From an uncultured Thermoleophilaceae bacterium (GTDB lineage: Bacteria; Actinomycetota; Thermoleophilia; Solirubrobacterales; Thermoleophilaceae): 64,000 nucleotides of DNA. The stretch covers positions 32,000-95,999 of the forward strand of contig CAWFBT010000016.1 in the NCBI GenBank assembly GCA_963814095.1, read 5' to 3'. The position numbers and the translations under genes were made by a program. How positions within the stretch are numbered: position 1 is the stretch's first letter; each line of letters begins with the position of its first letter. The notes below the pieces were generated by a model. That model was not told where the DNA came from. It saw only the letters and a program-made list of their open reading frames with translations, and ran no database searches. Shown piece after piece: positions 1-64,000 of this stretch.

Positions 1-833
1 TTGCGTCCGACGAAGCCGTCGGCGCGGTCGACTCGCATGACGACGTGCTTGGCATAGCCGCCCGGCTTCGCCCCCGGCCCCTTGCCCCGATAGTCGGTGC
101 CGGCGTCCATGATTACGTCCTCGGGCTTCGGCCCCGTGCCCTCGATCTGCAGGTTGCACCGCAGGCACCGGCCGAGCTCCTGCCGCGGGATCCCTCTGCG
201 GTCCGAGCGCGGCGGCACTGGCGGTTTGCCTTTGACGGCGCGCCCCTGCACGTAGATCAGGTTCTGGTCGTTCGGGCAGGTGACCTGGTACTCGTAGCTC
301 GGGGTGAGGTCTCCACTGGCGTCCCTCTGGAGCAGGCTCGGGTTGCACTTCGGGTCGTTCTCCGGGGCCCTGCGCGAGGCCGGCTCGGTATAGCGGCCCG
401 GCATGATCAGGATCCGGTCGTTGTTCCCTGCGTCGAGAACCGCCGCCTGGACCGAGCGGTAGTCGCACTGCGCCGCCAGCGCGCCGTTGATGGCGAGCAG
501 CCGCTGCGCCTGGCGCTTGGAGAGCTTGAGCTTCGGCTGGCTCGGACGGAGGCGGTAGCCCTTCTTGCGGGCCTCGCGCACCGATGCGCGCAGGAGGGCC
601 AGCGAGTGCGCGCCCCTGGTGCCCTTGCATACGACGAGCACGTCGCCGCGGCGGGACCCGGCGACGGGCACGGGGCCGGGTCGTGCCCCGCGCACCGCCG
701 ACGCCAACGAGCGCGCCCTGGGCACCTTGCCGCCGGCCGGCGGGCTTACGGAGTTGTCGGGGCGCGGGTCCGGCCAGTACGACGGCCGCTCGAGGTGAGC
801 CAGGGCTAGCGCCGGCAGAGCCAGCATCATCAT
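1..833 (-). CDS. Secreted right-handed beta-helix-like protein, N-terminal part (gene runs off the left edge)
   Basis: Not in the ORF track because it is open at the window edge. Manual translation from ATGATGATG at 833..825 gives MMMLALPALALAHLERPSYWPDP..., a signal-peptide-like N-terminus. It continues ...DYRSVQAAVLDAGNNDRILIMPGRYTEPA... (typical beta-helix/pectate-lyase-like start) with no stop down to base 1. Third-codon positions are strongly GC-biased. Confidence 0.6.
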   Translation of the reverse strand, partial: MMMLALPALALAHLERPSYWPDPRPDNSVSPPAGGKVPRARSLASAVRGARPGPVPVAGSRRGDVLVVCKGTRGAHSLALLRASVREARKKGYRLRPSQPKLKLSKRQAQRLLAINGALAAQCDYRSVQAAVLDAGNNDRILIMPGRYTEPASRRAPENDPKCNPSLLQRDASGDLTPSYEYQVTCPNDQNLIYVQGRAVKGKPPVPPRSDRRGIPRQELGRCLRCNLQIEGTGPKPEDVIMDAGTDYRGKGPGAKPGGYAKHVVMRVDRADGFVGR

Positions 834-1124
834 GACTGCGAGCGTGGCGGGCAGCGAAACTCCACGCCTCGTGAAACGCCGGTTACGTGTTGACTTCTCC
901 CGCAACCCAACCTCCTCGGCCTTCGTCGTCGAGCCCACGCGGCCCCGGCGGGGGTCGCGGCGCGAATCTAACAGAGCCCTGGCGGCGGACGCCCCTTGTA
1001 CCGCGCGTCGGGGCGGAGAAGGACGCCGTCCTCACGGAGTCGGCGTTTGTGCAGTGACGTGCTGACTACTCGTTCGTGTCGGCGTTGCCGATCCGGAGGT
1101 TGGGACCTCGGCGTCGCCGTAGCG

Positions 1125-1787
1125 CTAGGGGACCCGGATCTCACCGGATCGGCCATGCAGAGTCTTGCCGTGCTGGACCTCCGGGTGCACGGCGACTGCG
1201 ATGCCGCCCAGGAGCAGTGCCACGACGACGATCCAGACTGCGGTCAGCACCCCTCGACGGCGGCGTCTACGGCGGTAGGCAGCCAGATCCTCGGTCCCCA
1301 CGAGCTCGGCGACGACGCGCTCGGAGAGGCCGAGGCTCCGATCGCGGCAGTGGGCGAGTAGTCCGTCGGGCCCGTCTAGGTGCAAGAGCTCGAGCTCGTA
1401 GGTCTCCGCGAGTCGCTCGAGCCGGCGTGCGTTGCCGTTCGGCAGTAGCGCGAGTGCGTGCGGTCGCCCTCGCTCGGCGCGGAACCCGTCCGCGTGGACC
1501 TCGACCGCGCCTGAGGCCTCGAGGATCCCCGGCACCTCGCCTCGGAAGCCGCACACCCGGCGCGCGGTCGCGCGGCTCGGGTGCCAGGCGTGCAGCCCGC
1601 ATGTGCATGTCGTTCCGGGCGGGGTGTGGGGCGGCGTCACCGAGCACTCGGCCTCGAGCCACGCACCCCGGCCTGGCCACGGTGTCGACCGATTCGGTCC
1701 GATCAGGCGTTCGTGGCCCGGCGTCCCGGCCACACGCCACGTTCGCAGACCGTAGATCGGGCCCGGAACGAGGGGAGCCTCGCTCAT
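1125..1787 (-). CDS. Hypothetical protein with C-terminal transmembrane anchor
   Basis: Inner ATG (MSEAPLVPGPIYGLRTWRV...) of ORF 1125..2087. The longer N-terminal extension looks like non-coding read-through. The C-terminus has RRRRRRRGVLTAVWIVVVALLLGGIAVAV (basic stretch plus TM helix). The start overlaps the stop of a small upstream ORF (ATGA). Confidence 0.55.
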   Translation of the reverse strand: MSEAPLVPGPIYGLRTWRVAGTPGHERLIGPNRSTPWPGRGAWLEAECSVTPPHTPPGTTCTCGLHAWHPSRATARRVCGFRGEVPGILEASGAVEVHADGFRAERGRPHALALLPNGNARRLERLAETYELELLHLDGPDGLLAHCRDRSLGLSERVVAELVGTEDLAAYRRRRRRRGVLTAVWIVVVALLLGGIAVAVHPEVQHGKTLHGRSGEIRVP

Positions 1788-1933
1788 GCCTGCGGCTGCG
1801 GCTCGCCCTCCGGTTCCTTCGCAGCGGCGGGTTCCGGGATCGCAGCGGCCGGTTCCGTAATCACCGTCCCCGACGGCACCACGATCGCGACCAGAATCGT
1901 CCGCGATGGTTGCTCGAGGCGCACTGAATTCAT
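1784..1933 (-). CDS. Small 49-aa hydrophobic/Pro-Ala-rich protein, translationally coupled to the downstream gene
   Basis: Inner ATG of ORF 1784..2029 (MNSVRLEQPSRTILVAIVVPSGTVITEPAAAIPEPAAAKEPEGEPQPQA). It is preceded by AAGGAG four nt upstream, and its TGA overlaps the ATG of the 1125..1787 gene. Confidence 0.4.
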   Translation of the reverse strand: MNSVRLEQPSRTILVAIVVPSGTVITEPAAAIPEPAAAKEPEGEPQPQA

Positions 1934-2094
1934 CGTACTCCTTGCATGCCGCGCCCCCGCCGACGCGGACAACGCCTGCGCGCCATGTTTGCGAACCGCT
2001 GGCCAGACGTAGCCAAGATCTATCCGCACTCGGAACGTTTGAGCATGCGCTAGCGCGGTGGCAGCGTTCCGCCTCGGAAGCGGACACGGGAAAA

Positions 2095-2167
<73 letters not shown>

Positions 2168-2194
2168 CGGCGGCCGAGTCTAGTATCAGCGCCC

Positions 2195-2545
2195 GTGGAT
2201 CCCCGGCTCTTCTGGAAGTCGCTGCTGGTTCAGGCCGCTTTCGTGGGCGTCCTGTTCGCGATCCTGATTGCGCTGCCGCTCGGGGACGACTTCTTCGAGG
2301 ACTACGGCTGGATCACCGGGCCGGTCGCGTGGTTTGGCTGCTCGGTGCTGACCGCGCGCGTGCTCGTCATACCGGTCGGCTACGTGCTCTTCTCGGCGAT
2401 CGCCGCCGGGGTCTGCGGAACGATCGTGTTGCTCGTCGCCAGCCACTGGGCCGGCATGGTCGTGGCCCTGCTCGTCTTCGCCGCCTCGAACGCGACCTAT
2501 GACCCGGACGCGGTCGAGGAGGACTACGACCCGGCGCCTAGGTGA
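2195..2545 (+). CDS. Small integral membrane protein
   Basis: 116-aa ORF with GTG start and three or four hydrophobic helices (LLVQAAFVGVLFAILIAL, VLFSAIAAGVCGTIVLLVA, MVVALLVFAA). Confidence 0.55.
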   Translation: MDPRLFWKSLLVQAAFVGVLFAILIALPLGDDFFEDYGWITGPVAWFGCSVLTARVLVIPVGYVLFSAIAAGVCGTIVLLVASHWAGMVVALLVFAASNATYDPDAVEEDYDPAPR

Positions 2546-3245
2546 AGGCGTTCACCGCGCGCGCCACCACGAGCCCGAACAGGGCGAGCGCCACGGTTGA
2601 CTGAACGACCATCGTGTACTTCGCGCGCAGCGTCAGCGGCATCACGTCGGTCGGGCTGAAGGCCGTCGCGTTCGTGAAGCCGAGGTGGAGGTAGTCGAGG
2701 AACACTGGTCGCCAGCCGGGCCGGGCGAGCTCGGGACTCATGTGCTGGGTGAACGCGAAGTCCACCGGCCCCGGGTGCCGAGAACGGGCGAGCGGGCCGC
2801 CTCCGTCCAGTAGCCAATAGAGCATCGCGAAGGCGAGGATGTTCCCGAGCCAGACCTCGGCGCCCGACGCGAGCAGCTCGCTGGGGTTCTGAGACACTCC
2901 CGAGCCCTCGATCAGGTCGTGGAGCAGGACCACCGTCGCCCACAGCGCCGCCAGGACGAGCAGCCCCACGATCGCGATCGTCACGCGATGCAGCCGCCGG
3001 CGCTCGGCGGCACCCGTGGGGTTGCTGGTGAGCAGCACGAACAGCAGCACCACCTCGATCGCCGGCACGAGCCAGGGCACGTGCGCCACGCTCTCGTTGG
3101 GGATGTAGATCCTCGCAGCGAGGTTGAGCGCCATGAAGATGAGCAGCGCCGCGAGCGGAGGCCAGCGCGGCTCGCCGAGGTGTTCGTCCATCACATGCGG
3201 GCCGGCGTGCTCGTCCACAGGGGCGGCTTCGCCGTCCAGGACCAT
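2538..3245 (-). CDS. DUF1345-like membrane protein
   Basis: 235-aa polytopic membrane ORF. Family assignment is from memory of DUF1345-type sequences (…FAMLYWLLDGGGP…FLDYLHLGFTNATAFSPTDV…). Confidence 0.7.
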   Translation of the reverse strand: MVLDGEAAPVDEHAGPHVMDEHLGEPRWPPLAALLIFMALNLAARIYIPNESVAHVPWLVPAIEVVLLFVLLTSNPTGAAERRRLHRVTIAIVGLLVLAALWATVVLLHDLIEGSGVSQNPSELLASGAEVWLGNILAFAMLYWLLDGGGPLARSRHPGPVDFAFTQHMSPELARPGWRPVFLDYLHLGFTNATAFSPTDVMPLTLRAKYTMVVQSTVALALFGLVVARAVNAFT

Positions 3246-3353
3246 GCGCGCATCGTTCCATAGCGGCAGCGGGTGATTCTCGTGCTCGGCTGCCTGACCT
3301 TCCTGGGAGCCCTGATCCGGATGGCAACCCTGCCGGTGCAGCCGGCGACCTAG

Positions 3354-3425
3354 TAGCCCCGACGAGAATCGAACTCGCGCTACGAGAGTGAAAGTCTCGC
3401 GTGCTAACCACTACACCACGGGGCC
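3354..3425 (-). tRNA. tRNA-Glu (anticodon TTC)
   Basis: Reverse complement GGCCCCGTGGTGTAGTGGTTAGCACGCGAGACTTTCACTCTCGTAGCGCGAGTTCGATTCTCGTCGGGGCTA. Anticodon stem CGAGA/TCTCG, loop CTTTCAC. Confidence 0.9.
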
Positions 3426-3448
3426 GCGCGCCTAAGTCTAGGCTCGCC

Positions 3449-4150
3449 TCAGTAGGGCGGGACGAAGGCGTCCCAGCGGAGCTCCGGGCGCTGCGCCGGA
3501 CAGCGGAGCACGGCGAGCCCGCCGGTCCCGCTCGGGACTCCCCGTCGCCATCGCCGGGCGCGCCAGCGAAAGCCGTCCGGGAGCGCGCCGGGCTCCAGTG
3601 CGAGGCCGAGGTTGCGCTCCGCGTACGCGACGGCGGTGCGGATGGATGGCATCCACATGTCGTCCATCACGATCAGCCCCTCGGGGCGGACCAGCCGCGT
3701 CATGAAGTACAGGTCCATGAGCGCCGACTCGAAGCGGTGATCGCCGTCGACGAAGGCGATGTCGAAGCTCCGCCCTACCGACACAAGCCGCGGCAACGCG
3801 AGCTGACTCTCCTCCTCGATGACCTCGACGTGGTCTCGCACACCGGCCTCCTCCAGAGCCATCAGCCCGGCACCGCCCCACGAGGACTCCTGGAACGGAT
3901 CGATCGCGAGGTGACTTCCGCCGCGACCGATCACCGCCCGGCAGAAGAACAGCGCAGACATCCCGAGCGCAAGACCGACCTCGATCGTCTGCTCTGCACC
4001 TTCGGCGCTGGCTAGCTCATACAGCGCCTCGCCCTGGTCGCGCTCGATGCTGTGCGGCGAGAGCGCGATCATGTCGCCGCTCCGCGTGGGCACGTGGCCG
4101 CGCGCGTAGGTCTCGGCCAGATGCGCGTTGAGCCGCTCCGCGACGGTCAC
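3449..4150 (-). CDS. Class I SAM-dependent O-methyltransferase (caffeoyl-CoA OMT-like)
   Basis: 233-aa ORF with motif-I-like IEVGLALGMSALFF and FVDGDH, resembling Methyltransf_24/O-MT family members. Confidence 0.75.
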   Translation of the reverse strand: MTVAERLNAHLAETYARGHVPTRSGDMIALSPHSIERDQGEALYELASAEGAEQTIEVGLALGMSALFFCRAVIGRGGSHLAIDPFQESSWGGAGLMALEEAGVRDHVEVIEEESQLALPRLVSVGRSFDIAFVDGDHRFESALMDLYFMTRLVRPEGLIVMDDMWMPSIRTAVAYAERNLGLALEPGALPDGFRWRARRWRRGVPSGTGGLAVLRCPAQRPELRWDAFVPPY

Positions 4151-4163
4151 GCGGAGCCTTCAG

Positions 4164-4479
4164 TGGGTCGCCTGGGACTCGAACCCAGAACCAACGGATT
4201 AACAATCCCGCACCGGCTCTCACCGGCCGCCGCGGGCGCGGCGTTGCGGGCTGGACCATCTCTTCGCCCTCGGCTCGACGTTAGGGCGGGCGGCGTATGG
4301 CCTCTGAGGGCTCTCCGGATATCCGGGTTGCCTGCTGATTGCCCAATCCCGGGGATTTTCACCATTCGGTACCCACGGGCTCTAAGGGGGTTCCAGCAAA
4401 CAGCCGCCGACCAACCAGCGGTTTCCCGACTGGCGCTCCTTTTCAAAGTCCGCTGCTCTACCAATTGAGCTAACGACCC
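4164..4479 (-). tRNA. tRNA-Lys (anticodon TTT), split gene: exon 1 4446..4479, exon 2 4164..4202
   Basis: Joined exons give GGGTCGTTAGCTCAATTGGTAGAGCAGCGGACTT|TTAATCCGTTGGTTCTGGGTTCGAGTCCCAGGCGACCCA. This is a canonical class I cloverleaf, very close to E. coli-type tRNA-Lys(UUU), with anticodon loop CTTTTAA. Confidence 0.85.
4203..4445 (-). ncRNA. Group I intron (IC3-like) inside tRNA-Lys, between positions 34 and 35
   Basis: 243 nt. The 5' exon ends in U and the intron ends in G (…GCGGGAUUG). It has a GAAA-capped hairpin CCAGUCGG-GAAA-CCGCUGG near the 5' end. The core CAGAGGCC…CCCUAACGUCGAGCCGAGGGCGAAGAGAUGGUCC resembles, from memory, the P7/P8 region of cyanobacterial tRNA-Leu(UAA) and Azoarcus tRNA-Ile introns. 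No internal ORF. Confidence 0.8.
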
Positions 4480-4538
4480 AGCGGCCAATTATGGCGCGTG
4501 CGACGACGGGCGGGTGCTGGGTGCGCCCGGACCCGGCG

Positions 4539-4874
4539 TCAGGCCGCTGCGACTTCGCCGCTAGTCGCCTTCGGCGGCTCCGCCGTAAGCACGGCGTCCA
4601 GCAGACCCGGGAAGCGCCCGTCGAGCTCGTCCTTGCGGAGCGAGAGCATGCGCGTCCGGCCGTCGGGGCGGGTCCTCACCACGCCGGACTCGCGCAGCAC
4701 GCGGAAGTGGTGCGAGAGCGTGGCCTTCGAGAGACCCAGATCGAAGGTGCCGCAGGTGCACTCGTCGCGGATCGCGAGCTGTCGGACGATCTGCAACCTG
4801 GCGGGATCGCTGAGGGCGTGGAGCACGCCGGGAAGCTCGAGCTCCGCGCAAGATGGGTGGTGGGGCTCTCTCAT
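4539..4874 (-). CDS. ArsR/SmtB family transcriptional regulator
   Basis: 111 aa. LHALSDPARLQIVRQL…CTCGTFDLGLSKATLSHHFRVLRESGVV is the typical winged-helix ArsR signature. Confidence 0.85.
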   Translation of the reverse strand: MREPHHPSCAELELPGVLHALSDPARLQIVRQLAIRDECTCGTFDLGLSKATLSHHFRVLRESGVVRTRPDGRTRMLSLRKDELDGRFPGLLDAVLTAEPPKATSGEVAAA

Positions 4875-4943
4875 GGAAAAGAAGAAGCCTGCCGCCGCAA
4901 CTCTAGCGACCGTTCGATAGATGTCTAAGCGGCATCTGGACGA

Positions 4944-6542
4944 TCAGTGCCGGAAGTGCCGGCGAGCCGTGAACACCATCGCTACGCCCGCGGCGTCGCA
5001 CGCGTCGACGACCTCGGGATCACGCTGCGAGCCGCCCGGCTGGATGATCGCGCGCACGCCCGCCTCGATCGCGAGCTGCGGCCCGTCGGTGAACGGGAAG
5101 AAGGCGTCGGAGGCCATCACGGCCCCCTCGAGCGGACGCTCCGCCGCGCGCGCCTTGTCGATCGCGATGCGCACCGAGTCGACGCGGCTCATCTGCCCTG
5201 CCCCGAGGCCGACCGTGGCGAGCTCCTTGGCGAGCACGATCGCGTTCGAGCGCACGTGCTTGGCGACGCGCATCGCGAACAGCAGCTCGCCCCACTCCTG
5301 CTCGGTCGGCTTGCGCTCGGTCGCGACGCTCATGTCCTCGCGCAGCTCGAGGCCGGTGTCGCGGTCCTGCACGAGCAGCCCGCCGCGCACGCGCTTGTAG
5401 TCGTGCTCGTTGATCGTCGCCCGGCGGCGTTCCTGGTTGTGGAGGATGCGTACGTTCGGCTTCTGCATCAGGACGTCGAGCGCCTCCTCCGCGTAGCCGG
5501 GCGCGAACACGACCTCGACGAACATCGAGTGCAGCCTCTCGGCCAGCGCGCGGTCGACCGGGCGGTTGAAGCAGAAGACACCGCCGAACGCGCTCACGGG
5601 ATCGGTCGCGAGCGCGCGGTCGAACGCGTCGCTGAGATCCGTGCCGACGGCCGCGCCGCACGGGTTGTTGTGCTTGACGATGGCCGCCGCCGGCAACTCG
5701 AAGTCCTCGACCAGTCTCCGTCCCGACTCGAGGTCGAGCAGGTTGTTGAACGAGAGCTCGCGGCCGTGCAGCTTCGACACCATCGAAAGCAGGTGCGAGC
5801 GCGCGCCGACCTCGGCGTAGTAGGCGGCGCGCTGATGCGGGTTCTCGCCGTAGGGCAGGTCGAGCACCTTCTCGTAAGAGCGCGTGTACTGGGACGGGAA
5901 GTCCTCCTCGCGCTCGGCGAACCAGCGCGAGATGGCGCTGTCGTAGCGCGCCGTGTACGCGAACGCCTCGAGCGCGAGCGTCTGGCGTGTCCGCGACGAC
6001 AGCTTGCCGGCGCTCTCCGTGAGCTCCTCGATGACGGCGTCGTAGCTCTCGGGTGAGACGACCACGGCTGTGTAGGCGTTGTTCTTGGCCGCAGCGCGAA
6101 TCAGCGTCGGCCCGCCGATGTCGATGTTCTCGATCACCTCGGCGTCCTCGACGCCGCGCCGGGACGAGACGCGCTCGAACGGATAGAGGTTCACGCACAC
6201 GAGGTCGATCGGCTCGATCTCGAGCGAGTTCAGCGTGTCGACGTGCTCCACCTCGGAGCGCACGGCCAGCACGCCGGCATGTATGCGCGGGTTGAGCGTC
6301 TTGACGCGCCCGTCGAGGATCTCCGGGAAGCCCGTGTAGTCCTCGACCGCGCGGGCGTCGATGCCCTCCTCGGCGAGCTCGCGGGCCGTGCCTCCCGTCG
6401 AGACGATCTCGACGCCGAGCTCGGCGAGGCCGCGCGCGAACTCGACGAGGCCGCGCTTGTCGGACACGCTCAGGAGAGCGCGCCTGATTCGCACCTCGCC
6501 CGGGGCGGTCAGCTCGACGCCGCGCGGCTCAGTCTGCGACAT
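4944..6542 (-). CDS. purH: Bifunctional AICAR transformylase / IMP cyclohydrolase
   Basis: 532 aa with an MGS-like N-terminus (ALLSVSDKRGLVEFARGL…VSTGGTA) and the AICARFT domain. It ends …MVFTARRHFRH. Confidence 0.95.
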   Translation of the reverse strand: MSQTEPRGVELTAPGEVRIRRALLSVSDKRGLVEFARGLAELGVEIVSTGGTARELAEEGIDARAVEDYTGFPEILDGRVKTLNPRIHAGVLAVRSEVEHVDTLNSLEIEPIDLVCVNLYPFERVSSRRGVEDAEVIENIDIGGPTLIRAAAKNNAYTAVVVSPESYDAVIEELTESAGKLSSRTRQTLALEAFAYTARYDSAISRWFAEREEDFPSQYTRSYEKVLDLPYGENPHQRAAYYAEVGARSHLLSMVSKLHGRELSFNNLLDLESGRRLVEDFELPAAAIVKHNNPCGAAVGTDLSDAFDRALATDPVSAFGGVFCFNRPVDRALAERLHSMFVEVVFAPGYAEEALDVLMQKPNVRILHNQERRRATINEHDYKRVRGGLLVQDRDTGLELREDMSVATERKPTEQEWGELLFAMRVAKHVRSNAIVLAKELATVGLGAGQMSRVDSVRIAIDKARAAERPLEGAVMASDAFFPFTDGPQLAIEAGVRAIIQPGGSQRDPEVVDACDAAGVAMVFTARRHFRH

Positions 6543-7149
6543 CGATGTGCACCAGCCTCGGGTTCTCGGGATCGACGCTGACCCCGCCCTGTGCGATGAG
6601 CCGCACCGCCCGGGGTAACAGGCGGTGCTCGATCTGATGGACCCGCTCCTCGATCTCCGCGATATCCCGATGGTATGGAAGGTTGAAGGCTTCCTGCAAG
6701 AGAACTGGACCGGTGTCCACCCCCTCGTCGACGAAGTGGACCGTGACGCCGGCCACCTTCACGCCGTACTCGAGCGCCTGCTCGATCGCCCGGACGCCGG
6801 GAAATGCGGGCAGCAGCGCGGGATGGACGTTGATGATGCGGCCTGCGAAGCGGCGAATGAACTCGGGCGTGAGGACCTCCATGAACCCCGCCAGCACGAG
6901 CAGGTCCGGCCGCCGTTCGTCGAGCCAGCCGGCAAGCGCCGCGTCACGCTGCGCGCGCGTGTCGTGGTCGCCGATCGCGAACACCCCGGTCTCGATCCCG
7001 GCGCCCTGGGCGCGCGCGAGCCCGCCCGCCTCCGCTCTGCTTGCGGCCACGGCCACGATCTCGATCCCCTCGCGGCCGTGCACGCTGTCGATCAGCGCCT
7101 GCAGGTTGGTCCCCTCCCCGGAGAGGAGAACCGCGATGTCGAAGCTCAC
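6529..7149 (-). CDS. purN: Phosphoribosylglycinamide formyltransferase
   Basis: GTG start (VSFDIAVLLSGEGTNLQALI…INVHPALLPAFPG…) overlaps the recQ stop as GTGA. The ORF-track N-terminal extension to 7611 lies inside recQ and is rejected. The 3' end overlaps the purH start by 14 nt. Confidence 0.9.
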   Translation of the reverse strand: MSFDIAVLLSGEGTNLQALIDSVHGREGIEIVAVAASRAEAGGLARAQGAGIETGVFAIGDHDTRAQRDAALAGWLDERRPDLLVLAGFMEVLTPEFIRRFAGRIINVHPALLPAFPGVRAIEQALEYGVKVAGVTVHFVDEGVDTGPVLLQEAFNLPYHRDIAEIEERVHQIEHRLLPRAVRLIAQGGVSVDPENPRLVHIDVAD

Positions 7150-8963
7150 GCCGCGACGCGCAACACCGGGTAGGGCCCGCCGCTCGTCTGGAGCCGCCCC
7201 TCGTCGAGGAGCTCGTCGACGCGCGCCAGGATGTCGGCGCGGCGCATGTGCGAGGAGCTGCCGTAACCCGGAAGCCCGTCGTACGAGTTGCGTTGGATCT
7301 TCTTGCTGCGCGAGCCGTGCAGGATCTCCGCGCAGGTGGTTCGCCCGACCGCCGGCCGCGCCCTCGTCGCCACGGCGATGATCGCGTCGTCCAGCCCCGC
7401 GATCTCGACCGGGTCCGGCGGCGGCGCGACCACCCGGAGCGCCGGGTCGCAGACGTCGCAGCAGCCCGCTGCCGCTGCGGGCGGCTCGGAGCGGTCGCCG
7501 AAGTGGCGCAGGATCGCGAGCCGCCGGCAGCTCTCCTGCTCTACATACGCCCAGATCTCGCGGTACTGACGCCAGCGGGACCGTGCGCCCTCCTCGATCG
7601 AGGCGCGGCACAGCGCCGCCGCGCGGCCGTCGTAGCGGCTCGACACCTTCCCGGCGATCCGGTCCGGCGCCGACGGCGAGGGCGCGATCATCCCCGCGCG
7701 CGTGAGGTGGCCGACGAGCGCGCGCAGGCGCTCGCCGTCTCCGCGTAGCGCCCGCGCCTCGGCGACCGCGTCGAGGGCGTAGCGGCCGTCGCCGTCCGCC
7801 GCCGCCGTGATCCGGTCGGCGAGCCAGCCCGGCAGGTCGGCGTCCATCTCCTCACGCTTGATGAAGTGGACGTGCAGCGCGCGGTCGCGGTTCTCGGCGA
7901 GCAGCAGAGCGCGGGCCGGGAGGCCGTCGCGCCCGGCGCGGCCCGCCTCCTGGTAGTAGGCCTCGAGCGACGACGGCACGCTCGCGTGCACCACCGTGCG
8001 CACGTTCGGCTTGTCGACGCCCATCCCGAACGCGTTGGTCGCGCAGATGACATCCAGGTCGTCACGGAGGAAGCGGCGCTGCACCTCGGCGCGGCGGCCG
8101 CGGTCGAGCCCCGCGTGGTAGGCCGCGGCCTCGACGCCGAGCGCGGCACTCAGCTCGCGGGCGCGCTCCTCCGATCCAGCGCGCGTGCCGGCATAGACGA
8201 TGGCCGGGCGGGCGTCCTCCGGCCGCAGCGCCTCGATCAGGAGCCGCCCCTTCTCGTGACCGCCGGGCCGCGCCACGCTGAACGAGATGTTCGGGCGGTC
8301 GAAGCCGGTGGCCACCTGAAGCGGATCGCGCAGCCCCAGCCGGCGCACGACGTCGGCCGCCACTCGCGGTGTGGCCGTTGCCGTGGACGCGACGAGCGCG
8401 GATGCCGACAAGGCGCGGGCGGCGTCGGCCAGCCGGAAGTAGTCCGGCCGGAAGTCGTGGCCCCACTGCGAGACGCAATGCGCCTCGTCCACCACGAACA
8501 GGCCCACGCGCACGCTCGCTCGCATGCGCTCGAGGAAGCCCGGCGCCGCGAAGCGCTCGGGCGCCACGTATAGGAGGCGCAGTTCGCCGCCCGCGGCGCG
8601 GGCGAGCACCTCCGCGTTGCGGCTCGCGTCCTGCTGGGCGTTGACGAGCGCGACCTGCGCGCCGAGCCCGCGTGCCGCGAGTGCCTCGACCTGGTCCTGC
8701 ATCAGAGCGACGAGCGGCGAGACGACGACCGTCAGGTCGTCCCGCAGGAGCGCCGGCAGCTGGTAGCAGAGCGACTTGCCCGAGCCGGTCGGCATCACGA
8801 CCATCACGTCGCGCCCCGCGAGCGCCGCCTCGCACGCCTCGCGCTGGCCCGGGCGGAAGTCGGGGAAGCCGAAGTGGGTGCGCAGCGCAGCGGTCAGGTC
8901 CATGAGCGGAAGCGGATCCACACTAGCGCCGCTCGCGGAGGGAGCGGCCGGGCCTTTGCACAC
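7146..8963 (-). CDS. recQ: ATP-dependent DNA helicase RecQ
   Basis: 605 aa with FRPGQREA, MPTGSGKSLCYQLPA, VVDEAHCVSQWGHDFRPDY, a zinc-binding/RQC region and an HRDC-like C-terminus. The alternative start MDLTAAL at 8903 is equally plausible. Confidence 0.9.
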   Translation of the reverse strand: MCKGPAAPSASGASVDPLPLMDLTAALRTHFGFPDFRPGQREACEAALAGRDVMVVMPTGSGKSLCYQLPALLRDDLTVVVSPLVALMQDQVEALAARGLGAQVALVNAQQDASRNAEVLARAAGGELRLLYVAPERFAAPGFLERMRASVRVGLFVVDEAHCVSQWGHDFRPDYFRLADAARALSASALVASTATATPRVAADVVRRLGLRDPLQVATGFDRPNISFSVARPGGHEKGRLLIEALRPEDARPAIVYAGTRAGSEERARELSAALGVEAAAYHAGLDRGRRAEVQRRFLRDDLDVICATNAFGMGVDKPNVRTVVHASVPSSLEAYYQEAGRAGRDGLPARALLLAENRDRALHVHFIKREEMDADLPGWLADRITAAADGDGRYALDAVAEARALRGDGERLRALVGHLTRAGMIAPSPSAPDRIAGKVSSRYDGRAAALCRASIEEGARSRWRQYREIWAYVEQESCRRLAILRHFGDRSEPPAAAAGCCDVCDPALRVVAPPPDPVEIAGLDDAIIAVATRARPAVGRTTCAEILHGSRSKKIQRNSYDGLPGYGSSSHMRRADILARVDELLDEGRLQTSGGPYPVLRVAA

Positions 8964-9023
8964 CTGTTACGCAGGTCGCAGAGAAGTTACGAACGCGGCG
9001 CTTGCCAGCCGCCCGCCCCGCAT

Positions 9024-9069
9024 CGATTGAAGGCTTTGCGGGGGCCCAACCACCCAAATCCTTCAATCG
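9024..9069. repeat. AT-rich palindromic intergenic element, copy A
   Basis: Perfect 10-bp arms CGATTGAAGG / CCTTCAATCG around a 26-nt spacer containing GCGGGGGCC. It lies just downstream of the purF stop. A related copy is at 51526..51567. Confidence 0.5.
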
Positions 9070-9078
9070 GTCGGAGCG

Positions 9079-10509
9079 TCAGCGGCGCAGCACGGCGAGC
9101 TCCTCGAGCGCGAACTTGCCGTTGGCAGCGGAGCTGCGCTCGAGCGGGTACTCGCCGGAGAAGCAGGCGTCGCAGTGGGTCTCGCGCGTCGAGCGGATCG
9201 CCTCGTAGATGCCCTCGAGCGACAGGTAGCGCAGCGAGTCGCAGCCGAGCTCCTCGGCCACCTCGTCGGGAGTGCGGCCGTGGGCGACCATCTCCTGCGT
9301 CGTCGACATGTCGATGCCGTAGTGGCACGGGTGGCGGATCGGCGGCGCCGAGATGCGCATGTGTATCTCGAGCGCGCCCGCGTCGCGCAGCATCTGAACG
9401 ATCTGGCGAGTCGTGTTGCCGCGCACGATCGAGTCGTCGACGACGACGAGCCGCTTGCCCTCGACCACCTCGCGCAGCGGGTTGAACTTCATCCGCAGGC
9501 CGTGCCGGCGCAGCTCCTGGCCGGGCTGGATGAACGTGCGCGCCACGTAGCGGTTCTTGATCAGCCCGTCGTCGCGCGGGATGCCGGACGCCTTCGAGTA
9601 GCCCGAGGCCGCGGGGTTGCCCGAATCGGGAACCGCGATCACGACGTCGGCGTCGACGGGCGCCTCGCGCCAGAGGATCTCGCCCATCTTGCGGCGCGAG
9701 ACCTGCGTGCGGTTGCCCTCCAGGATCGAGTCGGGGCGCGCGAAGTAGATGTGCTCGAAGACGCAGAAGGCGCGCCGCTCGGATTCGACGAGCTGGCGCG
9801 TCTCGATCCCGCCCTTGCCCAGCGAGATCATCTCGCCGGGCTGCACCTCGCGCAGGAGCTGGGCGCCGATGATGTCGAGCGCGCAGCTCTCCGACGCAAC
9901 GCAGTAGTGCTCTCCGACCATGCCTAGGGCGAGCGGGCGCAATCCGGCCGGGTCGCGGAAGGCGACGACCGCCTCCTTCGTCATCACGACTGTCGAGAAG
10001 GCTCCCTCGAGCCGCGGCATCACGTCCGCGAGCGCGTCCTCGATGCCCTCGGCCTCGTGCGTCGACAGCAGCGCCGCGATGATCTCGGAATCGGAGGTGC
10101 CGCGGAACTGGACGCCGCGCTCGCTCAGCTCGGCGTGCAGCTCGACCGCGTTGGTGAGGTTGCCGTTGTGCGCGAGCGCGACCTGGCGGCGGTCGGAGCG
10201 CCAGACCGGCTGGGCGTTCTCCCAGGCCGAGGAGCCGGTCGTCGAGTAGCGCACGTGCCCAACCGCCATCTCGCCCTGGAGGGCGCGCAGCTTCTCCTCG
10301 TCGAACACCTGTGAGACGAGCCCGACGTCGCGCACGGTCATGATCTGACTGCGCTCGCAGACCGCGATGCCCGCCGACTCCTGCCCGCGGTGCTGGAGCG
10401 CGAACAGGGAGAAGTAGGCGAGGCGGGCGACGTCCATGTCGGGCGCGTAGACGCCGAAGACGCCGCACTCGTCGCGAGGTCCGTCGCGATGGTCGAGCTC
10501 AGGGTTCAT
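9079..10509 (-). CDS. purF: Amidophosphoribosyltransferase
   Basis: Inner ATG (MNPELDHRDGPRDECGVFGVY…) places the nucleophile Cys after a short propeptide. PRPP loop VVVDDSIVRGNT is present. The upstream 123 codons of the track ORF are low-complexity read-through. Confidence 0.93.
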   Translation of the reverse strand: MNPELDHRDGPRDECGVFGVYAPDMDVARLAYFSLFALQHRGQESAGIAVCERSQIMTVRDVGLVSQVFDEEKLRALQGEMAVGHVRYSTTGSSAWENAQPVWRSDRRQVALAHNGNLTNAVELHAELSERGVQFRGTSDSEIIAALLSTHEAEGIEDALADVMPRLEGAFSTVVMTKEAVVAFRDPAGLRPLALGMVGEHYCVASESCALDIIGAQLLREVQPGEMISLGKGGIETRQLVESERRAFCVFEHIYFARPDSILEGNRTQVSRRKMGEILWREAPVDADVVIAVPDSGNPAASGYSKASGIPRDDGLIKNRYVARTFIQPGQELRRHGLRMKFNPLREVVEGKRLVVVDDSIVRGNTTRQIVQMLRDAGALEIHMRISAPPIRHPCHYGIDMSTTQEMVAHGRTPDEVAEELGCDSLRYLSLEGIYEAIRSTRETHCDACFSGEYPLERSSAANGKFALEELAVLRR

Positions 10510-10621
10510 CTCAGGGGCGGCAGGCGACCGATGCGGAGTCCCGAGACCGCCGGCGGGCGTGGTCCCTGCCACCGGTTCGAGGGTACCAGCGGGGGCCGTC
10601 GGCTCCCGGCCGCTCCGCGCG

Positions 10622-11101
10622 CTACGAGCCGACGCAGGCGCCGGCGCCGATCTCGCGCGCGTACTTGTCGGAAGCGGTGTTCTCCAGCGACTGGAGCTTG
10701 GACGCCGCGTCCTCGACGGCCTGCTGGTCCTTCTCCTTGACGGCGTCGCGGAGGTCCTCGATCGCCGGGGCGAGCTTGTCCTCGAACTCCTGCTTGAACC
10801 CCTCGACGAACTTGGTCGCGGTCTCGCCGTCGGCGCCCTCGGGGCGCTGGAGGTTGACGAGCTCGTCGGCCGCCTCACGCGAACGGTTCAACCCCTTGCT
10901 GAGCACGGCCGAGAGTTCCTCCGGGCTGCTCGCGTCCTGGCCGATCTGCTCGAGCTCCTTTTCGGCTTCGCGGCAGATCTGCTCAGCGTTCTTCGCGAAC
11001 TCCTGCTTGGACGGAGCGTCGCCGCCGCTGTCGTCGTCGCCGCCGCAGGCAGCGAGACCGACGCCGAACAGCAGCACGGTGATGCACGCAAGGCGGGTCA
11101 T
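10622..11101 (-). CDS. Lipoprotein of unknown function (helical, acidic)
   Basis: Inner ATG gives MTRLACITVLLFGVGLAACGGDDDSGG, a signal peptide plus lipobox LAAC. Sits between purL and purF. Confidence 0.7.
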   Translation of the reverse strand: MTRLACITVLLFGVGLAACGGDDDSGGDAPSKQEFAKNAEQICREAEKELEQIGQDASSPEELSAVLSKGLNRSREAADELVNLQRPEGADGETATKFVEGFKQEFEDKLAPAIEDLRDAVKEKDQQAVEDAASKLQSLENTASDKYAREIGAGACVGS

Positions 11102-11193
11102 GGCCCCGCCAGTACCCCGATCGCGCGCTTCTACTCGGACAGATGTCCGGACCTCTGGGGCCACGATCGCTCCGGGGCGCCCGTTCGGATGGG

Positions 11194-13365
11194 TCAGGTC
11201 AAGGCCGCGGGTATCGCGCCCTCGTACACCTCGCGCAGGCGCGCCACCGGAACCGCCGCCGCGCCGGCGATCTCGAGCACGTCGCCGCCCACCTCTCCGA
11301 TCATCACAGCACCGGGGAGCGCCTCGACCAGCGCGCGCGGGCCGGACACGACGACACCGCCGGGACCCTCGCCGAAGAGCGCCCCCTCGTCCGCCGCTGA
11401 CAGCTGAATGCGAGCGCCGATCCCGCCCTCGATGCAGCACTCGGCGAGCGCGACGGCGAGCCCGCCGTCGCTGACGTCATGAGCGCCCGCCACGGCGCCG
11501 GCGCGCACGGCTTCGCGCACTGCCTCGAGCGCCGCCGCGTGCTCGGCGAGGTCGACGGCCGGGAGCCCCTGCGCGAGCCGCCCGCGCAGCTTCTCGAGCT
11601 CGCTTCCCTCGAGCGCGGGCGCGAACGGCCCGAGCAGCGCTACCGCGTGACCCTCCTCGGCGAAGCCCGCGCCGGGGGCGCGCTCCGGGTCGGGCAGCTT
11701 GCCGACCATGCCGACGATCGGCGTCGGGTAGATCGGACCGCCGCCGCCCTCGTTGTAGAGCGACACGTTCCCACCGACCACCGGCACGCCCAGGGCGAGG
11801 CAGGCGTCGCGCAGGCCCTCGACCGCGCGCTCGAGCTGCCAGGCGATGTGCGGCTTCTCGGGGTTGCCGAAGTTCAGGCAGTTGGTGAGCCCGAGCGGCT
11901 CGGCGCCCACGCAGGCGAGGTTGCGGGCGCACTCGAGGACGGCCTCGACGGCGCCCGTGTAGGGGTCGCCGGCGACGCGCCGCCCGTTTCCGTCGATCGA
12001 GACCGCGAGCGCGCCGCTGCCGCCGTCGCCGCCGAGCATCAGGACGGCCGCATCGGATGTGCCCGGCCGGCGCGCCGTGCGCGAGCCGACGATCGAGTCG
12101 TACTGCTCGAAGACGTGGCGCTTCGAGGCGATGTTCGGGGAGCCGAGCAGGGCGAGCAGCGTCTCCTCGGGCGAGCTGTCCGGCGCGAGGCGCACCGGCG
12201 GCTCCGCGTAGAGCGGCCCCTCGGGCTCGATCGGATCGAGGTCGTAGAGCGGGCAGTCGTCGACGAGCGCCTCGACGGGCATGTCGCCGACGAGCTCGTC
12301 CCCGTCGAACACCCGCAGGTGGCGCGTGTCCGTGACCTCGCCGATCGGCGTGGCGCGCACCTCCCAGCGCGCGCACAGGTCGAGCACGTCCCCCAGCCGC
12401 GCCGGCTCGACCACGCACAGCATCCGCTCCTGCGACTCCGAGATCATGATCTCGAAGGGCTCCATGTCGTCCTCGCGCAGCGGCACCCGTGACACGTCGA
12501 TGTCGAGACCGACCTCGCCCTTCGATGCCATCTCGGACGACGACGACGAGAGGCCCGCGGCGCCGAGGTCCTGCAGCGAGCGCAGCAGCCCGCGCTCGAG
12601 CAGCTCGAGGCAGCACTCGACGAGCTTCGACTCCTCGAACGGGTCGCCGATCTGCACGCTCGGACGCTTCGAGGCATCCTCCTCGGAGAGCTCGGCGCTG
12701 GCCAGCACCGACGCGCCGCCGATGCCGTCGCGGCCGGTGCGCGCCCCGAGCAGCACGAGCGGGTTGCCGACGCCTGCAGCCGCGCTGCGGATCAGGTCGT
12801 CATGGCGCGCGAGTCCGACGCACATCGCGTTGACGAGGCAGTTCTGCTCGTAGGCGGGCTCGAACATCACCTCGCCGCCGACCGTAGGCACGCCGATCGA
12901 GTTGCCGTAGTGGCCGATGCCCTTGACGGCGCCCTCGAACAGGTAGCGCGAGCGCGCCGAGTCGAGCTCGCCGAAGCGCAGCGAGTCGAGCACCGCGATC
13001 GGGCGCGCCCCGACCGCGAAGATGTCACGCAGGATCCCGCCGACGCCGGTCGCGGCGCCCTGGAACGGCTCGACGGCGCTCGGGTGGTTGTGCGACTCGA
13101 CCTTGAAGGCCACCGCGAGCCCGTCGCCCGCGTCGACCACGCCGGCGTTCTCGCCGGGGCCCATCAGCAGGTGCGGCCCTTCCGTGGGCAGCAGGCGCAG
13201 CAGCTTCTTCGAGTGCTTGTAGGCGCAGTGCTCGGACCACATGAGCGAGAAGACCGCCAGCTCGAGCGCGTTCGGTTCACGGCCCAGGCGTGCGCAGATC
13301 CCCTCGTACTCCGAGTCGGTGAGGCCGAGCTCGCGATGTCGGGCGGCGGGAGCCGCGTGGCTCAC
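11194..13365 (-). CDS. purL: Phosphoribosylformylglycinamidine synthase subunit II
   Basis: 723 aa with clear PurL-type AIR-synthase-related repeats (…[12 protein letters not shown]…). The start overlaps the purQ stop. Confidence 0.95.
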
Positions 13366-14012
13366 GCGGGGACCATTGCGAGCGATTCAAACAGCCGCCC
13401 GCCATCGGCCGATCCGGTGAGCGGGTCGACAGCGTGCTCGGGGTGCGGCATGAGGCCCATCACGTTGCGGCCGGCGTTGCAGACGCCGGCGATGTCGTCC
13501 ATGGCGCCGTTCGGGTTCTGCCCCGCTGCGTAGCGGAGCACGATCTGGTCCTCCGGGAGCGTGCCGGGCGGCGCGAAGTAGCGGCCGGTCGTGTGCTTGA
13601 CCGGGATCGAGAGGCGCTCGCCGGGCTGACAGGTGCGCGTGAACGGGGTGTCGGTGGCCTCGACGACGACCTCGACCTGCCGGCAGACGAAGCGCAGCGA
13701 ATCGTTCGGCAGGAGCGCCCCCGGAAGCAGACCCGCCTCGCACAGCACCTGGAAGCCGTTGCAGATCCCGAACACGGGGCCGCCGTTCTCGGCGAAGTCG
13801 ATGACCGCCTCCATCATCGGCGAGAAGCGGGCGATGGCGCCGACACGCAGGTAGTCGCCGTAGGAGAAGCCCCCCGGCACCACCACGGCGTCGATGCCGG
13901 AGAGGTCCCGGTCGCCGTGCCAGAGCAGCTCGCCTTCGGCGAAGCGACGGCAGGCATGCAGAGCATCGACCTCGTCGCAGGAGCCCGGGAAGCGGACGAC
14001 ACCAAACCTCAA
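13362..14012 (-). CDS. purQ: Phosphoribosylformylglycinamidine synthase subunit I (glutaminase)
   Basis: TTG start ([16 protein letters not shown]…GICNGFQ…MPHPEH) overlaps the purS stop as TTGA. The catalytic Cys is in GICNGFQ. Confidence 0.9.
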
Positions 14013-14239
14013 GCCGCCTCGTCCTCCTCGATTTCGTAGTCCTCGATCAACGGATTGGCAAGCAGTCGCTCGCACATCTCAGGAAGCCTTCCCGCGTCCT
14101 CCACGTCCAACTCGATCAGCCGGCCGACATGGACGTTTTGCACTCCCTCGAAGCCGAGGGCGGGCAGCGCCCGTTCAACGGCTTGGCCCTGTGGATCGAG
14201 GATGCCCGCCTTTGGGCGAATCAACACTCGCGCCCTCAT
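14009..14239 (-). CDS. purS: FGAM synthase subunit PurS
   Basis: Inner ATG (MRARVLIRPKAGILDPQGQAVERAL…) overlaps the purC stop as ATGA. 76 aa, typical PurS size. Confidence 0.9.
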   Translation of the reverse strand: MRARVLIRPKAGILDPQGQAVERALPALGFEGVQNVHVGRLIELDVEDAGRLPEMCERLLANPLIEDYEIEEDEAA

Positions 14240-15150
14240 CCCGAGGAGCGCTCCAGCCAGTTCTTGAAGGGCTCGCCCGAGATCCACTCATAGGCCTCGA
14301 CGTAGCGCGCGCGGGTGCCCTCGACGACGTCATCGGGGAGCGCCGGGGCCGGCGGGCGCTTGTCCCAGCCCGAGCCCGAGGCCCAGTCGCGCACGTATTG
14401 CTTGTCGAAGCTCGGCTGGCCGTGGCCGGGCTCGTAGCCGTCGGCAGGCCAGAAGCGCGACGAGTCCGGCGTGAGCACCTCGTCACCGAGCACGATCGTG
14501 CCGTCGCGGCGCCGGCCGAACTCGAACTTGGTGTCGGCCAAGATGATCCCGCGCTCACGGGCGTGGGCGGCACCGTGTTCGTAGATGGCTATCGAGAGGC
14601 GGCGCAGCTCCTCGAGGAGAGCGCGGTCCCCGACGATCTCGGCGGCGCGGTCGAAGTCGACGTTCTCGTCGTGGTCGCCGATGTCAGCCTTCGTCGCGGG
14701 CGTGAAGATCGGCTCGGGGAGCTGCTCGGACTCCGAGAGCCCGGCCGGCAGCTCGATCCCGCAGACGGCTCCGCTCGCCTGGTAGTCCTTCCAGCCCGAG
14801 CCGGTGATGTAGCCGCGCACGACGCATTCGACGGGCACCATCTCGAGCCGCTCGACCAGCATCGCGCGCCCGGCGAACTCCACCGGGACCTCCCTGTAGG
14901 AGACGAGGTGGTTGGCGCAGACGTCTCCCAGCTGCTCGAGCCAGAACGCGGTCAGGCCTGTGAGCACCTTGCCCTTGTCCGGGATCGGCGTCGGGTGCAC
15001 GACGTCATAGGTCGAGATGCGGTCGGAGGCCACAAGCAGCAGGCGATCCTCGCCCACGGCGTAGATATCCCTCACCTTCCCGCTGGTCAGGTGCGTCAGC
15101 GCGGCGGCGTCGCTCACTACGGCCGAATGTATCAACGGTTCCCGACCCAT
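14236..15150 (-). CDS. purC: SAICAR synthetase
   Basis: 304 aa. …GKVRDIYAVGEDRLLLVASDRISTYD… is the long (actinobacterial/yeast-like) PurC form. Confidence 0.95.
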   Translation of the reverse strand: MGREPLIHSAVVSDAAALTHLTSGKVRDIYAVGEDRLLLVASDRISTYDVVHPTPIPDKGKVLTGLTAFWLEQLGDVCANHLVSYREVPVEFAGRAMLVERLEMVPVECVVRGYITGSGWKDYQASGAVCGIELPAGLSESEQLPEPIFTPATKADIGDHDENVDFDRAAEIVGDRALLEELRRLSIAIYEHGAAHARERGIILADTKFEFGRRRDGTIVLGDEVLTPDSSRFWPADGYEPGHGQPSFDKQYVRDWASGSGWDKRPPAPALPDDVVEGTRARYVEAYEWISGEPFKNWLERSSG

Positions 15151-15255
15151 TGGCGGCGAACATTGGCTGTAACCGCGCTGGTTACGCTAGTTTCCCCCCT
15201 GCGGGACCGTTGACAAGACGTGTTCCGCCCTTGGTCCCGGACTTCGAAAGCGCGC

Positions 15256-17184
15256 ATGCCCTCAAGACGTTTTGTCGCCACCGTCGCGCTAGCAGCATCC
15301 CTGGTGGCGACAACCTCAGCTCTGGCCGCCCGAACCGCGTATGTCGCGGACGGCGATGGCGTGACCGCCCAGCTGATGGTCGGCGTCGGGGGCGCGCTCA
15401 CACCGCTTGGCGCGCCGGCGCTCACGGCGGAGTCGCCGCGGCGCCTGACGATGACCCCTGACGGGACGTCGCTCTACATCACGGCCGGAGCGCCCGGTCA
15501 CGGCGTCGTCCTCCAGTACGACGTGACCGCGAGCGGCGCTGCCACGCCCAAGGCGATCCCCTCCGTCAGGGCGGGGAAGAAGCCGACGGCTATCGCGATC
15601 GACCCGGCCGGCGAGACCCTCTACGTGGGCGACCAGGGCACCGACAACCTGCTCCAGTTCCACATCGGGCAGGGCGGCGCGCTCGAGCCGCTCGAGACGC
15701 GCACGCTGGCAGGCCCCCCCATCGGGCTCACGGTGGCGCCGGACGGGAAGCGCGCGTACCTGACCGTCGCTGGCTTCGTCAAGTGGATGGACGTCGGCGA
15801 GGACGGCGGCCTGGACGAGACGACGCTCGTCGGGCACCAGACGGGCGCGCTCCTCACGGACGTCGTTCTCACACCGGACGGCAAGCGCCTGTACGCGTCG
15901 AGCGTCGCGAGCGGCATCCTCGGCTTCGAGATCGCCGCCGACGGCTCGATCACGGCGCTCGACCCGGCCACCACCGCGACCGGCGCGAAGGTCACGTCGC
16001 TCGCGATCTCCGCTGACGGGAACAGCCTGTACGCCGCGGCTGCTGCCGGCCCGCCCAGCGGCAACCGCCTCCTGCAGTACACGATCGAGGACGACGGCGC
16101 CCTCACCGCGAAGGATCCGGCCAGCCAGCCGCTCGGCGCGGGCCCGCACGACCTGGCGATCACGCCGGACGGGCGCAGCCTGTACGTGGCCGCCGGCGAC
16201 CTGGCGCTCTTCGACCTCGACGCATCCGGGGTCGCCACCCCGAAGACTCCCGCGGCGGTCGACCTCGTCAAGGCGAACGGCGTCGTCGTGAGCCCGAACC
16301 AGGCGCCCGTCGCCAGCTTCGAGGCGGTGGGCGCGCCCGCGGGCAGCGCGGTCGTCTTCAATGCGGCCGGCGCGTCCGACCCGGACGGCTCGATCACCCG
16401 CTACGACTGGGACTTCGGCGACGGCAACACGCTTCAGAACGGCGGCCCGCAGGTCGCTCACGTCTTTGCGCAGCCGGGCTCCTACGAGGTGCGGCTCGTG
16501 GTCACGGACAACGAGGGCGCCTCGACGCTCACCACCTTCACAGGGACGTCGGTGCTCGGCAACGGCTCGCCCGCGGCCGCGACCTCGCGCGTCATCCAGA
16601 TCGCCGCAGCGGACCTGCCGCTGCCGCCTCCGATCGGGCCGGCTCAACCGCCCCGCCCGGAGCTCGGCGAGAGCGTGATCGTGGAGCCGGCCGGCGGCCG
16701 CGTGCTCGTGCGCCTACCCGGCGAGGAGAACTTCGTGAACCTGCGCACGCTGCAGGTGATCCCCATCGGCTCGCTGGTCGACGCGCGTCGCGGCAAGGCG
16801 CTCCTCAGCAGCGTCCGCGATCGCGGCGGCAGCGTCCAGCAGGGCCACTTCTCCCAGGGCCTGTTCCAGGTCCGCCAGCGCCGCTCCGAGCGCTACCTGA
16901 CGGAACTCGTGCTGCGCGGCAAGGTCGGCCCCTGCCCGCGTGGCACGCGCGCGAGCGCTGCGGCGCGATCGTCGCGGCGCCTCTGGGGCAACGGCAACGG
17001 CCGCTTCCGGACCCGCGGGCGCTACTCGTCGGGAGCCGTGCGCGGCACGCGCTGGCTCGTCGCCGACACCTGCGAGGGGACGCTGACGGTGGTGCGGCGC
17101 GGGCGCGTCGCGGTACGCGATTTCACCCGGGACCTGACGACGGTCCTCGAGAAGGGTGATCGCTACCTGGCCCGTCCCCGCTGA
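15256..17184 (+). CDS. Secreted beta-propeller (lactonase-like repeats) + PKD-domain protein
   Basis: Signal peptide MPSRRFVATVALAASLVATTSALA. Repeated ..PDG..LYV/YA.. blades. PKD signature ASDPDGSITRYDWDFGDG…YEVRLVVTDNEGAS. The start could also be 15220. Confidence 0.8.
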   Translation: MPSRRFVATVALAASLVATTSALAARTAYVADGDGVTAQLMVGVGGALTPLGAPALTAESPRRLTMTPDGTSLYITAGAPGHGVVLQYDVTASGAATPKAIPSVRAGKKPTAIAIDPAGETLYVGDQGTDNLLQFHIGQGGALEPLETRTLAGPPIGLTVAPDGKRAYLTVAGFVKWMDVGEDGGLDETTLVGHQTGALLTDVVLTPDGKRLYASSVASGILGFEIAADGSITALDPATTATGAKVTSLAISADGNSLYAAAAAGPPSGNRLLQYTIEDDGALTAKDPASQPLGAGPHDLAITPDGRSLYVAAGDLALFDLDASGVATPKTPAAVDLVKANGVVVSPNQAPVASFEAVGAPAGSAVVFNAAGASDPDGSITRYDWDFGDGNTLQNGGPQVAHVFAQPGSYEVRLVVTDNEGASTLTTFTGTSVLGNGSPAAATSRVIQIAAADLPLPPPIGPAQPPRPELGESVIVEPAGGRVLVRLPGEENFVNLRTLQVIPIGSLVDARRGKALLSSVRDRGGSVQQGHFSQGLFQVRQRRSERYLTELVLRGKVGPCPRGTRASAAARSSRRLWGNGNGRFRTRGRYSSGAVRGTRWLVADTCEGTLTVVRRGRVAVRDFTRDLTTVLEKGDRYLARPR

Positions 17185-17837
17185 GAACGGCGGGGCGATG
17201 AGCCTGCTGCTCGGCCGGCTCTAGGGGCGGCCACCTGCAGCGTCGCCCTCATGCCCGCCTCGGCATGACCCGGCAGCGAGCAGAAGAGCGTGTAGCTCCC
17301 GGCGGCCAGCGACATCCCGGCGGCGGTGTAGACACCGGGGTCGGTCTCGGGGAAGTGATGCGCCGGCGTTCCTCCCCCCGCGGGCGCCACGACGAGGTCA
17401 TGCGGATCCTCGCCGGCGTTGCGTAGCTCGACTGTCACGAGCCCTGCGCCGACGAGCGGCCGCGAGAGCGCGAGCCGCCATTCACTGGACGTGACCGCGA
17501 CGTAGTCGGGGAGCGGCTGGACCGGGCCGGGTGAGCCGGGTGACCCCGGCGTGCTCGGCGTGCCCTGCCCGGGCTCCGCATTGCGGGGCGCCGGTCCGCG
17601 GCCGACGTCCACCAGCCGGTCGAACCACACCGGCCCCGAGCGCAGGCCGAGCCGCGTGTGCCGGCACGAGCGGCGCCGGGTCTTCGTCCGTCCGCGGGCC
17701 GCGCAGCGGCGCGGCTTGCGCTTCGCCGCTGCCACGACGTCCTCGGACGGCTTCGCCACGACCTCCTCCTCGGCCGCCGCGACCGGCGCCACGGGCAGGA
17801 CGAGCAGGGCCGCGAGGAGCGCGGCGCTCCGCCTCAC
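17163..17837 (-). CDS. Cupredoxin (type-1 copper) domain protein, secreted
   Basis: GTG start overlaps the stop of the upstream gene (GTGA). Signal-like RRSAALLAALLVLPVAPVAAA, a K/R-rich Cys-containing linker, then the C-terminal copper site FCSLPGHAEAGM. The 3' end overlaps the convergent gene by 22 nt. Confidence 0.7.
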   Translation of the reverse strand: MRRSAALLAALLVLPVAPVAAAEEEVVAKPSEDVVAAAKRKPRRCAARGRTKTRRRSCRHTRLGLRSGPVWFDRLVDVGRGPAPRNAEPGQGTPSTPGSPGSPGPVQPLPDYVAVTSSEWRLALSRPLVGAGLVTVELRNAGEDPHDLVVAPAGGGTPAHHFPETDPGVYTAAGMSLAAGSYTLFCSLPGHAEAGMRATLQVAAPRAGRAAGSSPRRSQRGRAR

Positions 17838-19198
17838 TGCAGTACGAGCTGCGGGCGGGTGAACGCGCCCGCGTTCGGGATGATCCCGTCGGCGCTCACG
17901 CCCAGCCACTGCTCGAGCAGCGCGCAGTAGACGCCCCGGAAGTCGGACGTGTGGCGCAGGTTGCTGCGGTTGTCGAGCTGAGCGAGCCCGGGGAAGCCGC
18001 CGACGACCTGGCCACTCGCCTGCGAGCCGATCACGAAGCCGGCGCCTGCCGCGCCGTGATCGGTGCCGCCGGCGTTCTCCTGCGGGCGGCGGCCGAACTC
18101 GCTCCACACGTGCACGAGCACGCGATCGGCGAGGCCGCTCGCCTCGAGGTCACGCTGGAAGGCGCGCAGCGAGTCGCCCACCTCCTGCAGATCCCCCGGC
18201 AGCGTGGCCAGCTGGTTCGAGTGCGTGTCGTAGCCGCCCGACTCGAGTGCGACCACCTTCAGCGGCAGGCCGGCCTGGAGCAGCTTCACGATCCACGCGA
18301 GCCGCCGGCCGAAGCCGGTGTTCGGGTAGCCGGCCGGCAGCGTGATCGCCGAGTTGAAGGGCGCGAGCTGTTCGCGCAGGCGGCCGGTCGCAGCCACCGC
18401 CGCGCGCGCCTGGCTCAGGCCGGCGTCGCTCGTGGGTGGATCGCCCATGTCGGTGAATGCGTCCAGCATGCCGCTGTAGACGGACCCGACGTCGTTCGTC
18501 CAGAAGTCGTACTCATCCGGCTGCGAGACCGTCGCAATCGGCACGTCGCGCGCCGCGAGCGCGGGCTGCAGGTCCCAGCCGAGCGTCAGTCCTTGCAGCG
18601 GATTGTCCGGTGCGCCGTGGCTGTCGAGGTAGCGGCCGAGCCAGCCCCAGCGGCCGAATGGGTTGAGCTCACCGACCTCCCAGTAGTGACGGCTCGTGAA
18701 GTGCGACTGGTTGGGATCGGTGTAGCCGATCGCCGGCAGCAAGGTCACCTTCTGCTCGGCGTCGAGCTCGGCGAGGCCCGCGAGCGCCGGGTGCCAGCGC
18801 AGCGTCGTGTCGACCCGCACGTCCGCGCCCTGCCCCTCGGCAAGCCCGAGGTCCGGGCGCAGCGCCGCGTACGGCGGGTGGCTCGCCTGCTTCGGGGCGA
18901 GCATCGAGAGCGAATCGGCCCCGCCCGAGAGGAAGATCGAGACGAGCACATGCTCGCCGGACGCCTGCGCAGACGCCGCCGAGATGCCCTCCTCGAACTG
19001 GCGCGGGCCCATGCTCGCGGCTCCGTAGACCGCGAGTGCGAGACCGGCCGACCGCGAGATGAACTTGCGCCGCGAGAGCCCGGTGCCCGCCGGCAGCGGC
19101 ATGCCCGGCTCGATGGCCGGCAGGCCACGGCCCGCCTCGGCGGCTGCGCGACGCAGCAGCTGGGTCCGCGAGTAGTCATTGCATCCACAGTTGGGCAT
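17834..19198 (-). CDS. DUF1501 family protein (sulfatase/alkaline-phosphatase-like fold), Tat signal
   Basis: Inner ATG MPNCGCNDYSRTQLL…; twin-arginine motif SRRKFISRSAGLALAVYGAAS; …SGGYDTHSNQ…TDHGAAG typical of DUF1501. A 2-nt gap separates it from the upstream DUF1800 gene. Confidence 0.85.
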   Translation of the reverse strand: MPNCGCNDYSRTQLLRRAAAEAGRGLPAIEPGMPLPAGTGLSRRKFISRSAGLALAVYGAASMGPRQFEEGISAASAQASGEHVLVSIFLSGGADSLSMLAPKQASHPPYAALRPDLGLAEGQGADVRVDTTLRWHPALAGLAELDAEQKVTLLPAIGYTDPNQSHFTSRHYWEVGELNPFGRWGWLGRYLDSHGAPDNPLQGLTLGWDLQPALAARDVPIATVSQPDEYDFWTNDVGSVYSGMLDAFTDMGDPPTSDAGLSQARAAVAATGRLREQLAPFNSAITLPAGYPNTGFGRRLAWIVKLLQAGLPLKVVALESGGYDTHSNQLATLPGDLQEVGDSLRAFQRDLEASGLADRVLVHVWSEFGRRPQENAGGTDHGAAGAGFVIGSQASGQVVGGFPGLAQLDNRSNLRHTSDFRGVYCALLEQWLGVSADGIIPNAGAFTRPQLVLQ

Positions 19199-19200
19199 GG

Positions 19201-20946
19201 TCAGCTCGTCTGGAGGTCGGGGGAGGCGTAGATCAGGACCCGCAGCGCGTTCTGGCGCCAGGCGCGATAGCGGTTGCGGTTGATGCCGGTCAGGTTCCCG
19301 GGCACGCTGGAGGCGGCGAAGGCGGCGAGGATCGCGAGCGTCTCGGGCGTTATGTCCGGGTTGCCCCAGAAGGCGCGCGCAGTGGCGAGCGCGTGCTCGG
19401 GCGTCTCGTCGACGCTGTACGAGTTGATCGCGGTGCCGGTGAGATGGCGCCCCTCGTACGCGCGCCGAACGAGCTCCCAGCGTCCCTTGACCGTCATCGT
19501 GTCGAGCCAGCGCGTGTCGTCCCAGCCCGCCACGTCGGGCGGGTAGAAGAGCCGCTGGCCGGCGTCGTCCGACTGCCAGATCAGGTCCTCGCGATCGACC
19601 GTGCGCTGCAGCCGGCGGTACAGGCCCGCGAGGAACACGACCGGCGGCTTGACCATGCGCTGGCCCTGGTGCAGGTCGGGGTGCAGCAGGATCGCCTCGA
19701 GCACGGGGCGTATCTGGTAGCCGCTGTAGACGTAGAGGCCCTCGAGCGCCCGGCGGTCGCCGTCCGAGGGCGGCGTGGCGATGAAGTAGCGCCACAGCTT
19801 GTCGACGAAGAACGACGGGTGCATCCGGTGGCCGACGCAGAGGCGCAGCGCGTCCTCCCAGTTCCACTTGCCGGACTCGCCGAACACCGTCTTCACACCG
19901 GCGTCGTGGCGAGCCGGGTCGAAGCGGAAGTTGTGGTAGAGCTGCTCGGAGCTCCAGGAGCTGCGCCAGCCGGTCAGGGCCCGCGCGAGCTCGCGCACGT
20001 CGGTCTCCGTGTACGCGCCGCGGTCTGCGCCGAGCGTGAACAGCTCCATCAGCTCACGCGCGTAGTTCTCGTTGGGCCGGCCCTTGGCGTTCTGATCCTG
20101 GTTGAGCCAGACGATCATCGCGCCGTCCGTCGTCACGTCGCGGACGAGCTGATCGAAGCGGCCGAAGGCGTGGCGCCGGAACATCTCGTTCTGCGCGAGC
20201 ATCAGCTCCTGATCGCCCACGCCGTCGTTGGAGGTGGCGAACCAGTCGTGCCAGACGAGCGTCATCCGCTCCACGAGCGGCTGGCTCGAGCGGATCATCC
20301 GGTCGAGGAACCAGAGGTGGTCGTGGCCGTAGCGGTCGAGTGGCTTGATCGGGATGACCGGATCGGTCTCGAGCTCGTACGCCCTGTAGACCGGGCCGGC
20401 ACCCGTGAAGACCGGTGCGCCCTCGGGCCGGGTCAGCGCTGCCACCGCCCGGTGCAGCCCCACCGAGGCGAGCAGCTCCGCATGCCCAGGCGAGGGTCCG
20501 AAGCCCGCCCGCCAGAGCAGGCGCTCGGCCTCGCGGACGCCAAAGGGGCCGGAGTGGATCGCGATCGGCGAGCTGAGCTGGAACGGCGGTGCGGGCGGCG
20601 CCGGCGGCGGCGGAACCGGCGCCTTCGGCACGACGCGCGGCTTCGCCGGCTTGCGCTTGCGCTTGCGCGTACACGCTCGCTGCCGGCGCTTGCGGCGCTT
20701 GCGCGCGCTGTCGACGGCGAACGGCGAGTCCGCATCGCTGCGCCGGAGCATGCCGGAGCGTCCTCCCGCCGAGCCGGCGCGCGGGCGGCGCGCCTGCGGG
20801 TAGGAGGACTCGATCGTGGAGCGCTTCGCGCGCCTGCGCCGGCGCTTCGGCGGGCGCTGCGGCGCACAGCGGGGCTTCGTCTTGCGACGCCGCTTCAGCC
20901 TGCGCTTCTTCTTCCGGCGCGCCGCATCCTCGGCGATCGGGTCCAC
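19201..20946 (-). CDS. DUF1800 family protein with extremely basic N-terminal region
   Basis: Conserved core …ERMTLVWHDWFATS…NENYARELMELFTLG…. The start is uncertain: GTG 20946 (includes an AAG-rich Lys/Arg tract that looks coding) or ATG 20751. The ORF-track extension to 21903 runs through purB and is rejected. Confidence 0.75.
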   Translation of the reverse strand: MDPIAEDAARRKKKRRLKRRRKTKPRCAPQRPPKRRRRRAKRSTIESSYPQARRPRAGSAGGRSGMLRRSDADSPFAVDSARKRRKRRQRACTRKRKRKPAKPRVVPKAPVPPPPAPPAPPFQLSSPIAIHSGPFGVREAERLLWRAGFGPSPGHAELLASVGLHRAVAALTRPEGAPVFTGAGPVYRAYELETDPVIPIKPLDRYGHDHLWFLDRMIRSSQPLVERMTLVWHDWFATSNDGVGDQELMLAQNEMFRRHAFGRFDQLVRDVTTDGAMIVWLNQDQNAKGRPNENYARELMELFTLGADRGAYTETDVRELARALTGWRSSWSSEQLYHNFRFDPARHDAGVKTVFGESGKWNWEDALRLCVGHRMHPSFFVDKLWRYFIATPPSDGDRRALEGLYVYSGYQIRPVLEAILLHPDLHQGQRMVKPPVVFLAGLYRRLQRTVDREDLIWQSDDAGQRLFYPPDVAGWDDTRWLDTMTVKGRWELVRRAYEGRHLTGTAINSYSVDETPEHALATARAFWGNPDITPETLAILAAFAASSVPGNLTGINRNRYRAWRQNALRVLIYASPDLQTS

Positions 20947-21023
20947 GTGTGTCGCATCGGCGCGAAGCGATCGCCGGCCTGAGCCCGCTCCGGGCGCCCT
21001 AGTACACCCGTCCGGGGGACGGG

Positions 21024-22307
21024 CTAGGTGATGCGGTCGAGGCGCCCGACGACGGTGCGGGCGTGGCGCACGAAGGCGGCCGGATCGAACAGCGCGTCGA
21101 GATCGAGCTCGGGGGCGGCCTCGGCGAGCAGGCCACGAAATTCGATCCCCTCGTCCCAGGCACGTTGGGCCGCCTGCTGCACCGTCCGGTACGCGTCGTC
21201 GCGCGAGCGCCCCGCCTCGACGAGCGCCAGCAGCGCGCGCTGCGAGTAGAGCGCCCCGTGCGTGGCGTTCAGGTTCGCCCTCATGCGATCGGCATGGACC
21301 GTCATCCCCTCGACCACTCGCACGGCCAGGTGCTGCGCGTAGTCGAGGAGGATCGTGGCGTCGGGCAGCGTCACGCGCTCGACGGACGAGTGCGAGATAT
21401 CGCGCTCGTGCCAGAGCGCCACGTTCTCGAGCCCGGTGAGCGCGTACGCGCGCAGCAGCCGCGCGATCCCGGTGATGCGCTCGGTCACGATCGGGTTGCG
21501 CTTGTGCGGCATCGCCGAGGAGCCCTTCTGCGCCCCCTCCCGGAACGGCTCCTCGACCTCGCGCACCTCGGTGCGCTGCAGGTGGCGGATCTCCGTGGCG
21601 AAGCGCTCGAGCCCCGCGCCCGCCAGCGCGATCGCCTCGAGCAGCTCGGCGTGGCGGTCGCGCGGCACGACCTGCGTCGACACGTCCTCCCGACCGAGCC
21701 CGAGCCGGCGCAGAACGGCCTCCTCGATATCCGGCTCGTTGGCGGCGTACGTCCCGACCGCGCCCGAGAGCGCCCCCACCGAGACGACCTCGGCCGCGCG
21801 CTCGAGCCGGCGCACGTTGCGGTTCGCCTCGAAGGCGAAGCCGGCGAGCTTGACGCCGAAGGTGGTCGGCTCGGCGTGCACGCCATGGGTGCGGCCGACG
21901 CACAGCGTGTCGACGTGCTCGCGCGCGCGCCGGATGAGCGCGTCGCGGTAATCGTGCGCGCCACCCACGAGCACCATCGCGGCCTGCGAGAGCTGCAGGG
22001 CGAGGCCGGTGTCGAGGACGTCGGAGGAGGTCAGTCCGTGGTGCACCCAGCGGCCCGCTTCGCCGACCGAGCCCGCGACCACGTCGACGAACGCCGCGAC
22101 GTCGTGGTCGGTCACCTTCTCGCGCTCCTTCACGTCCTCGACCGTGAACGAGGCGCGATCGCGAATCACGTCGCCGTCCGCCTCCGGCACGACGCCCCGC
22201 TCGACGAGCGCGTCGACCACGGCCAGCTCCACCTGCAGCCAGGTATCGAGCTTGCGCCGCTCGGACCAGATCGCCCCCATTTCGGGGCGGGTGTAGCGCT
22301 CGATCAC
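21024..22307 (-). CDS. purB: Adenylosuccinate lyase
   Basis: 427 aa, fumarate-lyase family, signature GSSAMPHKRNP. Confidence 0.95.
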   Translation of the reverse strand: MIERYTRPEMGAIWSERRKLDTWLQVELAVVDALVERGVVPEADGDVIRDRASFTVEDVKEREKVTDHDVAAFVDVVAGSVGEAGRWVHHGLTSSDVLDTGLALQLSQAAMVLVGGAHDYRDALIRRAREHVDTLCVGRTHGVHAEPTTFGVKLAGFAFEANRNVRRLERAAEVVSVGALSGAVGTYAANEPDIEEAVLRRLGLGREDVSTQVVPRDRHAELLEAIALAGAGLERFATEIRHLQRTEVREVEEPFREGAQKGSSAMPHKRNPIVTERITGIARLLRAYALTGLENVALWHERDISHSSVERVTLPDATILLDYAQHLAVRVVEGMTVHADRMRANLNATHGALYSQRALLALVEAGRSRDDAYRTVQQAAQRAWDEGIEFRGLLAEAAPELDLDALFDPAAFVRHARTVVGRLDRIT

Positions 22308-22323
22308 CGCCGGCCGTCCCGGG

Positions 22324-22809
22324 TCAGACGCTCAGGATGCGCGCCGCCAGCACGGCGGCGTTCTTCGCGTTGTCGACGCCCACGGTCGCGACCGGCACCC
22401 CGGGCGGCATCTGCGAGATCGCAAGCAGCGCGTCGAGCCCGCCCCCCACCGAGGTCTTCGAGGTGAGCGGCACGCCGATCACGGGCAGGTCCGTGTGCGC
22501 GGCGACGACCCCGGGCAGCGCGGCGGCGAGGCCGGCGCCGGCGATGATCACCTTGAGGCCGCGCATGCGCGCGTTCTTCGCGTAGTCCGCCACCGTGTCC
22601 GGGTCGCGATGCGCGCTCATCACGCGCATCTCGTGGCGGACGCCGAGTTCCTCGAGCTGCGCGGCGGCCTTCTCCATCACGGGCATGTCGCTCTTCGAGC
22701 CCATCACGATGCCGACCTGAGGCGCGTCGTCGACATCGAGATCGTCGAACTGGTGCTCGACCTGAGTTTCGGTGGCGGGCGGTGCGGCCGGGAACTCCTC
22801 GGTGCTCAC
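22324..22809 (-). CDS. purE: N5-carboxyaminoimidazole ribonucleotide mutase
   Basis: 161 aa, [14 protein letters not shown]…[15 protein letters not shown]…. The GTG start overlaps the purD stop (GTGA). Confidence 0.93.
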
Positions 22810-24107
22810 GCCTCGACCCTATCCACTGCCCGCAATGCGATGTCGGTTCGCAGCTGACGGCCGTCGAAGTCGATCTCGCCGGCGGCCGCGTAGGCACGCT
22901 CGCGAGCCTCGGCCGGACCGTCGCCGAGCGCCGTCACCGCGAGCACGCGCCCGCCGGCCGTGACCAGCTCGCCGTCGCGCTCGGCAGTGCCGGCCTGGAA
23001 CACCTCCGCGCCCGCCGACTGGGCCTCCTCGACGCCGGAGATCACGTCGCCCTTGGAACTGGACTCCGGGTATCCGCGCGAAGCGAGCACGAGCGTCACC
23101 GCCCAGTCGTCCGACCACTCCGGCTCGATCCCCTCGAGCCCGCCCAAGCGAGTGGAGGCCTCGAGCAGCTCGAGCAGATCCGAGCGCAGGCGCGGCAGCA
23201 CGGCCTGCGTCTCCGGGTCGCCGAAGCGCGCGTTGTACTCGAGCACCTTGGGTCCCGACGGCCCCATCATCAGGCCCGCATAGAGCACGCCGTGGAAGGG
23301 CGTGCCGCGGCGGCGCAGCTCGTCGACGATCGGCTGGTGGACGATGGCGGCGAGCTCCTGCGCGCGCCCGGCGTCGAAGCCGGGCACCGGCGAGTAGCTG
23401 CCCATGCCACCCGTGTTCGGGCCCTCGTCGCCGTCGAAGATGCGCTTGTAGTCCTGCGCGGGCGCGAGCGGCACGGCGCGCTCGCCGTCGCAGAGCGCGA
23501 GCAGCGACAGCTCCTCGCCCTCGAGGAACTCCTCGAGCACGACCTCGGTGTCGCCGAAGCGCCGCTCGCCGAAGAACACGTCGAGCGCTGCGCGCGCCTC
23601 GCGCTCGTCCGAAGCGATGATCACTCCCTTGCCGGCGGCCAGCACGTCGGCCTTCAGCACCGCCGGATAGGACGCGCAGGCGAGGTGCTCGGCGGCCTCC
23701 TCGCGCGTGCGGAAGAGGACATGCGATGCGGTCGGCACGCCCGTGTCCTTCATCAGCTGCTTGGCGTACGCCTTCGAGCCCTCGATGCGCGCGGCCTCCT
23801 TGCTGGGCCCGAAGGCGGGCACGCCGGCGCTCGCGAGCTCGTCGACGAGGCCGGCCACGAGCGGGGCCTCGGGCCCCACCACGACCAGATCGACCTCGCG
23901 CTCGCGCGCGAGCGCGACGAGGTCGTCGTCAGGCAGGCACTCGACGCCGTCTCTTGCGATGCCCGCGTTGCCGGGCGCACACAGCAGCTCCGGCTCGCGC
24001 GGGCTGCGCAGCAGCGTCCGGACCAGCGCGTGCTCGCGCCCGCCGCCGCCGACCACGAGGAGCCTGGCGCGAGCGGCCGGCTCGGCCGGCTGCGAAGCGA
24101 TTCCCAC
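22806..24107 (-). CDS. purD: Phosphoribosylamine-glycine ligase
   Basis: GTG start ([28 protein letters not shown]…) abuts the stop of the GYD gene (TAGTG). ATP-grasp fold. The longer ORF-track start lies inside the upstream gene. Confidence 0.92.
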
Positions 24108-24388
24108 TAGAGCGCCGCGATGAACTCGTCCACGGGGATCGCGGCGAGCGTCTCGTAGCTGCTGGTCCCGCGCGAGCCCAGCTCCATCGACACGCGCGCG
24201 ATCGTCTTCTCGTCCGGAGCCTCGACGATGTTCACGAAGTCGAAGCGCCCGAGCACGGCCCACTGCGCGGTCACCGTCACCCCCAGCTGCTCGATCTCCT
24301 TGTTGACCTCGCGGATGCGCTGTGGGTTGCTCTTCAACGTCTGCACGCCCTCGGGCGTGAGGGTGGACAGCATCACGAAGGTGGGCAC
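24107..24388 (-). CDS. GYD-domain protein
   Basis: 93 aa, [25 protein letters not shown]…[15 protein letters not shown]… matches my recollection of GYD family proteins. Confidence 0.8.
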
Positions 24389-24475
24389 GGTGTTCCTTTC
24401 ACTTGAAACCTACGACGCGCGTGAATGTAGCCTGACGGCGCACAGCGCGCATGACCCCATGATCTGGAGAGTCGA

Positions 24476-25163
24476 ATGAAGCTCCGCCTCACCGCCCTGG
24501 CGATCGTAGCCACGGGTCTCACCGTTCCCGCGACCGCGTCGGCGGCAACCCTCGAGGTCACGCCGGGACTGCCCTGCTACGGCTCAGGCCAGAGCGTCAA
24601 CCTGCTCGGCACGGGCTTCACCCCGAACCTGATGAGCGGCGTCGCCATCACCAGGGACGGCGAGAGCATCGGCTCGCTCTCGACCGATGCGACCGGGGCC
24701 TTCAACGGCTCACTCCGGCTCGGGCAGCGCAACGGACGCCGCACGAGCACCTACACCGCCACCGACACGAGCAACCCGACGCTCACGGCGCTCGACCCAG
24801 ATCACCGTCAGCGAGGCGGACGTGGGACTGCGTCCGAAGAGCGGCGCGCCGGGCCGCAGGGTGCGCATCAAGGCGGTGGGCTTCACGGCAAACGGCGGCA
24901 AGCGGCTCTGGGCCCACGTGACGCGCAACAACAGGACGCGCCACTTGGCCATCGGGAAGCTGGGGGGCGCCTGCAAGTCGCTCACGAAGAAGCGCCGGCT
25001 GCTGCCGCGGGGCGCCCCGGTGGGCGTCTACACCGTCCAGTTCGACGCTTTCCGCAAGTACCAGCCGCGGCGCGCGCAGAGCGTCGGCTTCACGATCACC
25101 GTGCGGCGCGTCGTCAGGCCGGCAGCCGCGGCGAGCGCCGCGGCCTGGTCGCGGCTCTGGTGA
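24476..25163 (+). pseudogene. Secreted protein disrupted by an apparent +1/-1 frameshift near 24790
   Basis: ORF 24476 reads sensibly (signal peptide MKLRLTALAIVATGLTVPATASA…TATDTSNPTLTA) until about 24790, then degenerates. The frame of ORF 24687 reads sensibly from …QITVSEADVGLRPKSGAPGRRVRIKAVGF… to the stop at 25163. Confidence 0.6.
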
Positions 25164-25164
25164 G

Positions 25165-26205
25165 CTAGCCCGGCCAGGCGACGCGCAGCCGGAAGGGGCC
25201 CGCGCCGCCCTGACGGCGCACCGTCACGGTCACGAGCTCGTCCGGCCGGTGCCGGCACCACTCGACGCCGAGCCCGCGGCCGCCGCGCACGGTACGGCCC
25301 GCGGCGGAGCCGGCGCCGCGCACGGTGAGCTCGGCGCGCAGGGCGGCAGGCGCCTTGAGGCGCAGGCGAACGGCGCCGTCGAGGCGCATGCGGATGTGGA
25401 AGCGCCGGGCGCCGCGCCCCTGGCCGAGCCGGCCGCGGAAGATCCGCGAGCGCGGGCCCGTCCAGGGATGCAGCACGTCGCGGCGAATCGCCGCGAACGC
25501 GGCGCGGTCGGGACGCAAGATCGGGTTGTACTGCCAGGGGACGTCCGGGTAGTGGACGTGCGCGTAGCCGTCCGCGAAGCCCTCGCCCGGATCGCTCAGG
25601 TAGTGGTGCCCCTGGTTGCCCGGAAACAGCCGGCCTGCCTCGACGCCCGCGCACACGCGCATCGCGCTCGACCAGTACTTGGCGCCCCAGTCGAGTGCGT
25701 CCCAGGGCCGGTTCGAGCGCCAGCCGGCCACGTGGTGTCCGTACTCGTGCGTGAGCACATACTCGACCGGCACGCCCTGCACGGCCTCGCCGGGGACGTA
25801 CATGCGCTGCTCCGCGACGCCGTAGCAGGCGACGGCCCCCGCGCCACCGCAGAGCCGCTCGATCTCGCTGGGCGCCCCGACGTACACGGAGAGGCTGCCG
25901 AGCTCCGCCCCGTGCAGGCGCGAGTCGAGGAAGTCGACGAGCGCACGGTCGGCGGCGACGCTGTCCGGATACGCGCGCGACACACGCACGCTCACGCTGT
26001 GCCCGTCGGCGGTCGTATACGCGCGCGTGGGCCCGGAGACGCCCGCGGCGCTCGCCACGGGGCCGCTGAGCACCGTGTCCTTCAGGTGGTCGTGCGACGG
26101 AGCGACACCAGCGGGCGCCGCCCACTCGCCCGGCACGTCGCGCTCACGCGCGGCTGGCCGACAGCGGCATCGCCAACAGCGCAGCGACCGTGGCCGCCGC
26201 GGCAA
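25165..26205 (-). CDS. Putative secreted zinc metalloprotease (HExxH)
   Basis: 346-aa ORF with THEYGHH (HExxH). The N-terminus is uncertain; a signal-peptide-like segment lies in another frame (26144..26233). Confidence 0.65.
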   Translation of the reverse strand: MPRRPRSLRCWRCRCRPAARERDVPGEWAAPAGVAPSHDHLKDTVLSGPVASAAGVSGPTRAYTTADGHSVSVRVSRAYPDSVAADRALVDFLDSRLHGAELGSLSVYVGAPSEIERLCGGAGAVACYGVAEQRMYVPGEAVQGVPVEYVLTHEYGHHVAGWRSNRPWDALDWGAKYWSSAMRVCAGVEAGRLFPGNQGHHYLSDPGEGFADGYAHVHYPDVPWQYNPILRPDRAAFAAIRRDVLHPWTGPRSRIFRGRLGQGRGARRFHIRMRLDGAVRLRLKAPAALRAELTVRGAGSAAGRTVRGGRGLGVEWCRHRPDELVTVTVRRQGGAGPFRLRVAWPG

Positions 26206-26333
26206 CCCAGCTGGGGCGACCGAAGAGAACCACGGTCAGGCCAGCGTAGGAGCGACTTGAGGGCGCCGGGCGGAACCTGGACGAACGTATGGGTGCGCCG
26301 CCCCAGCCGGGCAGCGCAGGTCCCCGCCCCGGG

Positions 26334-28871
<2,538 letters not shown>

Positions 28872-28996
28872 AGAAAACCTAAGTGAGCTTATAGCAAGGT
28901 TGCAAGAACGTCCACCCCGGTTTCCGTGCACAATAGGGTGGCGATGGCCCTTCGACTCGCGCTCGCGGCGGCCGCCCTGCTGGCGCGTGCGCGTGC

Positions 28997-30259
28997 GTGC
29001 CGGCAGCACAGGCGGCGCCGGTCTCCTCGCACGCGATGGTCTACAGCTGCTGCACGCCACCGGGGCTGGCGGAGCGGATCTTCGCGGAGGCGGCCGCCAC
29101 CGGCTCCGAGTTCGTGCGCGTGGATGTGCAGATGGGCGACGTCTTCGAGCAAGAGGCCGGTCGTCCCGCCGCGGCGCCTGACTGGACCGGCCTCGACCGC
29201 ATGACCGAGCTGGCTCGGCGGCACGGCGTGCACGTGCTCGGGATCCTGCTGAATCCACCGTCGTGGCTGACGAGCTGCCCGGACCGCTTCCCGCACCACG
29301 TGCGCTGCCCGGCCGTGGACGCCGCGGAGTTCGGGCGACTCGCCGGCGCGATCGCCGCCCACGCGGGCGCAGCGATCGATCACTGGGAGATCCTCAACGA
29401 GCCCGACGGCGACTGGGCCTTCGAGGGCTCGCCGGAGGAGTACGCGCGCATGCTCTTGGCTGCCCGCGCGGGAATCGCGGCGCGCGCGCCCGAGGACCGG
29501 ATCGTGCTCGGCGGCCTCATGAGCCCGCACCAGCCCGAGTGGCTCGAGCGCGTGCTGGCCGTGGCTGGCGCGGCGCAGAGCTTCGACATCGCAAACGTGC
29601 ACCTGCGTGGCTCGGTCGCGGCGGTCGTCAACCGCTACGCCGAGGTGCGCGCACGCTTGGCCCAGCGTGGCTTCACGGGGCCGCTGTGGGTCACGGAGCA
29701 CGGCTATGCGGCGGAGCCCGTGTTTCAGAGCGACCCCGCCTACCGCGGCGGCGACGACGCCCAAGCCCGTTATCTCACTCAGTCGCTCGTCGGGCTGGGC
29801 GAGGCCGGCGCGGAGCAGGTGTTCGTGACGCTCCGTGACCAGGGCACCGGCACCTACGCGACGGAGGGGCTCGCAAACATCAGCGAGGCCCCGGGGTACG
29901 AGGTACGACGGCGGCCGGCCTTCGCCGCGGTTCAGCGAGTCGCCACGGGCTGGGATCAGCTGCTGGCTTGGCGCGCGGACCAGCGCCGGCACGAGCAGCT
30001 ACAGCGCGACAGCGCGGCGGCCGCGACGCTCTGGCGCGAGCAGGCGATCACCGGGAGACAGCGCCTGCGCCGGGCCCGCGCGCTGGTTGCCGAGCTGACG
30101 CGGTCGGGCGGGCGCCGGCTGGGCCGGGCACGGCGGCTGGTCACGCGCTACCGGCGCGAGCTCGGCTGGCAGCGGGCCGTGCTGGCCGACTACCGGATCC
30201 GCACGGGCCTGCACGCGGCGGCGGCCGCGGACCTCAGGGCGCTGATCGCCGGCCCCTGA
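28997..30259 (+). CDS. Glycoside-hydrolase-like (clan GH-A TIM barrel) secreted protein; signal peptide apparently out of frame
   Basis: WEILNEPD (acid/base-like) and LWVTEHGY (nucleophile-like) motifs. An ATG at 28944 in another frame encodes [14 protein letters not shown]…, while this frame continues …[11 protein letters not shown]. Confidence 0.7.
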
Positions 30260-30290
30260 GCGGCCGCGACCATCTATCTTCGGCGCGACC

Positions 30291-30905
30291 GTGACCGACG
30301 TGCCGGAGAACGAGCGCCCGGCCGACCTCAGGCGTCGCGCCGCCGAGCTGCTCGAGCACAACCTGCAGCGGGTCGAGACGACGCCGCGCCGTCCGCTCGA
30401 CCCCAACCTGATCCGTACCGAGGCCGACCAGGCGGTGGTCAACGTGTCGGCCGCCTTCGAGACCCTCAACGCGCTCGGTCTCGTGACCGAGGCGGACCGC
30501 GAGCGCTTCTTCCGGCGGCTGCGCGAGATCACGAGCACGGCGTACGCGCCGTTCCGCGGCGTCGAGCTCAGGCGCGTGGTGCGCGCCGAGTCCGCGCGTG
30601 AGACGCCCGGCCTGCACCTCCTCGCCGCCGAGCTCTACGGCGACGGGGTGCTGCTGCGCTGGCTGTTCGTGTCGCCGCCCGCCAACCCGGACAGCGCCGG
30701 GAGCGGCGAGCACAAGCCGCCCGCCGCCTTCTCGCTCTGGGACGACGCCGGGACCGCCTACACGCCGCAGGGCGGCGGCTGGATCCCGGGGCACCACCTG
30801 CGCGGCGATACCGCGTTCGTCCCCGCCGTGCCTGCCGCCGCGACGAAGCTCGAGATCGCAGCCGGACGCCACCGCTTCGAGCTGCAGCTGCGCCCCCCGG
30901 CCTAG
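30291..30905 (+). CDS. Hypothetical protein
   Basis: 204-aa ORF with GTG start and coding-like GC3 bias. No family recognised. Confidence 0.5.
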   Translation: MTDVPENERPADLRRRAAELLEHNLQRVETTPRRPLDPNLIRTEADQAVVNVSAAFETLNALGLVTEADRERFFRRLREITSTAYAPFRGVELRRVVRAESARETPGLHLLAAELYGDGVLLRWLFVSPPANPDSAGSGEHKPPAAFSLWDDAGTAYTPQGGGWIPGHHLRGDTAFVPAVPAAATKLEIAAGRHRFELQLRPPA

Positions 30906-30915
30906 GACCAAGGCC

Positions 30916-31437
30916 TCAGGCCGCGGGTGCCGGCGGGGTGGTGGGCGCCGGCGCGGCGGGCGCCGCCTCGACGGGCGCCGGTGCCGGAGCGGCCTCGACC
31001 GGCGCGGGTGCGGGCGCAGTCTCGGCGGGCGGAGCGGGAGCCGTCTCGACGGGCGCCGTCTCGACGGGTGCGGGCGCCGGGGCCGCCGGAGCGGGCTCGC
31101 TCGGCGCCGCGGGCGCCTCTTCCGCAGTCGGCTCCTCCGCGCTCGGCTCCTCGGTCTGCGGCGGCGTCTGCGGCTCGGCCGGCTCCGGTGCGGGCACGGC
31201 GTCGTCGACGTCCTCGTCGTCCCGGTCCCGAGACAGGTCCTCGAGCACGTCGAGCGGGCCGCGGTCGTCCGTGTCCTCGTCGCGCGCCGAGCGCCGCTCG
31301 CGCTGAGGCTCGTCGCCTTCGTCGAGCACGTCACGTGGGCCGCGGTCCTCCGCGTCGTCGTCGCGCGCCGGGCGCCGGTCGCGCTGGGGCTCGTCGCCTT
31401 CGTCGCTCACGGGATCGACCGGGCTGGTCTCATCCAC
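30916..31437 (-). CDS. Highly acidic, repeat-containing disordered protein
   Basis: 173 aa. Two roughly 27-aa repeats (DEGDEPQR[DE]RR.ARD[DE]D..DRGP.DVL) followed by Pro/Ala/Glu-rich repeats (APAPAPVEA x2, APVET x2). The start overlaps the upstream gene by 8 nt. Confidence 0.5.
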   Translation of the reverse strand: MDETSPVDPVSDEGDEPQRDRRPARDDDAEDRGPRDVLDEGDEPQRERRSARDEDTDDRGPLDVLEDLSRDRDDEDVDDAVPAPEPAEPQTPPQTEEPSAEEPTAEEAPAAPSEPAPAAPAPAPVETAPVETAPAPPAETAPAPAPVEAAPAPAPVEAAPAAPAPTTPPAPAA

Positions 31438-32386
31438 ATCGGGCGCGGCGTCGATCCTCGTCGCCGGTCACCGGCCGCTGCGGCGGCGCCGACACCTCGA
31501 GAATCATCGCGGTGGGCGCGGGCGTCATCTCGACCCGCACCACCGGCTGCGGGGGCGGAGGAGCGGGCGCGGCGGGTGCGACCGGCGCCGGCGGAGCGGC
31601 CTGGGCGCCGGCCGTCTGCGCGGCCACCTGCGTGTTCGCGGCGTCCTTCGCCCTCCCGGCGGGCGCGGGCCCATCGCTGCGTGACGCGTTCGCGCTGGCC
31701 GCGGCCGGGGCGGCGGGACCGCCTGAAGGAGCGGCCGGGGCGGCGAAGGCCTGACCCACGTCGCCTGCTGCGCCGGGCACCAACCCGGCGACCATACCGC
31801 CGGAGCCCTGCGCGGCGCCGCCGGTCTCCTTGGAACCGCGCTCGCCGGCGTCGCGCGCCGCGACGTCGTCGCCGCTCGCGGCCTCGTCGCTCCCGGCGGG
31901 CTGAAGCGGTGCGATCGGGATCACCTCGGCTTGGCTCAGCACGCCCACGCCGACCACCCCGGCGGCGGCGACCGCCGCCCCCACCGGGATCGGCGAGCTG
32001 AACGGCAGGCGCAGCGGCGAGCGGCGGCTCGGTGCGACCTCGTCCGGCTGGACGCCGACCTCGGGCGCCTTCGCCTCGGCGATGAACGGCTCGAGCGCGA
32101 TGCGCGGAACGGTCTGGTCGATCAACTCGCGCAGCGGCACGCGGCCGCCGCTGCGGCGCTGCGTCCAGGCGATGATCAGGAGCGCGCGGTCGAAGCTGCC
32201 CTGCAGGTCGTGCCCGCGCGGATCGGCCTTGAGCGCGACTTCCCAGGCGGCCTCGCAGTAGCCGAGCAGCGTCGCGCGCGGCACGGCCGGGTAGCTCTCT
32301 CGCGCGCGTGCGAGCGCGAGCGCACGCTGGACCTCGAGGTCAGCGAGCGGGTCTACCTGGAGTCCTATGCCGAGGTCGCGGTCCAT
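31430..32386 (-). CDS. Hypothetical single-pass membrane protein with Pro/Ala-rich C-terminal half
   Basis: Inner ATG MDRDLGIGLQVDPLADLEVQRAL…; TM helix IPVGAAVAAAGVVGVGVL; low-complexity tail. Confidence 0.5.
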   Translation of the reverse strand: MDRDLGIGLQVDPLADLEVQRALALARARESYPAVPRATLLGYCEAAWEVALKADPRGHDLQGSFDRALLIIAWTQRRSGGRVPLRELIDQTVPRIALEPFIAEAKAPEVGVQPDEVAPSRRSPLRLPFSSPIPVGAAVAAAGVVGVGVLSQAEVIPIAPLQPAGSDEAASGDDVAARDAGERGSKETGGAAQGSGGMVAGLVPGAAGDVGQAFAAPAAPSGGPAAPAAASANASRSDGPAPAGRAKDAANTQVAAQTAGAQAAPPAPVAPAAPAPPPPQPVVRVEMTPAPTAMILEVSAPPQRPVTGDEDRRRARCG

Positions 32387-32469
32387 GGCCGATCTGCGCG
32401 CTCTGAGTGTCCCCCGCGCCGGGCGTACCCAAACGCTCACTAGAAGCCGCAGCAGGGTATAAGACATCG

Positions 32470-33564
32470 ATGGCCGAGGGGACACCTCCGCGCTTCAAGC
32501 TGACCGGCACCACGGCCGGCAGCGGCACGCCGCGCGAACGCCCCCCGAGCGACGCCCCCGAGGCTCCGCCGCCGAGGGCGAACGGGCGCCCGCCGGCCCG
32601 CCCGCCCGACTCGAGCGGCTTCCGCCGCGGCGACGTCTACACGCGGCCGGTCGTCCAGGGCCGCGAGGTCCGCGAGGGGACCTGGTCGCGGCTGCGTGGG
32701 CGCATGCGCGAGCTCGCGACGAGCGAGGGCGAGCGCCGCGAGCAGGAGCTCGATCAGGCGCTCCATGAGGCACCGCGCGCCACGCGCACGAACACGATCG
32801 CGGTCGTCTCACCCAAGGGCGGGGTGGGAAAGACGACCTGCACCTTCCTCGTCGGCAACCTCCTGGCGCAGGCGCTCAACCTGCGTGTGGTCGCGGTCGA
32901 TGCGAACCGCGACTTCGGCACGCTCGCCTCACTCGCCCCCGACGACGCCCGCGTCGACCGCACACTGGCCGACCTGCTTCCCCACCTCGAGCACATCGAC
33001 TCGGTCTCGGACGTGCTCGCCTACGTGTCGCAGCTGCCCTCGGGCCTGCACGTGCTCGCCGCGCCGGAGCAGGCCGAGGTGATGGCCGCCATGACGCCCG
33101 AGACCTACGGCGACCTGCTCGACCTGCTCGGGCGCTTCTACGAGGTGATCCTGCTCGACCTGGGCACCGGGATCATCGACCCGCTGGCCCAGTTCGGGAT
33201 CCGCCGCGCCGACCAGGCCCTGCTCGTCACGACCCCGGAGTACGTGACGGCCGACAAGGTGCTCGGCGCGCTGCGCTACCTCAACGCCGAGGCCGGCTGG
33301 GACAGCGGCGACGCCGAGGAGAGCCTCAACCGCAAGCGCCTGACGGTCGTGCTCAACAGGGCGCCGTCGGAGCGCTCGGGCGACCGCAAGGTGATCGAGT
33401 CCGCCTTCCGGCGCTTCGGAATCGGCCGCCACGTGACGATCCCGTACGACGACAGGCTGCGGGTGATGCTCGACTCGGCCACCTACTCGCTCGGCGAGCT
33501 CGACCGCTCGGTGCGCCTGCCGGTGAAGCGGCTCGGGGTCGACGTCGTCGACCGGCTGATCTGA
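32470..33564 (+). CDS. ParA/MinD-family ATPase with disordered Pro/Arg-rich N-terminus
   Basis: Inner ATG MAEGTPPRFKL…; deviant Walker A VVSPKGGVGKTT; Walker B ILLDLGTG. Architecture resembles actinobacterial Ssd/EspI-type MinD-like proteins (from memory). Confidence 0.85.
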   Translation: MAEGTPPRFKLTGTTAGSGTPRERPPSDAPEAPPPRANGRPPARPPDSSGFRRGDVYTRPVVQGREVREGTWSRLRGRMRELATSEGERREQELDQALHEAPRATRTNTIAVVSPKGGVGKTTCTFLVGNLLAQALNLRVVAVDANRDFGTLASLAPDDARVDRTLADLLPHLEHIDSVSDVLAYVSQLPSGLHVLAAPEQAEVMAAMTPETYGDLLDLLGRFYEVILLDLGTGIIDPLAQFGIRRADQALLVTTPEYVTADKVLGALRYLNAEAGWDSGDAEESLNRKRLTVVLNRAPSERSGDRKVIESAFRRFGIGRHVTIPYDDRLRVMLDSATYSLGELDRSVRLPVKRLGVDVVDRLI

Positions 33565-33570
33565 GCGGGC

Positions 33571-33924
33571 GTGCCGCGGACGATCAGAGAGCGGCCCCGC
33601 TACGCGTTGCTGCTGGGCCTCGGGTTGGCGGGCCTGGTCGCGCTCGGCGTCGCCGCCGGGCTCCTGCTGGCGGGTGGCGACGACTCGCCTGACCCGGCCC
33701 CCGACCGCGGCGCGAGCGCCGAGGCCCGTCAGCTGCGTGCCACGCGCGCGGAGCTCGAGGACTCGCAGGCGAAGCTCGACTCGCTCGAGGGCGAGCGCGA
33801 GAACGTCGGCGACGCGGTGGCCAGGCAGCGCACCCGTGCCGAAGCCTGGCGACGCCGCGCGCTGCGGGCCGAGCGTCGCAACCGCGGGCTGCGCCGGGCG
33901 CTCGCTCAGGCTCGCCAGGAGTAG
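33571..33924 (+). CDS. Small membrane-anchored coiled-coil protein
   Basis: 117 aa, GTG start 7 nt after the ATPase stop. TM helix YALLLGLGLAGLVALGVAAGLLLAG, then a charged heptad-like segment. Confidence 0.5.
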   Translation: MPRTIRERPRYALLLGLGLAGLVALGVAAGLLLAGGDDSPDPAPDRGASAEARQLRATRAELEDSQAKLDSLEGERENVGDAVARQRTRAEAWRRRALRAERRNRGLRRALAQARQE

Positions 33925-33928
33925 GGCG

Positions 33929-34378
33929 CTAGCGCCCGGGGCGCTCGATCGGGACGCGTACCGCGCGAATGCCGTCGCGCGGCATGAGCTCCCGCCCGGG
34001 CGGTTCGTACAGCACCAGCTCGCGCTTGAAGGAGCGCCGCACGCGCTCGATCTCGGCCGCCAGCTCGGCCTGCACGCGTTCCGCCTGGCGCTCGATGTTG
34101 CGCATGCGCCGGCGCATCCGGTCGATCTCCTCCTCCAGCTCGAACACGCGCTCGACGCCCGCGAGGTTCATGCCGAGCTCGCTCGTGAGCTGCTGGATCC
34201 GCCTGAGCCGCTCGACGTCGTCCTGTGAGTAGAGGCGCGTGTTCTTCGGCGAGCGCTTCGGGGTGATGAGGCCGCGCGCCTCATAGATCCGCAGCGTCTG
34301 CGGATGCATGCCGGCGAGCTCGGCGGCCACCGAGATCATGTAGACGCCGCGCGCGCGCCCGGGGGGCTCGACCGCCAT
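33929..34378 (-). CDS. hspR: MerR-family heat-shock repressor HspR
   Basis: ISVAAELAGMHPQTLRIYEARGLITPKRSPKNTRLYS… is a MerR HTH. It is the last gene of the dnaK-grpE-dnaJ operon, as in Streptomyces and Mycobacterium. Confidence 0.9.
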   Translation of the reverse strand: MAVEPPGRARGVYMISVAAELAGMHPQTLRIYEARGLITPKRSPKNTRLYSQDDVERLRRIQQLTSELGMNLAGVERVFELEEEIDRMRRRMRNIERQAERVQAELAAEIERVRRSFKRELVLYEPPGRELMPRDGIRAVRVPIERPGR

Positions 34379-34384
34379 CGCTCG

Positions 34385-35482
34385 CTACTTCCTCCCCGCG
34401 AGCAGCCGCTCGCGCGGGTTGCCGTCGATCACGGTGGCCAGCTCGTCGACGACCTCCGCCTGCTCCTTCGAGAGCTCGCTCGGCACCTCGATCGAGAGCC
34501 GGTAGTGGATGTCGCCGCGGCCCTTGCCGTTCAGCTTCGGCGGCCCCTCGCCCCTCAGACGCTGCACGGTGCCGTGCTGGGTGCCGGACGGGACCCGGAT
34601 GCGCTTCGTGCCGGCCAGCGTCGGGACCTCGATCGTCGCGCCCCGGATCGCCTCCGGGATCGTGATCGGCACCTCGACCTCGAGGTTGTCGCCCTTGCGG
34701 CGGAAGATCGGCGAGTCGGTTACGTGCGTGACCACGTACAGGTCACCCGAGGCGCCGCCGCGGGGACCGGCCTCGCCCTTGCCGGCGAGCCGGACGCGGC
34801 TGCCCTCGCGGACGCCGGCCGGGATGTTCACGCGGTAGCGCTTGACCTGGCGCGTGCGGCCGGTGCCGTCGCAGGTCGGGCAGGGGTCCTTGATCTCGGT
34901 GCCGGTCCCGCCGCACTGGCGGCAGGGCTGGGTGATCGAGAAGAGCCCCTGCGACTCGGCCTCGACGCCGCGTCCCTGGCAGCGCGAGCAGATCGTCGGC
35001 TGCGTGCCGGGCTTCGCTCCGGTGCCGCGGCAGGTCGGGCAGGGCGCGGACAGCGGCACCGACACCGGGATCTGCGCGCCCTCCATCGCTTGGTCGAACG
35101 AGATGTGCACCTCGGTCTCGAGGTCGCGGCCGCGCTCGGGCCCGGCCGAGCCGCCGCGACCGGTCCCGCCTCCGAAGAGGTCGGACAGGATGTCGCCAAA
35201 GCCGCCGAAGCCGCTCCCGCCGCCGCCTGTGCGGAAGGCGCCGGGGTCGAAGCCGCCACCGAAGATCCCGCCGCCCGAGTCGTACTCCTTGCGCTTCTTC
35301 TCGTCGGACAGGATCGAGTAGGCCTGCTGGACCTCCTTGAAGCGCTCCTCGGCGCCCTTGTCGCCGTGGTTCGCGTCCGGGTGGTACTGGCGCGCCAGCT
35401 TGCGGTAGGCCTTCTTGATCTCCTCGTCGGAGGCCTTGCGGTCGACGCCCAGCGCCTTGTAGGGGTCCTTCACCGCCGGCAT
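34385..35482 (-). CDS. dnaJ: Molecular chaperone DnaJ
   Basis: J-domain with HPD (QYHPDAN), a G/F region, and four CxxCxGxG motifs ([32 protein letters not shown]). Confidence 0.95.
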
Positions 35483-35484
35483 GG

Positions 35485-36062
35485 CTATGCGGACACCACC
35501 ACGCGGGCCGGACGAAGCACCGTGCCGTTGGCGCGGTAGCCCTTCTCGACGACGTCGATCACGACACCGGACTCGGCGCCGTCCTGGGGCCGCATCGAGA
35601 GTGCCTCGTGCTCACCCGGATCGAAGCGCTCGCCGCTCGGGTCGAACTGCTGGACGCCGTTGCGCTCGAGCACCGCGATCAGCTCAGAGTGGACGAGCCG
35701 GACGCCCTCGGCGAGGTGCTGCTCGGACTCGCCGGCGGACGCGAGAGCGCGCTCCAGGTTGTCGACCACCGGGAGCAGCTCGCGGACGAGCCCGCTCTTC
35801 GCGCGCTCACCCGCGGCGGCCGCCTCCTTGGCAGCGCGCTTGCGGTAGTTCTCGAAGTCGGCCTGGGAGCGGCGGGCGAGGTCGAGGTACTCATCGCGCT
35901 CGCGCTGGGTGCGCGCGAGCGGGTCCTCGGCCTCGACCGCCTCCTTCTCCTCGAACTGCTCCCGCTCGTTCTGCGGGTCCTCCTCGCCGGAGGGCTCGCC
36001 CGCCTCGTCGCGAGACGTGACAGGTTCCTCCTCCGGCGGGACGGGCGGGTTCTCGAACATCA

Positions 36063-36063
<1 letters not shown>
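35485..36063 (-). CDS. grpE: Nucleotide exchange factor GrpE
   Basis: 192 aa, …[12 protein letters not shown]… GrpE signature. The start overlaps the dnaK stop by 1 nt. Confidence 0.93.
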
Positions 36064-37988
<1,925 letters not shown>

Positions 37989-38134
37989 CCGTACGTTCTC
38001 CTTTGCCGCTTGCAATCGAAAGAAATCTGAGTGCGAGTATGGCAGATCATCGACGCGGCGCCAATGACGGGGCCCGCCGGGGCGCAGTCAGGCCTGCGGC
38101 GCGGGCACCCATCAGCCATTAGGCTTCCGCGGCC

Positions 38135-38686
38135 ATGCCTCGCCGCCCGCTCGCGCCGCTCGTCCTGCTCGCGCTGCTTGCGGCGCTTGCGCTCGCGGCC
38201 TGCGGCGACGACGACTCCGACTCCGGCGGCGGGTCGGCGGACACGAGCCGGCAGGAGAGCGATCCTGCACCTGAGACGGGCACCGAGACGGAGGCCCCGA
38301 CGGACCTCACGGACACGAGCGTCAAGCCGGTGATCGACAAGCCCTCCGGGACGCCGCCGCGGCGGATCGTCAAGGAGGACATCGTCAAGGGCAAGGGTCC
38401 GGGCGCGAAGCCGGGCGACACCGTGATCGTCAACTACGTGGGCGTCAGCTTCTCGACAGGCGAGGAGTTCGACGCGTCCTGGGATTCGGGCCAGCCGTTC
38501 CCCGTCCAGCTGGGCGCCGGCGGTGTCATCGAGGGCTGGGAGAAGGGACTCGTCGGCATCAAGAAGGGTGGCCGGCGCGAGCTGATCATCCCGCCCGAGC
38601 AGGCCTACGGCGCGCAGGGAGCGCCGCCGTCGATCGGGCCGAACGAGACGCTCGTCTTCGTGATCGACGCGCTCGAGATCCTCTAG
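38135..38686 (+). CDS. FKBP-type peptidyl-prolyl cis-trans isomerase lipoprotein
   Basis: Signal plus lipobox LALAACG; FKBP core GDTVIVNYVGV…FDASW…GAGGVIEGWEKGL.GIKKGGRRELIIPP…AYG. Confidence 0.9.
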   Translation: MPRRPLAPLVLLALLAALALAACGDDDSDSGGGSADTSRQESDPAPETGTETEAPTDLTDTSVKPVIDKPSGTPPRRIVKEDIVKGKGPGAKPGDTVIVNYVGVSFSTGEEFDASWDSGQPFPVQLGAGGVIEGWEKGLVGIKKGGRRELIIPPEQAYGAQGAPPSIGPNETLVFVIDALEIL

Positions 38687-38702
38687 GAGTAGCCTCACCT
38701 GC

Positions 38703-39539
38703 ATGAGTCGCAGCACCGGCCCGGCTGCAGACGAGATGGCCCAGGCGCAGGATCTGCCGCAGCTCGATGCGAGCTCGCTGGTCGACGGCGAGCGCCTCGA
38801 GGCGGAGGTCAAGGCCATGTACCGGCACGTCGCGCGCGAGGAGAGCGCCGACCTGCACTTCGAGCTGGGCAGAGAGCTCGCCGAGGAGCTCGGCTACCCG
38901 CCCGAGCTGCTCGATGCGATCCCTGCCGAGGCGGTCGGCTCGTTCGCGGGCGTCGGCTATCACCTCGACCTCGCCACCCTGCGGCCGGGCGAGACGGTGC
39001 TCGACCTCGGCTCGGGCTCGGGCACGGATGTCTTCTGCGCGGCCGTGCAGGTCGGCGAGTCGGGCCGCGTCGTCGGCGTCGACATCACCGACGAGCAGCT
39101 CGCCAAGGCTGCGCGCCTGCGTGAGCGCGACGGCTTCAGCCAGGTCGAGCTCGTCGAGTCGCACATCGAGGAGCTGCCGTTCGAGGACGCGAGCTTCGAC
39201 GTCGTCATCTCGAACGGCGTGATCAACCTGTCGGTGCTGAAGGGACGCGTCTTCGCCGAGGCCGCGCGCGTGCTCCGTCCCGGCGGCCGCTTCGCTATCA
39301 CCGACATCGTCAGCGGACGCGCACTCAAGGAGCGCACGCGTCGCAACGTGGAGCTGTGGGCCGCCTGCATCGCGGGAGCGATCCCGCGCACGAAGTACCT
39401 CGAGGCGCTCGCGGCGGAAGGCCTCGAGACGAAGGAGGTGCGGAAGAACGACTACCGCTTCACCTCCGATCGCGCGCTCGACGCCTGCAGCACCTACGAG
39501 GTCGAGAGCATCTCGCTGCTCGCCGTCAAGAGCGCCTAG
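38703..39539 (+). CDS. SAM-dependent methyltransferase, arsenite methyltransferase (ArsM)-like
   Basis: VLDLGSGSG.D motif I; …VISNGVINLS…PGGRF.I.D… typical of the ArsM/UbiE-like subgroup. However, the paired N-terminal cysteines I associate with ArsM are not obvious. Confidence 0.7.
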   Translation: MSRSTGPAADEMAQAQDLPQLDASSLVDGERLEAEVKAMYRHVAREESADLHFELGRELAEELGYPPELLDAIPAEAVGSFAGVGYHLDLATLRPGETVLDLGSGSGTDVFCAAVQVGESGRVVGVDITDEQLAKAARLRERDGFSQVELVESHIEELPFEDASFDVVISNGVINLSVLKGRVFAEAARVLRPGGRFAITDIVSGRALKERTRRNVELWAACIAGAIPRTKYLEALAAEGLETKEVRKNDYRFTSDRALDACSTYEVESISLLAVKSA

Positions 39540-40870
39540 TCGGCGAAGCTGAACGCGTACGCGACGAACGCGGCGTACAGAACCGCGATGCCCGCGTAGT
39601 CCCAGCGCGTGCGCAGGTCCGGCGGCCGCGCGAGCAGCGCGAGCGCGAGCAGCACGAACGGGTCGAAGTACTTCTGATAGACGAGCCGCACGGGCAGCGC
39701 GGCCAGCAGGAAGCAGACGAGGTAGACCGCCGGCAGCGACCAGATGCCCGCGCGCCCGACGAGCAGGTACAGAACGACGGAGCCGAGCGGCACGAGCAGC
39801 CAGAAGAGAAGCGACGAGCCGAACAGCTCCGGCAGACGGTCGGAGAGCTGCCAGAGGTAGCCCGCGTCGCCCGCCTGCTGCGGTGTGATCGGCTTGTAGA
39901 GAAGCGGCGAGATCACGAGCAGGAGCACGCCGGCGCCGACGGCCAAGGAGATCCCCCGACGCACGGCGTCCGCCCGCCCGCTGAGGCCGACATAGGTGCG
40001 GGCGAACAGCGACGAGCGCAGGCTCCGCAGCCGGCGCAGGAGGCCCGGGCCGAAGACGAGCGCGCCGTAGGCCCCGGCGAGCGCGACCGTGAAGCCGACT
40101 GTGCGCAGCGTGAGCGCCTCGCGCGCGAGGCCCTGGCGGTCCTCGCATAGGCCGCACGAGGCCGGGTCGGCGCTGGGCGGGACGAGCCCGTTCCACTCGA
40201 GCGCAAGGAGGCCGAGCGGCACCAGCGAGAGGGCGAGCATCGCGCCGCCCGCGAGCAGCCGGCCGGGCGCACGCAGGTCGGCGCGCAGCAGGAAGACAGC
40301 CGCGACCGGCACGAGCCAGACGAAGGCCTGGCGGGTCAGCAGCGCCGCCGCGATCGCCGCGCAGGCGAGCGCGAGGGCGCCCAGGTCGCGCGTGTGCGAG
40401 TACGCATGGATGCGCTCGAGGGCGACGAGCGCGAACAGGAGGGCGAGGTTGTCCGTGAGCAGCGTGAAGGACACGCCGAGCACGTATGGCGACAGCACGA
40501 ACAGCAGCGTCAGCGCGAACGCCTGCCAGCTCTCGAGCGGTGTGGCGCGGCGCAGCAGGCGCAGCAGCGCGAGCGCCATCCCGTACGAGAAGACGACGTT
40601 CAGCAGGCGCAGCTTCCAGAGCTCGAAGCCGACCAGCTCGCCCCACCAGGCGGTCAGCACGTGGTAGAGCGGCGTCTGCGCGGACGGGTAGTCGGAGAAG
40701 TCGAGCCGCTCGGAGAGCTGCAGGATCGTGGGCAGCTGGTAGACGCGGGCGTCCGTGCCGTGGAAGGTCTCGATCTCGACGGTCAGCCCCTGCAGCACGG
40801 CGATCCCGATCAGGAACGGCAGCGCGAGCAGGCCGCGCTGGAGCCAGTCGCGCCGCCTGGCGTCGGTCAT
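39536..40870 (-). CDS. Polytopic membrane glycosyltransferase, GT-C fold (ArnT/PMT-like)
   Basis: About 444 aa with at least 10 predicted TM helices. The ATG at 40870 overlaps the nth stop (ATGA). Family call rests only on general resemblance to GT39/GT83-type proteins. Confidence 0.6.
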   Translation of the reverse strand: MTDARRRDWLQRGLLALPFLIGIAVLQGLTVEIETFHGTDARVYQLPTILQLSERLDFSDYPSAQTPLYHVLTAWWGELVGFELWKLRLLNVVFSYGMALALLRLLRRATPLESWQAFALTLLFVLSPYVLGVSFTLLTDNLALLFALVALERIHAYSHTRDLGALALACAAIAAALLTRQAFVWLVPVAAVFLLRADLRAPGRLLAGGAMLALSLVPLGLLALEWNGLVPPSADPASCGLCEDRQGLAREALTLRTVGFTVALAGAYGALVFGPGLLRRLRSLRSSLFARTYVGLSGRADAVRRGISLAVGAGVLLLVISPLLYKPITPQQAGDAGYLWQLSDRLPELFGSSLLFWLLVPLGSVVLYLLVGRAGIWSLPAVYLVCFLLAALPVRLVYQKYFDPFVLLALALLARPPDLRTRWDYAGIAVLYAAFVAYAFSFAD

Positions 40871-41532
40871 CCGCGCGCGAGCCGGCGCCGACCCTCGGGA
40901 CACGTGCGCCGCAGCGGGCAGTCCGGGCAGTCGGGCGAACGCGCGCTGCAGGTCCGGCGGCCGTGGCGAATCAGCAGCACGTGCGTCTCGTAGGCCTCCT
41001 GGCCGTCGTCGCTCACCAGCCGCAGCATCTCGTCGTGCGCCTCGTCGAAGCTCGCCTTCTCGCGCCAGAGCCCGAGCCGCGAGCCGACCCGGTAGACGTG
41101 CGTGTCGACGGGAACATCCGGCCGGCCGAAGGCGAACAGGAGCACGCAGGCCGCCGTCTTGCGCCCCACGCCGGGCAGGTCGGTGAGGTAATCGCGGGCC
41201 TCGCCGAGCGGTGCCTCGGCGAGCCAGCTGAGATCGTCGTCGCCGATCGCCTCGAGGATCTGCTTGATGCGCACGGCCTTGGTCGGAGCGAGGCCGCCGG
41301 GCCGGATCGCGTCCTCGATCTCGGCCACCGGCGCGTCGCGCACGGAGTCCCAGGACGGGAAGCGCTCGCGCAGGCGGTCATAGGCGACGTCGCGGTTGCG
41401 GTCGTTCGTGTTCTGCGAGAGCACGGTCAGGATCAGCTCGTCGATCGGCTTGTGATGTGGACGCAGCAGCGGTCGGCCGTACTCCCTGCGGAGCTTGTCG
41501 AGGATCCTGCGGAGCCTGCGCCGGTCGGCCAT
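40867..41532 (-). CDS. nth: Endonuclease III
   Basis: HhH-GPD domain (…LPGVGRKTAACVLLFAFG…) and a 4Fe-4S cluster loop C-x6-C-x2-C-x5-C (CSARSPDCPDCPLRRTC). Confidence 0.9.
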   Translation of the reverse strand: MADRRRLRRILDKLRREYGRPLLRPHHKPIDELILTVLSQNTNDRNRDVAYDRLRERFPSWDSVRDAPVAEIEDAIRPGGLAPTKAVRIKQILEAIGDDDLSWLAEAPLGEARDYLTDLPGVGRKTAACVLLFAFGRPDVPVDTHVYRVGSRLGLWREKASFDEAHDEMLRLVSDDGQEAYETHVLLIRHGRRTCSARSPDCPDCPLRRTCPEGRRRLARG

Positions 41533-41561
41533 CGAGGGCGTGATGCTATGAACCCGCGCCC

Positions 41562-42335
41562 ATGGAGATCAGCGACGAGCAGGCCGAGGTCGCCGGCCTC
41601 GGCATCCACTGGCTGCGCGCCGGCGACGCGCCGGTCCTCTATGTGCACGGTGCACCGACCGGCTCGTTCGACTGGATTCCGTTCCTCGAGCGCATCGGCG
41701 GGGTGGCCCCGGACCTGCCCGGCTTCGGCCGCTCGGCGAAGCCGGGCGACTTCGAGTACTCGATCGCCGGGTACGACCGCTTCCTCGAGGCGTTCACCGC
41801 GCACACGGGGCTGGAGCGCTTCTCGCTCGTCGTTCACGACTTCGGCGGCGTCGGCCTTGCCTTCGCCCAGCGCTTCCCGGAGCGGATCGAGAAGCTCGTG
41901 CTGTTCACCTGCCTGCCGCTGCTTCCCGGCTACCGCTGGCACCGCATCGCGCGCGGCTGGCGCACCCCCGTCATCGGCGAGCTGATGATGGGCTTCACGA
42001 CTCGCTGGGGTCTGCGGCGCGAGCTGCCGCGCGACCTTGCCGACCGCGCCTGGGAGCACTTCGACCAGGGGACACAGCGCGCGATCCTCAGGCTCTACCG
42101 GTCCGCCCCGCCGGAGCTGCTCGAGCGCTCCGGGGCGCGACTCGGCGAGCTCCGCTGTCCAGCGCTCATCCTCTGGCCCACCGCCGACCCCTACATCGGC
42201 GCGGAGTTCGGCCAGCGCTACAAGGACGCGCTCGGCGGCGATGCCGAGCTCGAGCTCGTCAGCGCCGGCCACTGGACCTGGCACGAGCGGCCGGAGCTGG
42301 TCGAGCGAACGGCCTCGTTTCTCGGCTTCCACTAG
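41562..42335 (+). CDS. Alpha/beta hydrolase (haloalkane-dehalogenase/epoxide-hydrolase-like)
   Basis: 257 aa, HGAPTGSFDW…VVHDFGG (nucleophile elbow with Asp)…GHW.W.E. Confidence 0.85.
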   Translation: MEISDEQAEVAGLGIHWLRAGDAPVLYVHGAPTGSFDWIPFLERIGGVAPDLPGFGRSAKPGDFEYSIAGYDRFLEAFTAHTGLERFSLVVHDFGGVGLAFAQRFPERIEKLVLFTCLPLLPGYRWHRIARGWRTPVIGELMMGFTTRWGLRRELPRDLADRAWEHFDQGTQRAILRLYRSAPPELLERSGARLGELRCPALILWPTADPYIGAEFGQRYKDALGGDAELELVSAGHWTWHERPELVERTASFLGFH

Positions 42336-42441
42336 CCTCACCAACGCCGTGCTGCGCGCCGTGATCTCCGCCGTCACAGCGCCACCCAGAGCCCCGGCAA
42401 CGGAGCCCGCGGAGGCGCCCGACCGCCGCTTCCGACGGGGT

Positions 42442-44064
42442 ATGTCCGTGCAGCTCTGGTATAGGCGGATCGACTGGTGGCAGGTTGCTCCGGTCCTGGT
42501 CGCGCTGCTGTTCGCGGTCGCGTACCTGATCTGGCAGCCGCGCACGGTCGATCTCGCGGCGCACACCTTCCGCGCCGAGCTGTTCGGCGAGGAGGGCTTC
42601 ACGATCTGGAACGGCCAGTGGTACGGCGGCCACCACACGCCCGCCTACTCGATCATCTCGCCGCCGCTCGCCTGGCTGCTCAGTCCTCCGGTCGCACTCG
42701 CGTGCGGGGCGGTGGCCTGCGCCGCGCTGTTCCCGCCGCTGGCGCGCGGCCACTTCGGCGCGGAGCGCGCCCGCTGGGGCTCCATCTGGTTCGGCGCCGC
42801 CACCGCCACGCTGCTGTTCACGAGCCGCCTGCCGTTCGCGATCGGCGTTGCCTTCGGTCTCGCGGCGCTGCTGGCGCTGCAGCGCCACCGCTACGGGCTC
42901 GCGATCGTGCTCGCCGTCCTCTGCCCGCTCGGCAGCCCGGTGGCGGGCCTGTTCCTCGCCATGGCGGGAATCGCCTACGCCATCGCCGAGCGCCGCAACC
43001 GCGTCAACCGGCTCGAGGGCCTGGCGATCGCGGCAGCGGCGCTCATCCCGCCCCTCTTCCTGTCCTGGGCCTTCCCCGAGGGCGGCTGGGCGCCGTTCCC
43101 CACTTCGGCCTACGTCCCGATCCCGCTGTTCGCGCTCGCCGTCCTGATCGTGCTCCCGCGCGAGGAGGCGGCTCTCCGCTGGGGCGCGGTGCTGTACGGC
43201 CTGGGCGCCACGGCCGCACTCGCGGTCGAGACGCCGATGGGCGGCAACGCCGTGCGCCTGGGCGCGCTGTTCGGCGGGCCCATCCTCCTGTGCGCCCTCT
43301 GGGGCCGGCGTTTCCGGCACGGTCTGATCGTCTGGCCGCTGATCGCGGTGGGCTTCGCGCTGCTCGCCTTCTGGCAGTGGTCGCCCGCCGTGCGCGACGT
43401 CATCAAGTACATCGAGGACCCGGCCGCGAAGTCGGACTACTTCGAGCCGCTGCGCCAGTTCCTCTTCACGCTTCCCGACCAGCGCCGCATCGAGATCCCG
43501 TTCACGCGCAGCCACTGGGAGGGCGCCGAGGTGGCGATGGAGCAGCCGCTTGCGCGCGGCTGGCTGCGTCAGCTCGACACCGGTCTCCATCCGATCTTCT
43601 ACCGCGAGGGCATCAACCGGCTGACGTACGCGAGCTGGCTCGCGGACAACGCGGTCCGCTACGTGGCGCTGCCGAGCGCGAAGCCGGACAAGAGCTCGTA
43701 CGGCGAGCGCGCGCTGATCGAGAAGGGGCTGCCCTACCTGCGCCTCCGATGGAAGTCGGCGGACTGGCGCGTCTACGAGGTGCTGCTGCCCACGCCGCTC
43801 GTGATCCCGCAGAAGGACGCCAACGTGGTGCTCGAGCAGATGCAGTCGGACGAGCTGCTGCTCGACGTCAAGCGGCCCGGCGAGGCGATCGTCAAGGTCC
43901 GCTGGACGCCGTACTGGTTCGCCTCGAACGCCTGCGTGGAGCCCTACGGCGACTGGACCAAGGTGATCGCCGAGCGGACTGGCTTCGTCCGCCTGTCGAC
44001 CCGCTTCGCCCCTGAGCGCCTGTTCCAGCGCGGTCGCAGATGTGACGACTCTGTGACCGGCTAG
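42442..44064 (+). CDS. Large polytopic membrane protein with extracytoplasmic C-terminal domain (possible GT-C glycosyltransferase)
   Basis: ATG MSVQLWYRRIDWW…; about 12 TM helices followed by a soluble domain of about 200 aa. The portion of ORF 42037 upstream of 42442 overlaps the hydrolase gene and is rejected. Confidence 0.65.
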   Translation: MSVQLWYRRIDWWQVAPVLVALLFAVAYLIWQPRTVDLAAHTFRAELFGEEGFTIWNGQWYGGHHTPAYSIISPPLAWLLSPPVALACGAVACAALFPPLARGHFGAERARWGSIWFGAATATLLFTSRLPFAIGVAFGLAALLALQRHRYGLAIVLAVLCPLGSPVAGLFLAMAGIAYAIAERRNRVNRLEGLAIAAAALIPPLFLSWAFPEGGWAPFPTSAYVPIPLFALAVLIVLPREEAALRWGAVLYGLGATAALAVETPMGGNAVRLGALFGGPILLCALWGRRFRHGLIVWPLIAVGFALLAFWQWSPAVRDVIKYIEDPAAKSDYFEPLRQFLFTLPDQRRIEIPFTRSHWEGAEVAMEQPLARGWLRQLDTGLHPIFYREGINRLTYASWLADNAVRYVALPSAKPDKSSYGERALIEKGLPYLRLRWKSADWRVYEVLLPTPLVIPQKDANVVLEQMQSDELLLDVKRPGEAIVKVRWTPYWFASNACVEPYGDWTKVIAERTGFVRLSTRFAPERLFQRGRRCDDSVTG

Positions 44065-44075
44065 GCTCTGTCGTT

Positions 44076-44879
44076 GTGCCGCGTACCCATCCGCTGTACA
44101 AGCAGCTGTTCCGCGTTTGGAGGCAGACAGGGCGCTGGCTGCCCGGCGGCTGGCTCGACGCGATCCGCCAGCTCGCCCTCTTCGCCGGGGCCTACTACCT
44201 CTACCGAATAGTCCGCGGCTTCATCGACGGCCAGGCCGGCCTCGCCTTCGAGAACGCGCGCGCCCTCGTTGACATCGAGCGCTCGCTCGGACTCTTCTTC
44301 GAGCCGAGCCTTCAGGCGTGGGCGAAGGGTCAGGAGTGGATCCTCCTGTTCGCCAACTGGATGTACGTGAACTCGCACTTCGTCGTAACCACGACCTTCC
44401 TGATCTGGCTCTACCTCGCGCGCAACCACGCCTACTACTTCGTGCGCAACATGTTCCTCGTGGCGATGGCTCTCGCCCTCGTGGGCTACACCGTCTTCCC
44501 CACGGCACCGCCGCGCTTCCTGCCCGAGTGGGGCTTCACGGACACCGTCGCGAACTTCGTCGGCGAGGCGGCCGAGAACAGCGCCAACGTGCTCTACAAC
44601 CCGTTCGCCGCCGTGCCCAGCATGCACGTGGCGTTCGCCCTGATGATCGGCATCCCCGCTTTCATGCTGGTCAGGAACCGCGTGCTGAAGGCGCTCTGGC
44701 TGATCTACCCGCTCGTCGTGACGTTCGTGGTGATGGTCACCGCGAACCACTACTGGCTGGACGCTGCGCTCGGCGCGCTCGTCGCCGCGGTGTCCGCCTA
44801 CACGGCCTCGGCGGGCTTCGCGCGGCTGCGGCCTGAGGCCTGGAGCTGGCGCAACGGCGCCGCCAAGGCGCCGGCGTGA
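44076..44879 (+). CDS. PAP2_C-type membrane protein (inositol-phosphoceramide-synthase/AUR1-like phosphotransferase family)
   Basis: 267 aa, six TM helices; …PPRF….NPFAAVPSMHVAFA…TANHYWLDA… carries the H…H/D PAP2 C2/C3-like motifs. The stop overlaps the next start (GTGA). Confidence 0.7.
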   Translation: MPRTHPLYKQLFRVWRQTGRWLPGGWLDAIRQLALFAGAYYLYRIVRGFIDGQAGLAFENARALVDIERSLGLFFEPSLQAWAKGQEWILLFANWMYVNSHFVVTTTFLIWLYLARNHAYYFVRNMFLVAMALALVGYTVFPTAPPRFLPEWGFTDTVANFVGEAAENSANVLYNPFAAVPSMHVAFALMIGIPAFMLVRNRVLKALWLIYPLVVTFVVMVTANHYWLDAALGALVAAVSAYTASAGFARLRPEAWSWRNGAAKAPA

Positions 44880-45541
44880 GCGATCCGGTTCGCGAGCGCC
44901 GCTCGACCCGCCGAGCGAACGGCGGCGGACCGCTCAGCGCCACCGAGATCCGCGAGCTCGCCCGCGACCGCCTGATCGAGTCGCGGCTCACGCCGAACGC
45001 GATCTCGATCACCGGGCTGATCGGCAACATCGTCGCGGCCGTCCTGATCTTCGAGAACCATTTCGTGCTGGCGGGCGTCGCCTTCATCCTCGGCTCCGTC
45101 TGCGACATGTTCGACGGCCGCTACTCGCGCATGTCCGGCAAGGGCAGCCCGTTCGGCGCCTTCCTCGACTCGACGCTTGACCGCGTGTCCGAGGGCATCG
45201 TGCTCGCGGCCGTGGCGGCCTACTTCGCCCAGCAGCAGGACGACTGGGCCACGCTCGCGACCGTGCTGGCGGTGGTCGGCTCGTTCTCGGTCAGCTACAC
45301 CCGGGCCCGCGCCGAGGCGCTCGGGGTCGAATGCAAGGTCGGAATCGCCTCGCGCCCGGTGCGCGTCGTGATCCTCTCGATCGGCCTCGTGTTCGCTGCG
45401 GACGAGCTCGTGCCGGGCCTCGACCTGCTGGAGCCCGCGATATACGCGATGGCGGCGCTCACCATTTTCACTACCTTCCAGCGGGTATTTCACGTCCGCA
45501 CGCAGCTCCGGCGGGTGGCGGACGGAGCTGACGCGGTGTAA
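44876..45541 (+). CDS. CDP-alcohol phosphatidyltransferase (phosphatidylinositol-phosphate synthase-like)
   Basis: Motif DMFDGRYSRMSGKGSPFGAFLDSTLDRVSE, i.e. D-x2-DG-x2-(A/S)R…G-x3-D-x3-D. 221 aa, multi-TM. Confidence 0.85.
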   Translation: MSDPVRERRSTRRANGGGPLSATEIRELARDRLIESRLTPNAISITGLIGNIVAAVLIFENHFVLAGVAFILGSVCDMFDGRYSRMSGKGSPFGAFLDSTLDRVSEGIVLAAVAAYFAQQQDDWATLATVLAVVGSFSVSYTRARAEALGVECKVGIASRPVRVVILSIGLVFAADELVPGLDLLEPAIYAMAALTIFTTFQRVFHVRTQLRRVADGADAV

Positions 45542-45632
45542 CCCGCGCGGGCTCGCCGGGTTCCTCTCCCGGTGGTCCATGCGCGCGAGCCCGTGCCACC
45601 CGTGAGACCCATTTCAGGAGGACTTCCCCCCA

Positions 45633-46802
45633 ATGACTGACATCTCTTCAAACGGCGCTTCGCGCTACCAGAGCGACAAGGTGCGCGTGGCCATCATCGG
45701 CGTGGGCAACTGCGCCTCGTCCTTCGTGCAGGGCGTCGAGTACTACAAGGACGCCGACCCGAACGAGCGAGTTCCCGGCCTGATGCACGTCGACCTCGGT
45801 GGCTACCACGTGCGTGACATCGAGTTCACCGCGGCCTTCGACATCGACGCCGAGAAGGTCGGCAAGGACCTGTCAGAGGCGATCTGGTCGGGCCAGAACA
45901 ACACCATCAAGTTCGCCGACGTGCCGGACCTGGGCGTGAAGGTCCACCGCGGCATGACGCACGACGGTCTCGGCAAGTACCTGAAGGAGCGCATCACCAA
46001 GGCGCCCGGCGAGACCGACGACATCGTCGGCATCCTCAAGGAGACCAAGACCGACGTGGTCGTCTCGTACCTGCCGGTCGGCTCCGAGCAGGCGACCAAG
46101 TGGTACGTCGAGCAGATCCTCGAAGCCGGCTGTGGCTTCGTGAACTGCATCCCGGTCTTCATCGCGGGCGAGCACTACTGGGCCACCCGTTTCGAGAAGG
46201 CGGGCCTGCCGATCGTCGGCGACGACATCAAGTCGCAGGTCGGCGCCACGATCACCCACCGCGCGCTGGCGCGGCTCTTCCATGACCGCGGCGTCCAGCT
46301 CAAGCGAACCTCGCAGCTGAACGTCGGCGGCAACATGGACTTCTTCAACATGCTCGAGCGCGAGCGGCTCGAGTCGAAGAAGATCTCGAAGACCCAGGCG
46401 GTCACGTCGATCATGGGCCACGAGCTGCCCGCGGACGACGTGCACGTCGGGCCCTCGGACTACGTGCCGTGGCTGACCGACCGCAAGTGGGCGCACATCC
46501 GGCTCGAGGGCGAGGCCTTCGGCGACGTGCCGCTGATCGCCGAGCTGAAGCTCGAGGTCTGGGACTCGCCGAACTCGGCCGGCATCGTCACCGACGCCGT
46601 GCGCTGCTGCAAGCTCGCCATGAACCACGGCCTCGGCGGCCCGATCGCGGGGGCGTCCGCCTACCTGATGAAGTCGCCGCCGGAGCAGCACCCGGACGAC
46701 GTGGCCCGCGAGATGGTCGAGGACTTCATCAAGACCTACGGCGGCGCCCCGAAGCTGCCCGGCAAGCCGAAGGTCAAGGGCAAGCAGAAGCAGAAGGCCT
46801 AG
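45633..46802 (+). CDS. ino1: myo-Inositol-1-phosphate (inositol-3-phosphate) synthase
   Basis: 389 aa, [16 protein letters not shown]…, prokaryotic MIPS family. Preceded by CAGGAGGA. Confidence 0.92.
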
Positions 46803-46826
46803 CGCCTTCCTACGAACTCAGCGATC

Positions 46827-46860
46827 GCGGGCCGCGCAACTTCCGCGGCCCGCGCTCGTT
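46827..46860 (+). terminator. Stem-loop terminator candidate after ino1
   Basis: Perfect 10-bp stem GCGGGCCGCG / CGCGGCCCGC with loop CAACTTC, followed by GCTCGTTT (only a short T-tract). Confidence 0.55.
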
Positions 46861-46869
46861 TACAAGTTC

Positions 46870-47952
46870 ATGATCGATTGGACTCGACGCGCTTTCGCAT
46901 GCGCGCTTACGCTGACCCTCGCCCTCGTTCCCGCGGGCCTTGCCCAAGCGGCCAAGCCGAAGAAGCAGCCGGCCGACCTCAAGGTCATGACGCGGAACAT
47001 CTACCTGGGCGGCAACATCTTCGGGCCGATCGGGGCCCCCGACCTCGCCGACTTCGAGCGGCGTGCCGGTGAGCTCTGGGCCGAGGTCCAGAGCACCGAC
47101 TTCCCGGTCCGTTCCAAGCTGCTCGCTCGCGAGATCAAGCAGACCAAGCCGGACCTGATCGGGATGCAGGAGGTCGCCATCTGGCGGCGCGGTCCCGACG
47201 GGCTGAAGGACGGCGCGACCACACCCGCGACCCAGGTCGTCTACGACTTCCTCGCGACGCTGCGGCGCGACCTGAAGCGGCTCGGGCTCAAGTACAGCGT
47301 CGCCTCGAAGCAGCAGGAGACCAACATCGAAGCGCCCATCGACGCCGGCTATGACGTGCGCCTGACGATGTTCGACGTGATCCTCGTGAAGAAGCGCGCC
47401 GACCTGAAGGTGAAGAAGCGCTTCGGCAAGAACTACGCCGACAGGATCCCCGTGCCGACGCCGGGCGGGACGCTCACGAGCACGCGCGGCTGGACGGCGA
47501 TCGACCTGACCTTCAAGGGCAAGAAGCTGCGCTTCGTAAACACCCACCTGGAGGCGTTCCTCGACTCGACCCGCGAGGCCCAGGCGCGCGAGTTCGTCGG
47601 CGCGGGCGGACCGCTGCGCACGAAGCGCCAGGTGATCGTGACCGGTGACATGAACTCCGACCCCGAGGGCCGCGAGTCCCCGGCGGCCGCGTTCGACATC
47701 CTCGCCGGCGGCGGTCTCGTGGACACGTGGGCGAGCCGCCTCGGCCCGGGCTTCACCTGCTGCCTCGAGCAGTCGAATGCCCGCGACACGAACACGAACG
47801 GCTTCGACCATCGGATCGACCTGATCCTCGCGAAGCCGAAGCTGCGCACCCTGCGCGGCACGGTCGTGGGAGCCCAGCTCTCCGACCGGGCGCCGAACGG
47901 CCTGTGGCCGTCGGACCACGCCGGCGCGGTCACCACGCTGCGGCTGCGCTGA
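46870..47952 (+). CDS. Secreted endonuclease/exonuclease/phosphatase (EEP) family hydrolase
   Basis: Signal peptide …ALTLTLALVPAGLAQA; VMTRNIYLG…GMQEV…NTHLE…GDMNS…SDHAG motifs of the EEP fold. Confidence 0.85.
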   Translation: MIDWTRRAFACALTLTLALVPAGLAQAAKPKKQPADLKVMTRNIYLGGNIFGPIGAPDLADFERRAGELWAEVQSTDFPVRSKLLAREIKQTKPDLIGMQEVAIWRRGPDGLKDGATTPATQVVYDFLATLRRDLKRLGLKYSVASKQQETNIEAPIDAGYDVRLTMFDVILVKKRADLKVKKRFGKNYADRIPVPTPGGTLTSTRGWTAIDLTFKGKKLRFVNTHLEAFLDSTREAQAREFVGAGGPLRTKRQVIVTGDMNSDPEGRESPAAAFDILAGGGLVDTWASRLGPGFTCCLEQSNARDTNTNGFDHRIDLILAKPKLRTLRGTVVGAQLSDRAPNGLWPSDHAGAVTTLRLR

Positions 47953-47975
47953 CCCTGGTCAGGACGCCGGGGCGG

Positions 47976-48887
47976 CTAGACCGCCTCGGCGTCCAGGCCG
48001 CGCGTGAAGTAGGGCACTTGGTAGTGGCCGACCGCGTCGAACCAGCGCTTCGCGTGCAGGCCGCGGCGGAGGTCGCAGTCGGCGACGAGCATGCCCTCCT
48101 CGCCGTACAGCGGGCCTGCGATCACCTCGCCCCACTCGGGGTCGACGATCACGGCGCCGCCGTCGCCGAAGCTCTCCCGGTCGGGAAGCTCCAGCGGGAA
48201 GTCGCCCGGGAAGGCGGAGCGCGGGATGTACTGCGGTGCCGACACCACGAACGCTCCTGACTCGATCGCGATGTGGCGCATGCTCGCCTGCCAGCCATCC
48301 GAATCGTCGGCCGTGGGGGCGAGCCAGATCTGCGGCCCGCCCTGGTAGACGGCCCAGCGCGCCAGGGGCATGCGGTTCTCCCAGCAGATGAGCCCGCCGA
48401 TCCGGCCGACCGGGGTCTCCGTCACGGCCAGGTCGTCGCCGGGGCCGATGCCGTGGAACAGGCGCTCCTGATGGGTCGGCATCAGCTTGCGGTGCTTCCA
48501 CAGGAGCCCGTCCGGACCGATCAGGAGCAGCGCGTTGTAGAGCGTCCCGGGCCGCTCCGGCTCGCGCTCGTTGACACCGATCGCGCAATGCAGATCGTGC
48601 TCGCGGCAAGCCTGCGCCAGGCGCTCGACCACCGGCCCCGGGACCTCGACCGAGCTCTCCCACATGCGCTCCCAGAGCTCGTCGCTGCCGCCGAAGGTCG
48701 CCGCCTGGTGCGCCCACGCGTTCGAGGGATAGAGAGAGATGAAGGTTTCCGGCAGCACCGCCAGCCGGGCGCCGGCGGCGGCCGCGTCGCCGAGGAGGCC
48801 GATCGTCTTGTCGACGGTGGCGTCGGCGTCGAGGATCACCGGGGTGGCCTGGATGGCGGCCACCCGGACAGTCGGGAACTCCGTCAT
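47976..48887 (-). CDS. Nitrilase / carbon-nitrogen hydrolase
   Basis: 303 aa; LAVLPETF (Glu), …KLMP… (Lys) and CWENRMPL (Cys) form the catalytic triad context of branch-1 nitrilases. Confidence 0.9.
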   Translation of the reverse strand: MTEFPTVRVAAIQATPVILDADATVDKTIGLLGDAAAAGARLAVLPETFISLYPSNAWAHQAATFGGSDELWERMWESSVEVPGPVVERLAQACREHDLHCAIGVNEREPERPGTLYNALLLIGPDGLLWKHRKLMPTHQERLFHGIGPGDDLAVTETPVGRIGGLICWENRMPLARWAVYQGGPQIWLAPTADDSDGWQASMRHIAIESGAFVVSAPQYIPRSAFPGDFPLELPDRESFGDGGAVIVDPEWGEVIAGPLYGEEGMLVADCDLRRGLHAKRWFDAVGHYQVPYFTRGLDAEAV

Positions 48888-48904
48888 CGCATCCGCGATC
48901 GTAT

Positions 48905-48990
48905 CGGCGGAGCACCCGGCTCGGCCGGGTGCGCAGCTTCTCCATCCTCCGGCGGAGCACCCGGCTCGGCCGGGTGCGCAGCTTCTCCAT
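48905..48990. repeat. Tandem direct repeat, 2 x 41 nt identical with 45-bp period, each unit containing a perfect 21-bp palindrome
   Basis: CGGCGGAGCACCCGGCTCGGCCGGGTGCGCAGCTTCTCCAT occurs at 48905..48945 and 48950..48990. Palindromes GCACCCGGC-TCG-GCCGGGTGC lie at 48912..48932 and 48957..48977. Located between the divergent nitrilase and GT4 genes. Confidence 0.9.
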
Positions 48991-49003
48991 ATCCTCCCGT
49001 CGC

Positions 49004-50840
49004 GTGCCGTTCACGATCGCACAGGTCACCCCGTGGCCATGGGAGAAGCATCACGAGGTCAACCGCTTCGTCGAGAACCTCTCGAACGAGTTGTGCGCGC
49101 GCGGCCACCGCGTCGTCGTGATCGCCCCGTCCGACTCACGCGAGCTCGTCCACGAGGGCAGGGAGAAGGTCGATGCGCTGCGCGACGACCCCGACGCGCT
49201 CTTCGCCGATCCGGGCTGTGCCTCGGTCGTCGCCGTGGGCCAGTCGCTGCCGTTCAAGCGCGGCGGCTCCGTGTCGCTGCCGATCGACGTCTCGCGCACG
49301 CTCGAGGACCTGCTCGACCGCGCCGAGCTCGACTTCGTGCACGTGCACGAGCCGTTCGCGCCGAGCGCGTCGTCCGCCGCGCTGCGCCACTCGCAAGCGC
49401 TCAACGTCGGCACCTTCCACTCGACCACCGAGCGCTTCGTCTCGACGCAGGTCGCGCGCAAGGTCGTCGAGCTGCTCTTCGGCCGCCTCGACGGGCGCAC
49501 CGCGAGCTACATCGCCACCCGCGATCTGATCGAGCGCTACTTCCCCGGCAGCTACGAGGTCATCCACCCGGGCGCCGACCTGCTCCAGCGTCCCGAGCCG
49601 TCGGGCGAGCCACCTCGCATCGTGTTCTCGGGTGAGGAGGAGCGCGGCGCGCTGCGCCTCTTTCTGCGCGCTCTGCGGCGCCTCCCCGTCGAGCCCGACT
49701 GGCAGGCGACGATCTGGCTGCGCGATCCCGCCTCGGGCCCGGCGGTGACGCTGCCGCGCCGGATCCGTGACCGGGTGAGCGATGGCAGGGCCCGCCGACG
49801 GCTCCGAGGCCCAGCACCTGTCGCGCGCGACGATCGCCGTCGCCGCCTCGAGCGGCGCGGCGCCGGCACCGCAGCTCGTCCTGCGGGCGCTGGCGGGCGG
49901 GGCAGTGCCCGTGGTGTCGCGGCTGCCCCAGTACGAGGAGCTCGTGCGCGATGGCGAGCTCGGCCCGCTGTTCGAGCCGCGTGACGCGCTCACGCTGGCC
50001 GCCCAGCTCGAGCGGCTGCTCGTCCAGCCTGAGCTCGTGAGCGAGTACGCGACGCGGATCCAGCGCGTGCACCCGGAGCTCGAGTGGTCGCGCGTGGCCG
50101 ACGACTACGAGGCCGTCTACGAGCGCGTCGCAGCGCGTCGCCACTCCACGGACGGGCAGCCCGCGATCCGCAAGCGGCTCGAGAGCCGCGACTTCATCCA
50201 CGTCGACCTGCACATGCACACGGACCACTCGCCCGACTGCGCGACGCCCGTCGACACGCTGCTCGACACCGCCAAGAAGGTCGGGCTCGGCGCGATCGCG
50301 ATCACCGACCACAACGAGGTCTCGGGCGCGCTGGAGGCGCGCGAGCGCGCGGACGGGATCAAGGTGATCGTCGCGGAGGAGGTCAAGACCGCCGACCAGG
50401 GCGAGGTGATCGGGCTCTTCATCGAGGAGAAGATCCCGCGCGGCATGACGCTGCAGGAGACGATCGCCGAGATCCGCAGGCAGGGCGGGCTCGTCTACGT
50501 GCCGCATCCGTTCGACCGCATGCACTCCGTGCCCGACTACGAGCACCTGCTCGACGTGGTCGAGGACATCGACGCGATGGAGGTCTTCAACCCGCGCGTT
50601 GCCTTCTCGGCCTTCAACGAGGAGGCGGCCCGCTTCGCCGCCAAGTACCGGATCGTCGCGGGCGCCGGGTCGGACAGCCACGTGGCTCAGGGGCTCGGCT
50701 CGGTGAAGATCCGGATGCGCGACTTCGACGGGCCGGAGGAGTTCCTCGCATCGCTGCGCGACGCCGACATCGTGCGCAAGAAGCAGTCGCTCCTGTACGT
50801 CCAGGCGCTCAAGTTCATCCAGACGCGCGGCAAGAAGTGA
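49004..50840 (+). pseudogene. GT4 glycosyltransferase fused to a PHP-domain phosphoesterase, interrupted by an apparent frameshift near 49775
   Basis: Frame of ORF 48929 (GTG 49004: VPFTIAQVTPWPWEKHHEVNRFVENL…) carries the GT4 N-domain up to …LPRRIRDRV. The GT4 C-domain (…ATIAVAASSGAAPAPQLVLRALAGGAVPVVSRLP.YEELV…) continues in the frame of ORF 49782. It runs without a stop into a PHP domain (HVDLHMHTDHSPDC…ITDHN…PHPFD). Confidence 0.65.
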
Positions 50841-51493
50841 TGCGCCGGAGAGGAGCACCCGTGGATCCGTCAAATCCATCGGATCAGATGCCCGCTACCG
50901 ACGACGAGATCCGCGAGAAGTACCTCGAGCGGGCGATCAGGGAGCTGAACGGCCTTACCCGCGAGATCCAGGACTGCGAGCACTGCCCGCGCGGCAACCT
51001 CATGCCTGTGCTCGGGTCGGGCCACCCGCAGGCCGACATCGTGCTGCTCAAGTACGTGCCGATGCCCTCGGAGATCGAGGAGGGCGTCGCCTTCTACGGC
51101 CGCGCCGGCTCCGCGCTCATGAAGAGCTTCAAGCGACTCGGCATCGACCCGCTCGCGGTCTACGGAACGGTGTTCGTCAAGTGCCCGGTGCATGACACCG
51201 ACGACTCCGCGCCGGAGTGTCGCGCGCGCGTCCTCGACGAGCTGGCGATCGTCCAGCCGCGCATCGTCGTGGTGATGGGCGAGGACGCCGTCGAGGAGCT
51301 CAACATGCTGCACGTGCCGCTCGCGCGTCCGCTCGACTGGACGCCCGGCGAGATTCAGCGGCTCACGCCCACCTGCGACGCGCTGGCCGTGCCGGACATC
51401 GACCGCTCGCTTGACGACGAGGTTGCGAAGCGCGAGTTCTGGGGCGCGTTCCGCTCGCTCGGCGAGTGGTACGACGACCTGCCTCCGTACTGA
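50840..51493 (+). CDS. Uracil-DNA glycosylase superfamily protein (family 4/5-like)
   Basis: ATG overlaps the preceding TGA. …CEHCPRG…GSGHPQADIVLL…FYGRAG… resembles thermostable UDG families. Exact family uncertain. Confidence 0.7.
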   Translation: MRRRGAPVDPSNPSDQMPATDDEIREKYLERAIRELNGLTREIQDCEHCPRGNLMPVLGSGHPQADIVLLKYVPMPSEIEEGVAFYGRAGSALMKSFKRLGIDPLAVYGTVFVKCPVHDTDDSAPECRARVLDELAIVQPRIVVVMGEDAVEELNMLHVPLARPLDWTPGEIQRLTPTCDALAVPDIDRSLDDEVAKREFWGAFRSLGEWYDDLPPY

Positions 51494-51525
51494 TCCGCGC
51501 GGGGCTCACCCCTCCCAGATGATCG

Positions 51526-51567
51526 ATTGAAGAGTTGTGGGGGCCATTGGCCCAGCAAGTCTTCAAT
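51526..51567. repeat. AT-rich palindromic intergenic element, copy B
   Basis: Arms ATTGAAGA / TCTTCAAT around a 26-nt spacer containing GTGGGGGCC. The left side ATCGATTGAAG.{2}TT.{2,3}GGGGGCC closely matches copy A at 9021..9047. Lies about 30 nt after the stop of the UDG gene. Confidence 0.5.
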
Positions 51568-51603
51568 GGGGGTGGATCAAGCACGCGCGAGTGCGCCCAG
51601 GGG

Positions 51604-51656
51604 TGGACGCACCGGCACTTCTGAGCTATAATTTCGATCGTAAGCGAACGATCGAA
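51604..51656 (+). promoter_or_regulatory. Candidate sigma-70-type promoter plus palindromic leader upstream of the sigma factor gene
   Basis: TGGACG (51604..51609), 17 nt, TATAAT (51627..51632). This is followed immediately by a perfect inverted repeat TTCGATCGT-AAGCGA-ACGATCGAA (51633..51656). Confidence 0.45.
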
Positions 51657-51672
51657 AGGTACGTTAGCAGCG

Positions 51673-52614
51673 TTGAGTACCACCACACGTAACGTGACCC
51701 GCAGGGCCGCCAATGCCGCCCCTGAGGGCACAGAGACAAAGCGCCAGCGCAAGCGCCGCGAGGTGCACGCCACCGAGGCCAAGGTGGCCGACATCAGCGC
51801 GGACGCGCTGGGGCAGTTCTTCAAGCAGGCATCGAAGTACAAGCTGCTCACCGCCGAGGAAGAGGTCGAGCTCGCCAAGCGGATCGAGCGCGGCGACCTC
51901 GAGGCCAAGGAGCGCATGATCAACGCGAACCTGCGGCTCGTGGTCGCGCAGGCACGTCGCTTCCAGGGCCAGGGCCTGCCGATGGGCGACCTCGTCCAGG
52001 AGGGCATGCTGGGCCTGATTCGCGCAGTCGAGAAGTTCGACTGGCGCAAGGGCTTCAAGTTCTCGACCTACGCGGTCCTCTGGATCAAGCAGTCGATCGG
52101 GCGCGGTCTCGCGAACTCCGGCAGCACGATCAGGATCCCGGTGCACATCGGGCAGCGTGAGCGCAAGGTGAAGAAGCACGAGCGCGAGCTGGCCGTGCAG
52201 CTCGGGCGCCAGCCGACAGTCGACGAGCTCGTCGAGTCCACCGGGCTGCCGGAGGACCAGGTGCGCGAGTCGCTCGAGCTGACGAAGCACCTCGCGAGCC
52301 TCGACCAGGGCGTTGGCGAGGACGGCGAAACCGCACTCGGCGATCTGCTGCCGAGCGAGCGCCCTGAGCCGGAGGAGGAGGTCGTGACCGCCCTGGGCGA
52401 CAGGCGAGTCCGCGAGGTCGTCGGCCGCCTTCCCGAGGACGAGCGCGACGTGATCACGCTGCGCTTCGGGCTGCTCGGCGACGAGCCGGCCTCCACGCGC
52501 GAGGCAGGGACGCGTCTCGGGCTGACGGCCAGGGACGCCAAGCGGCTCGAGGAGCAGGCGCTTCGCCGGCTGGCCGAGAGCGGCGACCTGCAGGAGCTCC
52601 GCCAGGCCGCATAA
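51673..52614 (+). CDS. RNA polymerase sigma-70 family factor (group 1/2, RpoD/SigB-like)
   Basis: 313 aa, TTG start. Region 2 NLRLVV..A…F.TYA.WWI-like (FSTYAVLWIKQSI), region 3, and region 4.2 (…REAGTRLGLTARDAKRLEEQALRRL). There is no long region 1.1, so principal versus alternative status is unclear. Confidence 0.9.
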   Translation: MSTTTRNVTRRAANAAPEGTETKRQRKRREVHATEAKVADISADALGQFFKQASKYKLLTAEEEVELAKRIERGDLEAKERMINANLRLVVAQARRFQGQGLPMGDLVQEGMLGLIRAVEKFDWRKGFKFSTYAVLWIKQSIGRGLANSGSTIRIPVHIGQRERKVKKHERELAVQLGRQPTVDELVESTGLPEDQVRESLELTKHLASLDQGVGEDGETALGDLLPSERPEPEEEVVTALGDRRVREVVGRLPEDERDVITLRFGLLGDEPASTREAGTRLGLTARDAKRLEEQALRRLAESGDLQELRQAA

Positions 52615-52656
52615 GGCGGCCGGCGGGGCCCGCCCTGCCGCGATAGGCTCAGGCGC

Positions 52657-53079
52657 ATGACCAGCAAGGCGCGTGTCCTTGTGGTCGCGAACCGCACGGC
52701 CGAGTCCCCCGAGCTCCTCGAGGCGCTCCGCGCCCGGACGGTACAGGGCCCCTGTGAGTTCACGCTCCTCGTCCCCTCGACTCCGCACGGTCTCGCCTGG
52801 GCCGCGGACATGCACGCCGGTGGCGAGGAGGCCGAGGAGCATCGCCACGGGTTCGTGGAGGAGCTGCGCCGGGAAGGGTTGGACATGGCCGGCGCGCGGG
52901 TCGGTGATCCCGATGCTCTCGCGGCCATACAGGACGAATGCAATTTCAACGAGTACGACGAGGTGATCGTCTCGACGCTGCCGCTGCACGTGTCGAAATG
53001 GCTGAAGCTCGACCTTCCCAGCAAGGCGAAGGCCGCAACGGGGCTGCCGGTCACGCACGTCGTCGGGAGCGAGGCCTGA
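52657..53079 (+). CDS. Hypothetical protein (USP/adenine-nucleotide-alpha-hydrolase-like fold suspected)
   Basis: 140 aa, MTSKARVLVVANRTAES.ELLEAL…; coding-like GC3. Family not firmly recognised. Confidence 0.55.
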   Translation: MTSKARVLVVANRTAESPELLEALRARTVQGPCEFTLLVPSTPHGLAWAADMHAGGEEAEEHRHGFVEELRREGLDMAGARVGDPDALAAIQDECNFNEYDEVIVSTLPLHVSKWLKLDLPSKAKAATGLPVTHVVGSEA

Positions 53080-53252
53080 TGGAGCTCGAGGAGCGCGAGG
53101 GAGTCGACCCGGTCATCGAGCGGCGCTGCGCCGAGTGCGGCACCAAGCTGACCGAGCAGGAGATCAAGGCCGCCATCGAGACGAACGGCCCCTTCCTGTG
53201 CACGGTGCACGCCAACGAGGAGGTCGCGGTCGAGGAGGACGCAGCGGGCTAG
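53079..53252 (+). CDS. Small acidic protein with CxxC…CxxH motif
   Basis: 57 aa (MELEEREGVDPVIERRCAECGTKLTEQEIKAAIETNGPFLCTVHANEE…). The ATG overlaps the upstream TGA (TGATG). Confidence 0.4.
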   Translation: MELEEREGVDPVIERRCAECGTKLTEQEIKAAIETNGPFLCTVHANEEVAVEEDAAG

Positions 53253-53260
53253 GTGACCGC

Positions 53261-53845
53261 CTAGCCGTCGACGTATCGCTGCAGGGTCGGCGCGATCAGC
53301 GCCACCACCTGCTCGGGCTCGGCCGACGCGAGCGGCTCGACGCGCAGCACGTAACGCACCATCGCGAGGCCGAGCATCTGCGAGCCGACCGCCGACGCGC
53401 GGAGCTTCGCGTCCGGGCCTTCGAGGGCGGCGGCGATCCGCGGGACGATCTGGCGCTCGACGAACTCGCGCAGCAGCTCGGGCCGACTGGCGGCCGAGCG
53501 CAGCACCCTGATGATCGGCTCGCCGCTCGCCGGGTTGTCCCAGACCTGCAGGAAGCGAGTGGCGAGCCGCTCGCCGAGGTCGGCGGTGCCCTCGGCCAGC
53601 ACGGCATCGATTGCCGCCGCCGGGTTCACGGGCAGGCGCAGTGACTCCACGAAGAGGCCGCTCTTCGAGCCGAAGTAGTACGAGACGAGCGCCGGGTCCA
53701 CGCCGGCGTCGCGGGCGATCGCCCGCATCGTCGCCCCCTCGTAGCCGTGCTCGGCGAAATGCCCGCGCGCGGCAGCGAGGATCGCCTCGCGGGCCTGCAC
53801 TCCGTCCTGGCGCGGTCCGCGCTTCCTCTCCGCTGTTGGTTTCAT
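53261..53845 (-). CDS. TetR/AcrR family transcriptional regulator
   Basis: 194 aa, N-terminal HTH …ILAAARGHFAEHGYEGATMRAIARDAGVDPALVSYYFGSK. Confidence 0.9.
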   Translation of the reverse strand: MKPTAERKRGPRQDGVQAREAILAAARGHFAEHGYEGATMRAIARDAGVDPALVSYYFGSKSGLFVESLRLPVNPAAAIDAVLAEGTADLGERLATRFLQVWDNPASGEPIIRVLRSAASRPELLREFVERQIVPRIAAALEGPDAKLRASAVGSQMLGLAMVRYVLRVEPLASAEPEQVVALIAPTLQRYVDG

Positions 53846-53880
53846 CAGATGTTGAAATCTAGCGCAAGCTGTGCAAGAGT

Positions 53881-53900
53881 GTTTCAGCAGTTGATGAAAC
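53881..53900. promoter_or_regulatory. Candidate TetR operator
   Basis: GTTTCAGCAGTTGATGAAAC is a 16/20 palindrome in the TetR/MFS divergent intergenic region. A related half-site GTTTCATCA overlaps the TetR start codon (53839..53847). Confidence 0.4.
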
Positions 53901-53921
53901 TACTCGCGTCAGGAGCCTGAG

Positions 53922-55334
53922 ATGTCAGCTGACCGCCGCAAGATCCTCGTGATGATGTGCTTCGCGCTCGCGACCGTGGTGAGCGCGGTCTCCTCCCTCA
54001 ACGTCGCCCTCCCCGACCTCGCTCGGGACACGGGCGCGACTCCAACGGAGCTTCAATGGATCGTCGACGCGTACGCGCTCGTCTTCGCCGGGCTGCTGCT
54101 CCCCGCCGGTGCTCTGGGCGACCGGCTCGGGCGGCGGCGGGTGCTGCTGGCCGGCCTCGCGATCTTCGGCATCGGCGCGGCGATCGCGACGACGGTGAGC
54201 GACCCTTCGACCCTGATCGCGATCCGCGCCTTCATGGGCCTCGGCGCGGCGCTGATCATGCCGACCACGCTCTCGATCATCACCTCGAACTTCCCGGCCG
54301 GCGAGCGCGACCGCGCCGTCGGCGCCTGGGCGGGCGTCGCCGGCGGCAGCGCCCTGCTCGGGCTGCTTGTCTCGGGCGCGATCCTCGAGGTCGCAAGCTG
54401 GTCCTGGGTCTTCGGCCTGAGCGTCGTGCTCGCGCTGATCGCCTTCGCCGGCTCGATTCGCGTGGTGCCGGGGCATGACGTGCACGCGCCGAAGGCACTC
54501 GACCCGGTCGGCGGCGCGCTGTCGGCGGTCTCCCTGTCGGCGCTCGTGTGGGCCTTCATCGAGGGCCCGCAGCGCGGCTGGGGCGACTCGCTCGTGGTCG
54601 GTGGCTTCGCCGGCGCTGTGCTGCTCGGCGTCGCCTTCGTCATCTGGGAGCTGCGTCGCTCGGAGCCCATGCTCGACCCGCGCCTCTTCAAGGTGCGTGG
54701 CTTCACGAGCGGCTCGCTGTCGATCTTCGTGCAGTTCTTCGCGGCCTTCGGCCTGATCTTCGTCCTGCTGCAGTTCCTCCAGCTGGTGCTCGGCTACTCG
54801 CCGCTCGAGGCCGGCGCGGCGCTGGCGCCGATGGCGCTCGTGATGATCGTCGTCGCCCCGCGCGTGCCGCGTCTCGTCGAGCGCGTCGGCGTCCGGCCGG
54901 TCGGACCGACGGGACTGGCGCTGATGGCGCTTGGCCTCTTCGTCCTCTCCACCATGGATGCCGGCTCGTCCTACTGGCACCTGCTGGCCGGCGGCCTCGT
55001 GCTCGGCCTGGGCATGGCGCTCGCGACGACACCCGCGACGACGGCGATCGTGGAGTCGCTGCCCGACGAGAAGCAGGGCGTCGCCTCGGCGGTCAACGAC
55101 GCGTCGCGCGAGGTCGGCGGGGCGCTCGGCATCGCGGTCCTCGGCAGCGTGCTCGCCGACCACGTCGGAGAGCTCGGCCCCGGCATGGACCCGGCGTCCT
55201 TCGTCGACGGGTTCAGCGCTGCACTCGTGGTCGGAGCGGCCGTCTTGATCGCCGGTGCTCTGATCGTCGCCCTGCGGGCGCCGCGCCGCGCGAGGGTGAC
55301 CAGCCCCGCACCCGAGTCCCTGCTCGCCAAGTGA
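53922..55334 (+). CDS. MFS transporter, DHA2 (EmrB/QacA, 14-TMS) type
   Basis: 470 aa. …GALGDRLGRRRVLL.GL… motif A; hydropathy pattern consistent with 14 TMS. Confidence 0.9.
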   Translation: MSADRRKILVMMCFALATVVSAVSSLNVALPDLARDTGATPTELQWIVDAYALVFAGLLLPAGALGDRLGRRRVLLAGLAIFGIGAAIATTVSDPSTLIAIRAFMGLGAALIMPTTLSIITSNFPAGERDRAVGAWAGVAGGSALLGLLVSGAILEVASWSWVFGLSVVLALIAFAGSIRVVPGHDVHAPKALDPVGGALSAVSLSALVWAFIEGPQRGWGDSLVVGGFAGAVLLGVAFVIWELRRSEPMLDPRLFKVRGFTSGSLSIFVQFFAAFGLIFVLLQFLQLVLGYSPLEAGAALAPMALVMIVVAPRVPRLVERVGVRPVGPTGLALMALGLFVLSTMDAGSSYWHLLAGGLVLGLGMALATTPATTAIVESLPDEKQGVASAVNDASREVGGALGIAVLGSVLADHVGELGPGMDPASFVDGFSAALVVGAAVLIAGALIVALRAPRRARVTSPAPESLLAK

Positions 55335-55347
55335 CTGTTGCCGAGGG

Positions 55348-56712
55348 CTAGCCGCGCTCGAGCAGCGCCACGCACTCGATGTGCGGGGTCTGCGGGAACA
55401 TGTCGACGGGCCGCACCGTCTTCAGCTCGTAGCCGGCGTCCGCCAGCTGGCGGGCGTTCGGCGCGAGCGTCGTCGGGTTGCAGGAGACGTAGACGATCCT
55501 GCGGGCCTCGGCCTCGAGCACGCGGCGCACGACCTTCTGCGAGAGGCCGGCGCGCGGCGGGTCGACCACGACGACGTCGGGCGAGCCGCTCTGCTCGAGC
55601 AGCGGCCGCATCGCGAGGCGCACGTCGCCGGCGAAGAAGTTCGTGTTGTCGATGCCGTTCAGCCGCGCGTTCTCGATGGCGTCGGCAACCGCCTCCTCGA
55701 CGATCTCGACGCCCCATACCTCGCCGGCGTCGAGCGCCAGCACGAGGGCGATCGTGCCGATGCCGCAGAACAGGTCGAGGACCTTCTCGCGACCGCTCAA
55801 CCCCGCCAGGTCGACGGCGTTTCCGTAGAGGCGCTCGGCCATCTCCGTGTTCGTCTGGAAGAAGGCGTCCGGGGAGATCCGGAAGCGCAGGCCGGACAGC
55901 TCCTCCTCGAGCACGGCCGAGCCCTTGACGATCTGCGTGTCGCCATCGCGGGTGGTCTCCGCGACGCCGGCGGCGCGCGTCCATAGGAACGAGTCGGCCG
56001 GCACCGCGGCCGCGAGCGCGTCGACGTCGAAGCTGCTCCCAGGGCTCGTGACGATGCGCGCCTGCAGCTGGCCGGTGCGACGCCCCTCGCGCGCGACGAG
56101 GTTGCGCAGCAGCCCCTGCTGGCCGCGGCGGTCCCACGCGCTCAGCCCCTGATCGCGGCACCACGCCTTGACGGCCTCGCGCAGCTCGCCGACCCGCTCG
56201 GAGGCGAGGATGTCGCGCTCGACGTCGTCGATCACGTCGAAGCGGCCGGGGCGATGGAAGCCGAGCACGAGCTCTCCGCTCTCCTCGTCCTCCCCGAAGG
56301 AGTACTCGAGCTTGTTGCGGTAGTTGAACTCCTCGACGGCCGGCACGATCGGCTCGACCGGCGGCGCCTCGAAGCGACCGATGCGAGCGAGCGCATCGGC
56401 CACCTGCAGCTGCTTCTCCTCGAGCTGGCGCTCGTACGGGAGCACCTGCCAGGGCGCACCCGGATGAGGAGCGCGCGGCTCGACGCGCTCGGGGCTCGCT
56501 TCTACGAGCTCGACCACGTCGGCATCGCCGAACGAGCGCTTCGAGCGCGTGATGCGAGCGCGCACGAGGTCGCCGGGAACGGCGCCGCGGACGAACACGA
56601 CGTAGCCGTCGCTGCGGGCCACGCCGGCGCCGCCATGGGCGAGCCGGTCGATGCGCAGCTCCAGCTCGTCGCCCTTGCGGGGCCTGGATGTCGTTGCAGG
56701 GGCGCCTTCCAC
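55348..56712 (-). CDS. TRAM-domain 23S rRNA (uracil-5-)-methyltransferase RlmD/RumA-like
   Basis: 454 aa. N-terminal TRAM (…ELRIDRLAHGGAGVAR…), SAM site DLFCGIG, DPPRAGL and VYVSCNP motifs. Confidence 0.88.
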   Translation of the reverse strand: MEGAPATTSRPRKGDELELRIDRLAHGGAGVARSDGYVVFVRGAVPGDLVRARITRSKRSFGDADVVELVEASPERVEPRAPHPGAPWQVLPYERQLEEKQLQVADALARIGRFEAPPVEPIVPAVEEFNYRNKLEYSFGEDEESGELVLGFHRPGRFDVIDDVERDILASERVGELREAVKAWCRDQGLSAWDRRGQQGLLRNLVAREGRRTGQLQARIVTSPGSSFDVDALAAAVPADSFLWTRAAGVAETTRDGDTQIVKGSAVLEEELSGLRFRISPDAFFQTNTEMAERLYGNAVDLAGLSGREKVLDLFCGIGTIALVLALDAGEVWGVEIVEEAVADAIENARLNGIDNTNFFAGDVRLAMRPLLEQSGSPDVVVVDPPRAGLSQKVVRRVLEAEARRIVYVSCNPTTLAPNARQLADAGYELKTVRPVDMFPQTPHIECVALLERG

Positions 56713-56732
56713 GACGCCCTATGGTCGCAGCC

Positions 56733-57374
56733 CTACTTCAGCTTCGACTCGATCGCGCTCAGCACGCCCTTGCGGTTGGCGTTGCGGCGCTCGTAGTCAC
56801 GGACCTTGCGGAGCTGGGGGGCGCTGAGGTCGCCGAGGCGGGTCTTGATCTCGCCGACCTTGAGCTCGTCGTAGAGGCTGATCGGGAACTTCGACCCGAC
56901 CCCGGCGGCGCGGCGGGCCTTGTCTGCCTGGGCGATGGCGGGGGACGCCGCATGGACGGCGCGGTCGCGCGCCTTGCCTGCGCGCTTCGTGACGTCACGG
57001 CGGCCCTTGTCCATCAGGCTCTCGAGATCCTTGAGGACGTCGTCCGTCTCCTTGCGCCCGCGCTTGACGAGATCGCCGGCAATTCCGCGCGCGTCCTTCG
57101 CGGAGAGCTTCCCGCTCTTCTGGAGCGCCTCCTCGATGCGGTCGCGGGTGAGCAGCACCATCCCGGTCGGCTTGATCAGGTTCTTGCGCAGGGCCTCGCG
57201 GAACTCGGCGACCGTCTTCGCCTCGACGCCCGCCGGCTTCGTCGCCGTGCGCGACGCGCTCTTCGCGGACTTCTGGGCCTTCTGCTGGCGGCCGCGGGCG
57301 GCACCGCCCTTCTTCGCCGCGGCGCTGCGCTTGCTGCTCGATGCCCGCCTCGATCCTCCGCTCGCCCTGCTCAT
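56733..57374 (-). CDS. Basic hypothetical protein (phasin/COG3937-like helical region plus C-terminal SAP/Rho-N-like motif)
   Basis: 213 aa. Lys/Arg/Ala-rich N-terminus. The C-terminus …YDELKVGEIKTRLGDLSAPQLRKVRDYERRNANRKGV… is assigned by resemblance only. Confidence 0.55.
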   Translation of the reverse strand: MSRASGGSRRASSSKRSAAAKKGGAARGRQQKAQKSAKSASRTATKPAGVEAKTVAEFREALRKNLIKPTGMVLLTRDRIEEALQKSGKLSAKDARGIAGDLVKRGRKETDDVLKDLESLMDKGRRDVTKRAGKARDRAVHAASPAIAQADKARRAAGVGSKFPISLYDELKVGEIKTRLGDLSAPQLRKVRDYERRNANRKGVLSAIESKLK

Positions 57375-57416
57375 CGCACACCTTTCCTCGGCCGTGGTCG
57401 CTGCGGGCGCACTATC

Positions 57417-58233
57417 TCACCTCGACAGGGCGAACGCGCCGCTGACCGGAGCGTGGTCCGACAGCCGGATCCGGAGGCCGTCGGCATCGGTCAGCTCGCG
57501 CCGCTCCGCGGCCAGCCGGCGCGGTCGCTCGCTCACATCGAGCCCGCGCACCAGCAGGTGGTCGATCGCATCCGGCGCGGTGGGCGCGGCGAGCTGCATC
57601 CGCTCGCGCAGCTCTTCGAAGGGCTCCGGGATCGCGTGCCGGGCGCAGGTTCAGGTCACCGCCGAAGACGAGCGGGTCCTCATCCGACCAGGCGACGGCG
57701 TGCTCGGCCGCGCGCACGACCTCGGCCGCGGCCCGCTCGGGGAGGCCGGCGGAGGCGTGCAGGTTCGCCACGCACACGCGGCCCTCGGGGAGCACGAGGC
57801 GCGTCCACTGCATGCGCCGCTGCTCGGGCCGGTGGGCCAATGCCAGGCTGCGCCGCGCGAGGATGCGCCCGGGGTCGCGCACGAGGATCTGATTCGAGCC
57901 GCCCTCGAACGACGCGAGCAGGTCCGGGTTCCAGTCGGCGAGCCGTCGCTGAAGCGGCGGGCACCAGTTGCGCGAGGTCCTCACGAGCGCGCCGTGCGAG
58001 CGCGTGCGTATGCCCAGCTCGCGAAACCAGCGCGGAGGCGCCTCCTGCAGGAGCGCGACGTCCCACTCGAGCTCGTCGAGCACGCTTGCGAACTCGTCGA
58101 GCAGCGAGCGGTTCACCTGCGCGTGGGTCGCGTTTCGCTCGGTCTTCTTCAACAGCCGGCTCCGCCACGTGAAGAGGGCCGGAGCCGGGGGGAAGTCACG
58201 ACCGTGGTAGAGGTTCCAGCTGAGGACTCGCAT
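57417..58233 (-). pseudogene. EEP-family hydrolase interrupted by an apparent frameshift near 57640
   Basis: From ATG 58233: MRVLSWNLYHGRD…LLQEA…VANLHAS…VFGGDLNLRPA, after which the frame degenerates. The EEP C-terminus (IPEPFEEL…DAIDHLLVRGL…LSDHAPV) is in the frame of ORF 57417..57599. Confidence 0.65.
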
Positions 58234-59095
58234 GGCACGCCACTTCCTAACAGGTGAGGAGCTGAGCGCGGACGAGCAGCTGCGGCTGCTCGAGCGCGCG
58301 ATCGAGCTCAAGGGCGATCGGCTCGGCTCACGCGCGCTCGCAGGCAGGAGCGTGGCGCTCGTCTTCGACAAGCCCTCGACGCGCACGCGCGTGTCGTTCG
58401 AGACCGGCGTGTTCGAGCTCGGCGGCCATCCGCTGATCCTGCGCGAGGGCGAGCTGCAGCTCGCCCGCGGCGAGTCGGCGCGCGACACCGCGCTCGTGCT
58501 CGAGCGGATGGTGCACGCGATCGGGATACGGACCGGGCCGCACGAGACGGTCGAGGAGCTGGCGCGCTGGTCGGGTGTGCCGGTGATCAACATGCTCACC
58601 CACGAGCATCACCCCTGCCAGGTGCTCGCCGACCTGATGACTTTGCTCGAGCGCTTCGGCACGCTCGAGGGCCTGAAGCTCGCCTACGTAGGAGACGGCA
58701 ACAACATGACGCGCTCGCTGCTGCTCGGCGGCGCGATCGCGGGCGTCGAAGTGGCCGTGGCGACACCGCCGGAGCTCTCGCTCCCCGAGGCCCCGGGCAT
58801 CGACCCCGCCGAAGCGGTCCGCGGGGCGCACGCGATCTACACCGACGTCTGGGTGAGCATGGGCGACGAGGAGGACGCGGAGCGGCGCCGCTCACTGCTC
58901 GCGCCCTATCGCATCGATGCCGAGCTCTTGGCGCAGGCACGTGACGACGCGATCGTCCTCCACTGTCTGCCGGCCCACCCGGGCGAGGAGATCGCAGCCG
59001 ACGTGCTCTATGGCGAGCGCTCGGCCGTGTGGGACCAGGCAGAGAACCGCCTGCACGCGCAGAAGGCGCTGCTCGAATTGCTCTTGGCGCGTTAA
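58232..59095 (+). CDS. argF: Ornithine carbamoyltransferase
   Basis: 287 aa with STRTR, HPCQ, DVWVSMG and HCLPA motifs. Confidence 0.92.
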   Translation: MARHFLTGEELSADEQLRLLERAIELKGDRLGSRALAGRSVALVFDKPSTRTRVSFETGVFELGGHPLILREGELQLARGESARDTALVLERMVHAIGIRTGPHETVEELARWSGVPVINMLTHEHHPCQVLADLMTLLERFGTLEGLKLAYVGDGNNMTRSLLLGGAIAGVEVAVATPPELSLPEAPGIDPAEAVRGAHAIYTDVWVSMGDEEDAERRRSLLAPYRIDAELLAQARDDAIVLHCLPAHPGEEIAADVLYGERSAVWDQAENRLHAQKALLELLLAR

Positions 59096-59136
59096 GCCAG
59101 AGCGCCGCACACCCCTCCAGGGCTAGTGTTTCGCCC

Positions 59137-59577
59137 ATGAAGAGGCTGCTCGTACTTCTCATCGCGTGCACAGTGCTCGCCCTGGTCGTTGCCGGCTGCG
59201 GCGACGATGACGACGACTCCGGCAACGGGGGAGGCGGCGGAGCCAATACCGAGCAGCCCGCGGACACAGGCGGCGGTGGCGACACGGGTGGCGGAGGCGG
59301 TGGCGGTGGCGCCGAGGTCTCCATGCAGAACATCCAGTTCGACCCCTCGGACGTGACGATCAAGGCCGGTGAGACGGTCACCTGGACGAACGACGAAGCC
59401 GTCGCGCACGACGTCGACAAGACGAGTGGCCCCGGCCCCCAGTTCAGCTCCGGCCCCGAGGGCGGGATGATGGAGGGCGACAAGTTCGAGCAGAGCTTCG
59501 ACCAGGCGGGCACCTACGAGTACGTCTGCCGCGTGCACGCGCCCGGCATGGCCGGGACGATCGAAGTCACCGAATAA
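59137..59577 (+). CDS. Cupredoxin (plastocyanin/amicyanin-like) lipoprotein
   Basis: Inner ATG MKRLLVLLIACTVLALVVAGCG (lipobox), a Gly/Asp-rich linker, then a copper site …H…YVCRVHAPGM. Confidence 0.8.
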   Translation: MKRLLVLLIACTVLALVVAGCGDDDDDSGNGGGGGANTEQPADTGGGGDTGGGGGGGGAEVSMQNIQFDPSDVTIKAGETVTWTNDEAVAHDVDKTSGPGPQFSSGPEGGMMEGDKFEQSFDQAGTYEYVCRVHAPGMAGTIEVTE

Positions 59578-59638
59578 CAGGGACCAGCCGGGGCTCGCCC
59601 CCGGGCTCCCGTCCCACCTGGCCGGCCCCTGCAGGGCG

Positions 59639-62275
<2,637 letters not shown>

Positions 62276-62282
62276 CTCACCT

Positions 62283-62370
62283 TCCTCCACCGGCATTACC
62301 CGGGTCAGGTTCGACGGTCGGCGGCGCCGCAGCCACCCTCTCAGCCCGGTTTCCCCCGAGCTCCCGTGTT
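62283..62370 (-). promoter_or_regulatory. TPP (THI-box) riboswitch
   Basis: The minus strand reads CACGGGAGCUCGGGGGAAACCGGGCUGAGAGGGUGGC…CGAACCUGACCCGGGUAAUGCCGGUGGAGGAAGG. It contains the conserved CUGAGA and ACCUGA.C.GG.UAAUGCC.G elements directly upstream of thiO. Confidence 0.85.
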
Positions 62371-62385
62371 CGCGTCAGATGGTAC

Positions 62386-62601
62386 TCAGACGCCGCGCGT
62401 CGGATAGTCATCCCGCGGCGGCGGGGTCCGCCCGTCGTCGCGCAGGAAGATGATCGCCAGCGAGATCACGAGCCCGATGATGCCGGCGATCATCAGGATC
62501 AGACCGACGGTCTCGAGCTCGACTCCGGAAACCGACGCGGTGACCGCGTAACGCAGGATCGCGCCCACGGCGATGAGGAATATGGAGAAGCCGATGCTCA
62601 T
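62386..62601 (-). CDS. Small two-helix membrane protein
   Basis: 71 aa, MSIGFSIFLIAVGAILRYAV…VGLILMIAGIIGLVISLAIIFL…; locally lower GC, as expected for Ile/Phe-rich TM segments. Confidence 0.6.
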   Translation of the reverse strand: MSIGFSIFLIAVGAILRYAVTASVSGVELETVGLILMIAGIIGLVISLAIIFLRDDGRTPPPRDDYPTRGV

Positions 62602-62764
62602 ATCTGATAGCTCTTAAGGCTGCTTGGCGGACGCTACCAGGGGCGGCAGACCGCAACCGAGCGCGTCCGGCCTTGTTGGAGAGAGGGGAAGGCAGGGGGC
62701 CGCTCCGCGGCACGTTTCCCTGTTTCCCCACGTTCGCCCGTTCGAACCCGACCCGCCCACTTTC

Positions 62765-64000
62765 ATGAAACGACTGACAATCGTCACTGCCGTGCTTCTC
62801 GCCCTGCTGGCCGTGCCCGCGGCCGAGGCCTCGACCAAGCAGGTGACCATCCTGCAGGACGACGTTCATCTGCGTCACAACACCGCTGCGACTCTCGACG
62901 AGTTCGCGGCGCTGGGCGCCGACGTCGTCAAGATCGGCCTTTCCTGGGAGGAGGTGGCGCCCGACGGCCGGCGCAAGCCGTCCGGCTTCGACGCCGGCGA
63001 TCCCGCCGGCTACCAGTGGGGCAACTACCCGCAGGTGATCGACGCGATCAGCGCGCGCGGGATGCGCGCCTACGTGAGCATCGTCGGCCTGGCGCCCGAC
63101 TGGGCCTCCAAGCGTGGCGGCCGGCGCGGCACCAACCGCCCGAGCAGCAAGGAGTACGGGCTGTTCGCCGAGGCGGTCGGCAAGCAGTTCCCGAACGTCG
63201 ACCTGTGGTCGCTCTGGAACGAGCCGAACCTCTACAGCTGGCTTAGCCCGCAGCGCCGCGGCGGCACGCCGATCTCGCCCTCGCTGTACCGCAACCTCTA
63301 CCTGGCCGGCCACGCCGGGCTCGGGCGCTCGGGCCATGACGGCGACACCATCCTGCTGGGCGAGCTGATGCCCCGCGGCGGCACGTCAAGCAAGAAGGTC
63401 CCGCCGCTCGACTTCCTGCGCGAGATGGCCTGCCTCGACAAGAACTACCGCCAGTATCGCGGCGCAGCGGCGCGCAAGCGCGGCTGCAAGCGGGTCGGGC
63501 GCATCCCGACGTCGGGCCTCGCCTACCACCCGTACACGCTCGCCAACGGCCCGAGCGTCAAGGAGCCCGTCGCCGGCGACGCAGCGATCGGCCAGCTGAG
63601 CCGCGTCACGCGCACGCTCGACGCGCTCGCCAGGCGCGGCAAGCTGCCGCGGCGCACGCCGATCTGGATCACCGAGTTCGGCTACCAGACCAAGCCGCCC
63701 GATCCGTTCGCCACGCCGCTCAAGCGAGCGCCGAACCTGATGGACGAGAGCGAGTGGATCGCCTACCGGAACTCACGCGTCAGGAGCTACTCGCAGTACA
63801 CGCTGCGCGACGCGCCGACCTGGCAGGCCGGCCTGCGCTTCGCAAACGGGCGCAAGAAGCCGGGCGTGTACGACGCCTTCGCTCTGCCGCTGCACCTGCA
63901 GCGCAAGAGCGGCGGCCGCGTCGAGGTGTTCGGGGCCGTGCGCGCGGCCTCGAGTGGTGACGTCGAGGTGGAATTCAAGGCCACCCGGCGCGCTAGCTAC
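62765..64000 (+). CDS. Secreted glycoside-hydrolase-like (clan GH-A) protein, runs off the right edge
   Basis: Not in the ORF track (open-ended). Manual translation from ATG 62765: MKRLTIVTAVLLALLAVPAAEA|STKQVTILQDD…WSLWNEPN…IWITEFGY… with no stop to the window end. Paralogous in style to the 28997..30259 product. Confidence 0.75.
   Translation, partial: MKRLTIVTAVLLALLAVPAAEASTKQVTILQDDVHLRHNTAATLDEFAALGADVVKIGLSWEEVAPDGRRKPSGFDAGDPAGYQWGNYPQVIDAISARGMRAYVSIVGLAPDWASKRGGRRGTNRPSSKEYGLFAEAVGKQFPNVDLWSLWNEPNLYSWLSPQRRGGTPISPSLYRNLYLAGHAGLGRSGHDGDTILLGELMPRGGTSSKKVPPLDFLREMACLDKNYRQYRGAAARKRGCKRVGRIPTSGLAYHPYTLANGPSVKEPVAGDAAIGQLSRVTRTLDALARRGKLPRRTPIWITEFGYQTKPPDPFATPLKRAPNLMDESEWIAYRNSRVRSYSQYTLRDAPTWQAGLRFANGRKKPGVYDAFALPLHLQRKSGGRVEVFGAVRAASSGDVEVEFKATRRASY

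Follow-up and report, generated by a model that had tools for sequence, protein, structure and literature searches.

Within a 64-kb window (the whole stretch of 64,000 nucleotides of DNA that was analysed, from an uncultured Thermoleophilaceae bacterium), two segments look like the halves of a single tRNA, and the question that this locus raises is whether they belong to a working gene and, if so, what separates them and how it is removed. All features below are on the minus strand unless marked otherwise. Joined, 4479..4446 (34 nt) and 4202..4164 (39 nt) make a 73-nt tRNA-Lys(UUU), called by ARAGORN as tRNA-Lys(ttt) with a complete cloverleaf, in exact agreement with the coordinates of a first-pass annotation that had proposed such a tRNA from two segments 243 nt apart. 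The 5' exon (4446..4479, tRNA nt 1-34) carries the acceptor 5' strand, the D arm, the anticodon-stem 5' strand and C32 U33 U34, and it ends in ...GGACUU, the terminal U34 taking the U(-1) position at the 5' splice site. The 3' exon (4164..4202, nt 35-73) starts with UUAAUCC... and supplies U35 U36 A37, the anticodon-stem 3' strand, the variable loop, the T arm and the acceptor 3' strand with discriminator A73; CCA is not encoded. The first-pass annotation had called the joined exons close to E. coli tRNA-Lys, and they are so from end to end: against the genes annotated as tRNA-Lys in complete E. coli genomes (all 5,426 of them), identity is 82.2% over 100% of the length. Cloverleaf, anticodon UUU, A73 and similarity to known tRNA-Lys are all features of a bacterial tRNA-Lys(UUU).

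Standard tools nevertheless pass over the gene, since ARAGORN missed it by default and in intron mode produced a wrong call, a tRNA-Ser(tga) with a 227-nt intron (forced at 39/40). The 17 nt upstream (4480..4496) include CATAAT, a -10-like box that may act as a promoter; a consensus promoter scan did not call it and returned one promoter-like site, upstream of arsR. A "terminator" predicted in the promoter and terminator scan was spurious: the hairpin behind it is simply intron sequence lying between P2 and P4.

The intervening sequence (4203..4445) is a 243-nt group I intron without an ORF. It begins after U34 (4446) with UGAAAAGGAG and finishes with GGGAUUG, the last nucleotide being omega-G (4203), the terminal G typical of group I introns; the first-pass annotation had the 5' exon ending in U and the intron in G, as is the case. 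A bulge-helix-bulge intron of the archaeal/eukaryal type was discarded, its canonical position being 37/38 and not the 34/35 seen here, and the 243-nt intron matching the group I model. A search with Rfam RF00028 matched 4455..4239(-) to the full length of the model (1-253) at 46.7 bits; its E-value was 9.7e-11 when searched locally and 9.6e-9 over the whole window. The gathering score of the family is 50, slightly higher, so a default scan omits the match and routine annotation misses the intron. The same holds for many of its relatives: 12 of the 16 same-site loci scored against RF00028 were below the gathering score, and four reached it (L021 with 53.2, L124 with 56.3, L041 with 59.3 and L122 with 79.8 bits). 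An exon-anchored pattern, made of the two tRNA-Lys halves separated by 203-263 nt with G as the last nucleotide, found one match in the window and none in 100 shuffles. The two ORFs that overlap the gene, 4147..4488 (-) and 4052..4468 (+), had been dismissed as artefacts, rightly so, because their third-codon-position GC (0.61 and 0.64) lacks the host-type values of purH, arsR, purL and the methyltransferase (0.88-0.95), and intron lengths among relatives fall into all three classes modulo 3.

That the intron has a group I core was examined with a structure model drawn by hand, P1-P9 including the P3/P7 pseudoknot, and 45 non-redundant sequences of the window's own intron lineage (type A, see below), aligned without structural guidance. 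The model left 87.5% of cells paired, against 37-49% with slid partners, and compensatory changes on both sides were found in 38 of 71 pairs; none of 500 shuffles reached the observed value on any measure. The core is maintained by covariation, the pairs changed on both sides numbering four in P3, two in P7 (plus one GU/AU), four in P8 and one in P6, and its P3-P8 helices are foldable, so that the group I intron proposed by the first-pass annotation is upheld by the RF00028 match, by homologues at the same site and by a covarying core. An unconstrained minimum free energy (MFE) fold of the window intron recovered P2-P6, P8 and P9 (z = -2.46).

At the 5' end, P1 (4436..4448) pairs exon C32-U33-U34 and intron U1 (4448..4445) with the guide GGAG (4439..4436), which contains the GAG that had been suggested as the partner of exon CUU. 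The splice-site U34 (4446) forms a U.G wobble with the G at 4438, as in group I introns generally, and both this wobble and the adjacent C-G were seen in 45/45 relatives. Every type A sequence has the guide GGAG, which was not imposed by the search pattern, whereas U(-1) and omega-G were built into it (and U(-1) is also fixed by the tRNA itself), so their invariance among retrieved loci is uninformative. In the P1 loop GAAAA (4444..4440), As might form a 2-bp P10 with UU of the 3' exon. P2, the GAAA-capped hairpin that had been expected after P1, is CCAG(U)CGG-GAAA-CCGCUGG (4415..4433, the L2 tetraloop at 4425..4422); all seven of its pairs change on both sides, and it is in the MFE fold.

Downstream, P3 joins GGCGGC (4403..4408) to GCCGCC (4289..4294), with four of six pairs compensatory (GC/CG 30/15; GC/AU/CG/UA 16/13/4/1). 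In the P4-P5 domain (4333..4398), P4 (UGCUGG 4398..4393 with UCAGCA 4338..4333) and P5 (CCC 4388..4386 with GGG 4344..4342) are invariant in the 45 sequences, and the extension specific to type A consists of P5a (4379..4372 / 4354..4348, three covarying pairs) and P5b (4370..4368 / 4363..4361); all four helices are in the MFE fold. P6 and P6a occupy 4309..4332; in P6 (GGC 4332..4330 with GCC 4311..4309) CG is replaced by UA or AU, and all four pairs of the P6a hairpin CCGG-AUAU-CCGG (4326..4315) covary. P7, which forms the pseudoknot with P3, pairs G(A)GGCCA with its bulged A (4298..4304) to UGGUCC (4258..4253); it is 100% paired in the 45 relatives, with CG to UA in 15, AU to UA in 11 and GU to AU in 15, and contains the G-C pair 4302/4254, presumed to bind guanosine. 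The P8 hairpin GCCCU-AA-CG...CG-AGGGC (4266..4287) is 96.8% paired with four compensatory pairs, and J8/7 is GAAGAGA (4265..4259), assigned from the RF00028 match and alignment conservation. The CAGAGGCC...GAAGAGAUGGUCC block, singled out from the letters as resembling a P7-P8 core, is indeed the catalytic core, assigned to P7/P3'/P8/J8-7/P7' with the support of covariation. The P9 domain (4204..4249), followed by AUU before omega-G and in agreement with the MFE fold, comprises P9 (CCGC/GCGG, 4249..4246 / 4211..4208, 100% paired, two covarying pairs), the P9a hairpin (4242..4229) and the P9b hairpin (4227..4212, 100% paired, four covarying pairs), whose GAGA (GNRA) loop at 4221..4218 has an invariant G-A-A.

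The intron has a large kindred. Among species-representative genomes, an exon-anchored scan turned up at least 100 more tRNA-Lys(UUU) genes with a split at this site, most of them, among the matches listed, from Thermoleophilia/Solirubrobacterales. Cultured carriers include Svornostia abyssi J379 (L054), Patulibacter brassicae SD (L118), Agromyces terreus JCM 14581 (L041) and Nesterenkonia alba DSM 19423 (L075). Spliced, the matches listed give 63 different tRNA sequences, in which compensatory changes preserve the pairing of the stems. Tandem tRNAs can mimic the pattern, and 20 of the 120 genome loci listed, tandem tRNA-Val(UAC)+tRNA-Asn(GUU) mostly of Babeliales/Dependentiae, were removed as false positives, as were two of seven viral pattern matches that were also tandem tRNAs. 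The same tRNA-Lys site is held by two distinct intron lineages, type A (that of the window) and type B, and both also occur on viral contigs. Type B carries at this site the classical core UUCGGGG/CCCGAGCC, which type A does not. Across the two lineages, only about 60% identical, P7 AGAG.C, J8/7-P7' G..A..GUCC (invariant in all 78 sequences) and the L9 GNRA loop do not vary. In deposited phage genomes, a viral type A Lys intron as query gave partial core matches (Acinetobacter and Pseudomonas phages), none of them in tRNA-Lys. A metagenome scan for intron-less tRNA-Lys(UUU) with a Thermoleophilia-like variable-loop/T-arm signature gave at least 120 matches in 64 variants, of which none of the 25 commonest was identical to the spliced tRNA of the window and none had its flanks; the signature is therefore not specific to the lineage, and the scan has no bearing on fixation or polymorphism of the intron within the Thermoleophilia.

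Was such an intron already known? The first-pass annotation did not recognise a Lys(UUU) host as described, and here it was mistaken. In Williams (bioRxiv 2020, doi 10.1101/2020.01.27.920355), the classes of bacterial tRNA introns rise from four classical ones to 21, and its seed alignment holds Mle24.Lys.3Ug, as well as Lys.4Ug and Lys.2Ug. The split tRNA-Lys(UUU) is overlooked rather than new. The window intron shares with Lys.3Ug the host tRNA-Lys, insertion after U34 (the third anticodon-loop nucleotide) and U(-1)/omega-G, and it is homologous to the seed, which was the best of the 11 published seeds compared (72%) and is 92% and 89% identical to two introns that align with that of the window (L041 and L090). 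Seed and window have in common GGAGCGCC-GAAA, UGCUGG, GAUUGGG.AAUCAGCAGG, UCAGAG.C., GAAGA.AU.GUCCAG and a GNRA-capped P9 hairpin, and they differ in P7 (GGCCA/UGGUC in the window, GACUA/UAGUC in the seed). The seed appears Microbacteriaceae-like (closest matches Agromyces and Gryllotalpicola), whereas the window copy is a Thermoleophilia variant. A Lys host goes unmentioned in the tRNADB-CE papers and in the 2025 group I intron database. A reported "group I intron in cyanobacterial tRNA-Lys(CTT)" (PMC5733544) was set aside, as the introns concerned are tRNA-finder calls of only 22-49 nt and cannot be group I ribozymes.

Comparison with better-known introns shows how far the resemblance goes. 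The tRNA-Leu(UAA) intron (Leu.3Ug in Williams 2020) sits after U34 as well, so the first-pass annotation was correct to equate the two insertion points between nt 34 and 35; its exon C32-U33-U34 also pairs with the guide, and it is likewise ORF-less and about 250 nt long. It differs in its host tRNA and in its classical IC3 core, AAAUUCGGGGAA...AAUCCCGAGCCAAG...GUAGAGACUA, which is nearer to the type B Lys introns (75-79%) than to the type A of the window (59%). The tRNA-Ile(CAU) IC3 ribozyme of Azoarcus sp. BH72 is similarly compact, with a P1 of 3-4 bp and GAAA tetraloops on P2 and P9, but is at loop position 5 (Ile2.5Ug), lacks the P5a/P5b extension and has another P4/P6 sequence (identity 61%). 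The likeness to IC3 that had been claimed is only partly borne out: the window intron has the L2 GAAA, the L9b GNRA and a receptor-like P8 (CCUAAC/GAGG), but its P4/P6 (UGCUGG/UCAGCA) and its P5 extension are unlike those of the Azoarcus, Leu and Arg introns, the classical P4/P6 being absent. The same tRNA species is interrupted in its anticodon loop in plastids, by the trnK(UUU) intron, which is group IIA, about 2.5 kb long and encodes matK; it belongs to an unrelated class with a different mechanism, and the resemblance is one of host gene only.

On the sequence evidence, the locus is very probably a functional tRNA-Lys(UUU) gene of a member of the Thermoleophilia, split by a group I intron of the Lys.3Ug class that is compact and has no ORF, and guanosine-initiated self-splicing that releases functional tRNA is the most likely mechanism. 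The gene would be transcribed as a precursor of ~316 nt, in which the intron would fold into the P1-P9 architecture and form the P3/P7 pseudoknot. By analogy with the Azoarcus ribozyme, the L2 GAAA and L9b GNRA tetraloops probably hold the core together, and L2 may dock on the P8 CCUAAC/GAGG motif, which resembles a GAAA receptor of the 11-nt type; the two-step, two-metal transesterification of that ribozyme is also expected to be shared. Exogenous guanosine bound in P7 would attack the phosphate after U34, held by its U.G wobble with the guide GGAG, and the freed 3'-OH of U34 would then attack after omega-G (4203), joining ...ACUU to UUAAUCC... and releasing the intron. Since the anticodon loop CUUUUAA exists only after splicing, modification of the wobble base and of position 37 must follow it.

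The intron may be a genuine group I intron that is non-autonomous, with a host protein (an RNA chaperone or a maturase-like factor) needed for its removal in vivo, an arrangement that we consider unlikely. With a P1 of just 4 bp and a P10 that is unconserved and no longer than 2 bp, splicing may need help from the anticodon stem or from protein chaperones, and the very GC-rich RNA is prone to misfolding, its MFE structure having a frequency of 0.009 in a rugged ensemble. Against this, efficient self-splicing with an equally short P1 is known from the Azoarcus tRNA-Ile and Anabaena tRNA-Leu introns, and the window intron has a full core and its peripheral elements (the L2 and L9 tetraloops). 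Group I splicing with protein assistance is a well-documented phenomenon (Hausner et al. 2014, PMC3984707), which counts in favour of a host factor.

Two other accounts were considered. In one, the locus is a decayed pseudo-tRNA, what is left of an intron in a tRNA-Lys copy that no longer works while an intact tRNA-Lys(UUU) serves elsewhere; in the other, the intron is a mobile element newly arrived in this gene. Decay could explain an RF00028 score below the curated threshold, and the check for an intact second gene in the source genome was confined to the 64-kb window. Yet at least 100 species-level genomes conserve the exons and the intron core, with compensatory changes, the catalytic-core nucleotides are invariant, no uninterrupted tRNA-Lys was found in the window or in the 8-kb flanks of the 100 loci listed, and in Nesterenkonia alkaliphila, which has two tRNA-Lys(UUU) copies (L028 and L043), both are interrupted; a dead copy is scarcely credible. 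The locus is also kept in place, the intron-bearing gene adjoining purH in at least 30 Thermoleophilia genomes, across families and even where purH amino-acid identity falls to 64%, a pattern that speaks for long vertical inheritance and against both accounts. As for a new arrival, related introns occur in unrelated lineages, namely Planctomycetota, Chloroflexota and Microbacteriaceae, and on viral contigs, so horizontal transfer of the class has clearly happened somewhere. Recent acquisition here is nonetheless highly improbable, as the intron has no homing endonuclease ORF, its GC of 0.66 matches the host, and it is 85-92% identical to introns of other Thermoleophilia; the first-pass annotation had reasoned in the same way from GC content. 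The taxon was read from similarity to named loci such as L021 (Thermoleophilaceae), which has 83% DNA identity over 4 kb, with purH at 86% amino-acid identity. In the closest relatives the tRNA gene is inverted as a 333-bp block, the upstream 17 nt moving with it, and a search around the gene turned up no convincing inverted repeats at the block ends that might account for the inversion.

A split tRNA-Lys(UUU) gene of this kind leaves the concept of group I splicing unchanged and extends a catalogue that has so far existed only as a preprint. It shows that the group I introns of bacterial tRNAs go well past the four textbook hosts, with such an intron long retained at a single chromosomal locus in one actinobacterial class, and a large, covariation-rich alignment is now at hand for a compact, GC-rich ribozyme. 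Genes like this are missed by tRNAscan-SE by its authors' own statement (PMC8450103), and, with ARAGORN and the Rfam gathering score missing it too, Thermoleophilia and many other genomes will appear to be without tRNA-Lys(UUU), an apparent absence that can mislead analyses of codon usage, completeness and tRNA repertoire. More speculatively, and with more doubt than conviction, the sole AAA-reading tRNA-Lys(UUU) gene, presumably essential, may be intron-split throughout the Thermoleophilia, which would make ribozyme splicing an obligatory and vertically inherited part of translation, and the U34 site may be a general landing pad, reached by at least two independent lineages, with phage-borne split tRNA-Lys genes as vectors. 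If so, phage vectors at this site (C32-U33-U34 with its GAG guide) would be at odds with the earlier idea that group I introns of phages stay out of tRNA genes, and splicing could be a guanosine/Mg2+- or temperature-sensitive checkpoint on the supply of tRNA-Lys(UUU).

Two segments of the minus strand, a 5' exon at 4479..4446 (GGGUCGUUAGCUCAAUUGGUAGAGCAGCGGACUU) and a 3' exon at 4202..4164 (UUAAUCCGUUGGUUCUGGGUUCGAGUCCCAGGCGACCCA), were recognized in a read of 4000..4650, with 243 nt separating them. Joined, they form a 73-mer that ARAGORN calls as tRNA-Lys(ttt) with all four arms paired. Aligned along its full length (100%), the 73-mer is 82.2% identical to the annotated tRNA-Lys genes of all complete E. 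coli genomes. An E-value-threshold search with the Rfam group I intron model RF00028 gave a match to the whole model at 4455..4239 (minus strand) of 46.7 bits (E = 9.7e-11 in a local search and 9.6e-9 over the full 64 kb), and the intron-split tRNA-Lys(UUU) proposed by the first-pass annotation was upheld, though the score lies below the curated gathering cut-off of 50 bits. That shortfall leaves the feature unannotated. Neither default ARAGORN nor the Rfam gathering-threshold scan of the window reported the split gene; both saw only the tRNA-Val at 2095..2167 and the tRNA-Glu at 3353..3425 nearby. When 16 Lys-intron loci were scanned at gathering threshold, four reached the RF00028 cut-off and the tRNA model reported none of the split tRNAs. 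ARAGORN's intron mode returned a tRNA-Ser(tga), a miscall made by forcing a canonical-position intron on the gene. A single placement of the boundaries leaves the 5' exon ending in U and the intron ending in G, and it puts the insertion point between U34 and U35. Two ORFs overlap the tRNA gene; already called artefacts, they are just that, since their third-position GC (0.61 and 0.64) is far from the 0.88-0.95 of genuine genes here.

A search for the same split gene was made in GTDB, at one genome per species, using a pattern built on tRNA-Lys(UUU) exon features only and admitting, downstream of U34, any insert of 203-263 nt with a terminal G. At least 120 loci matched, of which 20 were tandem tRNA-Val/tRNA-Asn false positives and were removed, leaving at least 100 further loci split after U34. 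The 100 listed loci and the window yield 63 distinct spliced tRNAs, whose acceptor, anticodon and T stems stay paired via compensatory changes, evidence of tRNA-type selection on the exons. No uninterrupted tRNA-Lys was found in the flanks of the 100 listed loci or in the window, and in Nesterenkonia alkaliphila both of two tRNA-Lys(UUU) copies are interrupted. Among the matches listed, the introns nearest to that of the window are from Thermoleophilaceae MAGs (L020, 92%; L009 and L021, 91% each), and tRNA-Glu(UUC) is close by in 43 of the 100 loci and tRNA-Val(UAC) in 28. Linkage of the split gene to purH was seen in at least 30 loci, over which purH identity declines from 86% to 64%. This linkage, with the pattern in the relatives, is the signature of a vertically inherited, long-resident intron, in keeping with the earlier view that its acquisition was not very recent. 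One locus labelled as a Bifidobacterium breve MAG (L088, CAMCUD010000009.1) has a Solirubrobacterales-type split tRNA-Lys with an intron GC of about 0.64; at both ends the intron resembles its counterparts in L006 and L054 (Svornostia abyssi). The organism name was probably assigned through faulty binning or mislabelling. In a Gemmatimonadales MAG, the split tRNA-Lys has, about 0.6 kb away, a c-di-GMP-I-GGC riboswitch (RF03167; L030:4903-4999, minus strand) that scores 62.1 bits and passes its gathering threshold.

Alignment of 78 non-redundant introns (with L016:3167-3401, L028:4940-5175 and L030:5569-5818 as examples compared with window 4195-4455) resolved two types, A (45, including that of the window) and B (33). 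Type A has a P4/P6 of UGCUGG...AAUCAGCAGG, a P7 start of CCUCAGAGRCY and a P5a/P5b extension on P5, and its hosts are Thermoleophilia/Solirubrobacterales, Microbacteriaceae (Agromyces, Gryllotalpicola), Gemmataceae and other Planctomycetota, and one Chloroflexota MAG. Type B, to which the window intron has about 57-61% identity, has the classical IC3 core AAAGUCGGGGAAC...AAUCCCGAGCCAAG...GGUGUAGAGRCY and occurs in Sphingomicrobium and other Alphaproteobacteria, Gemmatimonadales, Nesterenkonia and one Opitutaceae MAG. The presence of two lineages at the identical tRNA-Lys(UUU) site points to C32-U33-U34 as a place where introns land repeatedly. In N. alkaliphila F10 the two type B introns (L028 and L043, on two contigs) differ slightly, at 218 and 219 nt.

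Helices P1, P2, P3, P4, P5, P5a, P5b, P6, P6a, P7, P8, P9, P9a and P9b were drawn on the window sequence per the group I consensus and transferred to the 45 type A introns, which MAFFT had aligned with no structural information. In this alignment, 87.5% of cells were paired versus 37-49% with partners slid 1-3 columns, a measure favoured by the structure being drawn from the window sequence, whereas counts of double changes are free of that bias: both sides have changed in 38 of 71 pairs, and 270 cells are doubly changed versus 84 ± 8 in shuffles. Covarying pairs number four in P3, four in P8, two in P9 and four in P9b, and in P7, 15 sequences have UA in place of CG, 11 have UA in place of AU and 15 have AU in place of GU; P4 and P5 are invariant. 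The core helices thus covary, and 0 of 500 shuffles reach any observed measure. The structural interpretation as a group I intron is correct. In P1, the exon C32-G pair, the U34.G wobble and the guide GGAG are present in 45/45 sequences, and the apparent loss of the U-A pair in 11 rows comes from MAFFT shifting the Planctomycetota subgroup by two columns. Folded by MFE without constraints, the window intron independently yields P2, P3, P4, P5, P5a, P5b, P6a, P8, P9, P9a and P9b (z = -2.46).

The window intron has the 5' splice site U.G wobble, omega-G and conserved J8/7, a P7 whose bulged A and invariant G-C pairs are the predicted guanosine pocket, GNRA tetraloops capping P2 and P9b, and in P8 a motif resembling a receptor. 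These make up all that canonical group I chemistry needs, and activity is predicted; most likely, guanosine would attack after U34, with exon ligation then following after G4203. Two studied relatives, the Anabaena tRNA-Leu and Azoarcus tRNA-Ile introns, are established to self-splice with a similarly short P1, using the anticodon stem (see also the review PMC3984707).

The neighbours of the split gene are purH (4944..6542), an ArsR-type regulator (4539..4874) and an O-methyltransferase (3449..4150), all on the minus strand, with purN and purL as further neighbours. The window flanks have 75-83% DNA identity to contigs labelled Thermoleophilaceae, and the purH protein up to 86%, which places the window in a Thermoleophilia (Actinomycetota) genome outside the set of representatives recovered in the search. 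In the window's closest relatives (L021:3506-3844, L020:7006-7337, L023, L031, L086, L116, L084), a 333-bp block (4164..4496), comprising the split gene and the 17 nt before it, which hold a CATAAT box, lies in reverse orientation between the conserved flanks, the methyltransferase on one side and arsR-purH on the other; it lies on the purH strand in the window, L019, L064 and Solirubrobacteraceae loci, and no inverted repeat flanking it was found in the window. Elsewhere in the window, at 62264-62377 (minus strand), there is a sub-threshold full-length match to the TPP riboswitch (RF00059; 46.2 bits versus a gathering score of 54.3, E = 7e-6).

Five IMG/VR viral contigs also have a tRNA-Lys(UUU) split after U34, by type A-like introns (L122:730-1006, RF00028 79.8 bits; L126:902-1178), type B-like introns (L124:10146-10419; L127:3079-3326) or one with a P7 extension (L121:3481-3783). 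L124, L126 and L127 are housed in phage-style tRNA arrays, and the neighbours of L124 have PHROGs matches to families of HNH endonucleases and RNA ligases. Deposited phage genomes contain stretches of 65-100 nt that match the core of the viral type A Lys intron at 78-89%. In Acinetobacter phages (YMC13/03/R2096, 21043-21143) the matching stretch carries no annotation, and in the Pseudomonas KIL phages (vB_PsyM_KIL1, 22932-22997) it falls within the annotated portal/hypothetical gene; such matches may be unannotated group I introns. According to the 2014 review of bacterial group I introns (PMC3984707), protein-coding genes were the only places where such introns were known in phages at the time.

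No Lys host is named where that review and the tRNAscan-SE 2.0 paper treat tRNA hosts, and a 2017 "group I intron" in cyanobacterial tRNA-Lys(CUU) (PMC5733544) is not relevant, the predicted "introns" being 22-49 nt. Williams (bioRxiv 2020, doi 10.1101/2020.01.27.920355) mapped 5,292 split bacterial tRNA genes, expanding the classes from 4 to 21, with Mle24.Lys.3Ug, Mpe6.Lys.4Ug and Dba165.Lys.2Ug in the seed alignment, and as the class was already listed, the idea that a Lys(UUU) host was undescribed had to be abandoned. No papers citing the preprint were found in a literature search. Among the published seeds, the type B Lys introns best match Mpe6.Lys.4Ug, at up to 85%, and those of Arg.3Ug and Leu.3Ug. 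Mle24.Lys.3Ug shares 92% identity with L041 (Agromyces terreus) and 89% with L090, and is the best match of the window intron among 11 seeds compared (72%). The window intron thus belongs to a class already catalogued, albeit in a non-peer-reviewed preprint and on predicted introns. It is a new, well-supported Thermoleophilia member of the Lys.3Ug class of tRNA group I introns.
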